Shown here in pieces: positions 1 to 64,000 of a DNA stretch of 64,000 nucleotides. The notes below the pieces were generated by a model. That model was not told the DNA's origin and did not search any database. It saw only the letters and a program-made list of their open reading frames with translations. Position 1 is the first letter of the stretch. The number at the start of each line of letters is the position of its first letter. The translations under genes and the position numbers were made by a program. Source of the stretch: a virus. Location of the stretch: the IMG/VR virus record IMGVR_UViG_3300020213_000031; one strand, written 5' to 3'.

Positions 1-193
1 GGAGCTTTTGTGGTGATATAGTACCTTCCTCATTTATAAATGGATTCACTTATATTACCACACATTCTTAGCATCCCAATGCTTCTTTCTCTCTCTTGCT
101 TATCTCCAAGGGATCGCATGGTGCCAGTGATTGCAGCATGTCTTTCGATTGCATGTGTTGTGTGTTGGCAGATGTGTGCAGCCTTGGGTGGAT

Positions 194-362
194 GTTCCAT
201 GTGTTCACTCACGATTGAATGCTGTGAGGGGTTGGCCTTCAGCGATGTTGAGCAGTCGAGGCATTGCCTGTGTTCCATGTGTTCACTCACGATTGAATGC
301 TGTGAGGGGTTGGCCTTCAGCGATGTTGAGCAGTCGAGGCATTGGCTGTGTTCCATGTGTTG
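194..362. repeat. 78-bp tandem direct repeat, about 2.2 copies (copy1 194-271, copy2 272-349, partial copy3 350-362)
   Basis: Unit gttccatgtgttcactcacgattgaatgctgtgaggggttggccttcagcgatgttgagcagtcgaggcattgcctgt recurs with 1 mismatch; seen directly. Confidence 0.85.
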
Positions 363-746
363 GTTGGCATTCTAATGCTGCGGGGAGTTAGCCTTCTGCG
401 ATGTTGTGCGCACAGATCCTTGTGTCATCTGAGTGGGATGTTGCGGGGTGTTGCGTAACGGAGCCAAGATAGATGGATGTGTTGGGAGGGTGTGGGGGCG
501 GTTGGGGGAGGTTAGAAGGAGAGGGGGTGAGTACACTCATCGAGAGCTGGTCGGCGAGGAACCTTACGGCAGATACCTTCGAGAATTGGGGAGAATGAAC
601 CCCAACGGGTGACATACTTCAGAGTCTCGGGCCAGTGCTCTGAATCGTCTTCTGTGATGTGTTTTCCATCCAGGTCGGAATGAAAGCCAGTTTTAAGTCG
701 TTTGGTTTTGATCGGAGTGAATAGATCCATTGCAGGAATTCTCTCA

Positions 747-998
747 TCAAAGTGAGGTAGAGTCACTGCTCTCAGATTTTTTAATGGTGTATGGCATTCT
801 CATGATCCACATCTCTTCTGCGCTGAAGTCTTCGAAGCAACGACACTTCTTTTCCTTTTCCATCCAGACGCCTCCCGAGTATAGGTTTTCAGGGTAGTCC
901 TTGCACCACTGGTCGCATTGACCGGCTTTGAAGGAGGCTTGGCATAGTTGACCGAGAGTGATCAGAATGAGTAAGGTCTTCATTCCTAATTGTATCAC
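747..998 (-). CDS. small secreted Cys-rich hypothetical protein (likely start at internal Met, MKTLLILI..)
   Basis: N-terminal hydrophobic signal-like segment then 6 Cys; no known motif. Confidence 0.3.
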   Translation of the reverse strand: MIQLGMKTLLILITLGQLCQASFKAGQCDQWCKDYPENLYSGGVWMEKEKKCRCFEDFSAEEMWIMRMPYTIKKSESSDSTSL

Positions 999-1077
999 CG
1001 CGTTAACTAATGGTGAATGTTGACATCACCTTTTTCCTTTGCTACACCTTATAAACCAACTTTTGAAGGAGATGAGC

Positions 1078-1260
1078 ATGAATCAACCCAACGATCCCCT
1101 GGTAAGGCTAGCTCGCGTAGAGCAAACGACTCAAAACCTGATCAACAACATCAATAATTTGCTGTCTGAGAACTCCAGGCTCAAGGCTCGCGTAAAGACC
1201 CTGGAGGTCGAGTGTGGCCTTGTGGCAGACGATTCAGGCGAAGATGACCTCGAAGGCTAA
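1078..1260 (+). CDS. small coiled-coil hypothetical protein
   Basis: ATG preceded by GAAGGAG at 6-7 nt spacing; heptad-like LxxNxxN pattern. Confidence 0.35.
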   Translation: MNQPNDPLVRLARVEQTTQNLINNINNLLSENSRLKARVKTLEVECGLVADDSGEDDLEG

Positions 1261-1657
1261 GCAGCCGTTAAGTGCCAGCCAGAGGCGAGCCATAGCGGCG
1301 AAACTGGAGCGTAGGAAGGCGAGGGACTCTTGGGCCGTCATGAAGCTAATGGTGCCGTGTGAGAAGAAAGAGAAGAAGGATCAAAATACTCGGTGAGCCG
1401 AAGACTGAGATGCCTGTACAGCCCATCAATATTCCGATAGTGAAGAGTATGGGGTATCATGGTGGTGGCGGGGACGACTTCTACCTCACTTCAGCATATT
1501 GCGACCGAGATCAGATTCAGTGGATTTATCATCGAGAAATCGCTCGCGGGTTGTCGACCCCCGAACGCATGAGGTGTGATTGCTGTGGTGCAGACTTATA
1601 CGTTTCTAAAAACAACGGTCAATTCATGTCGTCCACAACGATTCCAGAGGTCGTTGG

Positions 1658-2668
1658 ATGGGTAAGGCACGAGAGCAGCAAAATCCTAACCTTGGCCCTT
1701 ATCGAATCGAGCTTAGAGATAACAAGGGACGTTTTACCCGACTTTATTCGAAGGCACGATTTTTCAGGGCGTATTTCCAAAATAAAGCTATATCAAAGCT
1801 CCTACGCTTCCCCGATGGTTGGCTCGTCAAACAAAAACGAGCTTCTGTCGAACTTACAACTTCTCGACACACTAAGCGTTATTTTAAAAAAGAAAAAGAA
1901 GCTAAAGATCGTCGTAAGGGAAGAAAAGCTGGAAGAAAGCCCGCTGTTCGTAAGCCCAGCGTTGAGGAAGAAGCACGAGAAACAGTTGCGGAGCTACCTC
2001 GAGAACGCCCGGAGAATGTCATCCAAACGGAAGACGACGACTTCTTCTGGTCCAGAGTTGAAGCTCTCCGCGACCGACTTGAAGACATTGAGCGAATCCC
2101 TGGACAAGCATCTAAACTCATTTTTCCAATGGAAGCGTCGAGCAGGGGTGTCGCAGCCCATCCCATGAAGCGGCTGGATAAGAAGACGAACAAGTGGGTT
2201 GTCGACAGGGGAAATGTTTTTAAGCGACTTCTGAGTGGCGGGGCGAAGAAGAGGAATCTTATATGGTGGGCAGCGAAGACCTTTTTACAAAAGCTAGGAA
2301 CAAAATACTTCGAGACGGTGGCGCGTCGTACTTCCAAAAGAACTTTATCTTTCCGGGTGTTTCTAACGACAAACCTTCCAAAGCACGAGGAAGTTCTGAT
2401 GGCTCCAGCGGGAGTTCACAGCATAATTTACGATCGAGCGGTAACAAACAAAAAGCTAATGCTCGAAAGAATGACGAGCCAGTTGGTGGCAGGCATTATG
2501 CGCTCTCTCTACAAGGGCGAGGCTTATCCAGAACTGTCGCTAACGAGTTCAGGCGCATTCTTTCAGGTGATACCAGAGTCCGCGAAGTCGATTGGGAAAA
2601 GCTCGACAAAGACCCAGAACTTCAAGCTAGCCTTTACGATTTTCTTGGAAGAGGAATTCTCAAGATAA
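1658..2668 (+). CDS. basic (K/R-rich) hypothetical protein immediately upstream of and overlapping polB; terminal-protein candidate
   Basis: Positional analogy to TP genes upstream of protein-primed polB; overlaps alternative frame 1359-2168 and polB start; boundaries uncertain. Confidence 0.3.
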   Translation: MGKAREQQNPNLGPYRIELRDNKGRFTRLYSKARFFRAYFQNKAISKLLRFPDGWLVKQKRASVELTTSRHTKRYFKKEKEAKDRRKGRKAGRKPAVRKPSVEEEARETVAELPRERPENVIQTEDDDFFWSRVEALRDRLEDIERIPGQASKLIFPMEASSRGVAAHPMKRLDKKTNKWVVDRGNVFKRLLSGGAKKRNLIWWAAKTFLQKLGTKYFETVARRTSKRTLSFRVFLTTNLPKHEEVLMAPAGVHSIIYDRAVTNKKLMLERMTSQLVAGIMRSLYKGEAYPELSLTSSGAFFQVIPESAKSIGKSSTKTQNFKLAFTIFLEEEFSR

Positions 2669-4644
2669 CGAATATCCCCAAGATTCCCTGCCAATATGAG
2701 CCATCAGATAAATTGTATTTAGGCTTAGACACAGAGGACAACTCTAACGGGATTCCACACTTTTACCAGATTGCAACGAGAGATTGCGTTTATATCTGTT
2801 CAAGCTTTCGCGCTCTCTTCAGATACGTCATTCAAGAGTACAAACTCAATTATCGCAATCACGTTGTCTTTGGCACTAACATTGAGTACGAGCTTGGAAA
2901 TATTCTTAAAGACTTTGATGCAAGCCCGGAGACAATGGACATCAAATGGCGCAGGGGCAGGCTAACCAAGTTTGCTTTATCTTACGATCCAGAATTGGCT
3001 TATTGGGGCCGTGACGACGACCGCAAGGGTAAGATGGTTTTTTGGGATACGATGAACCATTGGCCTATGAGCGTCACCAAGATGGGTGAATCGCTAAAAG
3101 AGCATCTTGGCACCGATCTTACAAAACTAGATCGAGATTTCTATGGTTTCAAGTACGCCGCGATGGACGCGATCATTTCTAGGTCTTACGCCTGCATCCA
3201 GCGAGCATATTACGAGAAGAAGGGTATCAAGCTAAAGGCGACGCCAGGATCGACAGCTCTCTGCGTATACGATCAAGGGGTCGGCAAGACGAAGTTCCGC
3301 TCGGAGCGGATCAGGCAAACCCACACACCTGAAGACATTGAATGGATCATGGAGGGGTTACGAGGCGGCAGGACGGAAGTTTTCTCCACGCGAAAGCATT
3401 ACGGGAACGTTGAGTATCTGGACATCAACAGCGCCTATCCATTTTCGATGAAGCATGGAGTGTTCCCAAACCTCATGCAGCACTTCTGGATAGAAGGAGA
3501 TAAAGAAATCAGGGAGTGCATCGACGCCGATTACGAGGGGATGGTTGAATGTGACGTTGAGGCGATAAACCTTCACCCGTTCACGATGATTTACCCGTAT
3601 CTCGGATACAAGGACAACGATACGCAAAGATTCTTTTTCCCTCTCGGAAAATGGAAATCTAAATACACTTTCTTTGAAATCAGAAATGCGGAGAAGCTCG
3701 GATACAAGTTCAAGTTCAGAAAAGCGATCGTCTATGAAAGATGCAAGAAGCATCCATTCCAGAAGTACGTTGATTTTTGCTACGCGATCAGGATGGAGGG
3801 GGACGCAACGAAAAACAAACTCCTTAAAGACGTGGGCAAGTCTTTGGGAAATAATTTGTATGGTAAGTGGGGAGAGCGACAGATTTTCTCCACTCTGGTC
3901 GACCCAGGAAAGTATAATGCCGACGATTTAATCTCATGCGCCAGAATTGGAACAGGCGTTGTGATGGAAGAGGACGAGGGTTACGCCTCTCACACGAACG
4001 GGATTTGGGGTGCCTACATCACAGCAATTTGTCGTGACCTTCTTTATCAGCACATGGTTAGCGCGTGGAATGAAGGCAACGTGATTCTTTACGTCGACAC
4101 TGACGGAATCTTTATCACTGGCGGGAAATTGCCAAAGAATGATCCCGTCAAGCTTGGCGCCTTGAAGCATGAAGGCACTCTTTACTATTTCAGAGCGTAC
4201 TTGCCGAAGCAGTATGAGTATCAATATTTGGATGAGGCTACAGGCTTTGGACGCGTAAATCCAAAAACTGGAAAAACAGAAACAGTTTACAAAGCTAAAG
4301 GTATTCCAGAATTTTACGATATTGTGAATGAGAAAGGTGAAGCCATTCTCGATGCGAACGGGGTTCCAAAGAAGGGGAATTTACGGGAGAAGTTTTTCGC
4401 TACAGGGGAAGCGGACTTTAGGAAGCCGTTGAAGGTTCGGGAAGCGATACGTCGCAAGAAATTCAAAGACCCCAACATCAATCCTGGAATCGACGCGATC
4501 AACGCATGGATTTCTGTAAAGAAAGAGTTGCGCGGGCACCTTACAAAGAGGACGGTGCTCAAGAACGGCTGGACGCTGCCGCTTTGGATTTCAATGAAGC
4601 AGCCTGATTGGTACAGTCCCCCAGAAATGTTCTGTAAGGATTGA
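2263..4644 (+). CDS. family B DNA polymerase with 3'-5' exonuclease, protein-primed (phi29/PRD1-like) type
   Basis: Exo I YLGLDTEDN, Exo III YAAMD, motif A YLDINSAYPFSM (Dx2SLYP-like), motif B KSLGNNLYGKWG (Kx3NSxYG), motif C ILYVDTDGIFI (YxDTDS), KxY-like KQYEY. Confidence 0.85.
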   Translation: MVGSEDLFTKARNKILRDGGASYFQKNFIFPGVSNDKPSKARGSSDGSSGSSQHNLRSSGNKQKANARKNDEPVGGRHYALSLQGRGLSRTVANEFRRILSGDTRVREVDWEKLDKDPELQASLYDFLGRGILKITNIPKIPCQYEPSDKLYLGLDTEDNSNGIPHFYQIATRDCVYICSSFRALFRYVIQEYKLNYRNHVVFGTNIEYELGNILKDFDASPETMDIKWRRGRLTKFALSYDPELAYWGRDDDRKGKMVFWDTMNHWPMSVTKMGESLKEHLGTDLTKLDRDFYGFKYAAMDAIISRSYACIQRAYYEKKGIKLKATPGSTALCVYDQGVGKTKFRSERIRQTHTPEDIEWIMEGLRGGRTEVFSTRKHYGNVEYLDINSAYPFSMKHGVFPNLMQHFWIEGDKEIRECIDADYEGMVECDVEAINLHPFTMIYPYLGYKDNDTQRFFFPLGKWKSKYTFFEIRNAEKLGYKFKFRKAIVYERCKKHPFQKYVDFCYAIRMEGDATKNKLLKDVGKSLGNNLYGKWGERQIFSTLVDPGKYNADDLISCARIGTGVVMEEDEGYASHTNGIWGAYITAICRDLLYQHMVSAWNEGNVILYVDTDGIFITGGKLPKNDPVKLGALKHEGTLYYFRAYLPKQYEYQYLDEATGFGRVNPKTGKTETVYKAKGIPEFYDIVNEKGEAILDANGVPKKGNLREKFFATGEADFRKPLKVREAIRRKKFKDPNINPGIDAINAWISVKKELRGHLTKRTVLKNGWTLPLWISMKQPDWYSPPEMFCKD

Positions 4645-5218
4645 CACCAGATTTCTACCTGCTATATTTTCGTCTTGACCTGATAGGTCGTGCATCCGAG
4701 CACAAGTGATTTCCCTGGTTGGGAGTTGGAATGGAGTTCGATTCTCCGTTCCGGTCATGTCGGAGCCTATCGGGTCATTTTCTTCTTGCACATCACGATA
4801 AAACAATTGCGAACTTAGCGACGCGTGGATAGAGATACTCGGTTTGGTATTCTGGGAGTCGATCCCCGGCGAGTGTTGCAACTTTCTCAAATAACGCGTA
4901 GTGCCGATGCCTCTAGGTGGGTAGCTTCCAGCGAGGGCAAAGGCGCTTTGGGCAGTAAGGCAACTGCAAATTGTCCTTGGATACTTTGGGGTTCGACTCC
5001 CCTCCAACGCTAAGTTCATTTTCTTCTAGCATTTAATCACCATTATGATATGACCTACTTCTTCGTAGGTCGCGTGGAGCGGCTAACCCCTCGCCTGATA
5101 AGTGAGGCTCGACCATGTATTAAGAAAATTCGAATGTAGGGGCGACCACCTTGAAACTCGATAAGCCTAAACCTTTGGTCGGGTAGAGGCACTCCACACT
5201 AATTTTAAGGAGGCATTT

Positions 5219-5605
5219 GTGAGCAGACCTTTGTTCAAAGCAATCGAGTTGACCGTGATAGAAGCGCTTGAAGGTGTAAAGATCACCATCAAGGATTGGC
5301 GCGAGCTTGAGGACGACGAAAAAATGGTTGCCCTTTTGCTGGCATCAAATTTTGTCGGCCCCTTCGTAGACAAGTTGCAGGAATATTCCGGCTACCCAAC
5401 AGAGCTGATCGAGAAAACGTATAAGATTGCTCAAGAGAATAAAATTTGGGAAGGCGATAAAGTCACATCTTATAACCAAGAAGCGGGTAGCGCCTTGCTC
5501 GTCATTCACAGTTTGATCATGACAGGCATTGTTGAGCAAGTCGTGGAGAATGGTCAAGATAGGCTTTTAAACTCGCTCGATACGAAACCAGAAATCTTTT
5601 GCTAG
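5219..5605 (+). CDS. hypothetical protein
   Basis: ORF with GGAGG RBS upstream; no motif. Confidence 0.4.
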   Translation: MSRPLFKAIELTVIEALEGVKITIKDWRELEDDEKMVALLLASNFVGPFVDKLQEYSGYPTELIEKTYKIAQENKIWEGDKVTSYNQEAGSALLVIHSLIMTGIVEQVVENGQDRLLNSLDTKPEIFC

Positions 5606-5614
5606 GGAGATAAA

Positions 5615-6031
5615 ATGAATATTGCTCTTACATCGATAGGTATTTGGCTCGTGTTCTTTTTTGGTTGGCAATTGCGTGAGGAGTCAGTCAAGAGAATGCT
5701 CACGTCGTGGGATTTGGGTTCTCCGATTTTCTTTCTTTCGTTCGGAATGTTTGCCGCGATGGAACATCCAAGTTTCAGGGAGAGGGATCATATTGGATTG
5801 ATGGTCCCCAGCCTTCGAGTGGTTGAGGATTGGCGAAAAAGTTTTGGTTTTCTTTGGGTGCGCGTTGGGGTGAGAGACATGGGCGAGGCAGACATGTACC
5901 TTTACTACGAAAGAATTCACGCGATGGTGGAGGCGAGATATGCAACGATGGGTGAAAATTCGCGGGAAAATGAGACCATCGATCGAGTATCTAAAGACCC
6001 TCAAGACTATCCCCCATGCGGACACGCTTGA
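5615..6031 (+). CDS. hypothetical membrane protein
   Basis: Two N-terminal hydrophobic helices. Confidence 0.35.
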   Translation: MNIALTSIGIWLVFFFGWQLREESVKRMLTSWDLGSPIFFLSFGMFAAMEHPSFRERDHIGLMVPSLRVVEDWRKSFGFLWVRVGVRDMGEADMYLYYERIHAMVEARYATMGENSRENETIDRVSKDPQDYPPCGHA

Positions 6032-6814
6032 AGGCTGGGAGCTGAAGATGGAAAGCCCGCAGTACCGCATGAGATTTTGGTCGGGGTCTTGCATTAGCGG
6101 AAATGGGTTCATTGATTCTTCTTGCGTAGAATTTCTTTCGCAAGATGGATGGGTTCAATGTGAGTATTTTACTCGGGAGGACTATGGAACCGAAGCATGA
6201 GTGGCGAGATTTTGATTTTATGTATTACCATTCCAAAGGCAGAATGTTCAAAAAATTAATCTGCAAGAATTGCGGCGCAAGGGCGCGAAAGTTTGGGAGC
6301 GATATCGAGATTGAAGCAAGAAGCCTGGATAAGAAGACAATGAGGAATTGCTCGAAATGAAAACTAAATGTTGCTGTATTCGCGAGCGTTTGACGAAGGT
6401 TCTCGATGAATTGATTTTAGAAATTGATGAAACCTGTATAGAAGATTTCTCGCGCTTGCACCCACTTGTTTTGAAATCTTACGCGTTACTTAAAGAAGCC
6501 AAGCCGATGCTTGGACATTCTTGCAAGCCACTAACAACTGAAGAAGGAGTCTGTCTATGATCTGTAAACATTGCAAAAAAGAATTGCCCTCAATTTTCGT
6601 TGGAACCACCACAACTTGCACTTGCGACAAATGAACAAGCGTGAACAGGAAAAACTATTACGAGAGAGCGGATTTTTTATTAGGAAGATCGGCGCTAAAC
6701 ACACTATATGGACAAATGGAACAGACGATGTGGCAATCTCAAAGGGAAGTAAAGTCTCCCCTTGCACGCTACGATCTTTTAAATCAATCATGAGAAAGGC
6801 CAAGGCGAACGCTC

Positions 6815-7471
6815 TTGGATAGAAGTATGAGACAAACTTTATTGGCTATTGGCACATGGATCGTTTTAGGTTTTATCAGTCTTGTCGTGGGCTTTGTTTT
6901 TATCGCAATGTTTTCTGGCTGCACAGCCGCACCCAAAGAAGTTTCCGCGATCGTGACGGCAACATCAACAAGTACATCAACGAGCACGGACTATCAGGCG
7001 AGCTGGCCCCAAAAGGAGTACACTGAAATCCTTGTGAAGTCTCTCGACAATCACGGGCAAGCGCTTATGCAGTCCTACCCACCCGAAGTTTGCGGCGATC
7101 GTAAAAAATATTACGTTGCACTTATGTCCGCTCTAGCAGGCTTTGAGAGCAGCTTCGACACGAACGCTAAGTACACTGAAAACTTCAAAGACAACAAAGG
7201 GAAATATATTGTTAGCCGTGGCCTTTTTCAGATGTCGCTTGAAAGCTGCAATGGCAATTACGCTTGCGCCTTTAAGAGCGATAGCGAAATTCATGATCCG
7301 AAATTGGCGATTGTTTGCGCGGTAAAAGCAGCGAACAAGCTCGTCAATCGCGATGGCGTGCTTTACTCTGAATCGGCCCCATGGAAAGGGCTTAGCGCGT
7401 ATTGGGCACCTTTCAGAAACAAGGCAAAACGTGAAGCGATGATTGCAAAAGCAAAGGCGACCTGCAAATGA
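6815..7471 (+). CDS. lytic transglycosylase (SLT domain) lipoprotein
   Basis: Signal peptide + lipobox FSGC; SLT motifs AGFESSFD...GLFQMS...Y. Confidence 0.65.
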   Translation: MDRSMRQTLLAIGTWIVLGFISLVVGFVFIAMFSGCTAAPKEVSAIVTATSTSTSTSTDYQASWPQKEYTEILVKSLDNHGQALMQSYPPEVCGDRKKYYVALMSALAGFESSFDTNAKYTENFKDNKGKYIVSRGLFQMSLESCNGNYACAFKSDSEIHDPKLAIVCAVKAANKLVNRDGVLYSESAPWKGLSAYWAPFRNKAKREAMIAKAKATCK

Positions 7472-7761
7472 AAACAGTAAGAGCGAATTTGAATTATTTT
7501 GTGGAGAGTGGAATCCACACGAGAGCTAGCGAGGATGGCGAGCTTGTCGACATTTCTTACATGGCTAAGGAAGCGCTTGAGGCTTTGAACGGTCAGGAGC
7601 TTGAGACAGCTATGAAGGTTTTCGATATGATCGTGACGACTATCAGGAGCAGTCCAGCTCATCCAGGCAACCCACATGATTGGGATTTTGTAGCGAAGAG
7701 GATTGAAAATATGAAAAATGTGTTCCCGTCTCTTTTCAACAGCGTAATTGGAGGAAAATAG
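7468..7761 (+). CDS. hypothetical protein
   Basis: ATGA overlap with upstream gene; no motif. Confidence 0.35.
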   Translation: MKTVRANLNYFVESGIHTRASEDGELVDISYMAKEALEALNGQELETAMKVFDMIVTTIRSSPAHPGNPHDWDFVAKRIENMKNVFPSLFNSVIGGK

Positions 7762-7978
7762 TGACTTATTCATATCACATTGACGGCCCGCTACCTCTCA
7801 GCGGGAAATATATTGTAAGCAGGCACTCTGTCCTCAACAATGGAACGATGATCTTCGACAAGGAACTCAATCCAAAGACTTTGGAGTTTGTTCGAGACAA
7901 TGGGATGTGCGACAATTTTTTCCTCAATCCAATCTCGGCGGCGAATGCTTTAGCTACAGCGTTGGGTCGGGAGGCGGA

Positions 7979-8242
7979 ATGAAAATCGCAATTCTAAAAT
8001 GCCGTGATTGCGGAGAGGTTTTGAATGAGACGGAGCCATTTCCAGATAAGGAAGAAGGCAGAGTCGCCGTTTCCAGCGGCCTCGCGGCTGGCCCATGCCC
8101 CAAGGGTTGCCGATCCACGTTTTCGGATTTGAACATGAATACGACACTTGAAGTGAGGAGCGTAGACGATGAATCAGGAAAAAGATTGTTTCGGCAGGCC
8201 AGTAATATTGAACCATCAGTTGCGACGCAAACACCTCGTTGA
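7979..8242 (+). CDS. Cys-rich zinc-ribbon hypothetical protein
   Basis: CRDCGE...CPKGC pattern; ATGA start overlap. Confidence 0.35.
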   Translation: MKIAILKCRDCGEVLNETEPFPDKEEGRVAVSSGLAAGPCPKGCRSTFSDLNMNTTLEVRSVDDESGKRLFRQASNIEPSVATQTPR

Positions 8243-8762
8243 TTCCTACTTGTCTGGCAAGTCTGCCAAGGCCGTTGGGAAAATTTTCGGCATCTCAGCG
8301 TGCAGGGTTTTACAAATTTTAGAAAAAATGAAGGTTCCACGTCGAACGCCGCACCAGACCCGATATTGGAAAGGTTCAAATGGAAATCAAGAAAACAAAT
8401 GAAGGCGTTGCGTTTGCGTGTGGATCGAGTTGGGGTATTGGTGCCTACACTTTTTTCCTTGAGGATGGCGTGACTGAGGAGGCTTGTTATGGCTATCCAC
8501 CAAAAGGAATGAACCCACATAAATTTCGCCCAGACATGGAGAGTTGCTTCCCGCGAGAAATAGAGGCGTGGGAGAAGGCAAAGCTTGAGTGGGATGTGAG
8601 AAAGATGGGGATGAGTTTGAAATATGGCACGTTTAAGAAATAATCTCGCTTCTAGGCGATGGATCAATGGCGGTTTACCGATCCACAATGGCGATTGCTT
8701 GATAGAGCAAATTATGGTCGAGGAAAAGTTGTACGGAAAGTCTTGGACTGAAAGGATTTTAT

Positions 8763-9191
8763 TTGATGAGCAACACAACCCAAAAAATTCTCCGCTGTCT
8801 TATGATGACCCAATCAAACAACGACCACGAAGCGCTCGTCGCCGTTCGAAAGGCTAATCAATTATTAGCCGTTTGCAACTTGAATTGGGAGCAATATTTG
8901 GGTGTAGCCAAACGCATGGATGTCGATGAGCAGGAGACTCGCGATCAGCCCGATCCGGAATCAGAAAATCCTGACAACTATGAGAAGCCGACAAGAATGA
9001 GTCGCTATGACCGAACCGCCGAGATGCTCGCCCAGGTGCGCAACCACCTCGAACGCACAGGCTCACCAGCAATCGATTTTATCGCCAGCCTTGAACGTGG
9101 GCTGGCAAATTTCGGATCGCTCACCCCAGGTCAAATGGCAGCTCTTAAAAAGTTTCACAAAAACGCTACAAGGGCGCGAGCACCCTTTTGA
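8763..9191 (+). CDS. hypothetical protein
   Basis: ORF only. Confidence 0.35.
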   Translation: MMSNTTQKILRCLMMTQSNNDHEALVAVRKANQLLAVCNLNWEQYLGVAKRMDVDEQETRDQPDPESENPDNYEKPTRMSRYDRTAEMLAQVRNHLERTGSPAIDFIASLERGLANFGSLTPGQMAALKKFHKNATRARAPF

Positions 9192-9470
9192 CTTCTGCCG
9201 CCAATAGTGCAGAATAAATCAAGGAGAATGAGAATGAAATTCCAAGGTACGGAAATTTTTGATATTCAGCGAACCGCCTACGACAACCTTCGAGGCTTTT
9301 TTGGTCTCCCAGCAAAAACGGTAAGCACGATCGCCATAGCGCTCGATGCAGCCGTCATTTTTGGAATGCTGAAAGCGAGAGAGCGCGATGACGACGTAAG
9401 GGTAAGCACTGAAGTGTTGATTGCGTTGCTCGCCGACAAAACGAACAGATTGAAAAACCTGTGAGACACA

Positions 9471-10079
9471 ATGAGGAAAACACCAAAAGAAATCCGTAAA
9501 ACTTTAAAAGAGCATTATCACAAGAAAAACGGCTGCGAAGGAAAAAGAAAGTATCTTGATGAAAGCTCAGCACAGTCTCGCGCCGCTTACGACAAGCAAC
9601 GGTTCAAAGGCCACAAGCGCAAAGGCGAAGAGGCCCACAGGCCGTATCGTTGCGTTTTCTGCACCTACTGGCATATAGGCACGCCGACGAACCCAAATTA
9701 CCGTCAGGACTTCAAAGAAGTCGTGGAAAAGGCCCAGCTCATTCACGCTGGAGTCCCGATCTTTCGCCCTGAGCGCAATCTCCCTCGTCCAGACCTCTCC
9801 AGCCTCTATCTAAAAGGTTTACTAAAGAAGGAAAATTTGATTCATGGAGAATATTATATCGGATATTGCAAGTTCGCAGTCGTCGCTCGTTGGCACAGCG
9901 AAAATGGGCTATTCTACTATCAGACAGACGGGCGCGAGAATTCGCGCCCACACCCAGCGGACGATATCGGCGGAGATATATTCACCCCCGTCGACAAAAT
10001 CCAGCCAACACGAAATCAGCGCGTATATGAAGCGTTCGGGGAAGCCCATCCGATTGAAAGGCCCAGATTTAATCCCTGA
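9471..10079 (+). CDS. hypothetical protein with CxxC...H motif (PYRCVFCTYWH)
   Basis: ORF; possible zinc-binding motif. Confidence 0.4.
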   Translation: MRKTPKEIRKTLKEHYHKKNGCEGKRKYLDESSAQSRAAYDKQRFKGHKRKGEEAHRPYRCVFCTYWHIGTPTNPNYRQDFKEVVEKAQLIHAGVPIFRPERNLPRPDLSSLYLKGLLKKENLIHGEYYIGYCKFAVVARWHSENGLFYYQTDGRENSRPHPADDIGGDIFTPVDKIQPTRNQRVYEAFGEAHPIERPRFNP

Positions 10080-10346
10080 TGTGAGGGATGGTGGCGGTTT
10101 CACGTTCAAGTACATCGCGAACAAGCTTGAGGGGGAAGATGCGCGGGAGCAAAAGCTGGAAAAGAAAGATGATGAAGATCCGCTGCAAGTATTGTTCGAA
10201 AGCTCTCCGCTCGGGTGGATACGGGGCGAAGAACATTAAGGGGCGCAGTTGGTGTAACGGCTGCGACGGGAACTTGGTTCGAAATTCTTTGGATGGAACA
10301 GGAAAGAGGAAAGAGCGCGAGAAAGGTAAAAAGGAATGTAAAGAGG

Positions 10347-11063
10347 CTAAATAGGAAATCCAGCTTTCCTGAGTTTCTTTCTTAAATCTTCAGGCGCCTT
10401 AATTTTTTCAACAGCTTTCCAGATGTCTTTTAGAATCATTCGACGCATTTTTGTGTCAGACTTCCAGATTTTCAAATTTGTTCTTACCTGCGCCACATAG
10501 TCGGCAAAAACATCTCCAGAAATATCTTCGATTGGTGTGTGATTTATCCCAGCTACTCGATACCGAAGTTCTGCCAAGAGCTGCTCAAGGTGTGGTTTGT
10601 GTTCGATCATCGTGTTTGGATATTTCTTATCCCAACGGCTCCGACCTCTAGCATATTTTTGTAGAAGTTGAATGACGTGAACAAACTCATGATCGTACAT
10701 ACCGCGAAGCGCGTTAAAATATCTTCGAGCGTCTGGGGCATTCGTCGGCGTGGGGAGCGGTCTTATCGTGAGAGAAATAAATTCTTTATGTAGGTTTGTT
10801 TCTTTGTGGTGGAGGACTTGACCATCGAAACCAGGAGGCAAATCCTCGTAGTCGAAAACGAGTCCAATCTCTCGTGGAAATGTCAACCAAAGCTCTTCCA
10901 TTCTTTTTCTTGGTCCAGGCTTTTCGAATTGCGCTAATTTTCGCACTTTCGCTGGAACGCTGTGAGCAAATAGATCGTAGTAAAAATTAAATCCAACGTC
11001 GTAAATTTTTCTTATGGTTTTGTTCTTGAGAACATTTCTAAGGACTGATGGATTTTTTCTCAT
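10347..11063 (-). CDS. putative Zn-dependent metallopeptidase
   Basis: HExxH motif (DHEFVHVIQ). Confidence 0.5.
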   Translation of the reverse strand: MRKNPSVLRNVLKNKTIRKIYDVGFNFYYDLFAHSVPAKVRKLAQFEKPGPRKRMEELWLTFPREIGLVFDYEDLPPGFDGQVLHHKETNLHKEFISLTIRPLPTPTNAPDARRYFNALRGMYDHEFVHVIQLLQKYARGRSRWDKKYPNTMIEHKPHLEQLLAELRYRVAGINHTPIEDISGDVFADYVAQVRTNLKIWKSDTKMRRMILKDIWKAVEKIKAPEDLRKKLRKAGFPI

Positions 11064-11470
11064 CTTTACCTTTCGCAGCAGCGCTTATAGCTGTAAGCAG
11101 ACCAATAACAGCCACTCCCCAGAACAGGGTTCGTTTGCTAGACGGATTTTTAGCTGACTGAGCTTTCGATTCGCGCCTAGCCCAATCGACGCCAGCCGTA
11201 CCACCCCAAAGCAACCAGGCGATATATCCAGCCGTAGGGCCGCCGTCACGCGCCTTGCGGTAAGGGCTTGAGTGTTGGCGATGTCGATTGAAGGATGACA
11301 TACGCCGAATCGTTGACAGAGAAAGGTTTCGCCCGCCCGCGATATCTCTCGCACGAGCAACGCCGACACTCGTGCCGCCACGACGCCATTCACGGCGAAG
11401 CCGTAGTCCTAGTTTTGCGTTCTGTCTGGCCTTGATTGGGGCTTTCATTTGAATTCCATCTTTACGAAGA

Positions 11471-11764
11471 TTAACGCCGTTTAGCTAAGCGAGCTTCAGC
11501 TTTAATTTCTTTTCTGAACCTTTTTCCGTCAGCGGTGAGAGCGTAATACAACGCCTTGGAGCCAGGGCTTATATAGAGTTGTAGAAATTCATACTCTTCC
11601 AAAAATTGAAGATACTTACGCAGCTTCGTCATGTTCGTGTATCTAATCCCCATAGCGCTGGCTATGTTATATATCTGCGACGAACGCTTCAGCGCGAGGG
11701 AGTTAAGAACGTCGAGCAAAAAGAAAAGATTGATAGGGTAATTGTAAACTAAATGCCTTTTCAT
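11471..11764 (-). CDS. small winged-helix-like putative transcriptional regulator
   Basis: Size and helix pattern only; weak. Confidence 0.3.
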   Translation of the reverse strand: MKRHLVYNYPINLFFLLDVLNSLALKRSSQIYNIASAMGIRYTNMTKLRKYLQFLEEYEFLQLYISPGSKALYYALTADGKRFRKEIKAEARLAKRR

Positions 11765-12186
11765 TCAACATCCATGACCTTCATAAGGTCCACGCTGTCA
11801 CGCAATTCTGGGTGAGCCATTGCAGCTTTACGCATTTTGTTTACGCGAAGGAGCGCAGCGCGACCAGCCTTGACTTCTTCATAGTCGCAAGTTTTCGGGG
11901 AGCGAGCACAGAGTTTGTCGATGTTGGCTTGCATGTCAGCGAACCAGGCACCGTCAACGCAAATCATGCCGATGCGTTTTTCATCCCAGGCAGTCTTGTC
12001 GAGAAGAACGGGAGGACACTTAATAAGGTCGCACAGGGTGCGAACCCCAGTGGCGCCGAAGCGTCCTTTATCTCCCCAGGCGGTGGTATCTTTTACTTTT
12101 ATGGAGTGGGCGCCGCAGGCGGAGAGGATGCTAAGCGTTGACAACACCAGGGCGATTTTTAACCAAATCTTGTAAACGTTTTGCAT
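11761..12186 (-). CDS. lipoprotein, hypothetical
   Basis: Signal peptide + lipobox LSAC. Confidence 0.45.
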   Translation of the reverse strand: MQNVYKIWLKIALVLSTLSILSACGAHSIKVKDTTAWGDKGRFGATGVRTLCDLIKCPPVLLDKTAWDEKRIGMICVDGAWFADMQANIDKLCARSPKTCDYEEVKAGRAALLRVNKMRKAAMAHPELRDSVDLMKVMDVE

Positions 12187-12487
12187 ATTCTTTTTCCTCT
12201 TCAGGCGTGAGCGCAGGACGCGATTGAGCTTCGCGCAGCATTGTAATTTCGGGAGCGTAATGATCTTTGGCGGCTTGTGAGAGCTGATCGATCAGCGCAA
12301 CTTTGATTTCGATAACTCCATGATCGATAAGCCAGCCCACTCCCCAATCGATGACTTTTTTAATGCCATCGCCGAGGAGTGGAATTTTAAGAACGATCCC
12401 AACCAATGGAAACTGGATCGACACCGCAGCGAGCAGCGCCGGAATAATTCCACCAATAAAAATCGTTCTTAAAATTTGGCTAATCAT
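12131..12487 (-). CDS. membrane protein, hypothetical
   Basis: Multiple hydrophobic helices. Confidence 0.4.
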   Translation of the reverse strand: MISQILRTIFIGGIIPALLAAVSIQFPLVGIVLKIPLLGDGIKKVIDWGVGWLIDHGVIEIKVALIDQLSQAAKDHYAPEITMLREAQSRPALTPEEEKEYAKRLQDLVKNRPGVVNA

Positions 12488-13030
12488 TTAAGCAGCAGGA
12501 GTTGCAGGCGTGGATGGGGTTTTGATATCGCGAAAAGCGGTATACACAATCATGGCTCCGCCCGAGGTGAATAGACCACTGATGATCGCTTCAACAATGC
12601 TGCCACCTTTCGACCAGGCTTCGGCCACATATCCACCACAGGTAACGATAGCGATGACAGCTCTGAGATAATTTCCAGAAATCTTTTCCAAGATTCCGTA
12701 AATTTCCTTGGAGCGAAGAATTTGGAATACTGGAACGAGAACCATGGACGTACTTGCTTTTGTCTGAATCGCAGCCCAAAGCGCCATGATTGCAGGAACC
12801 AAAGCAACGTCGGCTCCGTCCGCAGCTAGAGCGTAGAGGGGGAAGAGAGACATAAGGAGAACAGGCACGAGGTAACGAGCCGCAGGGAGACTGAGCTTTT
12901 TGGTAAACATTAGGGAGTCCTTTCCAATTGATGGTTTCTGACTTTCCAATTTTACACGCAATCTCTTTATTATGCCAACCCTAGAGGCTCCACACGCTCT
13001 GGAACGGGGGCGGCGGGCCGTTTCATCCAT
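12488..13030 (-). CDS. polytopic membrane protein, hypothetical
   Basis: 4-5 hydrophobic helices. Confidence 0.45.
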   Translation of the reverse strand: MDETARRPRSRACGASRVGIIKRLRVKLESQKPSIGKDSLMFTKKLSLPAARYLVPVLLMSLFPLYALAADGADVALVPAIMALWAAIQTKASTSMVLVPVFQILRSKEIYGILEKISGNYLRAVIAIVTCGGYVAEAWSKGGSIVEAIISGLFTSGGAMIVYTAFRDIKTPSTPATPAA

Positions 13031-13273
13031 ATCTTCTCAACGAGGGCGATTTTTGGCTGGCCGGTCACTAAATCCTTACCGCCGAACTCCTGGTAGGACG
13101 TGACTGAGAAAGGCTCGTAGCCGGAATCAAGCAAATCTTGGCATTCTTTGGCGCCTTCAGCGCCGCCTTGGCGAAGAACGGCGCAGGCGAAATCCCAGCC
13201 TTTGATCATGACGGGTTGTTTTGGGAACTGGATTACATTGTCCATTTTTTACCTTTCACAAATGGTGTACACT

Positions 13274-13630
13274 ATGAAAATGAATAGCATACGAGTAGAA
13301 CTTTGCAAGCAAGCAGACGACGAGCATCGAGCATCAATCAGGCAGTATGCACACACCTATCACCACGACAATGTGATTTGCTTTGCTCGCGCAGCAACCA
13401 ATCTCACCGACAATCAATTTTGGGCGATCATGGCTCATGAAATTGGACATTTGATTGCTGGATATGAAGGCTCGGAAAGCGACGCCAATAGGGCCGCGAA
13501 TCAGTTCTTTGGAATAAAGATCCGCTATCGCGACAGCAAGAACGGCGAGCGGCTCGAGACCATAACCGACAAAGAGGCAAGGAAAGTTAGTCGGATACTT
13601 AGCAAGATGGATTTTGTAAAAAGGCTATAA
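13274..13630 (+). CDS. ImmA/IrrE-family metallopeptidase domain protein
   Basis: HExxH motif MAHEIGHLIAGYEGSE; start taken at internal Met MKMNSIRV to avoid overlap. Confidence 0.5.
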   Translation: MKMNSIRVELCKQADDEHRASIRQYAHTYHHDNVICFARAATNLTDNQFWAIMAHEIGHLIAGYEGSESDANRAANQFFGIKIRYRDSKNGERLETITDKEARKVSRILSKMDFVKRL

Positions 13631-14069
13631 GCCGATCCATCGCGTGTTTTGGTTTCCCTTTCATGAGGGGAATCTCTGGAGTGGGCGGAACATACTCAAC
13701 GTAAGGAGTTGGTCTCAGGATGAGGCCGTATTCGATCCACAGAATTTCGCGGCGAACTTGTTTGGCGGCTTTTTGAACTTTACGTTCTAACCCCTTTGCC
13801 CACAGCATCATCGTTCCCGCTTGTGGAGAAGACCTCGGCGATCGTTTTCTGGTGCTCTTTAATTTTGCCACGCTCTTCCTCCAGTAAATCGGCCACAGCC
13901 CTCAAGGCGCGATGGTGCTCATGAGTACCGTCGCTCGCTCGCGAATGGTCTCGAAGGAACTCGATCATACTATCGAGGGAAATGTAGACTTGCCCATTTT
14001 GACCAGGCTTCGCAAAGAATTTTAGATCAACGCTCATGGGAATGGAGATTACACCATTCTCCGGATGAG

Positions 14070-14741
14070 TCAAATGTTTTTGATTCTGATGAGGGTGGCC
14101 GTGGCGTAAGCCCACTGGCGAGGACCAAAATCTTTTTCTTTCATTTTGAATTTGCGCTGAGTCGATCGAACGGCTCGGCGTTTTTTCATCTCATCGGCTT
14201 TGGTTTTAACGTAGCGGTCGATACCAAGCCCTGGCTTCTTTGGGTTCTTTTTTCGCTTCTTGGGATTGGCGGCCACGAAATCATTCATTACGATTTCTTT
14301 AGTGTCGGCGCCGCTCGGCAAGAGGATGTCATCAGTATAATCATCGGTGGCATCATCGGTCGCAGCGGAAGTGGCCGGATAAACTTTCAGCGAAATTCTA
14401 TCGTCATCAGCTTTTCCATAAAGCCTGTGAAGGTATTTAATTTCGTCAGCGCTGAATTTTCGGTAGGGTTTCTTGAACCTGTATTCAGCGATCCTTACAG
14501 CGTCGTCAAAGAGGAAATCTTTATTGGCTGGATTGCCCTCTTCTTCAATGCCGAACATTTCGTCCCAGCATTTCGGGCAAGTTTGGGAAATGAACATTTC
14601 CCGCAATTCCGGCGACAGTTTAGGAAATGCGTCTTGAACGTGCTTTCCGCTTTCCCATTCTTTCAGTCCTTTTTCGGGAACAGATACAGCAATGGGTTTT
14701 TTGCAATAGTGGCAGGGAATTTTAAGTTTCAAGATTTTCAT
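14070..14741 (-). CDS. zinc-ribbon protein with basic C-terminal tail, hypothetical
   Basis: CHYCKK...CPKCWDE plus K/R-rich C-terminus. Confidence 0.4.
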   Translation of the reverse strand: MKILKLKIPCHYCKKPIAVSVPEKGLKEWESGKHVQDAFPKLSPELREMFISQTCPKCWDEMFGIEEEGNPANKDFLFDDAVRIAEYRFKKPYRKFSADEIKYLHRLYGKADDDRISLKVYPATSAATDDATDDYTDDILLPSGADTKEIVMNDFVAANPKKRKKNPKKPGLGIDRYVKTKADEMKKRRAVRSTQRKFKMKEKDFGPRQWAYATATLIRIKNI

Positions 14742-14975
14742 CAGTTTAACCGATCCTTGTCCTTCACATCTTGGGCTTCTCTGCTTATGATGTGTTCAGC
14801 TAGAAGATCATTTTGTTTCTCTTCCAGGTAATTCGCTACCGCTTTCACGGCTGCGTTATAAATTTCGTCGTCATCCTTCAGAGTCCTCGTTGACCGCAGG
14901 AGCGTTATCAAGCTCTGAAGCTCAATATACAGCTTTTCGTCATCAGGGAAAACAAGGATAGTAAGTTCCGACACA

Positions 14976-15203
14976 CTACCTCCGTCGAACAAACCTCTCA
15001 ACGATGAATGCGGCGAATACACTGCCGGTTACCATGACAGCGATCTGCGCCCAAGGCGTTCTGATCGTGCTGGTTTTAGTCTCCAAGACTTCTACTCGTT
15101 TGGCGAGTTCTTTGTGCTCGTGAGGGCAGACGGGACAATTTGCAGGATCTTCACCAAATCCGCGATTGGCGTGCTCCATCATGTGGTGGGATTTGATATC
15201 CAT
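14976..15203 (-). CDS. small protein with C-terminal TM helix (lysis-accessory candidate)
   Basis: CxxC + C-terminal hydrophobic helix; adjacent to M15 peptidase. Confidence 0.3.
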   Translation of the reverse strand: MDIKSHHMMEHANRGFGEDPANCPVCPHEHKELAKRVEVLETKTSTIRTPWAQIAVMVTGSVFAAFIVERFVRRR

Positions 15204-15460
15204 TACTTACCTCGCTCAAGCGACTGAATGCGACCTTCGTGACTGTAAATTACTTTCGTTTGCTCGTCTTGCTTACTTTTGATCGACTCATTGTCTTTCG
15301 AAGTGACGGCGATTCGCTCAACAACGGAACCCATTTGAATGTTTAGCTGGGAAATATTCTTGTTCAAGTCTTGCAGCGTGTAGCCGATATAACTCGAGAT
15401 CACCGTCAGGGCGCCAAAGAATATAATTGGAACAACTTTTTCCCAAGCTAAAGATTTCAT
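15203..15460 (-). CDS. small N-terminal TM protein (holin/spanin-like candidate)
   Basis: N-terminal TM helix + coiled coil; immediately downstream of M15 peptidase. Confidence 0.35.
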   Translation of the reverse strand: MKSLAWEKVVPIIFFGALTVISSYIGYTLQDLNKNISQLNIQMGSVVERIAVTSKDNESIKSKQDEQTKVIYSHEGRIQSLERGK

Positions 15461-16077
15461 GCGGCTTTCCTTTTTGTCACAGCGATGAACGCAATCCCAC
15501 CAAGAACTGCGGCTGTCAATACGATCGGAATTATGGGGAGATCGAAAGAAGCTGAAGGCATGGAGGGGAAATCGTAGCCGCTTGAATCGTTTGAGGGAGA
15601 GGAGCCGATTTTTGCCCGAATTTCTGCTGGCGTGTACGAGTAGTACGATCCGCCGTCTTTATATTTGAGAGCGCCAGCCATTTGCTGACCAAGAGAGTTG
15701 ACGTAGGGGGAGGAGATATGGACGACGCCAATATCTGTTTCGTTGATGATTTCTCCACACGAGTAGCGAAGGCTTGAGGCGGCCAACTTCCAAAAGAAAG
15801 CTTCTGGACTCATCGTGAGTGGTCTCACATCGATGGCTTTCCCCTGCATGTGGAGAGAGGTGCCGGAGCTGTCGGAAAGGGCGGAATTTAACGCAGGTGA
15901 GCGGTATCCGGAGGTGATGTCGAACGGACCAATCGCCTCATATATAAGGTCGCCAATTACGGCCATGGTTTGAAGATTTGCTTGAGAGTTTTGGTCGGGA
16001 GTGTTGCTGATACCCATGGAAGCCGCCGTTTGGCTGGCGGTCAACTGCTCAAGTGTGAAGTATTTCGACAACTGCAT
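15457..16077 (-). CDS. peptidase M15 family (D-Ala-D-Ala carboxypeptidase/L-Ala-D-Glu peptidase-like) cell-wall hydrolase with C-terminal TM anchor
   Basis: SGYRSPALN...SLHMQGKAIDV zinc-binding signature; C-terminal hydrophobic helix. Confidence 0.65.
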   Translation of the reverse strand: MQLSKYFTLEQLTASQTAASMGISNTPDQNSQANLQTMAVIGDLIYEAIGPFDITSGYRSPALNSALSDSSGTSLHMQGKAIDVRPLTMSPEAFFWKLAASSLRYSCGEIINETDIGVVHISSPYVNSLGQQMAGALKYKDGGSYYSYTPAEIRAKIGSSPSNDSSGYDFPSMPSASFDLPIIPIVLTAAVLGGIAFIAVTKRKAA

Positions 16078-16117
16078 CAGTATATCTTAAAGGAAACGGT
16101 TCCTTATGGCGAGTCGA

Positions 16118-16146
16118 CGCTTGACATTCCGGGCTATGGTGATTAA
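16118..16146 (+). promoter_or_regulatory. sigma70-like promoter (TTGACA-17-TAAATA) upstream of XRE gene
   Basis: Sequence match in divergent intergenic region. Confidence 0.35.
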
Positions 16147-16200
16147 ATACCGCTATAACCCTGAATCAATTCATCGGGTAAGCAAAATTTAAGGAAAAAA

Positions 16201-16509
16201 ATGGAACATTGGAACCAAAAAGTGGCCGCAAATCGCGGGAAATCGTGGAGAAATGCGCTCCTTTCTGGACGGCTTGAGGCCGCTCGAAACCCGAGCGCCA
16301 TTCGCCTTGCCAGGATCAAGAAATCGCTCTCACAAGCTGAGGTGGCTAAATCAATCAGCCTCACCTACGCGACGTATGGTGCCATCGAATCTGGGCGCAG
16401 GCCCGTGAAGGAAGATCGAGCCAAAAAGATTTCTGATATTTTGGGCTTGAATTTCAAACGAGCTTTCACCATTATGGGTGAAGGAAAATATGTTGCTCGA
16501 AAGGAATAA
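16201..16509 (+). CDS. XRE-family helix-turn-helix transcriptional regulator
   Basis: LSQAEVAKSISLTYATYGAIESGRRPV HTH pattern. Confidence 0.6.
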   Translation: MEHWNQKVAANRGKSWRNALLSGRLEAARNPSAIRLARIKKSLSQAEVAKSISLTYATYGAIESGRRPVKEDRAKKISDILGLNFKRAFTIMGEGKYVARKE

Positions 16510-16987
16510 CGTGGACGCTCAAGAAATGATGATGACGACTGAGGACAGGTTTGAACTCAATTGCAAAATCGTCAAAAAGAAAATGAGTTACCTCGATCAC
16601 CAATCTCGCGGGAAAAAAGGCAACGAGACAGCAGATGTAATTCTGCTCATTCCTGAAATTACCACCGAGTCGTCTTGCTTTTATACGGCATGGCTTCCCG
16701 ATGAAGCCGACGTTCGAGTGACCGAGTGGGGCGACAAGTTGATCGCGCACTCCGAAATTGGAATGCGTGCCGGATACCCGATCGGTGGATTGATTCGTGG
16801 AGCGCTTTATCGCGCCAACTCCCTCTACCCTTCCCCACACATTTTCATCATGAGTAAAAAAGCCGAAGACCTTTTGCAAAATCATGTTGGAAAGAAAATT
16901 CGTATTACGGTTTTAGGCGAACAGGAATTCGATGAAGCCTACGAGGCCAAGGCGGAAACCAAATCACCCTATTCGGAAATGAGCTAA
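16478..16987 (+). CDS. hypothetical protein
   Basis: ORF only. Confidence 0.4.
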   Translation: MKENMLLERNNVDAQEMMMTTEDRFELNCKIVKKKMSYLDHQSRGKKGNETADVILLIPEITTESSCFYTAWLPDEADVRVTEWGDKLIAHSEIGMRAGYPIGGLIRGALYRANSLYPSPHIFIMSKKAEDLLQNHVGKKIRITVLGEQEFDEAYEAKAETKSPYSEMS

Positions 16988-17065
16988 AATAAGCTTGACA
17001 GTTGTTTTCGGATGTCCCCATACTGCTACTACTCGCGTTGCCTCACCTCAGCGCTCACTCCGGAA

Positions 17066-17103
17066 GGGGTCACATTCTCGCCGATGTGGCCCCTTCTTTT
17101 TTT
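17066..17103 (+). terminator. rho-independent terminator (10-bp GC stem + T-run)
   Basis: GGGGTCACAT-tctcgccg-ATGTGGCCCC followed by TTCTTTTTTT. Confidence 0.55.
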
Positions 17104-17150
17104 GGTCGCCTGATCGCTGCGGGGCGGCGGTCGATTTCTTAAAAATCTTT

Positions 17151-17179
17151 TTGACAACCCTTTTTGACTTCGCTATACC
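17151..17179 (+). promoter_or_regulatory. sigma70-like promoter TTGACA-17-TATACC
   Basis: Consensus -35 with 17-nt spacer, about 85 nt upstream of ATG 17263. Confidence 0.4.
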
Positions 17180-17262
17180 CTATGGTGATTGATGAATACG
17201 AATTGGCGTGGCCGAGACGTGTTTCTCAAACCAACAGAAAAATAGTCACTATAGGAGTGAAA

Positions 17263-17757
17263 ATGAGTAACAAAACCGCCCCCGCAAGTAATGCAGCCGC
17301 ACCCGATCGTAAGCCTTACGATCTGATGAAGAACGCCAAGGCTGCCGGGAAAGCAAAACTGGTAGAAGCAACCCCTCTCAATGGATACAACGGCGATATC
17401 ATCTCGCTGACGGATGCCATGAAGGTTGGCGATTCGATCGAGTTCACGCTCGCAGCGATCGAAACTCGCGGCACTGACGACGACGGTAAAGACCGCGTTG
17501 TTTATGTCGGCAAAGACGCAAACGGTGAAGAGTTTGGAATTTGGGGCCGTGGTGGTCTCAATCTGATGAACCGTGTTCCTCACGGCGCATTCGTTCGTGT
17601 GACCTACTCTGCGTTCGACAAGACCGCAAAGCGTCCTACCCCTCAGCACCAGTTCAAGATCGAACTCGAAGAAGGTGTTCGCCTCCTTCCCGTAGATCAA
17701 GGTTTCATTCCTCCGAGCAAGCGTCATGGCGCTGCCGGGGCTGAAGCTCGCAACTAA
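17263..17757 (+). CDS. hypothetical protein (stand-alone promoter/terminator; possible DNA-binding/SSB candidate)
   Basis: GGAG RBS; own promoter and upstream terminator; function speculative. Confidence 0.4.
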   Translation: MSNKTAPASNAAAPDRKPYDLMKNAKAAGKAKLVEATPLNGYNGDIISLTDAMKVGDSIEFTLAAIETRGTDDDGKDRVVYVGKDANGEEFGIWGRGGLNLMNRVPHGAFVRVTYSAFDKTAKRPTPQHQFKIELEEGVRLLPVDQGFIPPSKRHGAAGAEARN

Positions 17758-18155
17758 ACAAGATTTCTTCTTGTGGGCCGGGGAGAAATTCTCGGCCCTT
17801 TTTCAACAACAATGATGGTGATTGAATGACTGATAGAGATCGCGAATTGCAAAAGGCATATTTTGATTGGGCTAACACTCCGATAGAGCGTTACCGAAAT
17901 CGTCTCGAGACTTGGGAGAAGTACGTCGAAATTCGCGATGGTAAACCCCCGAGACCCACCGAATTGAAAAAAAGAATCTCCCACAGAGACCTCGGTGTGA
18001 GCGAGACAGAGTTTCGTGAAGTGTCTGTAGAGGGCAGCCAGATTCCAGGCATGAGACAGCGGAGATTCGTTCAATGAGCGGATTGATTATTTCCGTAGCA
18101 GTTTTGGTTTTCATTTACGCAGTTTTGAGACTTTTTATAACCGGAGGACAATAAG

Positions 18156-18953
18156 GTGAAATTTTTTAAATTGTTTTTGTTTTTAGGACTTGTTCCGTTT
18201 CTAACCGCTTGTGGCGTTGAGCAGATCGACGAAGGCTATCGCGGCGTCTATCAGCGCTGGGGAGCTGTAGAGGGCGATCCTCTTTTGCCTGGGATATATT
18301 TCTACAACCCAATCTCTGGCAACATTATGGAACTCCCCGTCCTTGAGCAAAAACTCAACGGCACGACGGAAAGCTTCACGGTGGACAACCAGAAAGCCCA
18401 CGTCACATACGTCTTGACGTTTCGCCCTCGCCCGGAAGTTCTTGGGAAGCTGTACGCCTCTGCCGGTAAAGGCTGGGCCGATCAACTCATTCCTCAAGTT
18501 GTCCTCGGGGCGATGAAAGACTCCATCGGACAGATTGAAGCCAATGACTTGGTTCGTAAACGTGAACAAGTCACGATGAACGCGCAAAAGAAAATCGGTG
18601 AAGCCCTGGAGCCTCGTGGCGTGTTGGTTACTCGATTGGATTTCGTCAATCTGAACTTTGAGCCTGAATACGAGAAAGCCGTAGAGGCAAAAGTTACGGC
18701 GATCCAAAACGCGAATGCTGAAAAGAATCGCACCGTTCAAATCAGGGAACAAGCAGCCCAAACGGTATTGACCGCAGAGGCCGCAGCTCGCGCCATGCAA
18801 ATCCAGACGGCTGCCCTTCAGCAGTCTGCGTCCCTGGTCGAGTATGAGCGCGTGAAGAAGTGGGATGGCAAGTTGCCCGATATGTTGATCATGGGCGGTG
18901 GTTCAGCCACGCCGATTATCGACATGAGCGGAGCTTTGGGTCGTAAGAAGTAA
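18156..18953 (+). CDS. SPFH/band-7 (prohibitin/HflC-like) domain lipoprotein
   Basis: Lipobox LTAC; SPFH-like core with long C-terminal coiled coil (AEAAARAMQIQTAALQQSA). Confidence 0.65.
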   Translation: MKFFKLFLFLGLVPFLTACGVEQIDEGYRGVYQRWGAVEGDPLLPGIYFYNPISGNIMELPVLEQKLNGTTESFTVDNQKAHVTYVLTFRPRPEVLGKLYASAGKGWADQLIPQVVLGAMKDSIGQIEANDLVRKREQVTMNAQKKIGEALEPRGVLVTRLDFVNLNFEPEYEKAVEAKVTAIQNANAEKNRTVQIREQAAQTVLTAEAAARAMQIQTAALQQSASLVEYERVKKWDGKLPDMLIMGGGSATPIIDMSGALGRKK

Positions 18954-19723
18954 TTTAACCGATCGGGGCGGCGGACCTTGACCCGCTGCCTCGGTCTACT
19001 TTTGAGGTATTTATGGCGAACTGGAAATTTCTTTTGATTGCGTGGGTTCTCGCTACAGCTACAGGCTTTTGTATTGGCAGTGTCTTTGAAAACTGGCGCT
19101 TGATGCGTAGAGGCCCGATCCCCGTTTCGCAAACAGCCCTGTTTGAAATCAACATGGCTTGCTCTGGCAATTACCGCGACTTGGTTGTGAACCGCCGATA
19201 CGTTTACGCCAATTGCGTTGGCGGCAAGCCCGCGACGGTTCAAAACTACGAAATGAAGTAGGCCGTGGACAAGGGAACACCAAAGACTCTTTCAGGCGCG
19301 ATCGGGAATGGGCTGGAACATTACACAGCCGTTCCCGAAGAGCGCTTTGGTCAAGAGGTGGAAGCTATCCGCCGCCATGTGAAAGACTTTCTCGCGCAAA
19401 AGTTTCAAGCGGCGAAATGTCTCGCACACAGAGGAAAATTTAACACCGAGGCCGACGTGCAGCTTCTCTTCGATGCCTGCACGAGCGTTAATCCGCCTCC
19501 AGTTTATAAGGAATAAAATGTTAGCCAAAACTGATCGCGAAATTCGACTTGAGGAAAAGCTTTCAAAGTCTCTGGAGATTATCGATTGCTTTGCAATGAT
19601 CACCCAAAAATCTTTGGGGATCATGGAACTCAAATATGCCCGCTCGTTGAAGCCTGAAATCGATAAAACGGTTTCCGCTGTGGAAGTGTTCACCATCGAA
19701 AGTAAAAAGATCCTGGGGGAAAC

Positions 19724-20458
19724 GTGAACTTTATTGCAGATGTAGCGGGGAGATACGAGCCGGTTAAGAAGCTTCTGGCAGCGATGCCTCAAGAACGTAC
19801 CTTGTTCCTTGGCGACCTTATCGATCGCGGGCCTCAGTCTCGAGAGGTTGTGGAATTGGTTCGTTCAAAGTACGAGTGCCTGCTCGGCAACCACGAGCAC
19901 CTGTTTATTTCCTTCGTCCGCAATGATGGGAAATATGGAAACACCTGGATGATGAATGGTGGCGGCGCCACGATGGATTCCTACTGCAACAGCAGCAAAG
20001 TCGATGCAATCGTAGCCGGGGTCATGAACGAGCACACCGATTGGATGGACAAGCTGCCACTCTTCGTCGAGACGGATCACGTTTTCGCGAGCCATGCCCC
20101 GTGGTCGGCTCACGAAGATTTTGAGCATGTACAGAAAATTTGGCTTCCTCCGATGGCGCTCTACCCTCACGAGAGATGCAATCCATCGTCCTTGATTTGG
20201 AATCGTCGCGATCCATGCCTACGAAGGTTCAAAGACGCTGACGGGTTGAGCGCCGCACCGTTTGACAAGGTGAAGCTTCAGGTATTCGGGCACAACAGCG
20301 AGCTTAAGCCTCAGCATTTTAATGAAGAGGACGACGATGGAGTTACCATACCGTTTGCGATGGGGATCGATTGTTCGAGAGCGAAAGTTGTGACAGGACT
20401 TCACGTTGACGACGAATTCGGATTGCACAAAGTTACCATTTACCAAGAATCTTACTAG
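19724..20458 (+). CDS. PPP-family Ser/Thr protein phosphatase (calcineurin-like metallophosphoesterase)
   Basis: GDLIDRG and GNHE motifs. Confidence 0.75.
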   Translation: MNFIADVAGRYEPVKKLLAAMPQERTLFLGDLIDRGPQSREVVELVRSKYECLLGNHEHLFISFVRNDGKYGNTWMMNGGGATMDSYCNSSKVDAIVAGVMNEHTDWMDKLPLFVETDHVFASHAPWSAHEDFEHVQKIWLPPMALYPHERCNPSSLIWNRRDPCLRRFKDADGLSAAPFDKVKLQVFGHNSELKPQHFNEEDDDGVTIPFAMGIDCSRAKVVTGLHVDDEFGLHKVTIYQESY

Positions 20459-22428
20459 GAGAGAAAATGATCACCACAAGAAGCGCCACAGGCAAACAAA
20501 GACGATCCTGCCGTCAGCGAAACGATAATCGTCCAATGGGTTGGCAGCCGAGCATCATGGCGAAATGGAAGTACAAGCGTTTGGAAAAAGACGTGGCGGC
20601 TGGGATTTTGCCAAAGTCTTGCCTGAACGTGACGATGAGGATTTTCGGTAAGGGTAAAAAACAGTGAGCAATCCAAGCCACGAGGTTTGGTATAAGGACC
20701 GCGATTTTCCAGAAATTAAACGTGGCGTTTATAATTCATCAGCCGATATTTTGGCGGTCGTTCCCGATGAGAAGCAGCTTCTCAATCTCGTTAACGAGCA
20801 CAACGCTGTGGTGCTTTCATGGGCTGAAGCATCTTATTCTATATCGAAAGCTATCGTCGCGTTCGAGCGGATTGCTAAAGATCAGTGGATATTAAAGAAG
20901 ACAGACTTAGTAATGATCCAAGAAATCGCCCGCGAAGCCCTCGCACGGCTCAAGGGCGACTCCTAATGGGTAAAAAGGTATGTCCATGCGATTGCTGCTC
21001 AAAGCGCCGCGATCGAGCGAAGAAGGTTTGGGAAGCCAAGATGCAGCGGCTCTTAGAGCGGGCTGGTGCGGTTGGGCTTGTCGTTTCGACTTCCAAGAAA
21101 GACAGTAAATGAGAAAGCTAATGACCAAATGTAAAAAATGCGGAACCGTCCTCGTTGGCGAGCTTCAACGCATCCAACATTTTTGCTCAAAACCAAAAAT
21201 TGACGAATGCGATAAAGAGGTTCACGTTTTCTTGGGTAAGCGAAAAACTTGTCAGTGTGGAAGGACGAGGATCGATGACTGACGCTAAAAAACAAGCCTG
21301 GGATTATTTCGCCAAGGGAAATAGATATCTATCATCTGAGGACTATTACAAAGAGAATCCAGAAAAATCTGACGTTTATCGAGCCTACTTGGCTGGTCAT
21401 GAATCCACGATGGAAAGAATTCGTGCGCTAGAGGAAGCGCTCAAGTTTTACGCCGACAAGCAACACATCGTCGAAGTAAACACCGAGCAAGAGTACAGCT
21501 TGAGGGTTGAAGATGGAATGAAAGCTCGAACTGTTTTGGGCGTGCCGTCATGAGCGAATTGCAGAAGAGAGAACCTGGACGATACGGCCCACGCATTTTC
21601 ACAAATGCTAACTTTGTGCAGCTCTCACGTCAAACGGGAACGTGGTCACTCAAGAGGAATGGCGACAATGGGTTCGAATACGTTTCAGAGAGCGAATACA
21701 GTCTGGCTCGGTCGCGGGCGAGTTTTAGGGAGAGGAATCTTGAAACTAAAAATTCCAAGCTAAAGAGCTTGATTCAAGAGGCGCATAGAGTATTCTCTAA
21801 CGCACCAGATGGCTGGACGAATACGCATAGCGATTGGCTGATTCACGATTTGGCGAAAATTGAAGCTGAGCACCGAGTGGAGGAAGAATGAAACTTCGAT
21901 GGTACGTCGTTGAAACGGATTACGGCCCCTCATACATGAAGCCAGCATGGCCCAAGTCGATGAGCCGTGGTAAACCTCATCAGCAATTTCACCATACCCA
22001 GCCTCGCCTTCAGTATAAAGACAAAGGCAAGTCGATGTGGACGGACGTTCCAACCGTTGTGAAAAAAGTAAAGAGCGACAGGGGTGAAGGAATATGAGAA
22101 CCGACAAAAGAATCGCTCGATTGAATTTATGGAGGCGTCCAAATGATGGAAGAATCAAAAGAGTTCAAAGAAAAGGTCAGCTCAAATACCTGGCACAAAA
22201 ATTTCGATGAGGTCGTTGTATTCATCAAGCAAGCGACGAATGAGGAGCCATACGAATCTGACGGCAATACATTGAAACCCGGATGTGTTGATTGGAGATG
22301 GGCGAGGAACATGGAATGTAAATACATTTCTTTAAGAATCGATATGCGAGACGGTGGATTTATTTTGTGTGACAAATCTGGGAATCGGATCAGCCTTGAT
22401 CGATTGAAGTGGCAATATAGGAGCAAAG

Positions 22429-22881
22429 ATGAGGTTTGATCTAGTAAGCAATGAATTGTACCGAGGCTCTCACCCTGAAAGCATGAGCGACCTCTACACG
22501 CTCAAGATGCAAAAAGGAATTCTCCGAATCGTCAGCTTGGAAACATTCTGGCATAAACTTTTCGGTTGGAAGAATGAAGCAATCGCCTGGGAGCACGTTC
22601 ACCATGGACTCTTTCTAAACTTCCCGCTTTCCAATATTTTCCCACCCTCTCAGCAGCAGACGTTGGACATTTTACATATTTTGCAAGAGCCGTCCAGATT
22701 GCCCACTTTCATTCACTGCTATGCAGGGTGCGACCGCACTGGATGGATTTGCGCTTCCTGGCGCGTGCTCAATGATGGATGGACTCCCGCCAAGGCATGG
22801 CAAGAAGCCCTTGATATGGGAATGCACTCTCGGTATAGCTTTTGGTGGAAATATTTCTTTATGAAAATGTGGGAGAATTAA
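22429..22881 (+). CDS. protein tyrosine/dual-specificity phosphatase
   Basis: HCYAGCDRTG = HCx5R(S/T) P-loop signature. Confidence 0.65.
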   Translation: MRFDLVSNELYRGSHPESMSDLYTLKMQKGILRIVSLETFWHKLFGWKNEAIAWEHVHHGLFLNFPLSNIFPPSQQQTLDILHILQEPSRLPTFIHCYAGCDRTGWICASWRVLNDGWTPAKAWQEALDMGMHSRYSFWWKYFFMKMWEN

Positions 22882-23709
22882 ATGGGTGACGCTAACGGAA
22901 ACAAATATGAGAAAATAGACTTACCGAAGGAACCGGCTAAAGCCCCTGTTCCCACAGCACCAGTTAAACCTGGTGAGAAGCCGGAAGATCCGAGCGTGAG
23001 AGTTCTCGGCATCGACGTAGCGAAATACCAGGACAAGCTAGATCCCACAGAGTGGGCGAAGCTTTACGCGAAGGGCTACCGCTTTGTGTTCGCCAAGGCC
23101 ACGGATGGGAAGGCTGGATTGGATTCGTATTACAGCTACCATCGCAAGAACGCGAAAGCAGCGGGGTTCCTGGTCGGGGCCTATCATTTCCTGCGTTACG
23201 GATACACGGCTGAGGAGCAAGCATCTCACCATTTCAAAACAGCCGGAAGGGTATCAGGAGAACTCCCGAGCGTCCTTGACGTTGAGTGGGATCGTTACAC
23301 CCTCGACCAAAAGTACGGCAGCGACAAGCGCATGGACAAATGGGCCGAGAATCACGCCAAGAAGTACGTTGAAACCTTGATGCTACTCAACGGCGGAAAG
23401 AAACCAATCATATATACCAATGCGTACTTTTGGCCGGAGAAGTGTTCCTTCCCGGAATTCTGGAGCCAATTTCTCGTGTGGGTTCCCTCTTACTCCGACT
23501 CCCTCAACCCAGGAGGCAAGCACGTACTGGCTGACCTATCCCCTGCGGAAATCGCAAAAGCTGGCGCTGGTGTGAAAATTCCTAGTGGATGGAAGCAATG
23601 GAACTTTTGGCAAGACGACGACGATTTGGCGATTGGCGATGTGAAGGCGATTGACACCAACGTGTTTCGCGGATCGCTCGAAGACCTGCGAAAGATGGCA
23701 AATGCCTAA
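22882..23709 (+). CDS. GH25-family lysozyme (muramidase), endolysin candidate
   Basis: GIDVAKYQ...FAKATDGKAGLDSYY...GAYHF pattern. Confidence 0.7.
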   Translation: MGDANGNKYEKIDLPKEPAKAPVPTAPVKPGEKPEDPSVRVLGIDVAKYQDKLDPTEWAKLYAKGYRFVFAKATDGKAGLDSYYSYHRKNAKAAGFLVGAYHFLRYGYTAEEQASHHFKTAGRVSGELPSVLDVEWDRYTLDQKYGSDKRMDKWAENHAKKYVETLMLLNGGKKPIIYTNAYFWPEKCSFPEFWSQFLVWVPSYSDSLNPGGKHVLADLSPAEIAKAGAGVKIPSGWKQWNFWQDDDDLAIGDVKAIDTNVFRGSLEDLRKMANA

Positions 23710-24268
23710 AACTCACATGATGACCAATACAAGGGTTCATCGAATTTGGAGGGCGATGCTTTCCCGCTGTCGTAATCCCAAAACCATCAACTACAAACAC
23801 TACGGAGGTAGGGGCATCCGCGTCTGCAAGCGGTGGGAGAAATTCGAGAACTTCTTCGCCGACATGGGGCACCCGCCAGAGAGCCACAGTCTAGATAGAA
23901 TAAATTCAAACGGAAACTATGAGGCCAGAAATTGTCGGCGGTCAAGTCAGATTGAACAGGTGCGGAATACCAATAAAACCATTCGACTTACAATTAACGG
24001 AGCAACAAAGCCGATGGCAGAGTGGTGCCAAGAGCGCGGGATCAGCTACGGCGCAGCCATTAGGAGGCTCCGGAAAGGCTTGTCACATAGTGCGGTACTT
24101 TCTCCATCTCGATTGCCCATGTCAAAGACCAAGAAGCGGCTGATAAGCGACGAACAAATGAAAGAAGTTAGGACGAGGCGTGCGGCGGGTGAAACGCTTG
24201 CGAGCATCGGCGCATCTTTCAACGTGAAGAAGGATCACATTTGGGCGCGACTAAAGGACTCCCCATGA
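23702..24268 (+). CDS. HNH-like homing endonuclease / AP2-type DNA-binding protein
   Basis: YKHYGGRGIRVCKRW..FENFFADMG...LDRINSNGNY...NCR pattern common to phage HNH endonucleases. Confidence 0.5.
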   Translation: MPKTHMMTNTRVHRIWRAMLSRCRNPKTINYKHYGGRGIRVCKRWEKFENFFADMGHPPESHSLDRINSNGNYEARNCRRSSQIEQVRNTNKTIRLTINGATKPMAEWCQERGISYGAAIRRLRKGLSHSAVLSPSRLPMSKTKKRLISDEQMKEVRTRRAAGETLASIGASFNVKKDHIWARLKDSP

Positions 24269-25079
24269 CCGAAGACAAACTACTCTATCATTTCCAAAAG
24301 GGCGGCGAGAAATGATCTGGAATTCCATTAAGTCCATTTTCTGGTGTGGGGTTTTTCACAAGTTCAAACCTTGCATGGATTTGGGCTATCCGGACATTGC
24401 TCCAACGAAAAGTGATATTGGGCAAGATTGCTTGTGCGCAGTTTGCGGGACCACATACGAGGTAACAGGATGAACGTTTCCATCTGCAAATCCTGCCACC
24501 AACAAATCGACGCGGGCGACAAGCACGAGTGCCCGCTTGCCGCTCGCAACGATGACAAGTTTGCAACTCTTCGCTTGGGTGTACTGGGTGTTGAAAAATC
24601 CGCTCAGCGAAGATCAAGAAGATATGGCAAAATCTATCAATAATCTTTTTGCGCTTCTCGGAACGCGGGAAGCGGAAATAAAGAAGCTCAAAGAAAAACT
24701 GGCGAGGGTTGGCACAACCACTTGCTCGCATGGAACGCCGACGAGCGAAAGGTGTGAGATGCTCATGATGGCTTGTTTAGTTCTTGTTGCTGTGGGGCTG
24801 TGGTTCATTCGCGAAGAGCGGAGGATGAAATGAGCATGATGGGTGAAGCCATAGCGTCTGAAAATTTTGACATAATGAAGTTTAGGCTAGAGCGAGCAGA
24901 AGCGGTCATCGCTGAAATGGAGCGAGCCGCGCTTTCAAGAATCGTGTGGCTTAAAGACTGTAGAGACGCGGGCTATTCGAATATGGAAGGCGCCGACAGT
25001 AAAGAGTTTATCTATTGGGAAAAGTGGGCTGAAAATTGCGCTGCCGAGGTTCAAAAGGAAAATAAATCACTCGAGATTC

Positions 25080-25583
25080 TTGCTGAGTACAGGAGAGGTA
25101 AATGATTTCATTCGCCCCATTGACAAACCTTTTCGAGGTGCCATAATGGATGTATGCAATATTGAATCAAATTTAATTTCATCGCAATTCCCGGAGGCAA
25201 GGCTTCCTGGAAACCTCCCTAGTCGAATGGTGCCCCGAAAGATCGGAAAGCTCAACCATTCACCACTAGAGGAAAATATGAAAAGATTCAAAACCCTGTT
25301 CGACATGAAACTCGAACTCAAAGCTCTCGCCGCTCAAATCAAAAAAGACAAAGAACCTCCACGCTCTCAGCATACTCGCGCCATGTTTGAGTTTAGACAT
25401 TTACACGTCGCAAGATGCCTTCTTAAAGGTCGCACGATGCTGGAGATCGAGGGGTCGGACACAAACCGTAAAAGTAAGCGCGACGAAAAATATCTGGCAA
25501 AGCTTTTGGAAAAGTGGACGCCGCTCCACGAGGCCGAGCAAATTGCCTGGAAGGCCGCTAATCTTGAAATGGTGACGGCATGA
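25080..25583 (+). CDS. hypothetical protein
   Basis: ORF only. Confidence 0.35.
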   Translation: MLSTGEVNDFIRPIDKPFRGAIMDVCNIESNLISSQFPEARLPGNLPSRMVPRKIGKLNHSPLEENMKRFKTLFDMKLELKALAAQIKKDKEPPRSQHTRAMFEFRHLHVARCLLKGRTMLEIEGSDTNRKSKRDEKYLAKLLEKWTPLHEAEQIAWKAANLEMVTA

Positions 25584-25876
25584 CGACCGAGCGGTATTCT
25601 GGATACAAATTGTTCGTCATTGTCGACGCCTTCCTTGACCGCTCCCAGCAGGCCGTCCAAGCTCTTCACGCAGCGGTAAAGTTCTGCCTTGACCACCCGG
25701 ACGTGGCAAAAAATAAATGGGGAAACCAAAACGTTGTAATCAAGAAAGCAAAAGATTTTGAACGCTGGGCGTCAGAATCCGATGCCATCTTTGTCGAACC
25801 CTATTGGGATAATAAACAGACCGCCTGTGTCGCCTTTCGCCCGGAAGGTTATGCGGAGGAACTGCCCCTTATTTAA
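25580..25876 (+). CDS. hypothetical protein
   Basis: ATGA overlap with upstream ORF. Confidence 0.35.
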   Translation: MTTERYSGYKLFVIVDAFLDRSQQAVQALHAAVKFCLDHPDVAKNKWGNQNVVIKKAKDFERWASESDAIFVEPYWDNKQTACVAFRPEGYAEELPLI

Positions 25877-25968
25877 ATTTTGCTGTGGTGCTCGGCAGTA
25901 GTGATACCGAGTTAAATGATTTACTCAGATAAAGATCAAAAACACACCAGCCTCAGCAATTCAATTTC

Positions 25969-26045
25969 GGCCCAGTAGCTCAGATGGTCAGAGCGGCTGT
26001 TTTCAACTCAGTGCGTCGCGGATTCGAATTCCGCCTGGGCCTCCA
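25969..26045 (+). tRNA. tRNA with anticodon UCA (opal/UGA-reading; tRNA-Sup or Trp/other-UCA), CCA encoded
   Basis: Perfect 7-bp acceptor GGCCCAG/CTGGGCC, D-arm GCTC-AGATGGTCA-GAGC, anticodon loop TTTCAAC (U33, A37), T-arm GCGGA-TTCGAAT-TCCGC, discriminator U, CCA. Confidence 0.8.
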
Positions 26046-26166
26046 TTTAACTCTGAGCGTCAATGCTCAGCAATTTTCTCAGTCACCACTTGCTTTTTCC
26101 TCAGTCGATGCCATCCTCTTTCTCAGAGAAGCATACAGCTTCTTTTTCAATAGGAAACCCTCCAAC

Positions 26167-27924
26167 ATGACGCAAAGACGCACCATTTCCGACGAACGCG
26201 ATGAAAAACGCTCCCTGGCGCATCTCCAGGCCACCCTGGACAGCGAAGAAGGCGAACTTGACGACCTGGATTACACCGAGGAAGAGGCTGAAGAGGCTCT
26301 AAAACCTGACCCCGTGGCGGTCAAAGCTGAACGCGGCATGGAAGAATTGTCTGTAGAGCAAATTATTGCCCGAGCAGAGTCCTCGGAAGAGTGGGATATC
26401 TTCGAAGACATCGGCGCCCACCTCGTTTCACGCGGCGATCAGGTCAAGTATTCGGTAAAACTGAACGGAGAACATCGGGCAACCATCCCTCATCCCTGTT
26501 CCTACGATTGGCTTCAGAAAAAATACGGTGGCGGCTCATACCACGTCACCCTTCGTTCCTACCTTTTTTCGAAAAAAGCAGGCGGCGGATACCTCAAATC
26601 GCAGTCCAAAATGGTCGCCAACCCAGCCGACGATGAAGCCGACGCCGACGCTCCACTTCCTACAACCCTCGCGGGCGTCATGCCAGCGCCAGAAAAGGCG
26701 GCCTCCCCCGTGGAAATGCTCTCCATCCTGCAATCGATGAACGAAAAAGCGCGTTCCGAGCAACGAGCTGAGATGGAACGCATTCGCGAGGAGAACCGGC
26801 TTCGAGAGGAGAGGCTTGAACGTGAAGCAAAGTCCAGAGAAGAACGTCTCGAGCGGGAAGCCAAGGAACGCGAATCGAAACGCGAGTCTGAAGGCTCTTC
26901 CACGATGATGATGCTCATGAAATTCATGGAGCAATCCAGCGTAGCCGCACGCGAAGCAGCCAATCGCCAGAATGAAATGCTGATCGCGCTCCTCACAAAG
27001 TCGCCGCCTCCAGAGCGAGAAGACAAAAAAACCGACAAACTCTTCGACATGCTTCTCGGTGTGATGCTCGACAAGAAAGCAAAAGGCGATTCTCTCGATC
27101 CGTTGGAACTTCAGAAGTTGCTCAGCGCCGCAGAGGATAAGGGGTATTCCCGAGCGAAAGAAATTCGTGAGCTTGCGCAAGAAGAAGCCGCACGCCTCTC
27201 CGCTCGTATGGGTGGTAAGGATGACGACGAGGATGACGAAGACGAAGAGCCAAAAGAGAAGTCGACGACCAAAATGCTTCTCGAAACCATCGCTCCGATG
27301 ATTTCGCAGTTTGCTCAAGGTGCGGCTCAGGCGCAAGCGCAGCCGCAGCCGGTTCGCAGAGCCTTGCCGCCTCAAATGCGTCGCCCGCTCCCCGCTCCCG
27401 GCCCGAATCCCAATATGCCAGCCAGACCCCCCGCCGCGCCCGCCGCTCCAGCCAGACTGCAAGCGGCGCCCGCTGGTGAGCATCCTGTAAAGGCTGCAAC
27501 TAATCCAGTGCAGCCCCAAAGACAAAGCCTCAACCAAGTAATGAACCAATCAAAACCGCAAGCGGTGAAAGCGACTATGAAGCCGACGAAGAAAGAAATT
27601 GTCTCCGAGACTGTAGTAAACAAGATCACGGCAGACCTGACTGCCAATTTCCTGACCGGAGGATACGATCCGGAGAAAACAGCGGACGCCGCGCTTGCGA
27701 GCTTGGCCGACTACAAGTTTGACGATGGAGCGAAAATTGACGCTGCTTGGCTTCTGACCAACTTCACGCTGGATGAAATGAAAGCTGTAGCCAAGGCCAA
27801 AGGAATGCCGGAAGCCATCAATGCCTACCTGGAGCGCTTCTACGAGCGCGTAAAGTACATTGAAGGCGCTCAAAAGATCCTTGAGGGTGGATCGCAGCCT
27901 GCCAGCACGCCAGATTCCGTCTAG
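26167..27924 (+). CDS. acidic, coiled-coil, Pro/Ala-rich virion-module protein (scaffold/internal-protein candidate)
   Basis: First gene of late module; REERLEREAK repeats, D/E-rich and PA-rich low-complexity segments. Confidence 0.45.
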   Translation: MTQRRTISDERDEKRSLAHLQATLDSEEGELDDLDYTEEEAEEALKPDPVAVKAERGMEELSVEQIIARAESSEEWDIFEDIGAHLVSRGDQVKYSVKLNGEHRATIPHPCSYDWLQKKYGGGSYHVTLRSYLFSKKAGGGYLKSQSKMVANPADDEADADAPLPTTLAGVMPAPEKAASPVEMLSILQSMNEKARSEQRAEMERIREENRLREERLEREAKSREERLEREAKERESKRESEGSSTMMMLMKFMEQSSVAAREAANRQNEMLIALLTKSPPPEREDKKTDKLFDMLLGVMLDKKAKGDSLDPLELQKLLSAAEDKGYSRAKEIRELAQEEAARLSARMGGKDDDEDDEDEEPKEKSTTKMLLETIAPMISQFAQGAAQAQAQPQPVRRALPPQMRRPLPAPGPNPNMPARPPAAPAAPARLQAAPAGEHPVKAATNPVQPQRQSLNQVMNQSKPQAVKATMKPTKKEIVSETVVNKITADLTANFLTGGYDPEKTADAALASLADYKFDDGAKIDAAWLLTNFTLDEMKAVAKAKGMPEAINAYLERFYERVKYIEGAQKILEGGSQPASTPDSV

Positions 27925-27976
27925 GCATAAGAAAAAGATCGTGTGAAAATAGGTGGAGGAGTGAATCATTGCCCTA

Positions 27977-28624
27977 TTGATTTGCTCCTTTACTCGCCCC
28001 GAGTTCATCCGGCTTTTCGCCGAGACCGGCAGGGGCGGCTCGGAGTATCCGTTGCCTATTTTACAATTGAAGCCGCAATGGGAGCTGGGTGCGCTCCCTT
28101 CAACTCAATCGACAGAGCTTTCCTCTTCCGATAGAGGCAATTACGAGACTGTCGAAATCATGCGCCGTAAAGCGCGAGAGAACTCTTCGCACCCGCTTGT
28201 GCGCGGCCTTGCGCTGAAAGTCCTGGAGCAATCCGGAGTCAAATCCCACAATTTTGTTGACGAAGCGAAAGCTTTGGCCGAGTTCATCCAAAAAGAAGTG
28301 CGCTACGTTCGTGACACTAACGACGTTGAACAGCTCCATGATCCTGTTTACATGATCCGTAGAATTATTGAGGGCACCGCTCAAGGCGACTGCGACGACA
28401 TGGCTCTCATCCTTGTCACGCTTCTCTTGTCTGTAGGCCACCAGCCGTATTTCGCCATCGTTCGCTACCGCGAGGTGGCCGGACCATTCAACCATATTTA
28501 TGTAGTTGAATACGATCGCAACTGGGGTGGCGCAAAGAAGCGTATCGTTATGGATACCATCCTGAAAGATCGCCCCATCGGAACAGAGGTTCCACACAAA
28601 TCTAAGATGGAGATCAAGGTATGA
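27977..28624 (+). CDS. transglutaminase-like cysteine protease fold protein (maturation protease candidate)
   Basis: GDCDDMAL...GH...D pattern (Cys-His-Asp); true start may be downstream. Confidence 0.4.
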   Translation: MICSFTRPEFIRLFAETGRGGSEYPLPILQLKPQWELGALPSTQSTELSSSDRGNYETVEIMRRKARENSSHPLVRGLALKVLEQSGVKSHNFVDEAKALAEFIQKEVRYVRDTNDVEQLHDPVYMIRRIIEGTAQGDCDDMALILVTLLLSVGHQPYFAIVRYREVAGPFNHIYVVEYDRNWGGAKKRIVMDTILKDRPIGTEVPHKSKMEIKV

Positions 28625-28884
28625 GTGAAATTGAATTGCGATTCAATCCACAGCTTGGCACTTGGTACAATCCGCTTACTTGGTACGGGAAAGAAAGCTC
28701 ACCAGCGCCTCAAGTTCAAACAAAGCCCGCCGTTGACGACTTTTTTGCTCCAGGCGAAGAAAAGAAAATGGAGCAGCTTATACGCGAAAAACTTATCGCG
28801 GAATGGCGCCACAATTTAATGCTTGCCGCCGCAGGCGCGGGGTTTGCGCTTGTGCTTATACTTTTGTTTAGGAAGAAAAAATGA
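28621..28884 (+). CDS. small C-terminal-TM membrane protein
   Basis: ATGA overlap; C-terminal hydrophobic helix. Confidence 0.4.
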   Translation: MSEIELRFNPQLGTWYNPLTWYGKESSPAPQVQTKPAVDDFFAPGEEKKMEQLIREKLIAEWRHNLMLAAAGAGFALVLILLFRKKK

Positions 28885-29585
28885 ATCCTTTATTCTTGAT
28901 CGGCGGAGTAGCTGCCGCCTCTTATATGTTGAACGAATCTTCTCCTTCTACAGCGAAAGCCGACAATCGCGACCAAGGCTTGACCAATCAAGACAGCTCC
29001 GATCCTCTTCCTTGGGATTCAATCATCAAGGGGACTATCGCGGTCGTTGCCGCTGGCGCCGTGCTGAAATCTTTTGGTGGAAGGCAGTTGCCCGATACTT
29101 TTGATCGCGCCGGAAGGTCTGAGGGAGCGTTAGCGTTTAGGGAACTCTCAGCAAAGGTTCCGTCGATGAGCAGGATTACAGAACTCGAACAAGTTTATGA
29201 AGCCAATCAACAAAAATACGCTCCATCGATCACGAGTGTTTTTGAAGAAGTTGCGGCGGCAAGAGATGCAGCATCTCAGGCACGATGGGTCGCTGAACAA
29301 GAATCTGATCGTCTCTGGCGCCAGCGTCTTGAATTGGCTGAAATTGAGAAGCAGCGCGAATATAAACGCCAAGCAGATATCCGGGAAGCGCAATACCAAA
29401 TGCGAGAAGCCGTGAAGCAGGCGAAGCCTATGTCCTATAAAGAATATCAAGTCTCTTCGTTCGACAGCAAAAAACCAACAACGACCGCAAGCGCAAGCGG
29501 GATAACGGGTAAGACGAGCAGCCAAAAGCTCGATTCTTCGGGGCCAACTCAAAAAATTCAGCGCATTGTACTCAAGAGGGGATGA
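28881..29585 (+). CDS. N-terminal-TM coiled-coil membrane protein
   Basis: ATGA overlap; N-terminal TM. Confidence 0.4.
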   Translation: MNPLFLIGGVAAASYMLNESSPSTAKADNRDQGLTNQDSSDPLPWDSIIKGTIAVVAAGAVLKSFGGRQLPDTFDRAGRSEGALAFRELSAKVPSMSRITELEQVYEANQQKYAPSITSVFEEVAAARDAASQARWVAEQESDRLWRQRLELAEIEKQREYKRQADIREAQYQMREAVKQAKPMSYKEYQVSSFDSKKPTTTASASGITGKTSSQKLDSSGPTQKIQRIVLKRG

Positions 29586-29800
29586 TGAAAAACTTCGGCA
29601 CCATTTCTCAAGAGCAAGTAATCTCAACCGGAGCTGAGGCCGTTCAGGCGATTCAGTCGGCGTCTGATGAATCGTCCGCGTTTGTACAACAAGCGGCGGT
29701 CCACCCCGACCAGATAGCGGAGAACGCCAAGAAAATGAGTGTTCTCGGCTGGGTCGTTACGCTGTACACTCTCAACTGGTTTAGAAAGATGATTTTTTAG
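29582..29800 (+). CDS. small C-terminal-TM membrane protein
   Basis: ATGA overlap; TM helix. Confidence 0.4.
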   Translation: MMKNFGTISQEQVISTGAEAVQAIQSASDESSAFVQQAAVHPDQIAENAKKMSVLGWVVTLYTLNWFRKMIF

Positions 29801-29809
29801 GAGCAAGCG

Positions 29810-30244
29810 ATGCAATATGTAGTGCAAAACGGAGACACGCTCTCCGCCATTTCTCAAAAGTTTTACGGTTCGCCCAGCTATTACAGGGCGATCGTTGCCG
29901 CCAATCCAATTATTCAGAACGAGAATCTGATCCAAATTGGCTGGATGCTCGAAATTCCTGGCTCCGAATTGCTCGGTCCAATTCGCCCCGGCGACCCGAC
30001 GATGCGTCCGCCTGGAGTATCTTCAGGCTTCACGCCTTCACCATCGCCTTCTCCACAACCGCTTCCTTCGCCGTATGGCCCCGGAACCGTATTGCAGCCA
30101 ACACCAGCGCAAGAGTCGAAAACTAAACTTTATTTGCTCATTGCTGCCGCCCTTGTTGGTGGTTTCTTCATTGTGCAGTATCTTTCAAAACAACAGGCAG
30201 CTCCTAAAGAGAAGCCAACCGAACCGCAGGCGGAGGCCGTATGA
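29810..30244 (+). CDS. LysM-domain protein with Pro-rich linker and C-terminal TM anchor
   Basis: YVVQNGDTLSAISQKFYG...IVAANP LysM signature; TM LYLLIAAALVGGFFIV. Confidence 0.65.
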   Translation: MQYVVQNGDTLSAISQKFYGSPSYYRAIVAANPIIQNENLIQIGWMLEIPGSELLGPIRPGDPTMRPPGVSSGFTPSPSPSPQPLPSPYGPGTVLQPTPAQESKTKLYLLIAAALVGGFFIVQYLSKQQAAPKEKPTEPQAEAV

Positions 30245-30858
30245 TCAGGCAGATGGGCGATTTTGGAGCGGACGACGAAGTTTACATGATCCACGTGGTC
30301 GTGGCTGGCGACTCTTTGTCGAAGATTTCAAAAGAATGGTACGGCGATTATTCACACGTCCAAGAGATTGCCGACCTGAATGGGATCGCCAATATAAATA
30401 ATATCAAAGTAGGACAAGTCTTGAAGCTCAAGAATCCGCAGATTCCTGAAGACATGCCGATCAAGCCTGGGCCTCCCCATCAGAGTCCAATCCTTGTGCC
30501 ATTGCCACAGCCAGCCCCACCAACTTACGACCTTCCTTACACGAGGCCAATTACGTTGCCTGCGCCGCCCAAGGAAATTCCGTACACGCAGCCGATCACG
30601 CTCCCCGCGTTGCCGCCACCCACGTCGGGCGTCCCCACGCCACCAGCCGCGTATGTGCCACCTAAGAATATTTCCATCATGGATTTTTTCCGCCAGGTGC
30701 CAACCCTCGCCGTGAAAAAATTCTTTGGTTTGACTGTGCTTCAATGGGCTGCGGTTACTGGTTTGGTTGGTTTGAGTATTGGGATGCTGACTTTAGGCAG
30801 CTCGAGAAAAACCGCGACGAATCCTAGACGGAAAAGAAACGCAATCCGGAGGAGATAA
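30241..30858 (+). CDS. LysM-domain protein with Pro-rich linker, TM anchor and basic NPRRKRN tail
   Basis: HVVVAGDSLSKISKEWYG...LKLKNP LysM signature; TM; C-terminal ATNPRRKRNAIRRR. Confidence 0.65.
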   Translation: MIRQMGDFGADDEVYMIHVVVAGDSLSKISKEWYGDYSHVQEIADLNGIANINNIKVGQVLKLKNPQIPEDMPIKPGPPHQSPILVPLPQPAPPTYDLPYTRPITLPAPPKEIPYTQPITLPALPPPTSGVPTPPAAYVPPKNISIMDFFRQVPTLAVKKFFGLTVLQWAAVTGLVGLSIGMLTLGSSRKTATNPRRKRNAIRRR

Positions 30859-31919
30859 TGCACTTTCTCAGCAATGTCGCTTTTGGCGATGTCGAAAATT
30901 CGGACATGACCTCGACGATCAAGGACGTGAGCGATCGTATTGCTGCGTCTTCCAATTATCAGACTTGCGCTCCCGGACAACTCGTTTCTGAATACGCCTC
31001 AACCGATTTATCAAAAACCAAGCCAACGCTTGATTTTACTCTTCCAGAAGTAAAAGCGTATGAAGCGTGCGGGGACGAGCGAACGAGAAAGCTCGCCTCC
31101 CTTGTGATGAATCTCTCCGACGAGGACGCTGCCGCAAACTTGGCGAAGGTTGATGATATCGATGGGCTGATTCGCGACATCAATGATTTCAAAACCTACC
31201 TTCAGGTAAAAATTCAAACCACGAAGGGTCTGACAACGCCGCAGTTTGATTCTTGGTATTATGAGCAATACTGGGGAAACTGGACGCTCTATCGCAGAGC
31301 CTCTGGCTTGTTCGGCGCAGAAAGCGTCAAACGTGCAAACAAAAAACAAGCCTTAGCGCAACTCGTAAAATCTCAAGCGAGCTTTCAGCTTTCAACGCAA
31401 ATTCAAGATTTCTATCTGGACTTGTCGAAAAAATACGGTCCCAGATTTTCCTTGGGCGAGCAAAAGAAGCTAAAAGATTTCTTCGTCGATACGACTGTGT
31501 ACGAGTGGAAGATTGAAGACTTTCTGTCGGTGGGTCAGCTTTTGGAGCGAGAACTCACACACGAGGACGTAGCGAAATATTATATGTACGTTCCGATGGC
31601 GGTGACGGGTTACTACTTCGAAGGAAAGGATAAATCTCCGACCGATTATGTGGCAAGAGTGAAAGAGTTCTCGGACGCTGCAAAAAGAGCGCTAACTTCT
31701 TTCATTGGCCCGCTTAATGGTGCTACAGCAATTTCGATGGACACCGCTTCCAAGATCGCGCAAAAGTGTAACAACGATGCCACCTGCATCGCGAATCACT
31801 TCCGCGACGTGGCCGCTGGCGCTGTGGAGCCAGTTGGTGATAAAGTAGGCGTAAGCGCTGGCACCGTTGTCTTTGTAGCCGCCACAACCTTTGTTTTATG
31901 GAAATTTCTTAAAAAGTAG
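30858..31919 (+). CDS. C-terminally membrane-anchored virion-module protein
   Basis: TAATG overlap; C-terminal TM VVFVAATTFVLWKFL. Confidence 0.45.
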   Translation: MHFLSNVAFGDVENSDMTSTIKDVSDRIAASSNYQTCAPGQLVSEYASTDLSKTKPTLDFTLPEVKAYEACGDERTRKLASLVMNLSDEDAAANLAKVDDIDGLIRDINDFKTYLQVKIQTTKGLTTPQFDSWYYEQYWGNWTLYRRASGLFGAESVKRANKKQALAQLVKSQASFQLSTQIQDFYLDLSKKYGPRFSLGEQKKLKDFFVDTTVYEWKIEDFLSVGQLLERELTHEDVAKYYMYVPMAVTGYYFEGKDKSPTDYVARVKEFSDAAKRALTSFIGPLNGATAISMDTASKIAQKCNNDATCIANHFRDVAAGAVEPVGDKVGVSAGTVVFVAATTFVLWKFLKK

Positions 31920-31930
31920 GAGAGAAGATT

Positions 31931-32626
31931 ATGGCAGACGAAAAAACCGCAGCCGCCGCGAAAAGCATTGGTACGACCGCCGCAGGCGCCGTGGGCACTA
32001 TATATGGAGGCCCAGCAGGTGGAGCCATTAGCTCGCAGGGCGCAGCCTCTCTTTGCGATTGCTGCTGTGGTGGGGCATCGAAATCTGCCGACCAGAAGAA
32101 AGCAATCGATCAGCAGCACCCCCTCACGGGTGATGCCGCCGTTGATGCTCAGATTCAAAAGCAGCGCGACGCCGAGTTCAAGAAATGGCAAACGCAGCAA
32201 GACGTTCAGCAATTTGAACAACTCCCCCCTGACACTCAGGCTCTTCTTCCAGGCATCAAGCAGTTCGCCGACAACCTTTACGCCCAGATTCCTGAAGCCG
32301 ACCACAACTTGACGCTCGCCGAGACCGTAGCGAAGTATCCTGAATTGTCGGAATCGGCATACGCGCAGATTCAAAAGGCCGTTCCGTCGCTCAAAAACAT
32401 GCCTCTGAGTTACGCCATGGCGCTCGCGAAGGCTTCCGGTGCCGATCAGATCAAGCTTTCGGAAATCAAAGCTCGTCTCGACAACGTGGCTCAGAATGCT
32501 CCTTCGGCTCAGAAGATCATGCAGGGGCAAAGTTCGAATATTGGGACTCTCGCCGTGGGTGGCGCAGCCCTTGTTGCGGGTCTTATCGGCATCGTGGTTC
32601 TCGTCAAAAAGATGGGTAAGCGATAA
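31931..32626 (+). CDS. C-terminally membrane-anchored protein with Gly/Ala-rich N-terminus and CDCCCGG motif
   Basis: C-terminal TM LVAGLIGIVVLV. Confidence 0.45.
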   Translation: MADEKTAAAAKSIGTTAAGAVGTIYGGPAGGAISSQGAASLCDCCCGGASKSADQKKAIDQQHPLTGDAAVDAQIQKQRDAEFKKWQTQQDVQQFEQLPPDTQALLPGIKQFADNLYAQIPEADHNLTLAETVAKYPELSESAYAQIQKAVPSLKNMPLSYAMALAKASGADQIKLSEIKARLDNVAQNAPSAQKIMQGQSSNIGTLAVGGAALVAGLIGIVVLVKKMGKR

Positions 32627-32729
32627 TTTTGCTTTGGCTGGCCTCGATAGGCTAGGCACAAGAAACAAAAGTCACTAAAATAAAGAAGCAGGCGCGGGAT
32701 GCGCTGCAAAGCCTTATAAGGAGATCGAA

Positions 32730-33248
32730 ATGCACAACCAATATCCCCAGATGGGATGCTCTGACGGCGCGATGGGTTACTATCACAAGGGACTTGGCAC
32801 CGTAATTTACGATGAACCAGGACAAATGAATGGCGGTCAGATGGGTGATGCACTCTCTAATCTCTTCGACGTTGTGAAAAACCAGATCCCCGGCCTCACG
32901 CAGAACGTTTTCGGGAATTGGCTTGCGACCACCAAAGAAGGCCAAACCTTCCAAAACCAGGCTGAAGCCCTTGGCGCTCAAGCCGCAGCCTCACAAATGG
33001 CCGCGCAAGACGCAACCTTTCGCCAGAATTTGCAAAGTTTTTACAATTCTCAGCTTTCGAGCCTGAAGCAAAACTACAAAACTTATTTGATGTACGCAGC
33101 CGTTGCCGCTGTGGTAGTTGGCGCCGTGATTTATTTCGGCCCAGCTATCAAACGCTCGCTTATGGGAAGCACCAGAGCTGTAGCAACGAATCCTCGCCGG
33201 AAAAGAAATTCTAGCCGTCGTCGTTCCAGGAAGTCGCGTCGTCGGTAA
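32730..33248 (+). CDS. membrane-anchored protein with basic NPRRKRN tail (paralogous tail to 30241-30858)
   Basis: TM + C-terminal ATNPRRKRNSSRRRSRKSRRR. Confidence 0.45.
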   Translation: MHNQYPQMGCSDGAMGYYHKGLGTVIYDEPGQMNGGQMGDALSNLFDVVKNQIPGLTQNVFGNWLATTKEGQTFQNQAEALGAQAAASQMAAQDATFRQNLQSFYNSQLSSLKQNYKTYLMYAAVAAVVVGAVIYFGPAIKRSLMGSTRAVATNPRRKRNSSRRRSRKSRRR

Positions 33249-33261
33249 AAAGGAGTTCTAA

Positions 33262-34281
33262 ATGAATCTTATTAATCTCGTTCTGCTTGGCCTTGGAGCC
33301 AAAGTTCTGCTTTCCAAGAGCGCACCCGTTCAAGCGAAAGCAATCGCTCCTTCTGGCAGCACCCTCGACCCCGCAACGAGCGGTGAGCTGTCTGTCGCTC
33401 CGTCGCCCTATGCGCCGAATGCCGCTCTTCCGAGTTCCAAAGACCCCTACAAGCGTCCTCCCACGGCTGTTCATGCTGGTGAAAATTGGGGCGACGACAA
33501 ACGCGCCCGCGAACGTGCCCTTCACAAGGCGCCGCTTTCTGCTGACTACGTTCCCGATTACAACGAGATGTATGAGGAAAAATACGGCGCCGACGCTCTC
33601 GCTGCTGAATCCGCTCCCCTTACTGTTGGCGGGAAGTCCGTGCAGCTCGAACGTCTGAACGAAGTCGCCAAACGTGCCTCATCTCGCGAGCGTGCCGCTC
33701 AGATTCGTGAACAGCGGATCGCCATGGATTACGACGAGAATGATGTATCGGTGGCAGAAGACGGCGGCATTGAATTGCACAAATATCGCCAATCTCGCGC
33801 CCTCGTGGCAGATGTAAATAAAGACGCGGCCATGGATGCTCGCTCCAGGGCAATCGAGATGGCTGAAGATGCTCAAGTGATTCGTGAGAACAGGAATCGG
33901 TCTGCGGCTCATGGTCGCGATATCGAACGTTCCATTCGCAGAGACATCGACCCCAACCTCGATATGGCTTTTCAACAAGGTTATCGCGGTCAGATGGGTG
34001 GAACTTTCACGAAAAATCCTGAAATGGGGTTTGCTGACGCTCAGCCTGTTTCTTTCCGCGAGGGGAATTTTGATCAGTCGGAAGTAGTCGCTTCTACTCC
34101 CTTCAACAATGCTCTTCGCTATGAAGACCTTTATGCGAAAGGTCAGGCCGATTGGCCTCTCGTTTCTCAGCAGAAGGATATGAATTCTGACTTTGCTGGA
34201 GTTCTCGTAAACGAGGCCGGTTCGGCAGATTTCTCGCACGACATTGTGTACGATGTGAAAGAAGATTTCGGGAGACGCTAA
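33262..34281 (+). CDS. N-terminal-TM virion-module protein
   Basis: N-terminal TM; charged helical body. Confidence 0.45.
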   Translation: MNLINLVLLGLGAKVLLSKSAPVQAKAIAPSGSTLDPATSGELSVAPSPYAPNAALPSSKDPYKRPPTAVHAGENWGDDKRARERALHKAPLSADYVPDYNEMYEEKYGADALAAESAPLTVGGKSVQLERLNEVAKRASSRERAAQIREQRIAMDYDENDVSVAEDGGIELHKYRQSRALVADVNKDAAMDARSRAIEMAEDAQVIRENRNRSAAHGRDIERSIRRDIDPNLDMAFQQGYRGQMGGTFTKNPEMGFADAQPVSFREGNFDQSEVVASTPFNNALRYEDLYAKGQADWPLVSQQKDMNSDFAGVLVNEAGSADFSHDIVYDVKEDFGRR

Positions 34282-34844
34282 TGGCTTACGCTATCGACAA
34301 ATCGGGCGGCAGTGGTGAGTTGACGACCTCCGAGCAGGCTTGGGCTAAGATCGACGAACTTCACAGGAATTTCGACGAGCTGATGACTAAGCGTCTCGAG
34401 GTTTACAAGACAATCTCAGCCATGCCGCTTGGCGCTGAGCGTGATTCCGCTGTTACGGAATTCAATGATATCGAGAATTCTTTCCTTAGTTACGTTTGGC
34501 CTGGAGTAAAGAAAATTTTCGATACACTTGGGTACGAAAGTCCGAACACGCAGCTTCCTGGAACCCTTGGTTTCCTTCCCGCCATTTGGGCAGCTTTCGT
34601 CGGAGCGAGCTGGGCGACACAGCTCATCGTTGCCGCATCTGCCGTGGCACTTATCGGCTACACGATTGAAATTACCGCTCGTTACTCAGCAATGCTCATT
34701 CGCCCAAGCCTCGCTCCGTATGTGAACAAGGGAAGCGTTTCAGACATCGTGAAAAGCTCGATGAAATATCTGGTTATTGGCGGTCTAGCTATCGCCGCGA
34801 TTTACGTTCTGGCACCGACGCTGCTCAAGGGAGCAAAAAGGTAA
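34281..34844 (+). CDS. polytopic membrane protein
   Basis: TAATG overlap; 2-3 hydrophobic helices. Confidence 0.45.
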   Translation: MAYAIDKSGGSGELTTSEQAWAKIDELHRNFDELMTKRLEVYKTISAMPLGAERDSAVTEFNDIENSFLSYVWPGVKKIFDTLGYESPNTQLPGTLGFLPAIWAAFVGASWATQLIVAASAVALIGYTIEITARYSAMLIRPSLAPYVNKGSVSDIVKSSMKYLVIGGLAIAAIYVLAPTLLKGAKR

Positions 34845-35566
34845 TGGCCGAATACGCTGCATGGGTTGATCGCATTTACGCTCAAGCGAAAGACGCCCGC
34901 GTAAAAGAGCTTGAGAAAATCATCTCAGCTTTTTCCGCTCGCTCAAAAACTGCGTACAACCTCGCGGAAGCCCTTTCAGACTTGAAAGAATTCGAAAAGC
35001 CTTCTTTCCTTACTCACCTTCATGAAGTGCCGCTCAAGGGCGGAAAGCCTGGAACCTTGGAGCATTGGAAGTTCGCTGGACCCGTATTGGCTGTGAAGCA
35101 CAAAAAATTGCCACTGATCCTGGCCGTCGCTAAAGACAACAAAGCCTTCACGGGAAAAAAGAATGAGAGCTTGGATTCTATCGAGAAGGACTTCGATATT
35201 CGCCAGGTGCTTTCATGGACGAATGTTGTTTCAAGAATGACCTCTAAACAGAAGAGCAAGCTCGCCTCCCTTCTGATCGACGGTATCGGCACCCAAAAGA
35301 AGACGAAAAAGCCCGAAGAGGTTTGGCTGTCTGACTTTATTGAGGGTGAAAAAGAGTTTCGTGTGATTGGGTTTGCAGCCAATGCACCCTATATCAACGT
35401 CGATCGCGCTTTCGGTGATACGAAGCCGATTTGGGTTCACCCATGGGGTATTCCCTCCCTGCTATTGAAGCACAAAACACTTCCCGTTATAATGATGGTA
35501 AGTCCGGCGATAAGGCTAAACGAAAACCTTCTAGGTTCTAGGAACATGGAGGGTTACACAGGCTAG
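34844..35566 (+). CDS. hypothetical virion-module protein
   Basis: TAATG overlap; no motif. Confidence 0.4.
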   Translation: MAEYAAWVDRIYAQAKDARVKELEKIISAFSARSKTAYNLAEALSDLKEFEKPSFLTHLHEVPLKGGKPGTLEHWKFAGPVLAVKHKKLPLILAVAKDNKAFTGKKNESLDSIEKDFDIRQVLSWTNVVSRMTSKQKSKLASLLIDGIGTQKKTKKPEEVWLSDFIEGEKEFRVIGFAANAPYINVDRAFGDTKPIWVHPWGIPSLLLKHKTLPVIMMVSPAIRLNENLLGSRNMEGYTG

Positions 35567-35690
35567 GCCCAAATAGGCTGCCGGAGGGGTAAAAATGAAG
35601 TTGCAGTACGTTTTCGGAGCAAATCCAGCTCCTAGCAAAAAAAAGATAGGCACAAGAAAAAATTCTCGTAAAATTGGAAAAGGAGGTCAC

Positions 35691-37082
35691 ATGGCTAAAA
35701 AGAAAGCCTCGCCCGCTCAGCGTGCGTGGAGAAAAGAATTCGGACGCTTGGCTCGGGCAGGAAAGCTTGGCAAGGCAAACCCCAAGGGCAAAAAGCGCAA
35801 GAACCCTAAAGTCGTGGTTCGCGTAAAAAAAGAAATGCCTGAAGAGAGTCATACCCTCTCGTGGCCCAACAAGGCTGAAGTAGAAGCTGCACGCGAAGAG
35901 CGTGACGCTGCTCGCGCTCAATTGGCTGCCATGCAGTCTGAGTACGATAGTCTTTACTCCTCTCCCTTCTCCCGCGATTTCGTGCTCAGCAAGAGCAAGA
36001 AAAACTATAGCGGATCAACCAATAAACTTGTGGCTGTAGAAAAGAAACTTGCCGCTCTCGAGCGCAAAGTTACAACGGCCAAAGAAAAATATGAAGAGCT
36101 TGTTACCAAGCGGAAAGGGACTATCGTGAGCAAGAAGAATTCCGGCAAAAAGCGCCGTAAACATAAGAGAAACCCAGGAAATCCTGATTACGGAATTATC
36201 GTTGCCGGTAATCCCAAGAAGAAAAAAGCCAAGAAGAAAAAAGCCAAAAAGAAAAAGGCTAAAAAGGCTAAAAAGCGCTCTTACAAGCGTAAATCCAAGC
36301 GTCGTAAGGCCCTCAAGGCTCTTCCGATGGTGATGAGCCACTCTTTCCCTCTCAGCAAAAAGCGTAAAGCTGGAATCTCTCGCAGACGCCGTTTGCGTGC
36401 AAAAGTTTCCATCGGCAACCCAGGCTCCGCAAAAGACATGCTCATGAAGTATGGCGTTGTGGCTCTGGCTGGTGCTGCGTACCCTTGGTACAACTACGCG
36501 ATCAAGCGCTTCATCGTGAAGGGTCTTGACGATCTGACGAAAGGTGCCGTAAGCCGCTTCCTCGGCCCCATCGACGCAAAAGTTCCGGGCGTAACTGCTC
36601 CCGGTATCGCTCTTGCTGTTGTGCTCGGTCTGAAGATCGCTGACGACAAATGGTCGTTCATGAAGAAGCTTGGCGCTCAAGCTGACATGGCCGAACAGGT
36701 ATTGGACACCATGGGCATCCTCGCCGCAGCCGAACTTGGCCGCGTAGGAGCTGCTTACGCCAAGATCGACCCCGTTGGGGCTGGTATGAGCGGCGTGGAC
36801 TTCTATCCTTCCAGCATGGCTGGTGCAGACTTTGGTTATCTGACCGATGGCTACCGTCAACGCGCTGGCGATTTCGGAAATGTGAAGTTCTTCCCTGCCG
36901 GTATGGCTGGAGTGGAATTTTATCCTCCCGGATCGCAAGGCGACCAAATGTATGTTCCTTCGATGAGGGATCAACTGCGCGAAGCCGAAGGCTTGGGCGA
37001 GACTCCCGAAATGGGCGGAATCCCCGAAGGCTTGGGCGAAATCCCTGAAGGCATGGGCGAAGACCCAGGCCAAATGGGCTAA
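35691..37082 (+). CDS. lysine-rich highly basic protein (DNA-binding/internal core protein candidate)
   Basis: AAGGAGGT RBS before ATG 35691; KKKKAKKKKAKKKKAKKAKKRSYKRKSKRRK tract. Confidence 0.5.
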   Translation: MAKKKASPAQRAWRKEFGRLARAGKLGKANPKGKKRKNPKVVVRVKKEMPEESHTLSWPNKAEVEAAREERDAARAQLAAMQSEYDSLYSSPFSRDFVLSKSKKNYSGSTNKLVAVEKKLAALERKVTTAKEKYEELVTKRKGTIVSKKNSGKKRRKHKRNPGNPDYGIIVAGNPKKKKAKKKKAKKKKAKKAKKRSYKRKSKRRKALKALPMVMSHSFPLSKKRKAGISRRRRLRAKVSIGNPGSAKDMLMKYGVVALAGAAYPWYNYAIKRFIVKGLDDLTKGAVSRFLGPIDAKVPGVTAPGIALAVVLGLKIADDKWSFMKKLGAQADMAEQVLDTMGILAAAELGRVGAAYAKIDPVGAGMSGVDFYPSSMAGADFGYLTDGYRQRAGDFGNVKFFPAGMAGVEFYPPGSQGDQMYVPSMRDQLREAEGLGETPEMGGIPEGLGEIPEGMGEDPGQMG

Positions 37083-37089
37083 CCCCCTC

Positions 37090-37152
37090 GGAGCGGGAAC
37101 TCAACCGCTCCAAAAATTTGAATTCCGCAAGGTAAGGGTTTGAACCTTGCGG
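37090..37152 (+). terminator. tandem stem-loops downstream of basic-protein gene (terminator candidate)
   Basis: GGAGCGG-8-CCGCTCC and CCGCAAGGT-10-ACCTTGCGG. Confidence 0.4.
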
Positions 37153-37250
37153 AGTTTGTAAACCAAATCAAGCCCATGGACAGTCACACGCCTATACAAA
37201 TATTTTTCGGGCGGCGACTTAAATGAAAACGAAAAAAGGAAACAAGCAAT

Positions 37251-37916
37251 ATGCCTATCGTAAGACTTCCCGGAGGCGACCTTCGTGACGAAATTCGCCA
37301 ACCTCTCTATGACACCCTCTCCGTAGCTGGTAGCGGTGTTACCTCGTTCACTGGCCTGCTCACTGGTTCGACCCCGAACGCATTCGACGGTCAACAGTTT
37401 TTCTCGAACATTCAAGGAAAGCAACGTTGGCAGACCAATATGCTGCAAGCAAACCTTCTCCAGACCGCTGTATCCTTCCGGATGCAAGGTATGGCGATCG
37501 ACGCCCAGTATGCTCAAGGTGTGCCCGCCGCTGACGCTCTCGTAGCGCTTCACGGCAGCTTCCTTCCCGCTGTTCAAGATTTCGCATCCCTGCGTCTTCG
37601 CATCGGTGAGAAAGACTACTGGGAAGGCCCGCTTTCCTATCAAATGGGTCGCATCGTTGGTAACGCCGGTCAACAAGCTTACCAGCACGCTGGTCAGCCT
37701 GCCGTTCAAGGCATCATCCTCGCCGGTCGCCATGTAGTGGACATCAATCCTCTGCAAGCTTTCTTCGCTCAACTGAGCGTTGACGTGCCTGCAAGCATCG
37801 ATGCTTCGAACGCTGCCGACCTCAACAAGAACAACGTTGGCAACGTAATCGCTGGCCTCGACATTGTTAACCTGAAGATGAGCCTCAAGGGTCTTCTTCG
37901 TCGCCCGGTTCAGTAA
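37251..37916 (+). CDS. abundant small beta-rich virion protein (major capsid/virion protein candidate)
   Basis: AAGGAAACAAGCAATATG RBS; followed by 190-nt hairpin-dense terminator region (37920-38060). Confidence 0.45.
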   Translation: MPIVRLPGGDLRDEIRQPLYDTLSVAGSGVTSFTGLLTGSTPNAFDGQQFFSNIQGKQRWQTNMLQANLLQTAVSFRMQGMAIDAQYAQGVPAADALVALHGSFLPAVQDFASLRLRIGEKDYWEGPLSYQMGRIVGNAGQQAYQHAGQPAVQGIILAGRHVVDINPLQAFFAQLSVDVPASIDASNAADLNKNNVGNVIAGLDIVNLKMSLKGLLRRPVQ

Positions 37917-38109
37917 CAGCCCGCCCGACCATCGGGAGGCGAAAGCCTCCTGAATGGGCTAGGGCTGCTGCACCGACAGTCCAAGGATGGTGTCGGAAGA
38001 AAAAGTTAGCTGGATGCCGCTGTTCATGGAGGGGAGCGGCGTCCTTTAACTTAAACCATATAGGTTTAAGTAATTCGCCCGACCAGTTCGGGTTATAGAG
38101 TTTCATCGA

Positions 38110-38781
38110 GTGGGGATTCTCCCCAAGCTCAGCAGCCGCCACGGCGGCCTGATCGCCTCGGGGAGAACATCTGGAATGGAAGACAATGATTTTCTCGAAG
38201 TCCGTAAACAAATCCGCAGAAAAGAACGCCTCGCCCGTAAGGAGCATCGTATGAGCAAACGGCTCGAAGAGAACATTTTGTCCTCTATCCCCTCAGGTCT
38301 TATTCCTGGAAACGTTGGCCCCTACGATTCTGTAGCATGGCCCTTTTCCTATACCGTGACTTTTGATTTTGGAGCCTCTCCCGTTACCTACGGCCCAAAT
38401 ACAAAACAAACGCAAAGCTTTCAAGTAACCCAAGAAGCTGCATTCATCTGTGGCTCGCTCTCGAGAAAATGTCTCGATGGTGGTCCCATGGGTGAACTTT
38501 CCCCACTTCAGTTGATTGTGCGAGATCGCCAATCCACTCGCCAATTCATGGATTTCCCCATTCCTCTTCAAGCCATTGCGAAAAAAACGCCGCAAACGAT
38601 TTGGGAAGTTCCACTCATCCTTATGCCGAGTGCGTTCCTCGACGTAGAGATGACGAGCTGGGCGCCTGTAGACCAAGTTACTGGCGGTCAGAGCAGCAAA
38701 ATTAGCATCACGTTTGCTGGATACCGCACGCGGACCAAAGACATTGGCACTGTGCTCAGCACCATCTTTGGTCGGAAGTAG
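38110..38781 (+). CDS. small beta-rich virion protein, paralog of 38790-39464
   Basis: Shared motifs WPF.Y/F...Q.QS/T.SF.VTQEAxF with next ORF; start may be internal Met. Confidence 0.45.
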   Translation: MGILPKLSSRHGGLIASGRTSGMEDNDFLEVRKQIRRKERLARKEHRMSKRLEENILSSIPSGLIPGNVGPYDSVAWPFSYTVTFDFGASPVTYGPNTKQTQSFQVTQEAAFICGSLSRKCLDGGPMGELSPLQLIVRDRQSTRQFMDFPIPLQAIAKKTPQTIWEVPLILMPSAFLDVEMTSWAPVDQVTGGQSSKISITFAGYRTRTKDIGTVLSTIFGRK

Positions 38782-38789
38782 GAGAAATT

Positions 38790-39464
38790 ATGGACTACCG
38801 CAAAATTCGCGACAACAACCGGAACCAGCAGATGAACTCGCAGCTCAACCGTCGCCTTGCCCCTCAGTCGGGCGCTGAAGGCAATGCTGGACGTGAGTTG
38901 CAAGACAAATTCTCGCACGGAATTCTTTCTGGAATTCAGCCCGGAAACATTGGCGACATCAACAGGGTCATTTGGCCCTTCGCCTTCCAATTTCAGACCG
39001 CCAATGGTGTCGTGCAAGATATTGAGCCTGGGCAATCGCAAACTCTATCCTTCTCTGTAACGCAGGAAGCTGGATTCTTGATGCGAACCATTTCGCACAG
39101 CACGTTTCGTAGACTCGGCGCCGTCGCGCCCTACTTCTACGAGTATGTGGACCCTTACTATTTCGATGAATCGTCAAATTCGCCAAACGGTCTTAGCTTT
39201 TCTCTGCAAGATGCAGTTTCGACGAGGCAATACACCGGCTCCCTGAACGGTCGCACGAACGAAGAAATTTCGATGCTTGGAAATGCGAACTACCCATTCG
39301 TTTACCCATCGACCGTGTTCTTGCTTCCTAATCAAACGATGCTGCTTAACCTGACGAACAACAGCCCAATTTCGGAAACGTACCGCACCTTCGTAACCGT
39401 TTGGGGTTACAGAATCCGCGTTGAGGATGCTCAACAAATCTTGTCGACTGTGAGGATGGGGTGA
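38790..39464 (+). CDS. small beta-rich virion protein, paralog of 38110-38781
   Basis: Shared motifs as above. Confidence 0.45.
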   Translation: MDYRKIRDNNRNQQMNSQLNRRLAPQSGAEGNAGRELQDKFSHGILSGIQPGNIGDINRVIWPFAFQFQTANGVVQDIEPGQSQTLSFSVTQEAGFLMRTISHSTFRRLGAVAPYFYEYVDPYYFDESSNSPNGLSFSLQDAVSTRQYTGSLNGRTNEEISMLGNANYPFVYPSTVFLLPNQTMLLNLTNNSPISETYRTFVTVWGYRIRVEDAQQILSTVRMG

Positions 39465-40096
39465 AAAATAAGTTTCCCCTCTTCGGCCCGAATTCCACGG
39501 GTCGTCATCGCGAACAAGGCGCCCCCAAGATGGGCGATTGGGGAAACTCGCGTGCAAGCGATCCCTTTGCCTCCGTGGCTCCGATGTCGCCGGAAACTTT
39601 CGAAGAATCACGAAATCGTTACGAGTTTGCGGTTCCCGTTATCCTCCCTCGGACGACATACGCCCCGGAAGGCGCTCGCACGATCGATTTCCGCAGGGTG
39701 ATTTCCGTTCCCGCAGGAGCAGTGAACGTAGACCTGATGGGATACGTTTGCCTGCCATCGGCAACAACCGTAGTTTACTTCTACGGCTTGATCTTGCCAG
39801 CGGGGGGATTTCCCGATGTAGAGTGGCACCCAACAGTCGACGATCAGAGGGTTTTGCAGTATCATGGAAGTCCTGGAGCAAACGTAAGCCCTAACCCGGC
39901 AACGCATTTGAACACAGCGACGGGAATTGATTTTTCGGCACCTAGCTTGGCTCGTTGCCAGCTTCTTTTGCAGCCTGGGCAAGCGTTGCGATGGAGAGTG
40001 ACAAACAATACTGTAGCGCCAGTTGATATGGGCGTTCGAATGGTTGGATACATGGATTCGAGCCAGCAGCTCTTGTCCTCTAAGTTTGGAGATTAG
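39461..40096 (+). CDS. small beta-rich virion protein (GTG start overlapping TGA)
   Basis: Translationally coupled to previous gene. Confidence 0.4.
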   Translation: MKNKFPLFGPNSTGRHREQGAPKMGDWGNSRASDPFASVAPMSPETFEESRNRYEFAVPVILPRTTYAPEGARTIDFRRVISVPAGAVNVDLMGYVCLPSATTVVYFYGLILPAGGFPDVEWHPTVDDQRVLQYHGSPGANVSPNPATHLNTATGIDFSAPSLARCQLLLQPGQALRWRVTNNTVAPVDMGVRMVGYMDSSQQLLSSKFGD

Positions 40097-40098
40097 TC

Positions 40099-41337
40099 AT
40101 GGCGTCAGCAGCAGTAAATACACAGCGGCTTTTGGAGACTTTCCACGGTATTCAGGGCGGACGCTACGACCCTTCCGTTCAAAGCACTCAGGGTAGCGCT
40201 GGCACGATTTTTATTCAGTTGCCGCCCTTTGGTCTAAGCACTCCGTTTGCCTTGTGGCAAAAACAAGACAATGGAAACACAACCAATTGGGCTGAGATTT
40301 CCGCCAGCTCGACGGGAATTACTGATTACAAAGCGCCAGTAAACCTTGCATCCACGGCAGACGTTCCGCTCTCTGGTGGCGCCGCTCTGTTGATTGATGG
40401 TGTAGCCGTAGCCAACGGCAATCGCATCTTGCTCAAAGACCAAGCCACTGCAAGCCAAAACGGAATTTACATCGCCAGCGGAATCGGCACGGCTTATCTC
40501 TTGACTCGCGCTCCTGACGCAAATACTTCGGCTGAAGTTACACAAGGTATGTTTACCTGGGTGATGTTCGGCTCCACGAACCTCGAGACCGGCTGGATTT
40601 TGACCACGCCGAACCCGATCACGCTTGGCACGACTGCGTTGACGTTTGTGGAGATTCCGATTCCTGGTCTAACATCTGTTGGAGCATTCGACACACAGCC
40701 GCCTTCGGTTGATGGTGCCGTAATTGTTGGTAGCAGTATTTTCTTTCAATCCATGAATGGCGGCGCAAGCCCTGTGGGGATGCTGAATTCTGGTTCACAA
40801 AACCTTGTCGGCGATAAGAGCTTCTCTCAGCCTATCCAGTTTTTCAACCAGGGCGTAACACCACCATCTCCCGCAGGTGGCACGGCGGAAATTTATTCCA
40901 ACGTTTCCGAATTGATGGAGCAACAAGACTCCGCAGGAAATATTCGCATCGTAAACGGTATCGTCCAAGACACAGCCGTGGACATCGTTACGGCTCCAGC
41001 ATTCATCAACTTCATTGGCGCAAACTCTGTTGTAGCGAACGGTCTTGGCGTCGATGTCGACGTGACGGCTGCGGTTGGAGCAACTTGGGATCGCGAAACG
41101 TTCGTTATCGCGGCGCCCGACATTGTAAACGGCTACCTCGATCTCGCCAACACAGCAATCGATGATTCCGTAAATCCGACTCCCCAAGGTTCCGGCCCCC
41201 TCATCGGCGGCTCGATCGCGGCGGGTGACGACTTTGAAATGTCGATCGTCGGCCCAATTACTCGTGTGACCTTCTCTCCAGCCGTAGTGGCTGCCTGGGT
41301 TGTTGGTCAAAGAGTTCAAGTTCAGTACCAGTTTTAA
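40099..41337 (+). CDS. fiber/receptor-binding-like virion protein
   Basis: Ser/Thr/Gly/Ala/Asn-rich beta composition; position in fiber block. Confidence 0.4.
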   Translation: MASAAVNTQRLLETFHGIQGGRYDPSVQSTQGSAGTIFIQLPPFGLSTPFALWQKQDNGNTTNWAEISASSTGITDYKAPVNLASTADVPLSGGAALLIDGVAVANGNRILLKDQATASQNGIYIASGIGTAYLLTRAPDANTSAEVTQGMFTWVMFGSTNLETGWILTTPNPITLGTTALTFVEIPIPGLTSVGAFDTQPPSVDGAVIVGSSIFFQSMNGGASPVGMLNSGSQNLVGDKSFSQPIQFFNQGVTPPSPAGGTAEIYSNVSELMEQQDSAGNIRIVNGIVQDTAVDIVTAPAFINFIGANSVVANGLGVDVDVTAAVGATWDRETFVIAAPDIVNGYLDLANTAIDDSVNPTPQGSGPLIGGSIAAGDDFEMSIVGPITRVTFSPAVVAAWVVGQRVQVQYQF

Positions 41338-41350
41338 ATAGAGGTAATTT

Positions 41351-44300
41351 ATGAGTGACGGAAAAATTCTTCAGCGGTATCAGCCCTACGCTCCTGCCAC
41401 TCCGACCAATTACCCTGGCACGACTCCTGTAAACAATCAGGAAGCTCTCGACTCGGCTGTGGCGATGCTCAATCTCGCAAACGCTCAAATTTACGTTGAT
41501 GCGGCTGCTGGATCAGATGTAACCGGAACAGGTGCGCAGCTTCGTCCGTTTCAAACGATTGAAGCGGCTCTTGCCGACGCTGTAGCTAAGCCGGTCGGCA
41601 ATTATACCTTGATGCTTGCCACTGGCAACTATGGAGTCGGGCCTATAGCTTGGCCTGTAAGCGCAGGAAAAAATATCTCCGTAGAAGGTGTCGGTTTGAA
41701 CTCAGGAATTTCCGCGCCGATAACTTATACCGCTATCGGTGGCGTAGATGAGGAAAACGTAATTTTCTTCAACTTGGGAATCAACGACTTTACGGCTGAT
41801 CTTACCGCCGCCGCAGGAAAATCGGCTGCGATCACATTTGGAAATTGTGGTGTTACCATCACTCGTGCAGACACTCTCGGCATTGGAGCACAAGTCGTTA
41901 GATTGTTTAACTGCCTCCTGACGGGAGTGGATACTTCTAGCACGATGCTTCTAACAGGATGCCAATACATTGGTGGATCGATCACCGTTCGAACGGTGAA
42001 TGGTAAACTTCTCACTTCTTCCACTCTGGTTGCTGGCTGTCCTGCTTTTACTGTAGAGGCTGGAGCTTTCGCTGGGCTGTTTGCATCTTCAACCGCATAC
42101 GCAAACCTCATTGTTGATGGAACTCTTCGCATCATGGGATGCGATACCGAAAATACTTTTACCATCTCTGGCCTCGGCACCCTCGATATCGACGCTGCCT
42201 CTTTGAAACTCGCCCCAGTGCCAACCACGGCAACCGTTACGTTGTTGGATGATGCTCAATATGTTGAGTTTAATCCAACCGCACCCGGTTCATGGCCGGT
42301 GGGAACAGATCAAGTCGCAGAAGCCCTCGATTATCTCGTTGGTCTCGGCAACGGCGACATGAAGCGCAACTCCTTCGTGTTTCAGCCTGGAGGCGTTTCG
42401 AGTGGAAATACTTTCGCTACTTGGGCGGAAGTAATTGCAGCTATCGCTGTTGATGCTGGTCCCAAAACGATTTATTTTGATGACTCCATTGTTTCTCCGG
42501 CAGTCATCCCTGCTGGGGTTTATGCGCTCGAAGAAGTTACATTCGATAATGCTAAAGAAGGACAAGACACTTTCGTAGAAGTCGCAATTGGTGTTAGCTG
42601 GACAGGGTTGTTTGCTATAAACAATATTCAGGTCAACTTCCTCAATACCGCCGTTGTTGAATCTATCTCTGGCCGACTGCTCCAGTTCAACGGAAGCACG
42701 ATTACTGCAAACGGCACTTCACCCATTTGGGATATTGTTGGTTTCGCTCTTATCCAATCTCGCTTTGGCTCAGGCATCAACGGTAGCGCCACCGCCGCTG
42801 CTATAAGCATCGCTGCTGGTCAGACCCTACTTTATTTGATGGTCAACTTCAGCAATGTGAACGCCACAGCAATTATCGGTGGAGTGACTGAAAGTCTCAC
42901 CCTAGTCTATGGTGACTCTTCTCCGCAATTTACTGCACAATCGGGTTTCACCGGAACTCTCACCACTCAGCTTCTCACGCAAGCTCAGTTTGAAGGCTAT
43001 ACTCCGACAACTCCAGGCGATTGGAGTCCAGCGCCTTCCGATGTTGGTGGCGCTCTCGATCAATTGGCTGCAAACGCTTCTGCTGTAGTGCCTACAGTAT
43101 TCGTGTTTCAAGATGGTGGTGTTGCAAGCAAGAACGTCTACGATACCTGGGCCGCCCTCTATGCGGTGCTCTCGACCGTAGCTGGCCCGAAGATTGTCGA
43201 AATCGACGATTCCGTTACAAGTCCTTGCGTGATTCCTGCGGGAACCTACGACGTGGCAGATGTGACTTTCGTATCCAAGAATTATACGTTCTCGGCTACG
43301 CCAATTTTGCATCTTGCCGACCTCTGCGTTCTCGACAATCTCACCCACATCTCGGGCGGATTGTTTGTTGAATCGCAGTCGACCGCTCCTGTTGCAGTAT
43401 TCACGGCTGGCGTCCACAAGATCACCATCGACGGACAAGCTAGCCTGCGTGGTATTCTTGCTGGCGTGCCCGTAATCGATGTAAGTGGGACTGCAATCCT
43501 CGGAATGTCAATTTCCAACAACAGCGCACTCGGCTTGAAGTCGATCACCACAAGCGGTACAGGCCAAGTGCAATTGCTCATGTGGAACACAGCTCAAGTT
43601 GTTACCGATGCCGTTGAAGGCAACGGAGCTATCAGCGTGTCCTATGATGCTGGATCGAATTATTCCACGACACAAACTAATTTCACCGGAGCATTTGGCT
43701 CAGCGTTCTTCGATAATGCCCCTCAAGTTGGATATTCGCCTTCGGCGGCTGGAAACTGGCTCGTATCTCCGACTCAAGTGAAGGCTGCTTTGGACGAGCT
43801 TTCCCATCGAGAACCTTCTACGTTTGTTTACCAAGAAGGTGGCACTACAGGTAAAAATGTGTTCGCCACCTGGGCCGAAGTAATGGCGGCGATTTCAGCA
43901 GCCGGTGAAGGGCCGAAAACGATTCTAGTAGACTCCACTTTCACAAGTCCTTGCGTTGTTCCTGCTGGCTCTTACAGTCTGATTCAAGTGACGTTCAAGG
44001 CTCGCGACAATGGAAGCGTCCTTGAGTTTGCTGACAATGCTACTATTTCAACAAATTTTGTTGGTGTAGAAGGTGGATTGACTTTACGCTCGGTATCCAC
44101 CGTGGCGGTAATGGAAGTTTCAGGGTTTGAGACAATCTTTGTCGATAAGATTTCTGAGATTTCCTCAACCATCTTCCCGTTCTTCCATGTGAACGGCGGC
44201 GGCCCAACGCTAAACCTTATCGTTTCCGAAAACTCTTCGTTGTCCAACGCTGGCGCGGCAGTAGTAGACGTAGACGCAACTGGTGTAGCGAATATTTACA

Positions 44301-44614
44301 GCTACACAGGCTCTACGATTGCTAACGGAACATATTCTGGAGCAGGCACTATTACTGTCGTCAGAGATGCTTCACCGAGCAGAATTCCCGGCACGATATC
44401 TGGCGCTCAAGCAACAGCGAAACAGATTGATTTAGGGGTTCTCGTAAATCAAGCTACCGTGATCTTCACTATTCAAGGTTTGAGCGGTTTGACTTATAGC
44501 TTTGATTACACCTTGACCGATGGGGCGACCAGCACCGTGATTGATTGGACCGGCTTAGGGCTTGACGGTGTTATTCTCGGTGGCGAGAACTATAATATTC
44601 AATACAGAGCATAA
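41351..44614 (+). CDS. large (1087 aa) spike/fiber protein with three internal about-240-aa repeats (beta-helix-like)
   Basis: Repeats PGxW..P..V..ALD.L...FV(F/Y)Q.GG....N.(F/Y).TWA......GPK.I..D.S..SP.V(I/V)PAG.Y at about 42240, 42990, 43690. Confidence 0.55.
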   Translation: MSDGKILQRYQPYAPATPTNYPGTTPVNNQEALDSAVAMLNLANAQIYVDAAAGSDVTGTGAQLRPFQTIEAALADAVAKPVGNYTLMLATGNYGVGPIAWPVSAGKNISVEGVGLNSGISAPITYTAIGGVDEENVIFFNLGINDFTADLTAAAGKSAAITFGNCGVTITRADTLGIGAQVVRLFNCLLTGVDTSSTMLLTGCQYIGGSITVRTVNGKLLTSSTLVAGCPAFTVEAGAFAGLFASSTAYANLIVDGTLRIMGCDTENTFTISGLGTLDIDAASLKLAPVPTTATVTLLDDAQYVEFNPTAPGSWPVGTDQVAEALDYLVGLGNGDMKRNSFVFQPGGVSSGNTFATWAEVIAAIAVDAGPKTIYFDDSIVSPAVIPAGVYALEEVTFDNAKEGQDTFVEVAIGVSWTGLFAINNIQVNFLNTAVVESISGRLLQFNGSTITANGTSPIWDIVGFALIQSRFGSGINGSATAAAISIAAGQTLLYLMVNFSNVNATAIIGGVTESLTLVYGDSSPQFTAQSGFTGTLTTQLLTQAQFEGYTPTTPGDWSPAPSDVGGALDQLAANASAVVPTVFVFQDGGVASKNVYDTWAALYAVLSTVAGPKIVEIDDSVTSPCVIPAGTYDVADVTFVSKNYTFSATPILHLADLCVLDNLTHISGGLFVESQSTAPVAVFTAGVHKITIDGQASLRGILAGVPVIDVSGTAILGMSISNNSALGLKSITTSGTGQVQLLMWNTAQVVTDAVEGNGAISVSYDAGSNYSTTQTNFTGAFGSAFFDNAPQVGYSPSAAGNWLVSPTQVKAALDELSHREPSTFVYQEGGTTGKNVFATWAEVMAAISAAGEGPKTILVDSTFTSPCVVPAGSYSLIQVTFKARDNGSVLEFADNATISTNFVGVEGGLTLRSVSTVAVMEVSGFETIFVDKISEISSTIFPFFHVNGGGPTLNLIVSENSSLSNAGAAVVDVDATGVANIYSYTGSTIANGTYSGAGTITVVRDASPSRIPGTISGAQATAKQIDLGVLVNQATVIFTIQGLSGLTYSFDYTLTDGATSTVIDWTGLGLDGVILGGENYNIQYRA

Positions 44615-44627
44615 ATAGGAATTATCT

Positions 44628-44945
44628 ATGAACTTTTTGTTGGGGAGGATTGTAAATTATTTTCCGTCCGTCCTGGCGAATTGGTTGGTGGTTCCTACCA
44701 CTGTGCCCATCGCTCTGGACTCCCTCGCACAAACTACCAAACAAAATATATTAACCTTTACTGTTAGCGGAAACTGGACTGTTCCCGCTAATGTGACCCG
44801 CGTAAGGGTAACCGCCAGAGGGGCAAGCGGTGGCGGCGGTGGTGGCGGTGGTGGAAGAATAGCCGTCACAGGATCAACAGGAGGTAACGGCGCCTCCGGC
44901 ACAGCCGGAAATAACGGGTTTCTTACTATAGAGTGGGTGGGATAA
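44628..44945 (+). CDS. Gly-rich small fiber-associated protein
   Basis: GASGGGGGGGGGRIAVTGSTGGNGASGTAGNNG tract. Confidence 0.4.
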   Translation: MNFLLGRIVNYFPSVLANWLVVPTTVPIALDSLAQTTKQNILTFTVSGNWTVPANVTRVRVTARGASGGGGGGGGGRIAVTGSTGGNGASGTAGNNGFLTIEWVG

Positions 44946-45394
44946 TGCGTTTCGCTCAGATCGAAGACGTGATTATTGTCAATATTGTAGTCGCCGAAAC
45001 AGACTTTGAAAAAAGTGGTTACGTTTCAATTGATGGTCTTAATCCCGAGCCTACGTTTGGGTGGACTCATAATGGTGAGCAGTTCATCAACCCCATAAAA
45101 TCTGAAAAAGAAAAATTAGAACCAAGCGAACCAGCCGATATTCCAGACGCCATCAAACTTTCTCGCGTAAGCAATTCAATGATCGTAAAGTTTCAAAATG
45201 GTAATTTATTTATAGGATGTTTAGAATTTCCGCCAGAATGGTCAAAAGAAACTCTTGGCAAACTTCTTTATGAAGACGCACCCAGCGTTGGGGAGGTTGT
45301 CGCAACTAAAAGCGGGATAACCTACAACAATAATTTTGTATCTTGGCTAGATTGTGAGAGAATATATAACTACTTGGAAGCGGCTAAATTTTAG
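44933..45394 (+). CDS. hypothetical protein
   Basis: ORF overlapping upstream stop. Confidence 0.35.
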   Translation: MGGIMRFAQIEDVIIVNIVVAETDFEKSGYVSIDGLNPEPTFGWTHNGEQFINPIKSEKEKLEPSEPADIPDAIKLSRVSNSMIVKFQNGNLFIGCLEFPPEWSKETLGKLLYEDAPSVGEVVATKSGITYNNNFVSWLDCERIYNYLEAAKF

Positions 45395-45405
45395 AGGAAA
45401 AATTT

Positions 45406-46461
45406 ATGAGTAATGGAACACTTTCACAATCTCAGTTTAGATACCAGCGACCACAAGCCTCGATATATCGGGTTGGTCCCGATCAATTCTATACAACCAT
45501 TCAGGCTGCAATCGATGCTGCTGTCGCTGACGGTTACACCACCGCTTTAAATTCTGCCACCGTAGAGATTTATCCCAAAGCCCTCGGCGCAAGTTACGTC
45601 GAGAACGTAACACTAAAAGCGGGTGTAAACCTGCAAGGTATCGGTCTAAATGGAGTCGTTGTAGAGGGAAATGCTACTTACTCTACTGCTGGTGGAACCA
45701 GAGCCGATAATACAATCTTTGTTCAGGGTGTTAATCTTACCTGCACTTCTGGCGACACTTTGACGGTAAGCGGAAGCAATCCTCTTCAGCTCATTTTTCA
45801 AAACGGAGCCACGCTCGAAACCCAAGCCGGTGGAGCTGGAGTATGTCTGAGCTATACCGCGACAAGCGGAAATGCCCGCGTGAGATTTAATGCTGGCAGT
45901 TCGATTAACTGTAACGTGGTCGGTGGAACTGCGGTATCTATCACTGGCTCAGGCGGACCTACGCTTGAGTTCCGTCAACGTAACACAGCCATCTTCAGCT
46001 CGAACGGAACCGACATTGCTGTTGGTATCCTGATTGGTGGCACTGGCGGAAAAACGGTTCGTGTTTTCGGTTGCGACAATTTCATGAACGGCGGATTCTC
46101 AACCGCGTGTATCAATATGACCTCTACGAGCGCGTCTGCAAATCTAAACTTTATTCAGTCCATTCTCAGAAATACAACTGGCGATGGGATTATCGTAAGC
46201 GGCGCAGCCTATACCACCGTTCAGTTTGAAAGAAATCGGCTTGAGACTACTGCTGCTGGAAAAAGCGTGTTTGTTACAAACATTGCTGGTGGAATCATTC
46301 GCGCAAGAAGCTGTGTAATTGGTGGTGATTCTGGTGGGAACATTGGTCGCGGTAGCGCGGCTGGCACTATCTCACTTGGAGGCAACGTCTACTTCATCAA
46401 CAGTAACGTGCAAGCCCCCGCCATACTCGCGCTCGATAACGTAACCCCGGTTCAAGTTTAA
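45406..46461 (+). CDS. right-handed beta-helix (pectin-lyase-like) spike/depolymerase candidate
   Basis: Periodic G/N/T/S-rich beta-strand rungs (VSITGSGG, VGILIGGTGG, IIVSGAAY). Confidence 0.45.
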   Translation: MSNGTLSQSQFRYQRPQASIYRVGPDQFYTTIQAAIDAAVADGYTTALNSATVEIYPKALGASYVENVTLKAGVNLQGIGLNGVVVEGNATYSTAGGTRADNTIFVQGVNLTCTSGDTLTVSGSNPLQLIFQNGATLETQAGGAGVCLSYTATSGNARVRFNAGSSINCNVVGGTAVSITGSGGPTLEFRQRNTAIFSSNGTDIAVGILIGGTGGKTVRVFGCDNFMNGGFSTACINMTSTSASANLNFIQSILRNTTGDGIIVSGAAYTTVQFERNRLETTAAGKSVFVTNIAGGIIRARSCVIGGDSGGNIGRGSAAGTISLGGNVYFINSNVQAPAILALDNVTPVQV

Positions 46462-46711
46462 GTTTTATAGCTTGCTTAAATTGCAAGCTGTAAACCAACA
46501 ACATTATAAAGGATTATTATGGACTTGAAATGGATTCTAATTGGCGCTCTCGCATACACCCTTTTAACTAAAAAGAAGGATGGCTCGGCGCCGACAATTA
46601 AAGCCCCAAGCCAAGAAGAAATTACTGCTGCCGCAAACAAAGCCGCACAGCAAGCTCTTGATCAAGCGCAAAGCATTCTGTCGTCGATCTAAACCGGGGG
46701 AGGAGAAGGAC

Positions 46712-47524
46712 ATGGACAAAAATATCGCCCTCCTTCTCATCGGCGCTGGCTTGTGGTTGAACAATAAAAAGTCACGCTCAAACCCAGTATCCAGGCACAA
46801 TTCCATCGATATTCCTGAAGCAACTGAAATCGACCTCGGGAATAAAGCTGATTGGAAGATCACTCCTGAAGAACTGAACCAGGCCGATAGGGGCACCAAG
46901 CAAGAGCTTTACAAGCAAGCAATGAGTGGCGGCCTCACGACTCAGCAAGCCCTACTTGTGTTTGCGGCTGCGGCCATTGCGTGGAAAATCTTCGACGCAA
47001 ACAAATCTCCATCGTCGCCGATGGACCCAGGAATGCGTGCGGCCCTCGATGAATCCGACAGACTTCGAAAAAGAGACGCAGATCCAGGATTTAAAATGGT
47101 CGTGTCCCCTTCCAGGGATGATGTTTACATGCCTGCGGAGAAAATTCCCGTTTACGTTGATCAATCATCGGCGCCAACAAGGGAAGAGAAAGTGGCGCTC
47201 GAGAATCAACTTCGCCGCGAGCGCAATATTCAATACGCGAGGGAAATCGCTGAGCGCGACCGCGCCTTCAATAAAAAAGTGACGCGTGAAATGGCTGCAA
47301 CGGGAACCATGGACCCAAACATTTCCGATTCTGCCTACCAAAGATGGCTCAAGGAACAAGCACGCCTGGAAAACCAAGCCCGTATTGATCCAAACGTTTC
47401 GTATTTTAACAGCAAGAAAACGAATATTGATTCCAGCATTACTGGAAAGACGAGCGGCGCCTATGTCGACTCGAGTACCAACACCCGGAAAATTTCAAAA
47501 CCAGGATTTCTCGCCAAGAGGTAA
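46712..47524 (+). CDS. N-terminal-TM protein, hypothetical
   Basis: GGAGGAGAAGGAC RBS + ATG; N-terminal TM. Confidence 0.4.
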   Translation: MDKNIALLLIGAGLWLNNKKSRSNPVSRHNSIDIPEATEIDLGNKADWKITPEELNQADRGTKQELYKQAMSGGLTTQQALLVFAAAAIAWKIFDANKSPSSPMDPGMRAALDESDRLRKRDADPGFKMVVSPSRDDVYMPAEKIPVYVDQSSAPTREEKVALENQLRRERNIQYAREIAERDRAFNKKVTREMAATGTMDPNISDSAYQRWLKEQARLENQARIDPNVSYFNSKKTNIDSSITGKTSGAYVDSSTNTRKISKPGFLAKR

Positions 47525-47526
47525 TT

Positions 47527-47928
47527 ATGAAAATCGAACACGTTCTACTTGCTGTCGCGGCAATCTTTATTTACAAAAAATCCAAGGACACAAAAGCCGC
47601 CGTAACTCTTGCGCCTGGACTCCCGCCCGCGCAGGCAGACCAACACTCCGATCCGATGCCTCCGCAGTCGACTCCCATCGCTTATGTTTCCGAGCAGCCT
47701 GGACCCGTCGTTTCACAAACGCAAGACGGCTTCATTCAGCCGACCCCTATCAAGCGTCCAATTTATCAAATCCCCGAGCAGGGATCGATCCTGAAACCGC
47801 TTCCGATCTTTGAGCGTAAGCCAATCACCCTCATTCCGATCCAAGGACCAATCAATCGTGGTGGACCGAGCATTCCTCGCGTGGACTATATCGACCCAAA
47901 AACAGGAAAAACGCATACCGCCTGGTAA
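47527..47928 (+). CDS. N-terminal-TM Pro-rich protein, hypothetical
   Basis: TM + proline-rich repeats. Confidence 0.4.
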   Translation: MKIEHVLLAVAAIFIYKKSKDTKAAVTLAPGLPPAQADQHSDPMPPQSTPIAYVSEQPGPVVSQTQDGFIQPTPIKRPIYQIPEQGSILKPLPIFERKPITLIPIQGPINRGGPSIPRVDYIDPKTGKTHTAW

Positions 47929-47931
47929 GCG

Positions 47932-48237
47932 TCAGTCGGCGATCGTTCGACCGTAAACCTTGCGCTCGAGAAATCTTTCCAAGTGCTTGGAAATAATTTC
48001 ATCGAACAGCTTGCGGTTCTCGGGCGTGTTAAGAGCGTCACACTTTTCCGCAATCTCTTGCCCCAAGGCTTCTGCGAGGTCGGTAGGAACATTCTCGACC
48101 CCATGGCGGTTCAGGATTTGCAACACCGGATAAAGCAAAATCGCGGGGAGCGCCTCCTTAGGCTCCATCTCCCCGCGTAGAGTTTTTGCGGCATAGCCAC
48201 AAACGACGAAATCGGTCATCGTCGATTTGATTTTCAT
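47932..48237 (-). CDS. hypothetical protein
   Basis: First gene of convergent minus cluster. Confidence 0.35.
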   Translation of the reverse strand: MKIKSTMTDFVVCGYAAKTLRGEMEPKEALPAILLYPVLQILNRHGVENVPTDLAEALGQEIAEKCDALNTPENRKLFDEIISKHLERFLERKVYGRTIAD

Positions 48238-48695
48238 CCGGTGTGGGTGCCTTCGGATGCGGGTTCAGCTTCCTCGGCAGAAAACATGCGGCTTGAATGA
48301 ATTTCGTTAACCACATGGTTTCTGAAATCGGAAACATCAGCTCTGAGGCTTCTGATCTCAACGCGAAGTTTCGCGTTTTCCAAAAGAGTGTCCTTCAACA
48401 CATTGGTCAACTCTTCGATCGCATTTGGTTTAGCTTCTTCGCTTTCGAAAAAGGCGAATCCTGGGAACTTCAATTGGTCTGTAACGATGCGGCTACCACT
48501 CGGAACGTATTGAAGACCATCGCGGCCCACCTTTACTCCCTGACTACAATCAAACGCATTTTCCATTTCTTTAGCCCTTTCTTCTGCTTTTGCTCGAGAA
48601 TACGAATCACAATGTGGGCAAATTCCATCCACGTTTGTTTCTAAATTTCCCATTTTTCTACCGCAGAGATCGCAAGTATAGTTTTGGTTGCTCAA
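48234..48695 (-). CDS. zinc-ribbon protein, hypothetical
   Basis: CDLCGRK...CPHCD motif. Confidence 0.4.
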   Translation of the reverse strand: MSNQNYTCDLCGRKMGNLETNVDGICPHCDSYSRAKAEERAKEMENAFDCSQGVKVGRDGLQYVPSGSRIVTDQLKFPGFAFFESEEAKPNAIEELTNVLKDTLLENAKLRVEIRSLRADVSDFRNHVVNEIHSSRMFSAEEAEPASEGTHTG

Positions 48696-48891
48696 CGCTA
48701 CTCTTCTTGAAATTGCTGCGCGTAAAGCTCTTGGGCTTCACCGTATTCTTTAATTGCAACTTCAAGCTCTGCGCTCACGTCTTCACCTTCGGCTTCGCGA
48801 GTCCTTAGATCGGAAACCTCGTTGAGGGCATCGTTGAGGGCATCGTTAAGAGCCATCCAGGTTTCCTGCAATGGCGGAAGTTTCTTTGACA

Positions 48892-49551
48892 TCACAAAAC
48901 CTTTCCACCATGGCGCATACTACGCGTTTCGTTATAAGCCAGCTTCATTCGAATCGCTTTCCACAAATCCCAAACAGGGAAGTCAGACGCCTCGCCTTGT
49001 CCGGCGCGATACTGACAGATCAGCTCGAGCTTGGCGAAAGCTCTTCCAAGAAGGTTGTAAGAAGTCTCCAAGGAGTCAAGCTCTCGGGATAGGCCAGCGG
49101 CTTGCGCGAGAGTGAAACAAACGTCGACGTGGTGCTCAAGCGGTGTCTTGTTGAGAAGATCGTCGATCCATGGGGAATCGATCAATTTGTTCTTCTCATT
49201 GGAGGCCAACTGATGAAGATCGAGTTTGCAGAAGCCAGCGAAATCGGCGATTCGAATAGCGCAATCAGCCAACTCTACAAGCTCGCCCTCACACTTCATA
49301 ATATCTGGACTAGACATTACGAAATCCTTGCCACCAAAGCTTTCAACAAGAGCACCATCGGGAACGGTCACTTTGTCGACTCGGCCCAGGTGGAGCGGAG
49401 GCTCACCGTTACGAACGCATTCGGTCGCTTCCGCAATTTCGGAAATCATCAACATCGCACACTCGCCGAACGAGCGCGGCTTTCCAGCCCACCATTGCTT
49501 CTCTACCGCCATTTGATGCGCCACTGCTACTAAATCATTTCTTGTCATCAT
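48892..49551 (-). CDS. MazG-like nucleoside triphosphate pyrophosphohydrolase (all-alpha NTP-PPase) candidate
   Basis: EIAEATE and ELVELADCAIRIADFA acidic helix motifs typical of MazG/HisE fold. Confidence 0.4.
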   Translation of the reverse strand: MMTRNDLVAVAHQMAVEKQWWAGKPRSFGECAMLMISEIAEATECVRNGEPPLHLGRVDKVTVPDGALVESFGGKDFVMSSPDIMKCEGELVELADCAIRIADFAGFCKLDLHQLASNEKNKLIDSPWIDDLLNKTPLEHHVDVCFTLAQAAGLSRELDSLETSYNLLGRAFAKLELICQYRAGQGEASDFPVWDLWKAIRMKLAYNETRSMRHGGKVL

Positions 49552-49554
49552 ATT

Positions 49555-50064
49555 TTACTCCAATAAACTAAAGTTTTTTACTCTCGCCCTTAAAATTGTC
49601 GATCCCTTGTCCTCAATAATTTCTCGTTTAAGCCTCTCCTCTAGCTGCGCTAAAAGAGTATCGACGTAAAGTTTGTTCGCTGCGTGTTCATCATCAAATG
49701 GATATGGAACATCCTTTATGTGGTGATTGTTCATAGAAATATTAGACTTCAATTGCAAGTCATTTCTCCACGCACCATCCATGCACATCGAGCCGGTGTT
49801 GGCGTAGCGCGAAAAGAAGTTTTCCAAAATCATCCAAACAATGTGTTCAACTGATTGATGGAGCGGAGACCCGATGGGGATTGGCGCCTGCGTGCTCTGG
49901 GAAGTAGCCAAAGCGGAATCGACAGAAGCAACATACGCGCTCATCGAATCCTCCCGCCACACTCCATCCCGACCTTGGGCATATTTAAGGTTGCTTATAT
50001 TCTTACCACTGAGCTGATTGTTCAGGTCGAGCTGCGAAGAGTTTGAAGTAGTGTATTGTGTCAT
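49555..50064 (-). CDS. hypothetical protein
   Basis: ORF only. Confidence 0.35.
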   Translation of the reverse strand: MTQYTTSNSSQLDLNNQLSGKNISNLKYAQGRDGVWREDSMSAYVASVDSALATSQSTQAPIPIGSPLHQSVEHIVWMILENFFSRYANTGSMCMDGAWRNDLQLKSNISMNNHHIKDVPYPFDDEHAANKLYVDTLLAQLEERLKREIIEDKGSTILRARVKNFSLLE

Positions 50065-50579
50065 GCGCTCACTCCAGAGCCGGAAGGCTCTCGCAATGCT
50101 ACCCTCTCAAGGCGCCTGATTCGTTCTTCAATACTCGCGTTCGCCGGTAGAGCATCTAGGAGCGAGAAGTCTCGAATGCGGTTAAGCAGGAGGTCTGCGC
50201 TCGATTGCGGTTGAACGCGTTTTGTAATGATTTCGTCGATCATCGGAGCCAATTCCCTGATAAGCTGCTCGACCATAAACTTCCTAGACTTTTCAAACTC
50301 CTGGCGAAAGGCTAGACCATTTATTTCCTCTGATTTTCCTCGAACCATTTTTTCCAAGCCGCCATTGTCGGAGATGAACTTTCCGATGACGCCTTGGCAA
50401 ATCTGTCCGATCGAATCGACGAGGATTGAATCTGAATGGTTGGCGAGGTCGACGTTCAAAACAACGGCGTTCAGCTTGTCTCTCTCGCGTTGATCCATTC
50501 TTTGATAGTCTTCGTAACTGACGGTTTCTGACGATAAACCATTTGCCAGTTGAGCGTGAAAATCTGTATTGCTACTCAT
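50061..50579 (-). CDS. hypothetical protein
   Basis: ATGA-type overlap in cluster. Confidence 0.35.
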   Translation of the reverse strand: MSSNTDFHAQLANGLSSETVSYEDYQRMDQRERDKLNAVVLNVDLANHSDSILVDSIGQICQGVIGKFISDNGGLEKMVRGKSEEINGLAFRQEFEKSRKFMVEQLIRELAPMIDEIITKRVQPQSSADLLLNRIRDFSLLDALPANASIEERIRRLERVALREPSGSGVSA

Positions 50580-50967
50580 CGTCTTCCTCTAAATCGTCCA
50601 GCTCATCGTATTCGTCATCCTCACTGTATTCATCGACGAAGCCGAGGGTTGGTTCCCTGAAGCTCATAAGCTCGCTGAAGTAATTCTTGGTGGAATTAGT
50701 CGACTCCTCTGGAAGAAGAGCGAAATTCAAAACCCTACTCCGAAGAGCGTCGACGTGATTTGGCTTGTGCTTTCCAATTTCTTCGCCGTTCAATTGGTAA
50801 TCGAGAGCGCGAACCTTGTCCCTTGGTGCGAACAATTTGTGGAGGGAGCGCACCAAGGGAGAATCGGGATATTTGGTGAGGTCGATCTTGAGAAGCATCG
50901 AAGTGAAGAACTCTTCATCGAAAGGCTCATGCAACTCGTGTTCGAACCCACCATCCATCCCCAACAT
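50572..50967 (-). CDS. acidic hypothetical protein
   Basis: DE-rich C-terminus. Confidence 0.35.
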   Translation of the reverse strand: MLGMDGGFEHELHEPFDEEFFTSMLLKIDLTKYPDSPLVRSLHKLFAPRDKVRALDYQLNGEEIGKHKPNHVDALRSRVLNFALLPEESTNSTKNYFSELMSFREPTLGFVDEYSEDDEYDELDDLEEDDE

Positions 50968-50968
50968 A

Positions 50969-51769
50969 CTATTCGCTCACTACGGCTGCGTTGACGGTCT
51001 TGCCATCAGTGATGATCGTCTTAGGGAGCGGTCCTTCTTGCCCGTCGATCCGACCCGTAAGGAAACGACTTTCATTCACGCCCGGACGAGCGTGCTGGAG
51101 CAGCGTCATCGTCATTTCGTGCAGGTTCTTGGTGTGGACGGAGCCATTCTGGTTCATCTCGGCCATGGCTTTCGTCATGCGATCGTAATGCTGCTGAGCC
51201 TCTTGTTGCTTCACCTGAGAGATGGCTTCAGCGTTGCGCTTCTCGAGGTCGGCAACGGCTTTAACTTTTTCGTTCTCTACAGCGGCCACACGCTTGTCGG
51301 CTTCGAGCTGAATTTTGGCGACCTTTTGTTCGGATTCGAGTTTTGCCAAGGTCGTTACCTTGTCGACCTCTAGCTTGGTCGTCTCTTCGAGCATCTTTTT
51401 ATTGCGATCGAATTCGTCTTTGAGGTTGGATTCCTTGATTTTGAAATCGTTCTGCTGAGTCAGGATGCGGCGAGAAAAATCGGCTTCCTGATCTTTGAGC
51501 TTTTGCGTAAATTCCGCCTCACGCTGTTTGAGCGTGATATCAAAATCAGACTCTTTATTCTTGAGCGTCAGCCCTTGTGTTTCGATCAACGCCCTCATCC
51601 TCAGACGTTCTTTCATAAAAAACAGCATCGTTTTCTCCTCTTTCGGTTTTGAGAGCTTTGGCGGCTCTCGTTTAATCCTGTAATCGCTAAGGTCGTCAAA
51701 AATGTTCGCCCAAAGTCGCCTAATCACCATTAGCATTTTCGCGATAAGATGCAAGAGAAAATCGATCAT
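50969..51769 (-). CDS. coiled-coil hypothetical protein
   Basis: Long heptad-rich K/E sequence; start may be internal. Confidence 0.35.
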   Translation of the reverse strand: MIDFLLHLIAKMLMVIRRLWANIFDDLSDYRIKREPPKLSKPKEEKTMLFFMKERLRMRALIETQGLTLKNKESDFDITLKQREAEFTQKLKDQEADFSRRILTQQNDFKIKESNLKDEFDRNKKMLEETTKLEVDKVTTLAKLESEQKVAKIQLEADKRVAAVENEKVKAVADLEKRNAEAISQVKQQEAQQHYDRMTKAMAEMNQNGSVHTKNLHEMTMTLLQHARPGVNESRFLTGRIDGQEGPLPKTIITDGKTVNAAVVSE

Positions 51770-51794
51770 TTTTCGTTCTCCAAGCGCGTCATAG

Positions 51795-52975
51795 TTGACC
51801 TCCTCCCCATGCCTAAAGGCAGGGGATTCCCTTAAGCGACGTTAGCCGCTCTTAGCGTATCAAGTCCGATACGGAGGATATTTTTTGCGGCGTTAACATC
51901 TCTGTCGTGTTGACAGGAACACTCGCTGCAAATCCATCCTCTAATTCCAAGACCACTTGGTCCGCTCGGTCCAGTCTTTTTAAGACAAGAAGAGCAAGTG
52001 ATCGTAGAAGCAAACTCTGATACATCAACAACCAACCCCTGGTGCCTTATGGCTTTTTGCTTCAGGATCTGGCGGAACATTCCGGTAGATGCATCTTGTG
52101 AACTTTTACCATGCGACGCTTGCAGGAACTTCCCGCTTACGTCGCCAACAAATATTGTTTTATACTTTCTGGCTAACTCCAAAGTTTTCTTGTGCAGAAA
52201 GTCTTTGCGGATATTTTTAATCTTTGCAGACAGCTTTTGCGCCTGTCTTTTCTTTCGGTGTCTCTGAAAACCGGCCAGCTTATTCTCATGCTTTAAAAAG
52301 ATTCTAGGGTTTTCAACTTTGCTACCGTCGCTTAACACAGCGATATCTTTCAATCCTAAATCAACCCCAACAGCGTCGATTGCGTGGCTTGTTTCGATAG
52401 TGGGAGTTTCAGCGACTAAGTTAATATACCAGTGGCCCCGAGCATCTTGCGAGAAGGAGCCGCACTTGATCTTACCTGGCAGGTCCCGTGACTTCCAGAA
52501 CTTGAAAGCTTGCTTGGCGTAGGTAGCTTTATTGCCATCAATTTTTACACCGGTTGCTTTAAAGGGCACCCAGCCTAGAGACTTCTTTGACCCGCTAGAT
52601 GCCCGCCAGCGAAGTTTTCTCTTCTTAAATTGTATTCTGCGGGTTGCGTACTCTTCTCCAATCGCCTGAACTGTTTGCGAATGAAGCCCTATCTCTTTCC
52701 CGGCACCTGCGGTCAAGTAGTTGAGGTCAAAACCAGATAGGAAGTCCGAGTGATTTCTAATGGCGTTGAAGCTTGTTTCGTTGCAGAAATTCCACACAAA
52801 GTTAACCGATTTAGAAAGGGCAGAAAGCTTTCTACAAGAGAACCCTCCCTTAATTCGGTAGCGATATGTTAACATCATGGAAGCCTTGTAACGTACAATG
52901 TCGATAGAGTCAAGAAGGAAGTACGCCTTATATCCCCACGCCTAAAGGCGGGGGTTTTACGGCGGCGCTGATAAA
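51795..52975 (-). mobile_element. IS200/IS605-family element carrying only tnpB (IS1341-like); boundaries approximate
   Basis: Imperfect subterminal hairpins CCCCATGCC-TAAA-GGCAGGGG (51805-51825) and CCCCACGCC-TAAA-GGCGGGGG (52934-52954) flank tnpB. Confidence 0.6.
51832..52878 (-). CDS. tnpB: TnpB (IS605 OrfB) RuvC-like RNA-guided nuclease
   Basis: RuvC-I GVDLGLKDIAV, RuvC-II-like FVGDVS, zinc finger CSSC...CSECSC, RuvC-III HDRDVNAAKNI. Confidence 0.8.
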   Translation of the reverse strand: MMLTYRYRIKGGFSCRKLSALSKSVNFVWNFCNETSFNAIRNHSDFLSGFDLNYLTAGAGKEIGLHSQTVQAIGEEYATRRIQFKKRKLRWRASSGSKKSLGWVPFKATGVKIDGNKATYAKQAFKFWKSRDLPGKIKCGSFSQDARGHWYINLVAETPTIETSHAIDAVGVDLGLKDIAVLSDGSKVENPRIFLKHENKLAGFQRHRKKRQAQKLSAKIKNIRKDFLHKKTLELARKYKTIFVGDVSGKFLQASHGKSSQDASTGMFRQILKQKAIRHQGLVVDVSEFASTITCSSCLKKTGPSGPSGLGIRGWICSECSCQHDRDVNAAKNILRIGLDTLRAANVA

Positions 52976-53161
52976 GTAAGCGCCTGCGGTGGTGGCGACG
53001 ATCCATCCCCAGGTGCTCCACATGCTTATGTAGTCGCAGAAACAACTTGGCTCAGCCATTTATTTCCAGCTCCCACCTTTTCCGCTCAAGCTCATCGCGC
53101 ATCTGTCTTCGCCGCCCAACGCCAATAAAGTGAAGAGCCTTAGAATCGCATCGATCTTGGA

Positions 53162-53458
53162 TCATAAAATATTCCAATCCTCACGAGAGGAGAAGTCTTC
53201 ATGCGTCCTGATTTTAATGGCTAGAGTCTCTATCGCAGGAACAAACAAGGCTTGATTTTCCTGCGCCCTAGAGAACCATCGCATCACGCGAACGTACACA
53301 GACAACTTCTCGTGATGCCCAAAACGCTTGATTTTTCGAATGGCGGCGTCATGCCACTCATCCGATCCAACGGGGAACGTAATCTTGGCAATCTCTTTGG
53401 CTGTATCGAAATAGTTGGAACAGCATTCCTCGGGACTACGTTTGATGTCGAGTTTCAC
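53162..53458 (-). CDS. hypothetical protein
   Basis: ORF only. Confidence 0.35.
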   Translation of the reverse strand: MKLDIKRSPEECCSNYFDTAKEIAKITFPVGSDEWHDAAIRKIKRFGHHEKLSVYVRVMRWFSRAQENQALFVPAIETLAIKIRTHEDFSSREDWNIL

Positions 53459-53712
53459 TTCTTTACCATTGAATCGCGACCGTCGATGTACGCCGTTCGC
53501 TGGTTGATGTTAATCTCGGTTGCGAGACCCAAGAGATTTGCCATCGTTCCACCAGTGGCGTGTGCTGATGCGCCGGTTGAATGATTGACGGCCAGGATAA
53601 ACTGATAGCCCTTTGCTTGGAGCAGCTCACCAAAAGGGATGATGAGGTCTTCAAGCTCTTTTTCTTGTTCGTTGCGGAGGTCTTTTTCGATTCGCTCATT
53701 TTGAAATGCTCC

Positions 53713-53907
53713 TTAAATCTTGATCGACTCAATATCCCGATCGAAAATTGTCTTTCGACCGTCTTTCCTCGCGTTCTCAATCGCTTTATCGAGAACAACC
53801 CTGATGAGATTGGACAAGGCTTCTGGCGCCGCTCCGCTCGTGTTCATGCTGCCCTTGTTCTTGATGTATGCTTTCACCTTTGAAACCGTGACCAAAACTT
53901 CGCTCAT
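53713..53907 (-). CDS. histone-fold protein (archaeal/bacterial HMfB/HBb-like histone)
   Basis: 64 aa; ...LSNLIRVVLDKAIENARKDGRKTIFDRDIE aligns to the histone-fold L2/alpha3 signature A..AGRKT...DIE; AAGGAG RBS. Confidence 0.55.
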   Translation of the reverse strand: MSEVLVTVSKVKAYIKNKGSMNTSGAAPEALSNLIRVVLDKAIENARKDGRKTIFDRDIESIKI

Positions 53908-53924
53908 TGTCCTTCTCCTTTGTT

Positions 53925-54370
53925 AATGGTGTACCCGGCGAGAATCGAACTCGCGTCCTAAAGTTTTTTCATTCTACAGTCGACATGTTTTTGCGCCCAA
54001 GGCGACACCGAAGTGTCGGGTGGAGATTAAAATCTAGGGGTCTTTCAACCCCCAGACCAGGGCGACCGATTTCTCGGCCACCTCCACCAACCAGATTCTT
54101 ACGATAAGCTCTGGCAAGCTCCCTGCACTTTCCTTCTTGCGAAGTGGACTGCACTACCATTTTTGCCTTTCTTCTTTAACTGGCGCTCAGGCGGCACCAC
54201 AGTCTTCCGTTTTTAGGCGGCGAACTGAAGAGCCGTAGCATTGCTGCCACGGTTCTTGCGAATCACGAAAGATTCAGCATTTACATTTGCGTCCAGATGA
54301 TAACTCAACAAGTACGCCTCTGAGACATGCAGTAGAATTTCCAAACTCCAGTCGAAACCAATTCGGGCAC
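53925..54370 (-). ncRNA. ssrA: tmRNA (ssrA)
   Basis: 5' GUGCCCGAAUUGGUUUCGACUGG and 3' GGACGCGAGUUCGAUUCUCGCCGGGUACACCA match the tmRNA tRNA-like domain; acceptor GUGCCCG/CGGGUAC pairs; internal ORF ending ...ALQFAA-stop. Confidence 0.85.
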
Positions 54371-54610
54371 TTTTAAAATCAACTGAAGAGAGAAGTACCG
54401 GCTGCTCTTAACGCTGGGCCAGCGCAGAGCTTGGCTTGACTCGCATTAATCTTGTACTTCAAAAACCGAACTCTCAAATTGCCTCGATCGACCACCTGCC
54501 GGTCCTCGACCAAACCAACTGCAAGCACTTCTTCTCTCCTCAATTCATTTCAAAATCGTCTAAACACCATTAACATTTCCAAAAAAATAAGCAAGAAATA
54601 TTTCTTACTT

Positions 54611-54889
54611 TTATTCGCTCCCACCACTCGGCGGCTCGATGAAGACGCCCGACTCGCCCTCTATCTCTGTAATCTTTTTTCTACAATAAATACACAGTCT
54701 AATTTTTTTCGTCGCCATGATCCACTTCTTACAATCCGGCCCTAAGCATTGTTTCCTTTTCTCCGGATCGCCCTCGGCGAAGGAAACAAATTGGTGCTTT
54801 TCGACATTTCTCCGATTGCGTTGTTTCAACATCATTCTGGCTAGGATAAGCCATGCAGTGAAACTGTCAACGATTTTGTTGCTTTTCAA
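54611..54889 (-). CDS. zinc-ribbon hypothetical protein
   Basis: CLGPDC...CIYC motif. Confidence 0.35.
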   Translation of the reverse strand: MKSNKIVDSFTAWLILARMMLKQRNRRNVEKHQFVSFAEGDPEKRKQCLGPDCKKWIMATKKIRLCIYCRKKITEIEGESGVFIEPPSGGSE

Positions 54890-55801
54890 GCTCTTGATTT
54901 AGTTCAAGTTCGATCTCCTCACAGACCTTTCGAGCTGCCTGCTCCTCCTGACGAATGGAGCCTAATTTGAGCGCTATATAGGTGTGCCGATCCACCGCCC
55001 GGTCGAACTTCTTCTTCAGCCACTCAGCCTTTGTTAGAAGCTTCTCCGCCAAGCTGCGCCTCGATTTCTGCCTTCCGCTTGTCGTGGACCTGGCGCAGGA
55101 TGTGATACTTCACCACATCCGTTCCTTCGCGAATCCGCCTCAACTGTGGAATGGCCTCCCTCGTGAATCGCCACAAACTGTAACCGGCCACGGCGTTCGA
55201 GAGCGCAATCACAAACCAACAAATCGACGCAATCACTTTATCTCCTTCACGCTCATGGGGGTGGCGGTAAATACCTCATAGTGCAAGTCTGGGTTAGAGA
55301 ACTTGAGCCTTTCGGCCCAGCGGATAGCCTTAGTGCGGTTGCTCCTGAACACACCATAGAATTGGTAGTCGAAGGGGCAGATGTGCTTTCCGTCTTGCAC
55401 TACGAAGTAAACTTTTTTCATAATCTATAAAGGCCCGAGGAGTCGTGATTCGGTCTGCGCAAGAACCCACTGGACCCAAAGTTTCCACTTTGGCCCGCAA
55501 GACGAGAATGCGAACATTCCGCCCACTTTGTTCACCGCGACCAATTCCTTATTCTCCCAGTTGTTGCGAATATAAGCTCTTTTCATTTTCCATCTCCTGT
55601 AAAAGCCATTCACGGCGGTTTTTCCATTCCAGAACTGGCACTCTGGAAAATTCATCAAAGCAATATTGAGCAAGTCTGCGAAGAAGTTCAAGCTTTGAAT
55701 TGTGATCTTTCCTCAAAGCCGCATCTTTGCGCTTTCTAAGATACTTGCGCCTTCGCTCATCAGGCGTCGACCTTAACGGCACGTCAGCTCTCGGTCCCTG
55801 C

Positions 55802-56047
55802 CTACTCATCCAACACCGCCACGAGGTCAAAGCCAGACTCAGCAGGCTTATCCAAGTAAACGCCGTCTTTCGTCCAATGCTCGTAAGTTTGAAATAGCCC
55901 TGGACTCTCAATTTTCTTCTTGCCTTTAAGCTCGTAAAGCTCACCAACCACGGGATGCTTTTTGCTCCACTTGCCGATGAGCGAGATCACTCGAGCCGCG
56001 TGCTCACCGCCTCGGGTTAGGTAGGTTTTCCCCAACTCTAAACGCAT
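55802..56047 (-). CDS. hypothetical protein
   Basis: ORF only. Confidence 0.3.
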   Translation of the reverse strand: MRLELGKTYLTRGGEHAARVISLIGKWSKKHPVVGELYELKGKKKIESPGLFQTYEHWTKDGVYLDKPAESGFDLVAVLDE

Positions 56048-56262
56048 TCGGAATATCCGCTCAGGTAGTCGCTGATGGACTTGATGTTTCGGATGGAAAT
56101 CGAAAGTTTCTTGCGATGCTCTGGGTCTGGCAACGAATCGACAAACGTGGACAGATCATCTTGAATGTGCTTTAGTTTTTTGTGCTCTTTGATTTGTTTG
56201 AAGTAAAGCAAATTCATGGTCAAACACCAATACCAATTCTGTTAGCCGATGCAAGCAAAATT

Positions 56263-56271
56263 TGATATAAT
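56263..56271 (+). promoter_or_regulatory. extended -10 promoter element TGaTATAAT
   Basis: Perfect TATAAT with upstream TG, 30 nt before ATG 56302 in divergent intergenic region. Confidence 0.45.
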
Positions 56272-56301
56272 CTTTATAACGCACCTTGTCCAGGAGGCTC
56301 C

Positions 56302-56550
56302 ATGTTCGATCTTTCCAAACACCCAGCCCTTTCCGTCGAGCGCCTATTGGTGTTCACCGCACTCGGGTATTATCTTTATCGCCAGGTCCAACTTCAAAAA
56401 AGCGGCACCTTGGCCGGTGAAGATTCTTGGATGGTGAAAGTAGATAAAGAAAAGATGTTTGATATGGCTGCCAGCAAATTCAAACTCAATCCAATGCAGC
56501 GTGGAATGATGGAACAAATGTTCAAGCATGTGATGAAGGATGAAGAGTGA
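56302..56550 (+). CDS. hypothetical small protein
   Basis: GGAGG RBS. Confidence 0.4.
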   Translation: MFDLSKHPALSVERLLVFTALGYYLYRQVQLQKSGTLAGEDSWMVKVDKEKMFDMAASKFKLNPMQRGMMEQMFKHVMKDEE

Positions 56551-58301
56551 AACTCCCACAATACGTTGAAGGCGTTCTACAGTACCTCGGTCGCATGGAG
56601 CAGGAGCATGTTGGCACGCCCGCGCAGGACGCTTACGATCGTATGAGAAAAGAACTCATCGAAGAAAGTCTCACGGCTAAAAATCCTGTAGCAAAAGAAG
56701 TTGCCAATCCACCACCAGTGAAACCGACTAAAACATCTGGCGGAACTTTTAATATGTGTGCCGCTTGCGCCAAAAAGTGGGAACACGGAACCGAGCCAAC
56801 CGATGATCCATGCTTGCAACATCGTTACGGCTTCAACGGTTGCGTGTGTGAGAATAATTCCCATTTCGATTCGTTGAATCTTCTCGAAAAGGAAACCACC
56901 GCAATCTTGGAAAAGCGAGAGAAGGAACGCGAACAGCTTATCCTCAAAATTATCTCGCGCATGGAGAACGGTGAAAAGGTTCACCTTAAAAAGGACATGG
57001 CCTCCAGAGTCCTTGCTCATGTTGATATCAAGGGTCACAAGCTGACCGGCGATCTTGAAGTAATCCAAGACGAGCCCGGTTTCGTTCGTATGTTTTTTAA
57101 AGGCGCAGCTTTGAGGAAATCTGGATTGGTTAAAAACAACCCTCGCCGCTCTGATGGTATGTCTCCAAACGACTTTGACCAAGAACAACTCTACAACGGC
57201 ACACAACATGAAAAAGAACACACCGACGATGTAAAAGAGGCGCAACGAATCGCCATGGATCATCTCGCCGAAGATCCGAACTATTACATCAATCTTGAAA
57301 AGTGTATGCCTGAAAAGTCTGGCGACTTTGAACAAATCGAAGATTCCGAGCCAGAAGAAACTTGGGTAGACGATGAAGAGGAACCCGTGGAAGAAAGCAA
57401 CCCTACTCGCCCCACCGTTTCCGAACTCACGAAAGTTTTCAGGGGTGTGATCAAAGACCCCATCAGTGGAAAAGAGAGCCACGGGTTTTATGGAAGCACG
57501 CTCGGTCGAAATCTTAGCGAAAAGGAACGCGAAGAAGTTTGGCGCGACATCCAATTGTTCATCCAAAAGATGGTCGCTCAAATGATGGAAAAGGTAATGG
57601 GTCTGTCCTTGAAGCGAAAAGACGGAAGACCTGGAGCCTTGGAATTCGCGCAAAAGGAAGCGCTGACAAAAGGAGAAAGCAAGGAAGAGATCGAGGAGAA
57701 TCGTTACTACAAACTTTTCTTGACCTCTTACCTCATGAGCCTGCTTCAACATTTCTTTTATATTTCGCCAAAAGGAATCAAGGCCGCCGTCAACGAACTC
57801 GAAGGCGGAAAAACCTGGCGCCAAAAAGCGCAATTCTCCAATCGTGAGGCTGATGCAAAGGCTACCTATCTTGGAATGATTTCCTTGATGGCTCGCGTGC
57901 GTCCACTCAACCTCGCTGTGTGGTTTGGCGAACACGAAGAAGAAGTGAAGAAAATTTACGCTGAGTCGGAAAAGGAATGGAAGAAAATTCAGGACGCTCG
58001 CGGCAAGATTGGCGCCAAGAAATTGGCTGAGCTTGAAAGGGCGAAGATTGCGCAGCGAAAAGAAATTTCTGCGATGAAGCCGGTATCGATGGACGATAAG
58101 GCCGGATCAAAATCCGAGAGCGCTAAAACTCCGCCCGCTCGGCTGGCTGGAAAGATCGTTCCCAAAACGGAACAACTGCTCGACAAGAATTTATTGAAAG
58201 AAAAGTTGAAAGGCTATAAAAAGCCCAGCCCCGATATCACGCAAGCGATTGCGAGACTCGCGGCTGGGACTCCACCGAAAAAGACTAAGAAGCGGGAATA
58301 G
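56547..58301 (+). CDS. large acidic hypothetical protein (584 aa)
   Basis: ATGA overlap; E/D-rich; no motif. Confidence 0.45.
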   Translation: MKLPQYVEGVLQYLGRMEQEHVGTPAQDAYDRMRKELIEESLTAKNPVAKEVANPPPVKPTKTSGGTFNMCAACAKKWEHGTEPTDDPCLQHRYGFNGCVCENNSHFDSLNLLEKETTAILEKREKEREQLILKIISRMENGEKVHLKKDMASRVLAHVDIKGHKLTGDLEVIQDEPGFVRMFFKGAALRKSGLVKNNPRRSDGMSPNDFDQEQLYNGTQHEKEHTDDVKEAQRIAMDHLAEDPNYYINLEKCMPEKSGDFEQIEDSEPEETWVDDEEEPVEESNPTRPTVSELTKVFRGVIKDPISGKESHGFYGSTLGRNLSEKEREEVWRDIQLFIQKMVAQMMEKVMGLSLKRKDGRPGALEFAQKEALTKGESKEEIEENRYYKLFLTSYLMSLLQHFFYISPKGIKAAVNELEGGKTWRQKAQFSNREADAKATYLGMISLMARVRPLNLAVWFGEHEEEVKKIYAESEKEWKKIQDARGKIGAKKLAELERAKIAQRKEISAMKPVSMDDKAGSKSESAKTPPARLAGKIVPKTEQLLDKNLLKEKLKGYKKPSPDITQAIARLAAGTPPKKTKKRE

Positions 58302-58722
58302 CGAGTTCTTCCTCGCCTTCTTCCTCTTCGTCGTCTTCGTCTCCTCCAAGGAGATTTCTTGCTTCGTTGAATACGGCCTCTGCGCCATATTTTTCGAAAA
58401 GTTTTGCCATCGTTTTTTCCAGAAACTCCTCTGGCTGATCTTCCTGCAAGCGATCGATGATGCTCGAAAGCGTGTCATCAAGATGCTCGAGGTCGGCAGG
58501 GTCTTCCCAGCAGATGGCGGGGAAGTTGGACTTCTCCCAGCAAACGCCAAGGATGGTGGCGTGGCGACCGCCTACAGGCGAGCTTGGATCAGGGATTGGA
58601 ACGAACTGGATGGTGCGAACAATGCCTACCTCGCCTTCTTCGTCTGATTCTGGCCCCGTTACACCCGTTTCCGGGTCGGTCACTTGTTTTACTTTACGAA
58701 CGAAAAACGATTCAGTCAGCAT
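58285..58722 (-). CDS. acidic hypothetical protein
   Basis: Convergent to previous gene. Confidence 0.4.
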   Translation of the reverse strand: MLTESFFVRKVKQVTDPETGVTGPESDEEGEVGIVRTIQFVPIPDPSSPVGGRHATILGVCWEKSNFPAICWEDPADLEHLDDTLSSIIDRLQEDQPEEFLEKTMAKLFEKYGAEAVFNEARNLLGGDEDDEEEEGEEELAIPAS

Positions 58723-59099
58723 TCTGGCTCCTTGGAGGGTGGTGATTGATGGGGTACAATTTAGTGGAGGTAGCGCCCCATGCGTCTATGTGAATGGTGG
58801 TCATTGACCAACGATAAGTCAAGTCGGATCGAAGGCTTTTTCCCCTCGTGGGATAAAGCCAAAATTCACGCTGTAAGGCTGGGCCTCGAAGCCTTTACTA
58901 TTGTTCGAGGAGAAGTTGAATGGACACCCTACTCGCCCTTGCCCTCATCTCAGGATGCTCTAGCTTCCTCGCCTGCTTCTTCCTTGGAAGATTGCTCGAA
59001 CCAAGGCGTAAAGAGCGCGAAAGGCTAGCTGATTGCCTTTTCGTTGGTCTGGCGGCGGGTGCGTTCGTCGCTTTCCTTGCCCTTCCCTGGCTAGGCTAG

Positions 59100-60284
59100 G
59101 GGAGCTGAAATTAAACAAATTTTGTTTATTTTGTAGGTGTTTCTGGCTTGGGTAAGGCTAGGGTAAGGCGAAAAAGGCCAGCCCTGGCTACCCTGGATTA
59201 TGGGTAAGGGCAGCATTCCACTTACCCCCTCCCTTGGGTAGGTTCAAAGCTAGCCCATAGGCCCATACCCTTGCCCTTGGGTACGTCCTTCGGGTTGACG
59301 CAGGGCGGCTTGCATAGTCCTACTAATTTGGTACTATAGCTTGTAACGGTGCGTTATAGCCCTAGCCAATAACCTACGGGTAGGTATGACATAGCGTGCT
59401 AAGCCTATAGGGCTATGCGGCAAGGTAGCTGCAAAGGGTAAATGACCAGGGAAGGAACTAGCTAAGCTAGTGTTTTTCCCTGGTTTTTTATTGTCTGCTT
59501 TCTGGCATATATAGGAAAGAAAACGGCGCACGAAAAAAATGGTGATTAGTGCTTTTTGTTCTTCCCTTTCCTTTTCCTCTGTGGAATAACTCTTTTACGC
59601 CGAACAAACACGGCAAGCGGCTAGGCGCTAACCTAGCAGGGAAGGAAAGCAAGTTTATGATGCACCTAACCGTATCGGGAAATTGTCGGGAAAGGCAGAA
59701 ACAGCGTAACGCGCTGCGTAAGCAAATTTCCTCTGATTTCCTTCTTACCGCGCAAAAAGCACGGGAAGAAAAGCGCACACGTCAAGGTACAAGGGTAATT
59801 CCTTGGCTATGCGTAGGCGCGAAGCCGATGCGTCGCATTATCCGAAACGAAACGGTTATAATGCTCCGCGCTGCTACCTAACCTTAGCGCATCACGTCTA
59901 ACGTGGTGTGACTAGGTTAACTCACGAAATTTTTCGTGGGGTGTTATTTCACAATTTGACCGCGCAAAAGTGCGCGGCGCGTCCTAGTTGGGCACGCGAA
60001 CCAAGGCCCGACGATTTACAAAAATGATTTCCTGCGTCACGCGGTAAACGTGACGTGGAAAATTTAGGGGGAGTGATGCGTCAAGGCATCGCTCCTCTAA
60101 CACAGCGCAAAAATTCGCGTCTAGTCTTAATTGGCTAGGCGCTTTTTTGCGTTGCGTTGGAGCAATCCTAAAACGAAAAATAAAGGCCATGGCAATTTAG
60201 TCTTGAGCGTTTCCCATGCATCGCATGGGCTTCGCTGAACAAACCTCCTCCCATTAACCCGGGGGCACTACAGAAGGAAGCCGA
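59100..60284. other. 1.2-kb non-coding region with AT-rich palindrome, GGGTAAGG iteron-like repeats and at least 7 stable hairpins
   Basis: No credible ORF; repeats and palindromes read directly (see findings). Confidence 0.5.
59445..59493 (+). terminator. terminator-like hairpin ACCAGGGAA-22nt-TTCCCTGGT + TTTTTTATT
   Basis: 9-bp stem followed by U-tract. Confidence 0.45.
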
Positions 60285-60734
60285 ATGTCAAAACTCGAAG
60301 ACCTAACGCCGCTTGAAGTCACCGTTTTAAAAGCCCTGTTTGCCTCGTCTAACGGCAACGGCAACGGCCACGACTTCGGCTTCACCGACGATGATGGCGT
60401 AAGGGCTAGCTGCAAACCTAGCCAGCTTGGGGCCATAATTGCCTCTCTTTCAACCAAGAATATTCTTACTGTATATCCACCTGAAAAGATCAACGGAGAA
60501 CATTGGGTAACACAGTTTTCGTTTAATGATTCTAGTGAGATTGAACGCATGTTAAGCGGGAGCGTTGCCAATGTTCTTGATGGACTAACTCCCGATATTC
60601 AAGCTGCGCAATGCTTTCGCAGAAAGCGCCATTGCTTCGACTGCGGCGAAGTGCTCGACACCTGGGACAAGGGGCCAGTTTGCATCACGTGCGTAGACGT
60701 TTGGCACAGTGAAAATGAAGATGAAAGCGAATAA
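60285..60734 (+). CDS. hypothetical protein with C-terminal zinc ribbon
   Basis: GGAAG RBS; CFDCGE...CITC. Confidence 0.4.
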   Translation: MSKLEDLTPLEVTVLKALFASSNGNGNGHDFGFTDDDGVRASCKPSQLGAIIASLSTKNILTVYPPEKINGEHWVTQFSFNDSSEIERMLSGSVANVLDGLTPDIQAAQCFRRKRHCFDCGEVLDTWDKGPVCITCVDVWHSENEDESE

Positions 60735-60774
60735 GGCTCTGGCAATTTTGTGCCTATAACTGAAAGGGAAAATA

Positions 60775-61110
60775 ATGGAAACGATTACGAAAGAAAATCT
60801 GCTCGTCGGCGATTTACTAGTAAATCACGGCGGCGCTACTATGCGATGGAATAATCTCCTACAAGTCACGCAAGTGACGGGTAATAAGGTTTATTTTACT
60901 ACGCCGCTTGCTAGCAGCAACGGAAATCAGGAGGGCGATAATTGGATTACCGGATTAGCGGTATCCAACGTCGTCACGCATAAGGCTAAATTCCACAACG
61001 GGCGTTTAGTTTATTGCGGGAAAATGTCCGACAACGGGTTCAAGGCCCATTATTGGTCTTTTCTTCACCGCACGACTATCGGAGAGAAACATTGCTACTA
61101 CGGAGATTAA
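60775..61110 (+). CDS. hypothetical protein
   Basis: ORF only. Confidence 0.35.
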   Translation: METITKENLLVGDLLVNHGGATMRWNNLLQVTQVTGNKVYFTTPLASSNGNQEGDNWITGLAVSNVVTHKAKFHNGRLVYCGKMSDNGFKAHYWSFLHRTTIGEKHCYYGD

Positions 61111-61111
61111 A

Positions 61112-61813
61112 ATGCAAACACTTCTCAGCATTGGGGCTAATCCAAAATTAGCGAAATCCGATGCGCTGGGAAAATATCTCACGGCAGGTCTAACACTGGC
61201 TCCACATAAATCAGTGTGGGGCCATAATTCTTGCACGTGGGCAACTCCCGGCTGCATTGGAATGTGTCTGCGCTTTGCTGGAAGGGGAGTAATGGCTCCC
61301 GTCCATGCGGCGCGTGTTCGGAAAAGTGAACTGTACTATTCCGATCCCAAAAAGTTCGAGCTTCACATTTCTAAGGAAATAGAAACTTTCGAACGTAGAG
61401 CCAAAAAGCGCGGCAAGCAATTGGCTGCAAGGCTGAATGTGTTGTCAGACCTGGAATGGGAAGCGGTAGTCCGCCGCCATTCAAGCGTAACTTTTTATGA
61501 CTACACAAAAAACGAAGACCGGCTCATGCGATATTCTCGCGGCGAATTGCCGCCGAACTATTACCTGATTCTTTCTCGTTCGGAAATGAATGAAGACTTT
61601 TGCCGCGTGGCACTCCGCAAGGCGTGGTCTAACGTGGCTATCGTCTTTCGCATCAAAAAGGGAAAAGCTCTTCCTGAGAAATGGTGGGGCTATCCGGTTA
61701 TTGATGGTGATAAGCATGACCTAAGATTTACTGATCCCAAGGGCGTAGTCGTCGGACTTCGCGCCAAGGGTAGAGCAATGAAAGACAAGTCAGGTTTCGT
61801 AGTAAACCCTTGA
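61112..61813 (+). CDS. phage GP88-like family protein (tentative)
   Basis: N-terminal GANPKLAKS...TAGLTLAP...CTWATPGCIGMC pattern recalled from phage Gp88-family proteins; uncertain. Confidence 0.35.
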   Translation: MQTLLSIGANPKLAKSDALGKYLTAGLTLAPHKSVWGHNSCTWATPGCIGMCLRFAGRGVMAPVHAARVRKSELYYSDPKKFELHISKEIETFERRAKKRGKQLAARLNVLSDLEWEAVVRRHSSVTFYDYTKNEDRLMRYSRGELPPNYYLILSRSEMNEDFCRVALRKAWSNVAIVFRIKKGKALPEKWWGYPVIDGDKHDLRFTDPKGVVVGLRAKGRAMKDKSGFVVNP

Positions 61814-61826
61814 AAGGAAAAACAAA

Positions 61827-62396
61827 ATGATGACATTGGAAGAAAAGGTTTCCATCATCAGTTCGATTCCAAAAGTGAAAGGCATTTTTGGTTTCGCGGC
61901 TGAGACGGAAAAAACAACGGTAAACGGCGGAGTTTTACAAAAGAGTCGAAAGACAAAAGTTCCGACTCCAGTTCGCTTTCATAAAATTACGACCATTTTT
62001 ACGGGCGTAGTTTTCATGGGTGACAGCTATCAGGAAATGGTAAACAAGGTTCGCGACAAGGAAGGGCTTGAGCCTGACTTTGAAGCGCGGCCCACGTATT
62101 GCTCTCCGGTAACGGAAAACAATCTTGTGTACCAACACAAGAAATCTGGCCAGCTTTATCTCAGGGTATATACCGGATACGGTGCGACCATGACGAGCGA
62201 ACGGAAATATTTCGACGCTTATGGGAAAGAGATCGACGCGGAGGAATATCTTGCGCTCAAAGAAGAGTACCTCAAAAAGGATTCAGACTCTTCGCGCCAA
62301 GGGGTTGAGAACGAAATCAGAGTTCTCAACTACAAAGTGGAGAACGTGACCAAGCTCAAGCGCCATGAAACTTGGATCGGTGGGGAGATGGTATGA
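61827..62396 (+). CDS. hypothetical protein
   Basis: ORF only. Confidence 0.35.
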   Translation: MMTLEEKVSIISSIPKVKGIFGFAAETEKTTVNGGVLQKSRKTKVPTPVRFHKITTIFTGVVFMGDSYQEMVNKVRDKEGLEPDFEARPTYCSPVTENNLVYQHKKSGQLYLRVYTGYGATMTSERKYFDAYGKEIDAEEYLALKEEYLKKDSDSSRQGVENEIRVLNYKVENVTKLKRHETWIGGEMV

Positions 62397-63111
62397 TTAC
62401 TCCATGGGGAAAGTCTCAAGGTAAAGAAATCGTCGCTACCGGAATCACCTTCTACTCGACTGCTGGTCATGGTGGTTACTAGGTGAGCAAGGCGATGCGA
62501 TCTATCATGCCTGCGCGATACGTCAACCATGACGGATGGTACGAGGAAGACTGCGAGTGGGCAAAAGTTGCGCTCTCATTCCCGTACATGTTCACGCCTT
62601 CGATTGTTGAGGCGGCTGCGACTACGTTCCGTCACTGGTGCAACGACGACGGAACTTATCGGAATCATGAAGTGCAAACCTTACCAGCGAGCGAGCTATG
62701 ACCGCGATCGAAATATTGAGAAGGATGGCGGCGATCAGCCCCGGACTAATCGACGGTCAAGAAGATAGTCTTAGTGGTGCCGACGTGGTTGACGGCCTCG
62801 CTTTGCTGCTAGGTAAGGCCGACAAAAAATTAAGAACCAAACTTGAGGAGATTGCTTCTCAAGCAAGAAAGGACGAAGAGAATGAGAACTATGATTGACA
62901 AAGATGGAAACAAGTTCCAAGTTATTGAGCACATCATGCTCAGGAACTTTTGGGAATACTTCGTGCTAAAAGCTCGGAGCAACACCAAACGAATCAAACT
63001 CTGCTTGGTCTTGGGAGTTGAGGATGAAATGGGAGATGTTGATATGGAGGAGATCTCTCCATATATCTTCAGCCGAACTTCGGACTTTAGTGGAGTATTG
63101 CCTGCATCTGG

Positions 63112-63534
63112 ATGGAGCTGGGAATGAATCAAATTTATACAGCAAAATTTGTGCAGGACTTGTCCAAGCTTTCGCCGTCACATCATAAGATCGTGATGGC
63201 GTTCGAGCGTTTCCAACACTCCGGGTTCAATAGAGCGAGGTTCACGAAAGAACTTTATCGCGCTCTAAGTCTATACTGCGGATTCATCGCGCACTATGAC
63301 CTGGACGGGTTTTACAATAGCCGCTTCCGTGGTGCTGAGAATGTGCAGAACACTTATGTCAGGCTCCTGCTCCGGTCGTATGCGCATGAAGAGACTCGGC
63401 TTCTTGTTCACGAGTTGCAGCAATCTGCGGCGCTCAATAAAAATCTCTGGGAAAAGCGTAGCCGCGACGAAGCTGAAGAAGAAATCGGGAAGCTTCGTGC
63501 TCGTGTTAAAAAAGTAGAAGGGATATTCGGATGA
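63112..63534 (+). CDS. hypothetical protein
   Basis: ORF only. Confidence 0.35.
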   Translation: MELGMNQIYTAKFVQDLSKLSPSHHKIVMAFERFQHSGFNRARFTKELYRALSLYCGFIAHYDLDGFYNSRFRGAENVQNTYVRLLLRSYAHEETRLLVHELQQSAALNKNLWEKRSRDEAEEEIGKLRARVKKVEGIFG

Positions 63535-64000
63535 TTGTCTACACACTGATTCATGAGTATAAAGAAGGATTTACTGCCTATGCTTACTCGACCCGCAAGA
63601 AACGGGCTGAAGCCAGGGCGCTCTTATTAAAAAAATTCGCCGGAGACTTCGACACTGACAAAGACTTTCTAATTGAGGATACGGCAGAGCTTGATGTTCT
63701 ACCGTGTAAGAACAATGCCAAAGTTTGAAGTAGTTCATTTTTACGGAAAGAGCTTTCACCTAGAGATAGAAGCCAAGGACGATGATGAGGCCGCCGACTT
63801 GGTTAATGCAATGCCTTGGCAGGAGTTTCGAAACAAAGCCTGCGATTCTGATTTAGCTTTCATCGATGAACAAATAACCGAAATGGAGTAACCATGCCCG
63901 ACCTAACTGCCTTCCGCTGCGACCGATGCGGCCAACCGAACGCGACGCTCGACCCACTTCCAGCGCATCAATGCTGGAACACTACCGAACTTGAAAGAGA

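Follow-up and report, generated by a model that had tools for sequence, protein, structure and literature searches.

Positions 59100-60165 of the window, the whole 64,000-nucleotide stretch of phage DNA that was analysed, can be read as a control region ahead of the early operon on the plus strand of the phage (GP88, DUF7007 and others), a reading to which we give a probability of roughly one half. It combines three palindromic sites, a promoter followed by a short terminated RNA, a small gene for a basic protein and a large folded leader RNA. By analogy with lambda N/nut or HK022 put, early transcription may here be controlled by a regulator and by read-through of terminators, and on this we stand at even odds. 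The region itself belongs to neither of those systems. The comparison set consisted of the window and five related metagenomic phage lineages, six lineages in total, one of which (L019) is a 922-nt fragment that covers only the stretch from the promoter P1 to the RNA helices H6/H7.

Genomic setting and a small gene in an ORF-poor gap

Few ORFs occupy the interval from the acidic-protein gene to GP88, and this gap is kept in four of the five relatives (L006/L007, L008, L009 and L014); in L014 the same ORF-poor gap has different flanking genes. Within 59030-60284, the listed sequence features and the density of hairpins are far above chance expectation, and the motifs named in an earlier note on this DNA are all present where it placed them or within a few bases. 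The same note had called this interval ORF-free and the ORFs that cover it spurious, which is incorrect in two places. The first 70 nt (59030-59099) are the 3' end of a plus-strand gene for a 59-aa, two-helix membrane protein (58920-59099), and homologous ORFs with the same position and hydrophobic pattern are found in L006, L008 and L009 (57-59 aa), and L014 has a conserved 63-aa ORF there. An 82-aa gene (58780-59028) that overlaps it is also conserved.

The second exception is ORF74 (59657-59881, plus strand), which encodes a 74-aa basic protein (17 K+R, 5 D+E) under purifying selection. Judged by its substitutions, 59657-59881 is a real protein-coding gene: in the comparison with L006 the dN/dS is 0.10 (GP88 gives 0.06 for this pair), substitutions are distributed 18/11/40 by codon position, and synonymous codon changes outnumber non-synonymous ones by 30 to 18. 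Homologues occur at the matching position in L009, L014 and L019, all with a Shine-Dalgarno sequence, and the family amounts to four clusters among 1.84 billion proteins. No similarity to Pfam, PHROG or PDB entries, or to lambda N, was detected. The AF2 model predicts, at low confidence (pLDDT 63.5), a long N-terminal helix (residues 10-42) and a beta-hairpin; with this score and zero PDB matches, identification by structure was abandoned. L008 lacks ORF74 and helices H1/H2, yet keeps H5-H7, so ORF74 is unnecessary for the universal part of the RNA described below. In most lineages the leader RNA is accompanied by an arginine-rich protein of 74-99 aa.

Downstream, this phage carries a 950-bp insertion (149-aa and 111-aa genes) between the structured RNA and GP88, which may have a promoter of its own; the segment 60163-61110 is missing from the relatives. 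The hairpin CCCATGC-atc-GCATGGG (60213-60229, plus strand), seen in the sequence in the spacer 5' of the 149-aa gene, falls within this segment and therefore lies outside the conserved RNA. With TGA, TAG or TAA read as a sense codon, there is still no long ORF across 59100-60284, so the gap is not a recoding artefact despite the tRNA(UCA). A tmRNA and an opal-suppressor-like tRNA are encoded by the phage clade itself.

Among 50,697 phage records none matched at the nucleotide level, and searches of IMG/VR with the 149-aa, 584-aa, GP88 and 145-aa proteins found no syntenic relative. The 149-aa gene has two weak relatives (L001 and L005), which were rejected for absence of synteny, and four lineages with GP88 homologues of about 49% identity (L010-L013) have tightly packed genes and no gap.

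Palindromic sites, promoter and short RNA

Three perfect 18-bp dyads of the form TACCC-N8-GGGTA lie at 59189-59206, 59223-59240 and 59266-59283. There are exactly three in the window, and none further is found at any spacer from 2 to 14. They recast the iteron-like repeats of the earlier note. The repeats are real: GGGTAAGG at 59150, 59161 and 59202 accounts for three of the four copies in the whole 64 kb, where 0.9 would be expected, and the inverted CTTACCCC and two copies of CCCTTGGGTA (59231 and 59274) are present. They are better described as palindromes, however, and full palindromes occur nowhere else in the window, with GGGTAAGG having the one further copy. Two tandem GGGTAAGGC half-sites 11 bp apart (59150-59169, plus strand; copies at 59150 and 59161) have no counterpart in the relatives and are thus lineage-specific. 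Further upstream, directly 3' of the stop codon of the 59-aa gene, is the AT-rich palindrome AAATTAAACAAA/TTTGTTTATTTT (59108-59132, with arms at 59108-59119 and 59121-59132), whose sequence is kept in L006, L008, L009 and L014.

Absence of the repeats from related genomes was part of the refuting condition set in the earlier note. Equivalent sites are present in L006 and L008, and L009 and L014 carry TACTC-N8-GAGTA versions. Because both half-sites switch in concert between these sub-clades while the 8-nt spacer stays constant, a dimeric DNA-binding protein is suggested, and the comparison points to the palindromes as its candidate sites. The dense regulator binding that the earlier note offered as one option is in keeping with this fixed geometry. 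A regulator gene matching the palindromes was not identified in the phage, and the scan of the window's proteins turned up neither an integrase nor a CI-like gene. ORF74 was considered as the sole palindrome-binding protein and rejected, since L008 has GGGTA-type sites and no ORF74 homologue.

The third site is centred about 70 bp 5' of the putative P1 start, and the distance from this site to the promoter is alike in L006 and L008. In the window and in both of these relatives the nearest palindrome ends 26 bp upstream of the -35, so that the core promoter is not overlapped; in L019 alone, a related palindrome (ACCTACC-N6-GGTAGGT) lies over the -35 and spacer. Directly upstream of the -35 there is also a GC-rich box, GGTTGACGCAGGGC (59293-59306; TTAACGCGGGGC in relatives), which is kept in L006, L008, L014 and L019.

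The promoter P1 (59310-59337, plus strand) is of the sigma-70 type, with TTGCAT at 59310-59315, a 16-nt spacer and TACTAT at 59332-59337, preceded by TGG. A consensus promoter scan missed it, as its -35 matches the consensus at only 3 of 6 positions. The spacer varies among lineages and the hexamers are kept (TTGCCT/TACTAT in L006, TTGCAT/TACTAT in L008, TTGCTA/TATAGT in L014 and TGGTATAAT in L019). All transcript starts and ends given for the region are inferred from the DNA. From P1, an RNA of about 150 nt (59344-59490, plus strand; MFE z = -4.0), either a leader or a small RNA, is predicted to end at the terminator T1 (plus strand; stem 59444-59485 followed by a U-run). The T1 stem is retained in L006 and L008, with 10 conserved pairs, two of them compensatory, and then U6, as in an intrinsic terminator; L009 and L014 have no obvious T1. 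The earlier proposal of a promoter with a terminated RNA of this size thus gains from the hexamers and the covarying terminator conserved in three lineages. A long-range pairing that had been assigned to this RNA, TATAGCCCTA/TAGGGCTATA, does form 9 bp in this sequence but is not supported by the comparative fold; similarly, the stem TATAGCCCTA/TAGGGCTAT is absent from the three-lineage consensus fold and was discarded.

Downstream of T1, the box TATATAGGA-N15/16-GAAAAAA (59508-59538, plus strand) occurs once in the window. TATATAGGA is invariant in five lineages, and the GAAAAAA run that follows is kept in four, with AATAAAA in L014; the version of the box in L019 is TATAATAAGA. It is a candidate for the -10 of a second promoter or for a sigma-dependent pause element. 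Two other promoter assignments were rejected: a T7-like phage-specific promoter built on TATAG motifs, because TATATAGGA and GGTACTATAG are not repeated in the window above chance, and TATAAT at 59857-59862 as the promoter of an independent hairpin RNA, because it is not kept in L006.

The structured leader RNA

The plus strand at 59876-60165 folds into a structured RNA that begins in the stop codon of ORF74, is about 290 nt long and contains seven helices (H1-H7). Its MFE is -138.5 kcal/mol, compared with -86.4 +/- 5.4 kcal/mol for dinucleotide shuffles (z = -9.6), and the folding z of the corresponding RNAs in the relatives ranges from -6 to -12.8. The plus strand is more stable than the minus strand by 12-32 kcal/mol in 5 of 5 cases, with 11-13 G-U pairs, and substitutions have no codon periodicity (19/15/20). 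Covariance models recover the RNA modules in lineages excluded from model building. With the covariation coming from six lineages, a small sample, and partly from model-fitted alignments, this RNA is, on comparative grounds, conserved by structure and not by sequence. The earlier note had listed six separate hairpins, which are found at 59893-59905, 59923-59938, 59960-59977, 60035-60055, 60070-60095 and 60213-60229. Its suggestion of a regulatory hub or non-coding RNA agrees with a conserved, covarying plus-strand RNA, although these hairpins are not separate: apart from the last, they belong to one multi-helix RNA continuing from the ORF74 stop codon.

Module 1 (59879-59940, plus strand) comprises H1 (59879-59919), whose 5' strand begins within that stop codon, and H2 (59921-59940), after which there is a conserved U-rich tail. 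Across five lineages 99.2% of the cells of H1/H2 are paired and 10 of 25 pairs have changed on both sides, a level of covariation reached by none of 500 shuffles (slid controls, 31-43%). The covariance model of this module (R1) detects L019 at E ~1e-7. H3 (59960-59977) and H4 (59978-59998) follow at 59960-59998 (plus strand). H3 is paired at 7 of 7 positions in four lineages, with two or three pair types at most positions; H4 is weaker than H3 and broken in L006.

The 3' part is the more widely shared. H5 (60028-60061, plus strand) presents a heptaloop, CGGUAAA (60042-60048), that is identical in the window, L006, L008, L009 and L019, with CGGCAAAU in its place in L014. Its stems differ wholly among lineages with pairing kept, and H5 is the sole such hairpin in the window. 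H6 (60067-60098, plus strand) is a perfect hairpin with a stem sequence unlike in every lineage, in which all positions stay paired with three or four pair types per position. H7 (60095-60162, plus strand) is a long imperfect hairpin whose inner part (60117-60142) and TTTTTT resemble an intrinsic terminator. Like H3, H5 and H6, it keeps its pairing across lineages with unrelated sequences. This inner hairpin with its U6 was listed by the terminator scan and has equivalents in L006, L008, L009 and L014. The U-tract itself pairs with an upstream A-tract, which may weaken H7 as a terminator. A second covariance model (R2) finds the H5-H7 modules in L014, L008 and L009 (E 1e-11 to 3e-7). Helix lengths vary widely among lineages, with H5 ranging from 9 to 28 bp and the H6 loop from 4 to 27 nt.

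In the relatives, the Shine-Dalgarno sequence of the next gene follows about 10-30 nt after H7, which makes the structured RNA part of the 5' leader of the early operon; the next ATG is 25-32 nt after H7 in L006, L009 and L014 and about 10 nt after it in L008. Three terminator-like sites lie along the region, at 59444-59490, 59921-59950 and 60117-60148. A trp-style attenuation between the 3' arm of H1 and the 5' arm of H2 was examined by hand and rejected, as the pairing yields 4-6 bp and is too weak against H2.

A scan for known RNAs had been recommended in the earlier note. Rfam (release 15), searched at gathering and permissive thresholds, returned only sub-threshold hits for the window, the best with 24.7 bits where the gathering score is 59, and for four relatives nothing at E <= 0.1 apart from a tRNA. 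By these searches the folded RNA of about 290 nt belongs to an undescribed family. A degenerate H2 pattern is absent from IMG/VR and gave chance hits only in 185,579 genomes, one of which falls within a histidine-kinase gene.

Proposed read-through control and the alternatives

In the reading that we favour, a phage protein that binds DNA sequence-specifically as a dimer would occupy the palindromes and set the activity of P1. With site centres at about -70, -113 and -147, activation, looping or a roadblock is suggested and not simple occlusion. A polymerase heading for the early genes would then meet two or three terminators, namely T1, the H2 tail and H7, and the folded leader RNA could cause RNA polymerase to read through them, possibly with ORF74 bound via its basic helix. 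Alternatively, the RNA could set the frequency of read-through. Such control would be processive antitermination or attenuation, in the manner of lambda N/nut or HK022 put. The long stem of H7 might also be a processing site of the RNase III type.

Several known systems are instructive here. Lambdoid phages have terminators ahead of their early genes that are overcome by N/nut or by cis-acting put RNAs (PMC9378689). As in lambda N/nut, an early promoter, hairpin RNA elements, a gene for a small basic protein and terminators stand before the remaining early genes (PMC9378689, PMC2724277), and the small protein has an arginine/lysine-rich N-terminal helix, which for ORF74 is an AF2 prediction. 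The likeness has clear limits, however. ORF74 resembles N in neither sequence nor fold, the hairpins come after the gene instead of before it, they extend over about 290 nt with seven helices, and one lineage has the 3' module of the RNA without the protein. No nut site (boxA with a boxB hairpin of 5 bp and a GNRA-like pentaloop) is found among H1-H7, where the conserved loop is a heptaloop, and CUCUAAC at the base of H7 resembles boxA only loosely and is base-paired.

HK022 put is alike in that a folded nascent RNA lies between the early promoter and the terminators and that a dedicated phage protein is unneeded. The put RNA, of about 70 nt, acts in cis through two stem-loops and binds the zinc-binding domain of the RNA polymerase beta' subunit; about 270 nt separate putR from its promoter, and a -10-like pause box aids the folding of putL (PMC9378689). 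By analogy, a pause role is possible for the TATATAGGA box. Unlike put with its two stem-loops, the RNA described here has about 290 nt, seven helices and no sequence resemblance to it.

The operators of lambdoid phages are dyad sites of 17-18 bp whose sequence differs by immunity specificity. The palindromes are like OR1-3 and OL1-3 in being three dyad sites beside an early promoter with sequences that differ between related phages. They are unlike them in their position (about -46 to -155, off the -35 and -10), in their start-to-start distance (34-43 bp, not 23-24) and in the absence of an adjacent divergent repressor gene. Lambda PR' is a constitutive promoter from which 6S RNA, a short transcript of about 150-190 nt, ends at tR', and read-through opens a long operon. 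A short terminated transcript from a promoter is present here too; Q, however, uses a DNA site within the promoter, and in this region no Q-like protein or element is identifiable and the operon is early.

If the favoured reading is true, the early genes of this small group of uncultivated phages are under two-layered control, by an operator array that has changed its specificity between sub-clades and by a large, structurally conserved leader RNA. This would add a new and tractable RNA element, and possibly an RNA-binding mini-protein, to the few known devices of antitermination and attenuation, with the CGGUAAA loop and the palindromes as precise targets for mutagenesis and pull-downs. Specialists would expect a region of this kind where a phage early operon begins, and the surprise is moderate. 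More generally, a real gene of 74 codons can hide in an ORF-poor region of a phage, and iteron-like repeats may be palindromic operators. It is a bolder and doubtful proposition, entertained here as a minority view, that the RNA, with a dedicated protein partner in most lineages, represents an undescribed class of transcription-reprogramming RNA and a third way, beside N/nut and put, to pass the terminators that guard early genes, or a replication-priming or -activating RNA for a PolB phage that appears to lack a primase.

The region could instead produce stand-alone, trans-acting RNAs, namely the 150-nt P1 transcript and the 290-nt RNA (derived from a 3' UTR or processed), in place of read-through devices acting in cis. 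Such RNAs could regulate host or phage mRNAs, serve as a scaffold for ORF74 or act as a decoy against host defence. This would suit the discrete promoter-to-terminator unit, the extreme stability and conserved structure of the 290-nt RNA, the conserved heptaloop, which suggests a specific binding partner, and the genetic linkage to a tiny basic protein. We nevertheless consider it unlikely, as the RNA lies between the promoters and the first early gene, four lineages have no space for a further promoter, and neither a match in Rfam nor a conserved complementarity to a target was found. A perfect 10-nt complementarity through which the small RNA might act on H7 (59361-59370/60130-60139) and a stretch of 11 identical nt in the 5' arm of T1 and the Shine-Dalgarno region of ORF74 were both rejected, since matches this long are expected by chance in 1.5 kb and neither is cleanly kept in L006.

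A replication origin of the theta or rolling-circle type had been one suggestion for the repeats. The dyad sites would be iterons, the AT-rich palindrome an unwinding element, and transcription from P1/P2 would activate or prime replication, for which lambda ori, the T7 or T4 origins and ColE1 RNA II are parallels. Lambda ori and ColE1 (RNA II, RNA I and Rom) likewise combine dyad repeats by an AT-rich element, long and short structured RNAs and a small helical protein, and the arrangement of three 18-bp dyad sites near an AT-rich element is kept in the five lineages that cover it. Moreover, the sites in L014 are spaced 24-27 bp apart, comparable to lambda ori, and the region adjoins an early block that would reach the polymerase across the window start if the genome is circular or permuted. 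Against this, the initiator gene and antisense arrangement of those systems are missing. No replication-initiator domain is found in the neighbouring genes (82-aa, 59-aa membrane protein, ORF74, 149-aa and GP88), nor were initiator, helicase or primase genes found nearby or in the window (40 proteins scanned). The phage polymerase is in the protein-primed PolB Pfam family, known members of which start replication at genome ends. The AT-rich element is short (about 25 bp) and 55-70 bp away from the palindromic sites, the GC content of 59001-60000 is 0.50, and the cumulative GC skew has its minimum at about 55-56 kb and its maximum at about 25 kb, without an inflection at 59.2 kb. A tandem repeat of 78 nt x3 at 193-426 is an iteron candidate at least as good, and the G-U-rich, strand-asymmetric hairpins argue for a function in RNA over DNA. 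An origin is therefore not supported and seems improbable.

Less probable again is a leader that senses a ligand or signal in the manner of a riboswitch or thermosensor, with H1-H6 as the sensor and H7 as the terminator platform, so that a host metabolite or condition would gate the early genes without any phage protein. The conserved multi-helix fold immediately upstream of a terminator and gene start, the conservation of unpaired parts (H2 tail, CGGUAAA loop) and the functioning of L008 without ORF74 would agree with it. The junctions, on the other hand, hold few conserved nucleotides, helix lengths vary to a degree unusual in aptamers, no alternative antiterminator pairing is identifiable, and Rfam gives no riboswitch match.

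A packaging site, also raised in the earlier note, is not supported and very improbable: three repeated candidate protein-binding sites beside an AT-rich, possibly bent element do recall pac or cosB-like repeats with a bend site, such as the R sites and IHF site of lambda cosB, but the region lies about 33 kb from the structural module, which starts at about 26 kb and has no recognisable terminase, and it heads the early operon, with its repeats coupled to a conserved promoter.

Relatives and coding content of the region

The region at 59030-60284 is a conserved composite early-transcription control module whose RNA part constitutes a new family of structured RNAs, so far restricted to six metagenomic lineages. 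It is preceded by a short pair of small plus-strand genes and followed by a long early block, also on the plus strand, that runs from 60285 to the window end. Hardly any homologues were found for the adjacent 149-aa gene. Close homologues of the GP88-family gene (61112-61813), at 87%, 76% and 75% identity, lie on contigs of 14-19 kb, and the loci around them (L006/L007, L008 and L009) show synteny with the window: minus-strand genes for a DUF5661 protein and an acidic protein, two small plus-strand genes, an ORF-poor gap of 1.1-1.4 kb, and GP88. Another locus, L014, was added by a search with a small ORF inside the gap, and a 922-nt fragment, L019, by a profile search of 1.84 billion proteins. 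GP88 loci at ~49% identity lack the gap, which confines the feature to one small clade, of six lineages; the phage nucleotide collection gave no match to the region.

The earlier note had described the region as ORF-free, which proved incorrect at two places. The 82-aa (58780-59028) and 59-aa (58920-59099) ORFs upstream are conserved genes in the alignment of relatives, so that the non-coding stretch starts at 59100, and the 74-aa ORF74 (59657-59881) is likewise a conserved gene. Reading the region under alternative genetic codes opens no ORF across it. ORF74 is also called in L006 at equal length, with substitutions between the two distributed 18/11/40 over the codon positions, 30 synonymous and 18 non-synonymous codon changes, and a dN/dS of 0.10 (GP88 in this pair, 0.06). 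At the corresponding position L009, L014 and L019 encode divergent homologues (78, 79 and 99 aa), a Shine-Dalgarno sequence precedes ORF74 and all of them, and L008 has no homologue. The protein is very basic (17 K+R vs 5 D+E) and was modelled by AlphaFold, at low confidence (pLDDT 63.5), as a long helix over residues 10-42 with a C-terminal beta-hairpin; no relative was found in Pfam, PHROG or PDB.

A conserved structured RNA on the plus strand

The segment at 59876-60165 folds with a minimum free energy of -138.5 kcal/mol, compared to -86.4 +/- 5.4 in dinucleotide shuffles (z = -9.6), and z-scores in the relatives are -8.9, -12.8, -9.8 and -6.0. In the window and four relatives the plus strand is 12-32 kcal/mol more stable than the minus strand, with 11-13 G-U pairs. 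When the window, L006, L009 and L014 are folded separately, seven helices (H1-H7) recur in identical order: H1, whose 5' strand begins in the ORF74 stop codon; the GC-rich H2, with a conserved U-rich tail behind it; H3 and H4, between this tail and H5; H5, which carries the heptaloop CGGUAAA; the perfect hairpin H6; and H7, a long imperfect hairpin whose inner part and U-run are terminator-like. The string of six hairpins in the earlier note thus largely stands as parts of one conserved RNA, except for the sixth (60213-60229), which is non-conserved and lies in an insertion. An Rfam scan, which that note had proposed, gave no match in the region.

Substitutions between the window and L006 in the structured RNA lack codon periodicity (19/15/20). 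Pairing in H1 and H2 reaches 98% across four lineages, where 3 pairs have changed on both sides. A covariance model made from four lineages and covering H1, H2 and the tail found L019 (40.5 bits, E ~1e-7), many of whose pairs are compensated, and no second copy in the window. In the five-lineage alignment, which is itself model-fitted, paired cells make up 99.2% and 10 of the 25 pairs are altered on both sides; none of 500 shuffles was as good, and slid controls pair at 31-43%. Stem sequences of H3, H5, H6 and H7 are essentially unrelated between lineages, and all their loop-anchored positions pair, with 2-4 pair types each. Furthermore, an H5-H7 model built from the window and L006 only recovers L014 (44.5 bits), L008 (37.6) and L009 (30.3), always on the plus strand at the syntenic position. 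Five lineages have CGGUAAA as the H5 loop and L014 has CGGCAAAU; a hairpin of this type occurs once in the window. These folds and sequence comparisons are evidence that the conserved property is structure, carried on the plus-strand RNA. Two modules can be told apart: ORF74, H1 and H2 are found in five lineages and are missing as a unit from L008, and H5-H7 is found in all five lineages covering that stretch, with the truncated L019 keeping at least H5 and the next hairpin.

Promoter elements, palindromes and the leader reading

Upstream of ORF74, the hexamers of the predicted promoter P1 (59310-59337), TTGCAT and TACTAT with a 16-nt spacer, are conserved and the spacer sequence varies; the -10 of L019 is TGGTATAAT. 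An intrinsic terminator, T1 (stem 59444-59485), follows ~100 nt after P1 in the window, L006 and L008, where ten pairs of its stem are kept, two via compensatory changes; L009 and L014 have no clear terminator at this position. The promoter and terminator of the small RNA proposed from the sequence are therefore upheld, but its long-range stem was not recovered in the comparative fold (folding z of the candidate, -4.0). A TATATAGGA box, occurring once in the window, is invariant in five lineages and reads TATAATAAGA in L019; a GAAAAAA run lies 15-16 nt downstream in four lineages, with AATAAAA in L014. The box may be the -10 of a second promoter or, by analogy, may act within the leader as a sigma-dependent pause box of the kind reported for putL (PMC9378689). 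Two short matches are suggestive of cross-talk, both of chance length and not cleanly conserved in L006: an 11-nt identity between the T1 5' arm (59447-59457) and the ORF74 Shine-Dalgarno region (59637-59647), and a 10-nt perfect complementarity between the small RNA (59361-59370) and the H7 3' arm (60130-60139).

All motifs previously listed occur in the sequence, with GGGTAAGG present in 4 copies in 64 kb (0.9 expected), three of them here within 60 bp. On alignment the iteron-like repeats reduce to three 18-bp palindromes, TACCC-N8-GGGTA, which have counterparts in the relatives, starting at 59189, 59223 and 59266, with no other perfect instance in the window at spacers of 2 to 14. The AT-rich palindrome at 59108-59132 is kept in every lineage covering that part. 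L006 has three perfect 18-bp copies and L008 three with at most one mismatch, and in L009 and L014 they are replaced by three or four TACTC-N8-GAGTA copies, both half-sites being altered in every copy at a constant 8-nt spacer. As RNA, 5-bp stems with 8-nt loops would be feeble hairpins; fixed geometry with concerted change of all copies is the pattern expected of sites bound by a dimeric DNA-binding protein. Two sub-types of the conserved 82-aa protein match those of the sites, but phylogeny divides everything else in this way too. ORF74 is excluded as the sole candidate binder because L008 lacks it. With the P1 start taken at ~59344, palindrome centres lie near -70, -113 and -147 and none overlaps the core promoter, so simple occlusion is unlikely; the sites may instead serve activation or looping, or form a roadblock to transcription coming in from genes upstream. 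L019 differs in that a related palindrome covers its -35/spacer. This array and the conserved RNA bear out the earlier suggestions of a regulatory hub, of densely bound regulators and of non-coding RNA.

The next gene's ATG lies 25-32 nt after H7 in L006, L009 and L014, with only its Shine-Dalgarno sequence between, and ~10 nt after the equivalent hairpin in L008. In the window, an insertion of ~950 bp with the 149-aa and 111-aa genes (60285-61110, plus strand) now separates H7 from GP88; it is absent from all syntenic relatives, where GP88 or a 45-60-aa ORF directly follows the RNA. The 149-aa protein has a winged-helix-like N-terminus and a C-terminal CxxC...CxxC. A TATAAT at 59857, considered as a promoter for the RNA, is not conserved. 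Since H7 lies close to the next gene in these relatives and no conserved promoter is visible inside the structured RNA, the early operon must be transcribed through it. We give a probability of about 0.5 to the structured RNA being a cis-regulatory leader. Early transcription would pass terminator-like elements (T1 where present, the H2 tail and H7); going by anatomy and analogy, a regulator would gate P1 and the leader RNA, with or without ORF74, would mediate read-through.

Lambdoid phages similarly reach their early operon through terminators ahead of the early genes, overcoming them by N on nut RNA or by cis-acting put RNAs (PMC9378689, PMC2724277). ORF74, a small basic protein encoded in a leader beside hairpins, resembles lambda N in these respects only. 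No homology to lambda N/nut or HK022 put and no boxA or boxB was found, RNA size and helix number differ, and one lineage (L008) lacks the protein. An N/put-like antitermination mechanism specifically has a fairly low probability.

Origin and packaging readings, and genome setting

A replication origin, as the earlier note proposed, is improbable. Iterons with dyad symmetry next to an AT-rich element are reminiscent of lambda ori, but this element is short, no initiator, helicase or primase was recognised among 40 proteins scanned, and cumulative GC-skew is extreme at ~25 kb and ~55-56 kb. Moreover, the 793-aa PolB (2263-4644, plus strand) belongs to PF03175, the organellar/viral protein-primed Pfam family, which is typical of replication starting at genome ends. 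A competing candidate is formed by three tandem 78-nt copies at 193-426 (100%, 99% and 67% identity), inside an ORF-poor, G+T-rich non-coding stretch (1-540) upstream of the polymerase block; an iteron/origin role, or another RNA gene, is plausible there. The proposed packaging site was judged unsupported and is highly improbable.

The window is a segment of a phage genome, from a metagenomic sequence of 67,993 bp (JGI 3300020057, SRR6448211). PolB, here carried by a tailed-phage genome of ~68 kb, has no sequence match to any PDB chain. The structural module (~26-48 kb) includes an ORF of 1,087 aa, probably the tape measure judging by its size alone. An opal-suppressor-like tRNA with anticodon UCA (25969-26045, plus strand; ARAGORN label SeC) overlaps the 646-aa ORF that heads this module, at its nominal start; the phage is not globally recoded, since TGA still terminates 18 of 51 long ORFs. 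A full-length tmRNA-like gene (53927-54370, minus strand; 67 bits against Rfam RF00023, no ARAGORN call) is flanked on both sides by phage genes; it shows a G3-U pair in the acceptor, encodes its CCA and contains a tag frame (AESFVIRKNRGSNATALQFAA, then stop). Other stretches of 0.65-1.1 kb without convincing ORFs lie at 54371-55023, directly adjoining the tmRNA gene, 23710-24772 and 1261-2262, all without an Rfam match at the gathering threshold. A TnpB gene (51832-52878, minus strand) encodes OrfB_IS605 and Cas12f-like TNB domains; its guide (omega) RNA is expected just downstream on the minus strand, and a weak Rfam HgcC-like match lies nearby at 51782-51924. In L009, the minus-strand block upstream of the conserved region holds a tRNA gene (4625-4701) and a small ORF (1489-1680) with a weak Pfam match to CsrA, an RNA-binding regulator.
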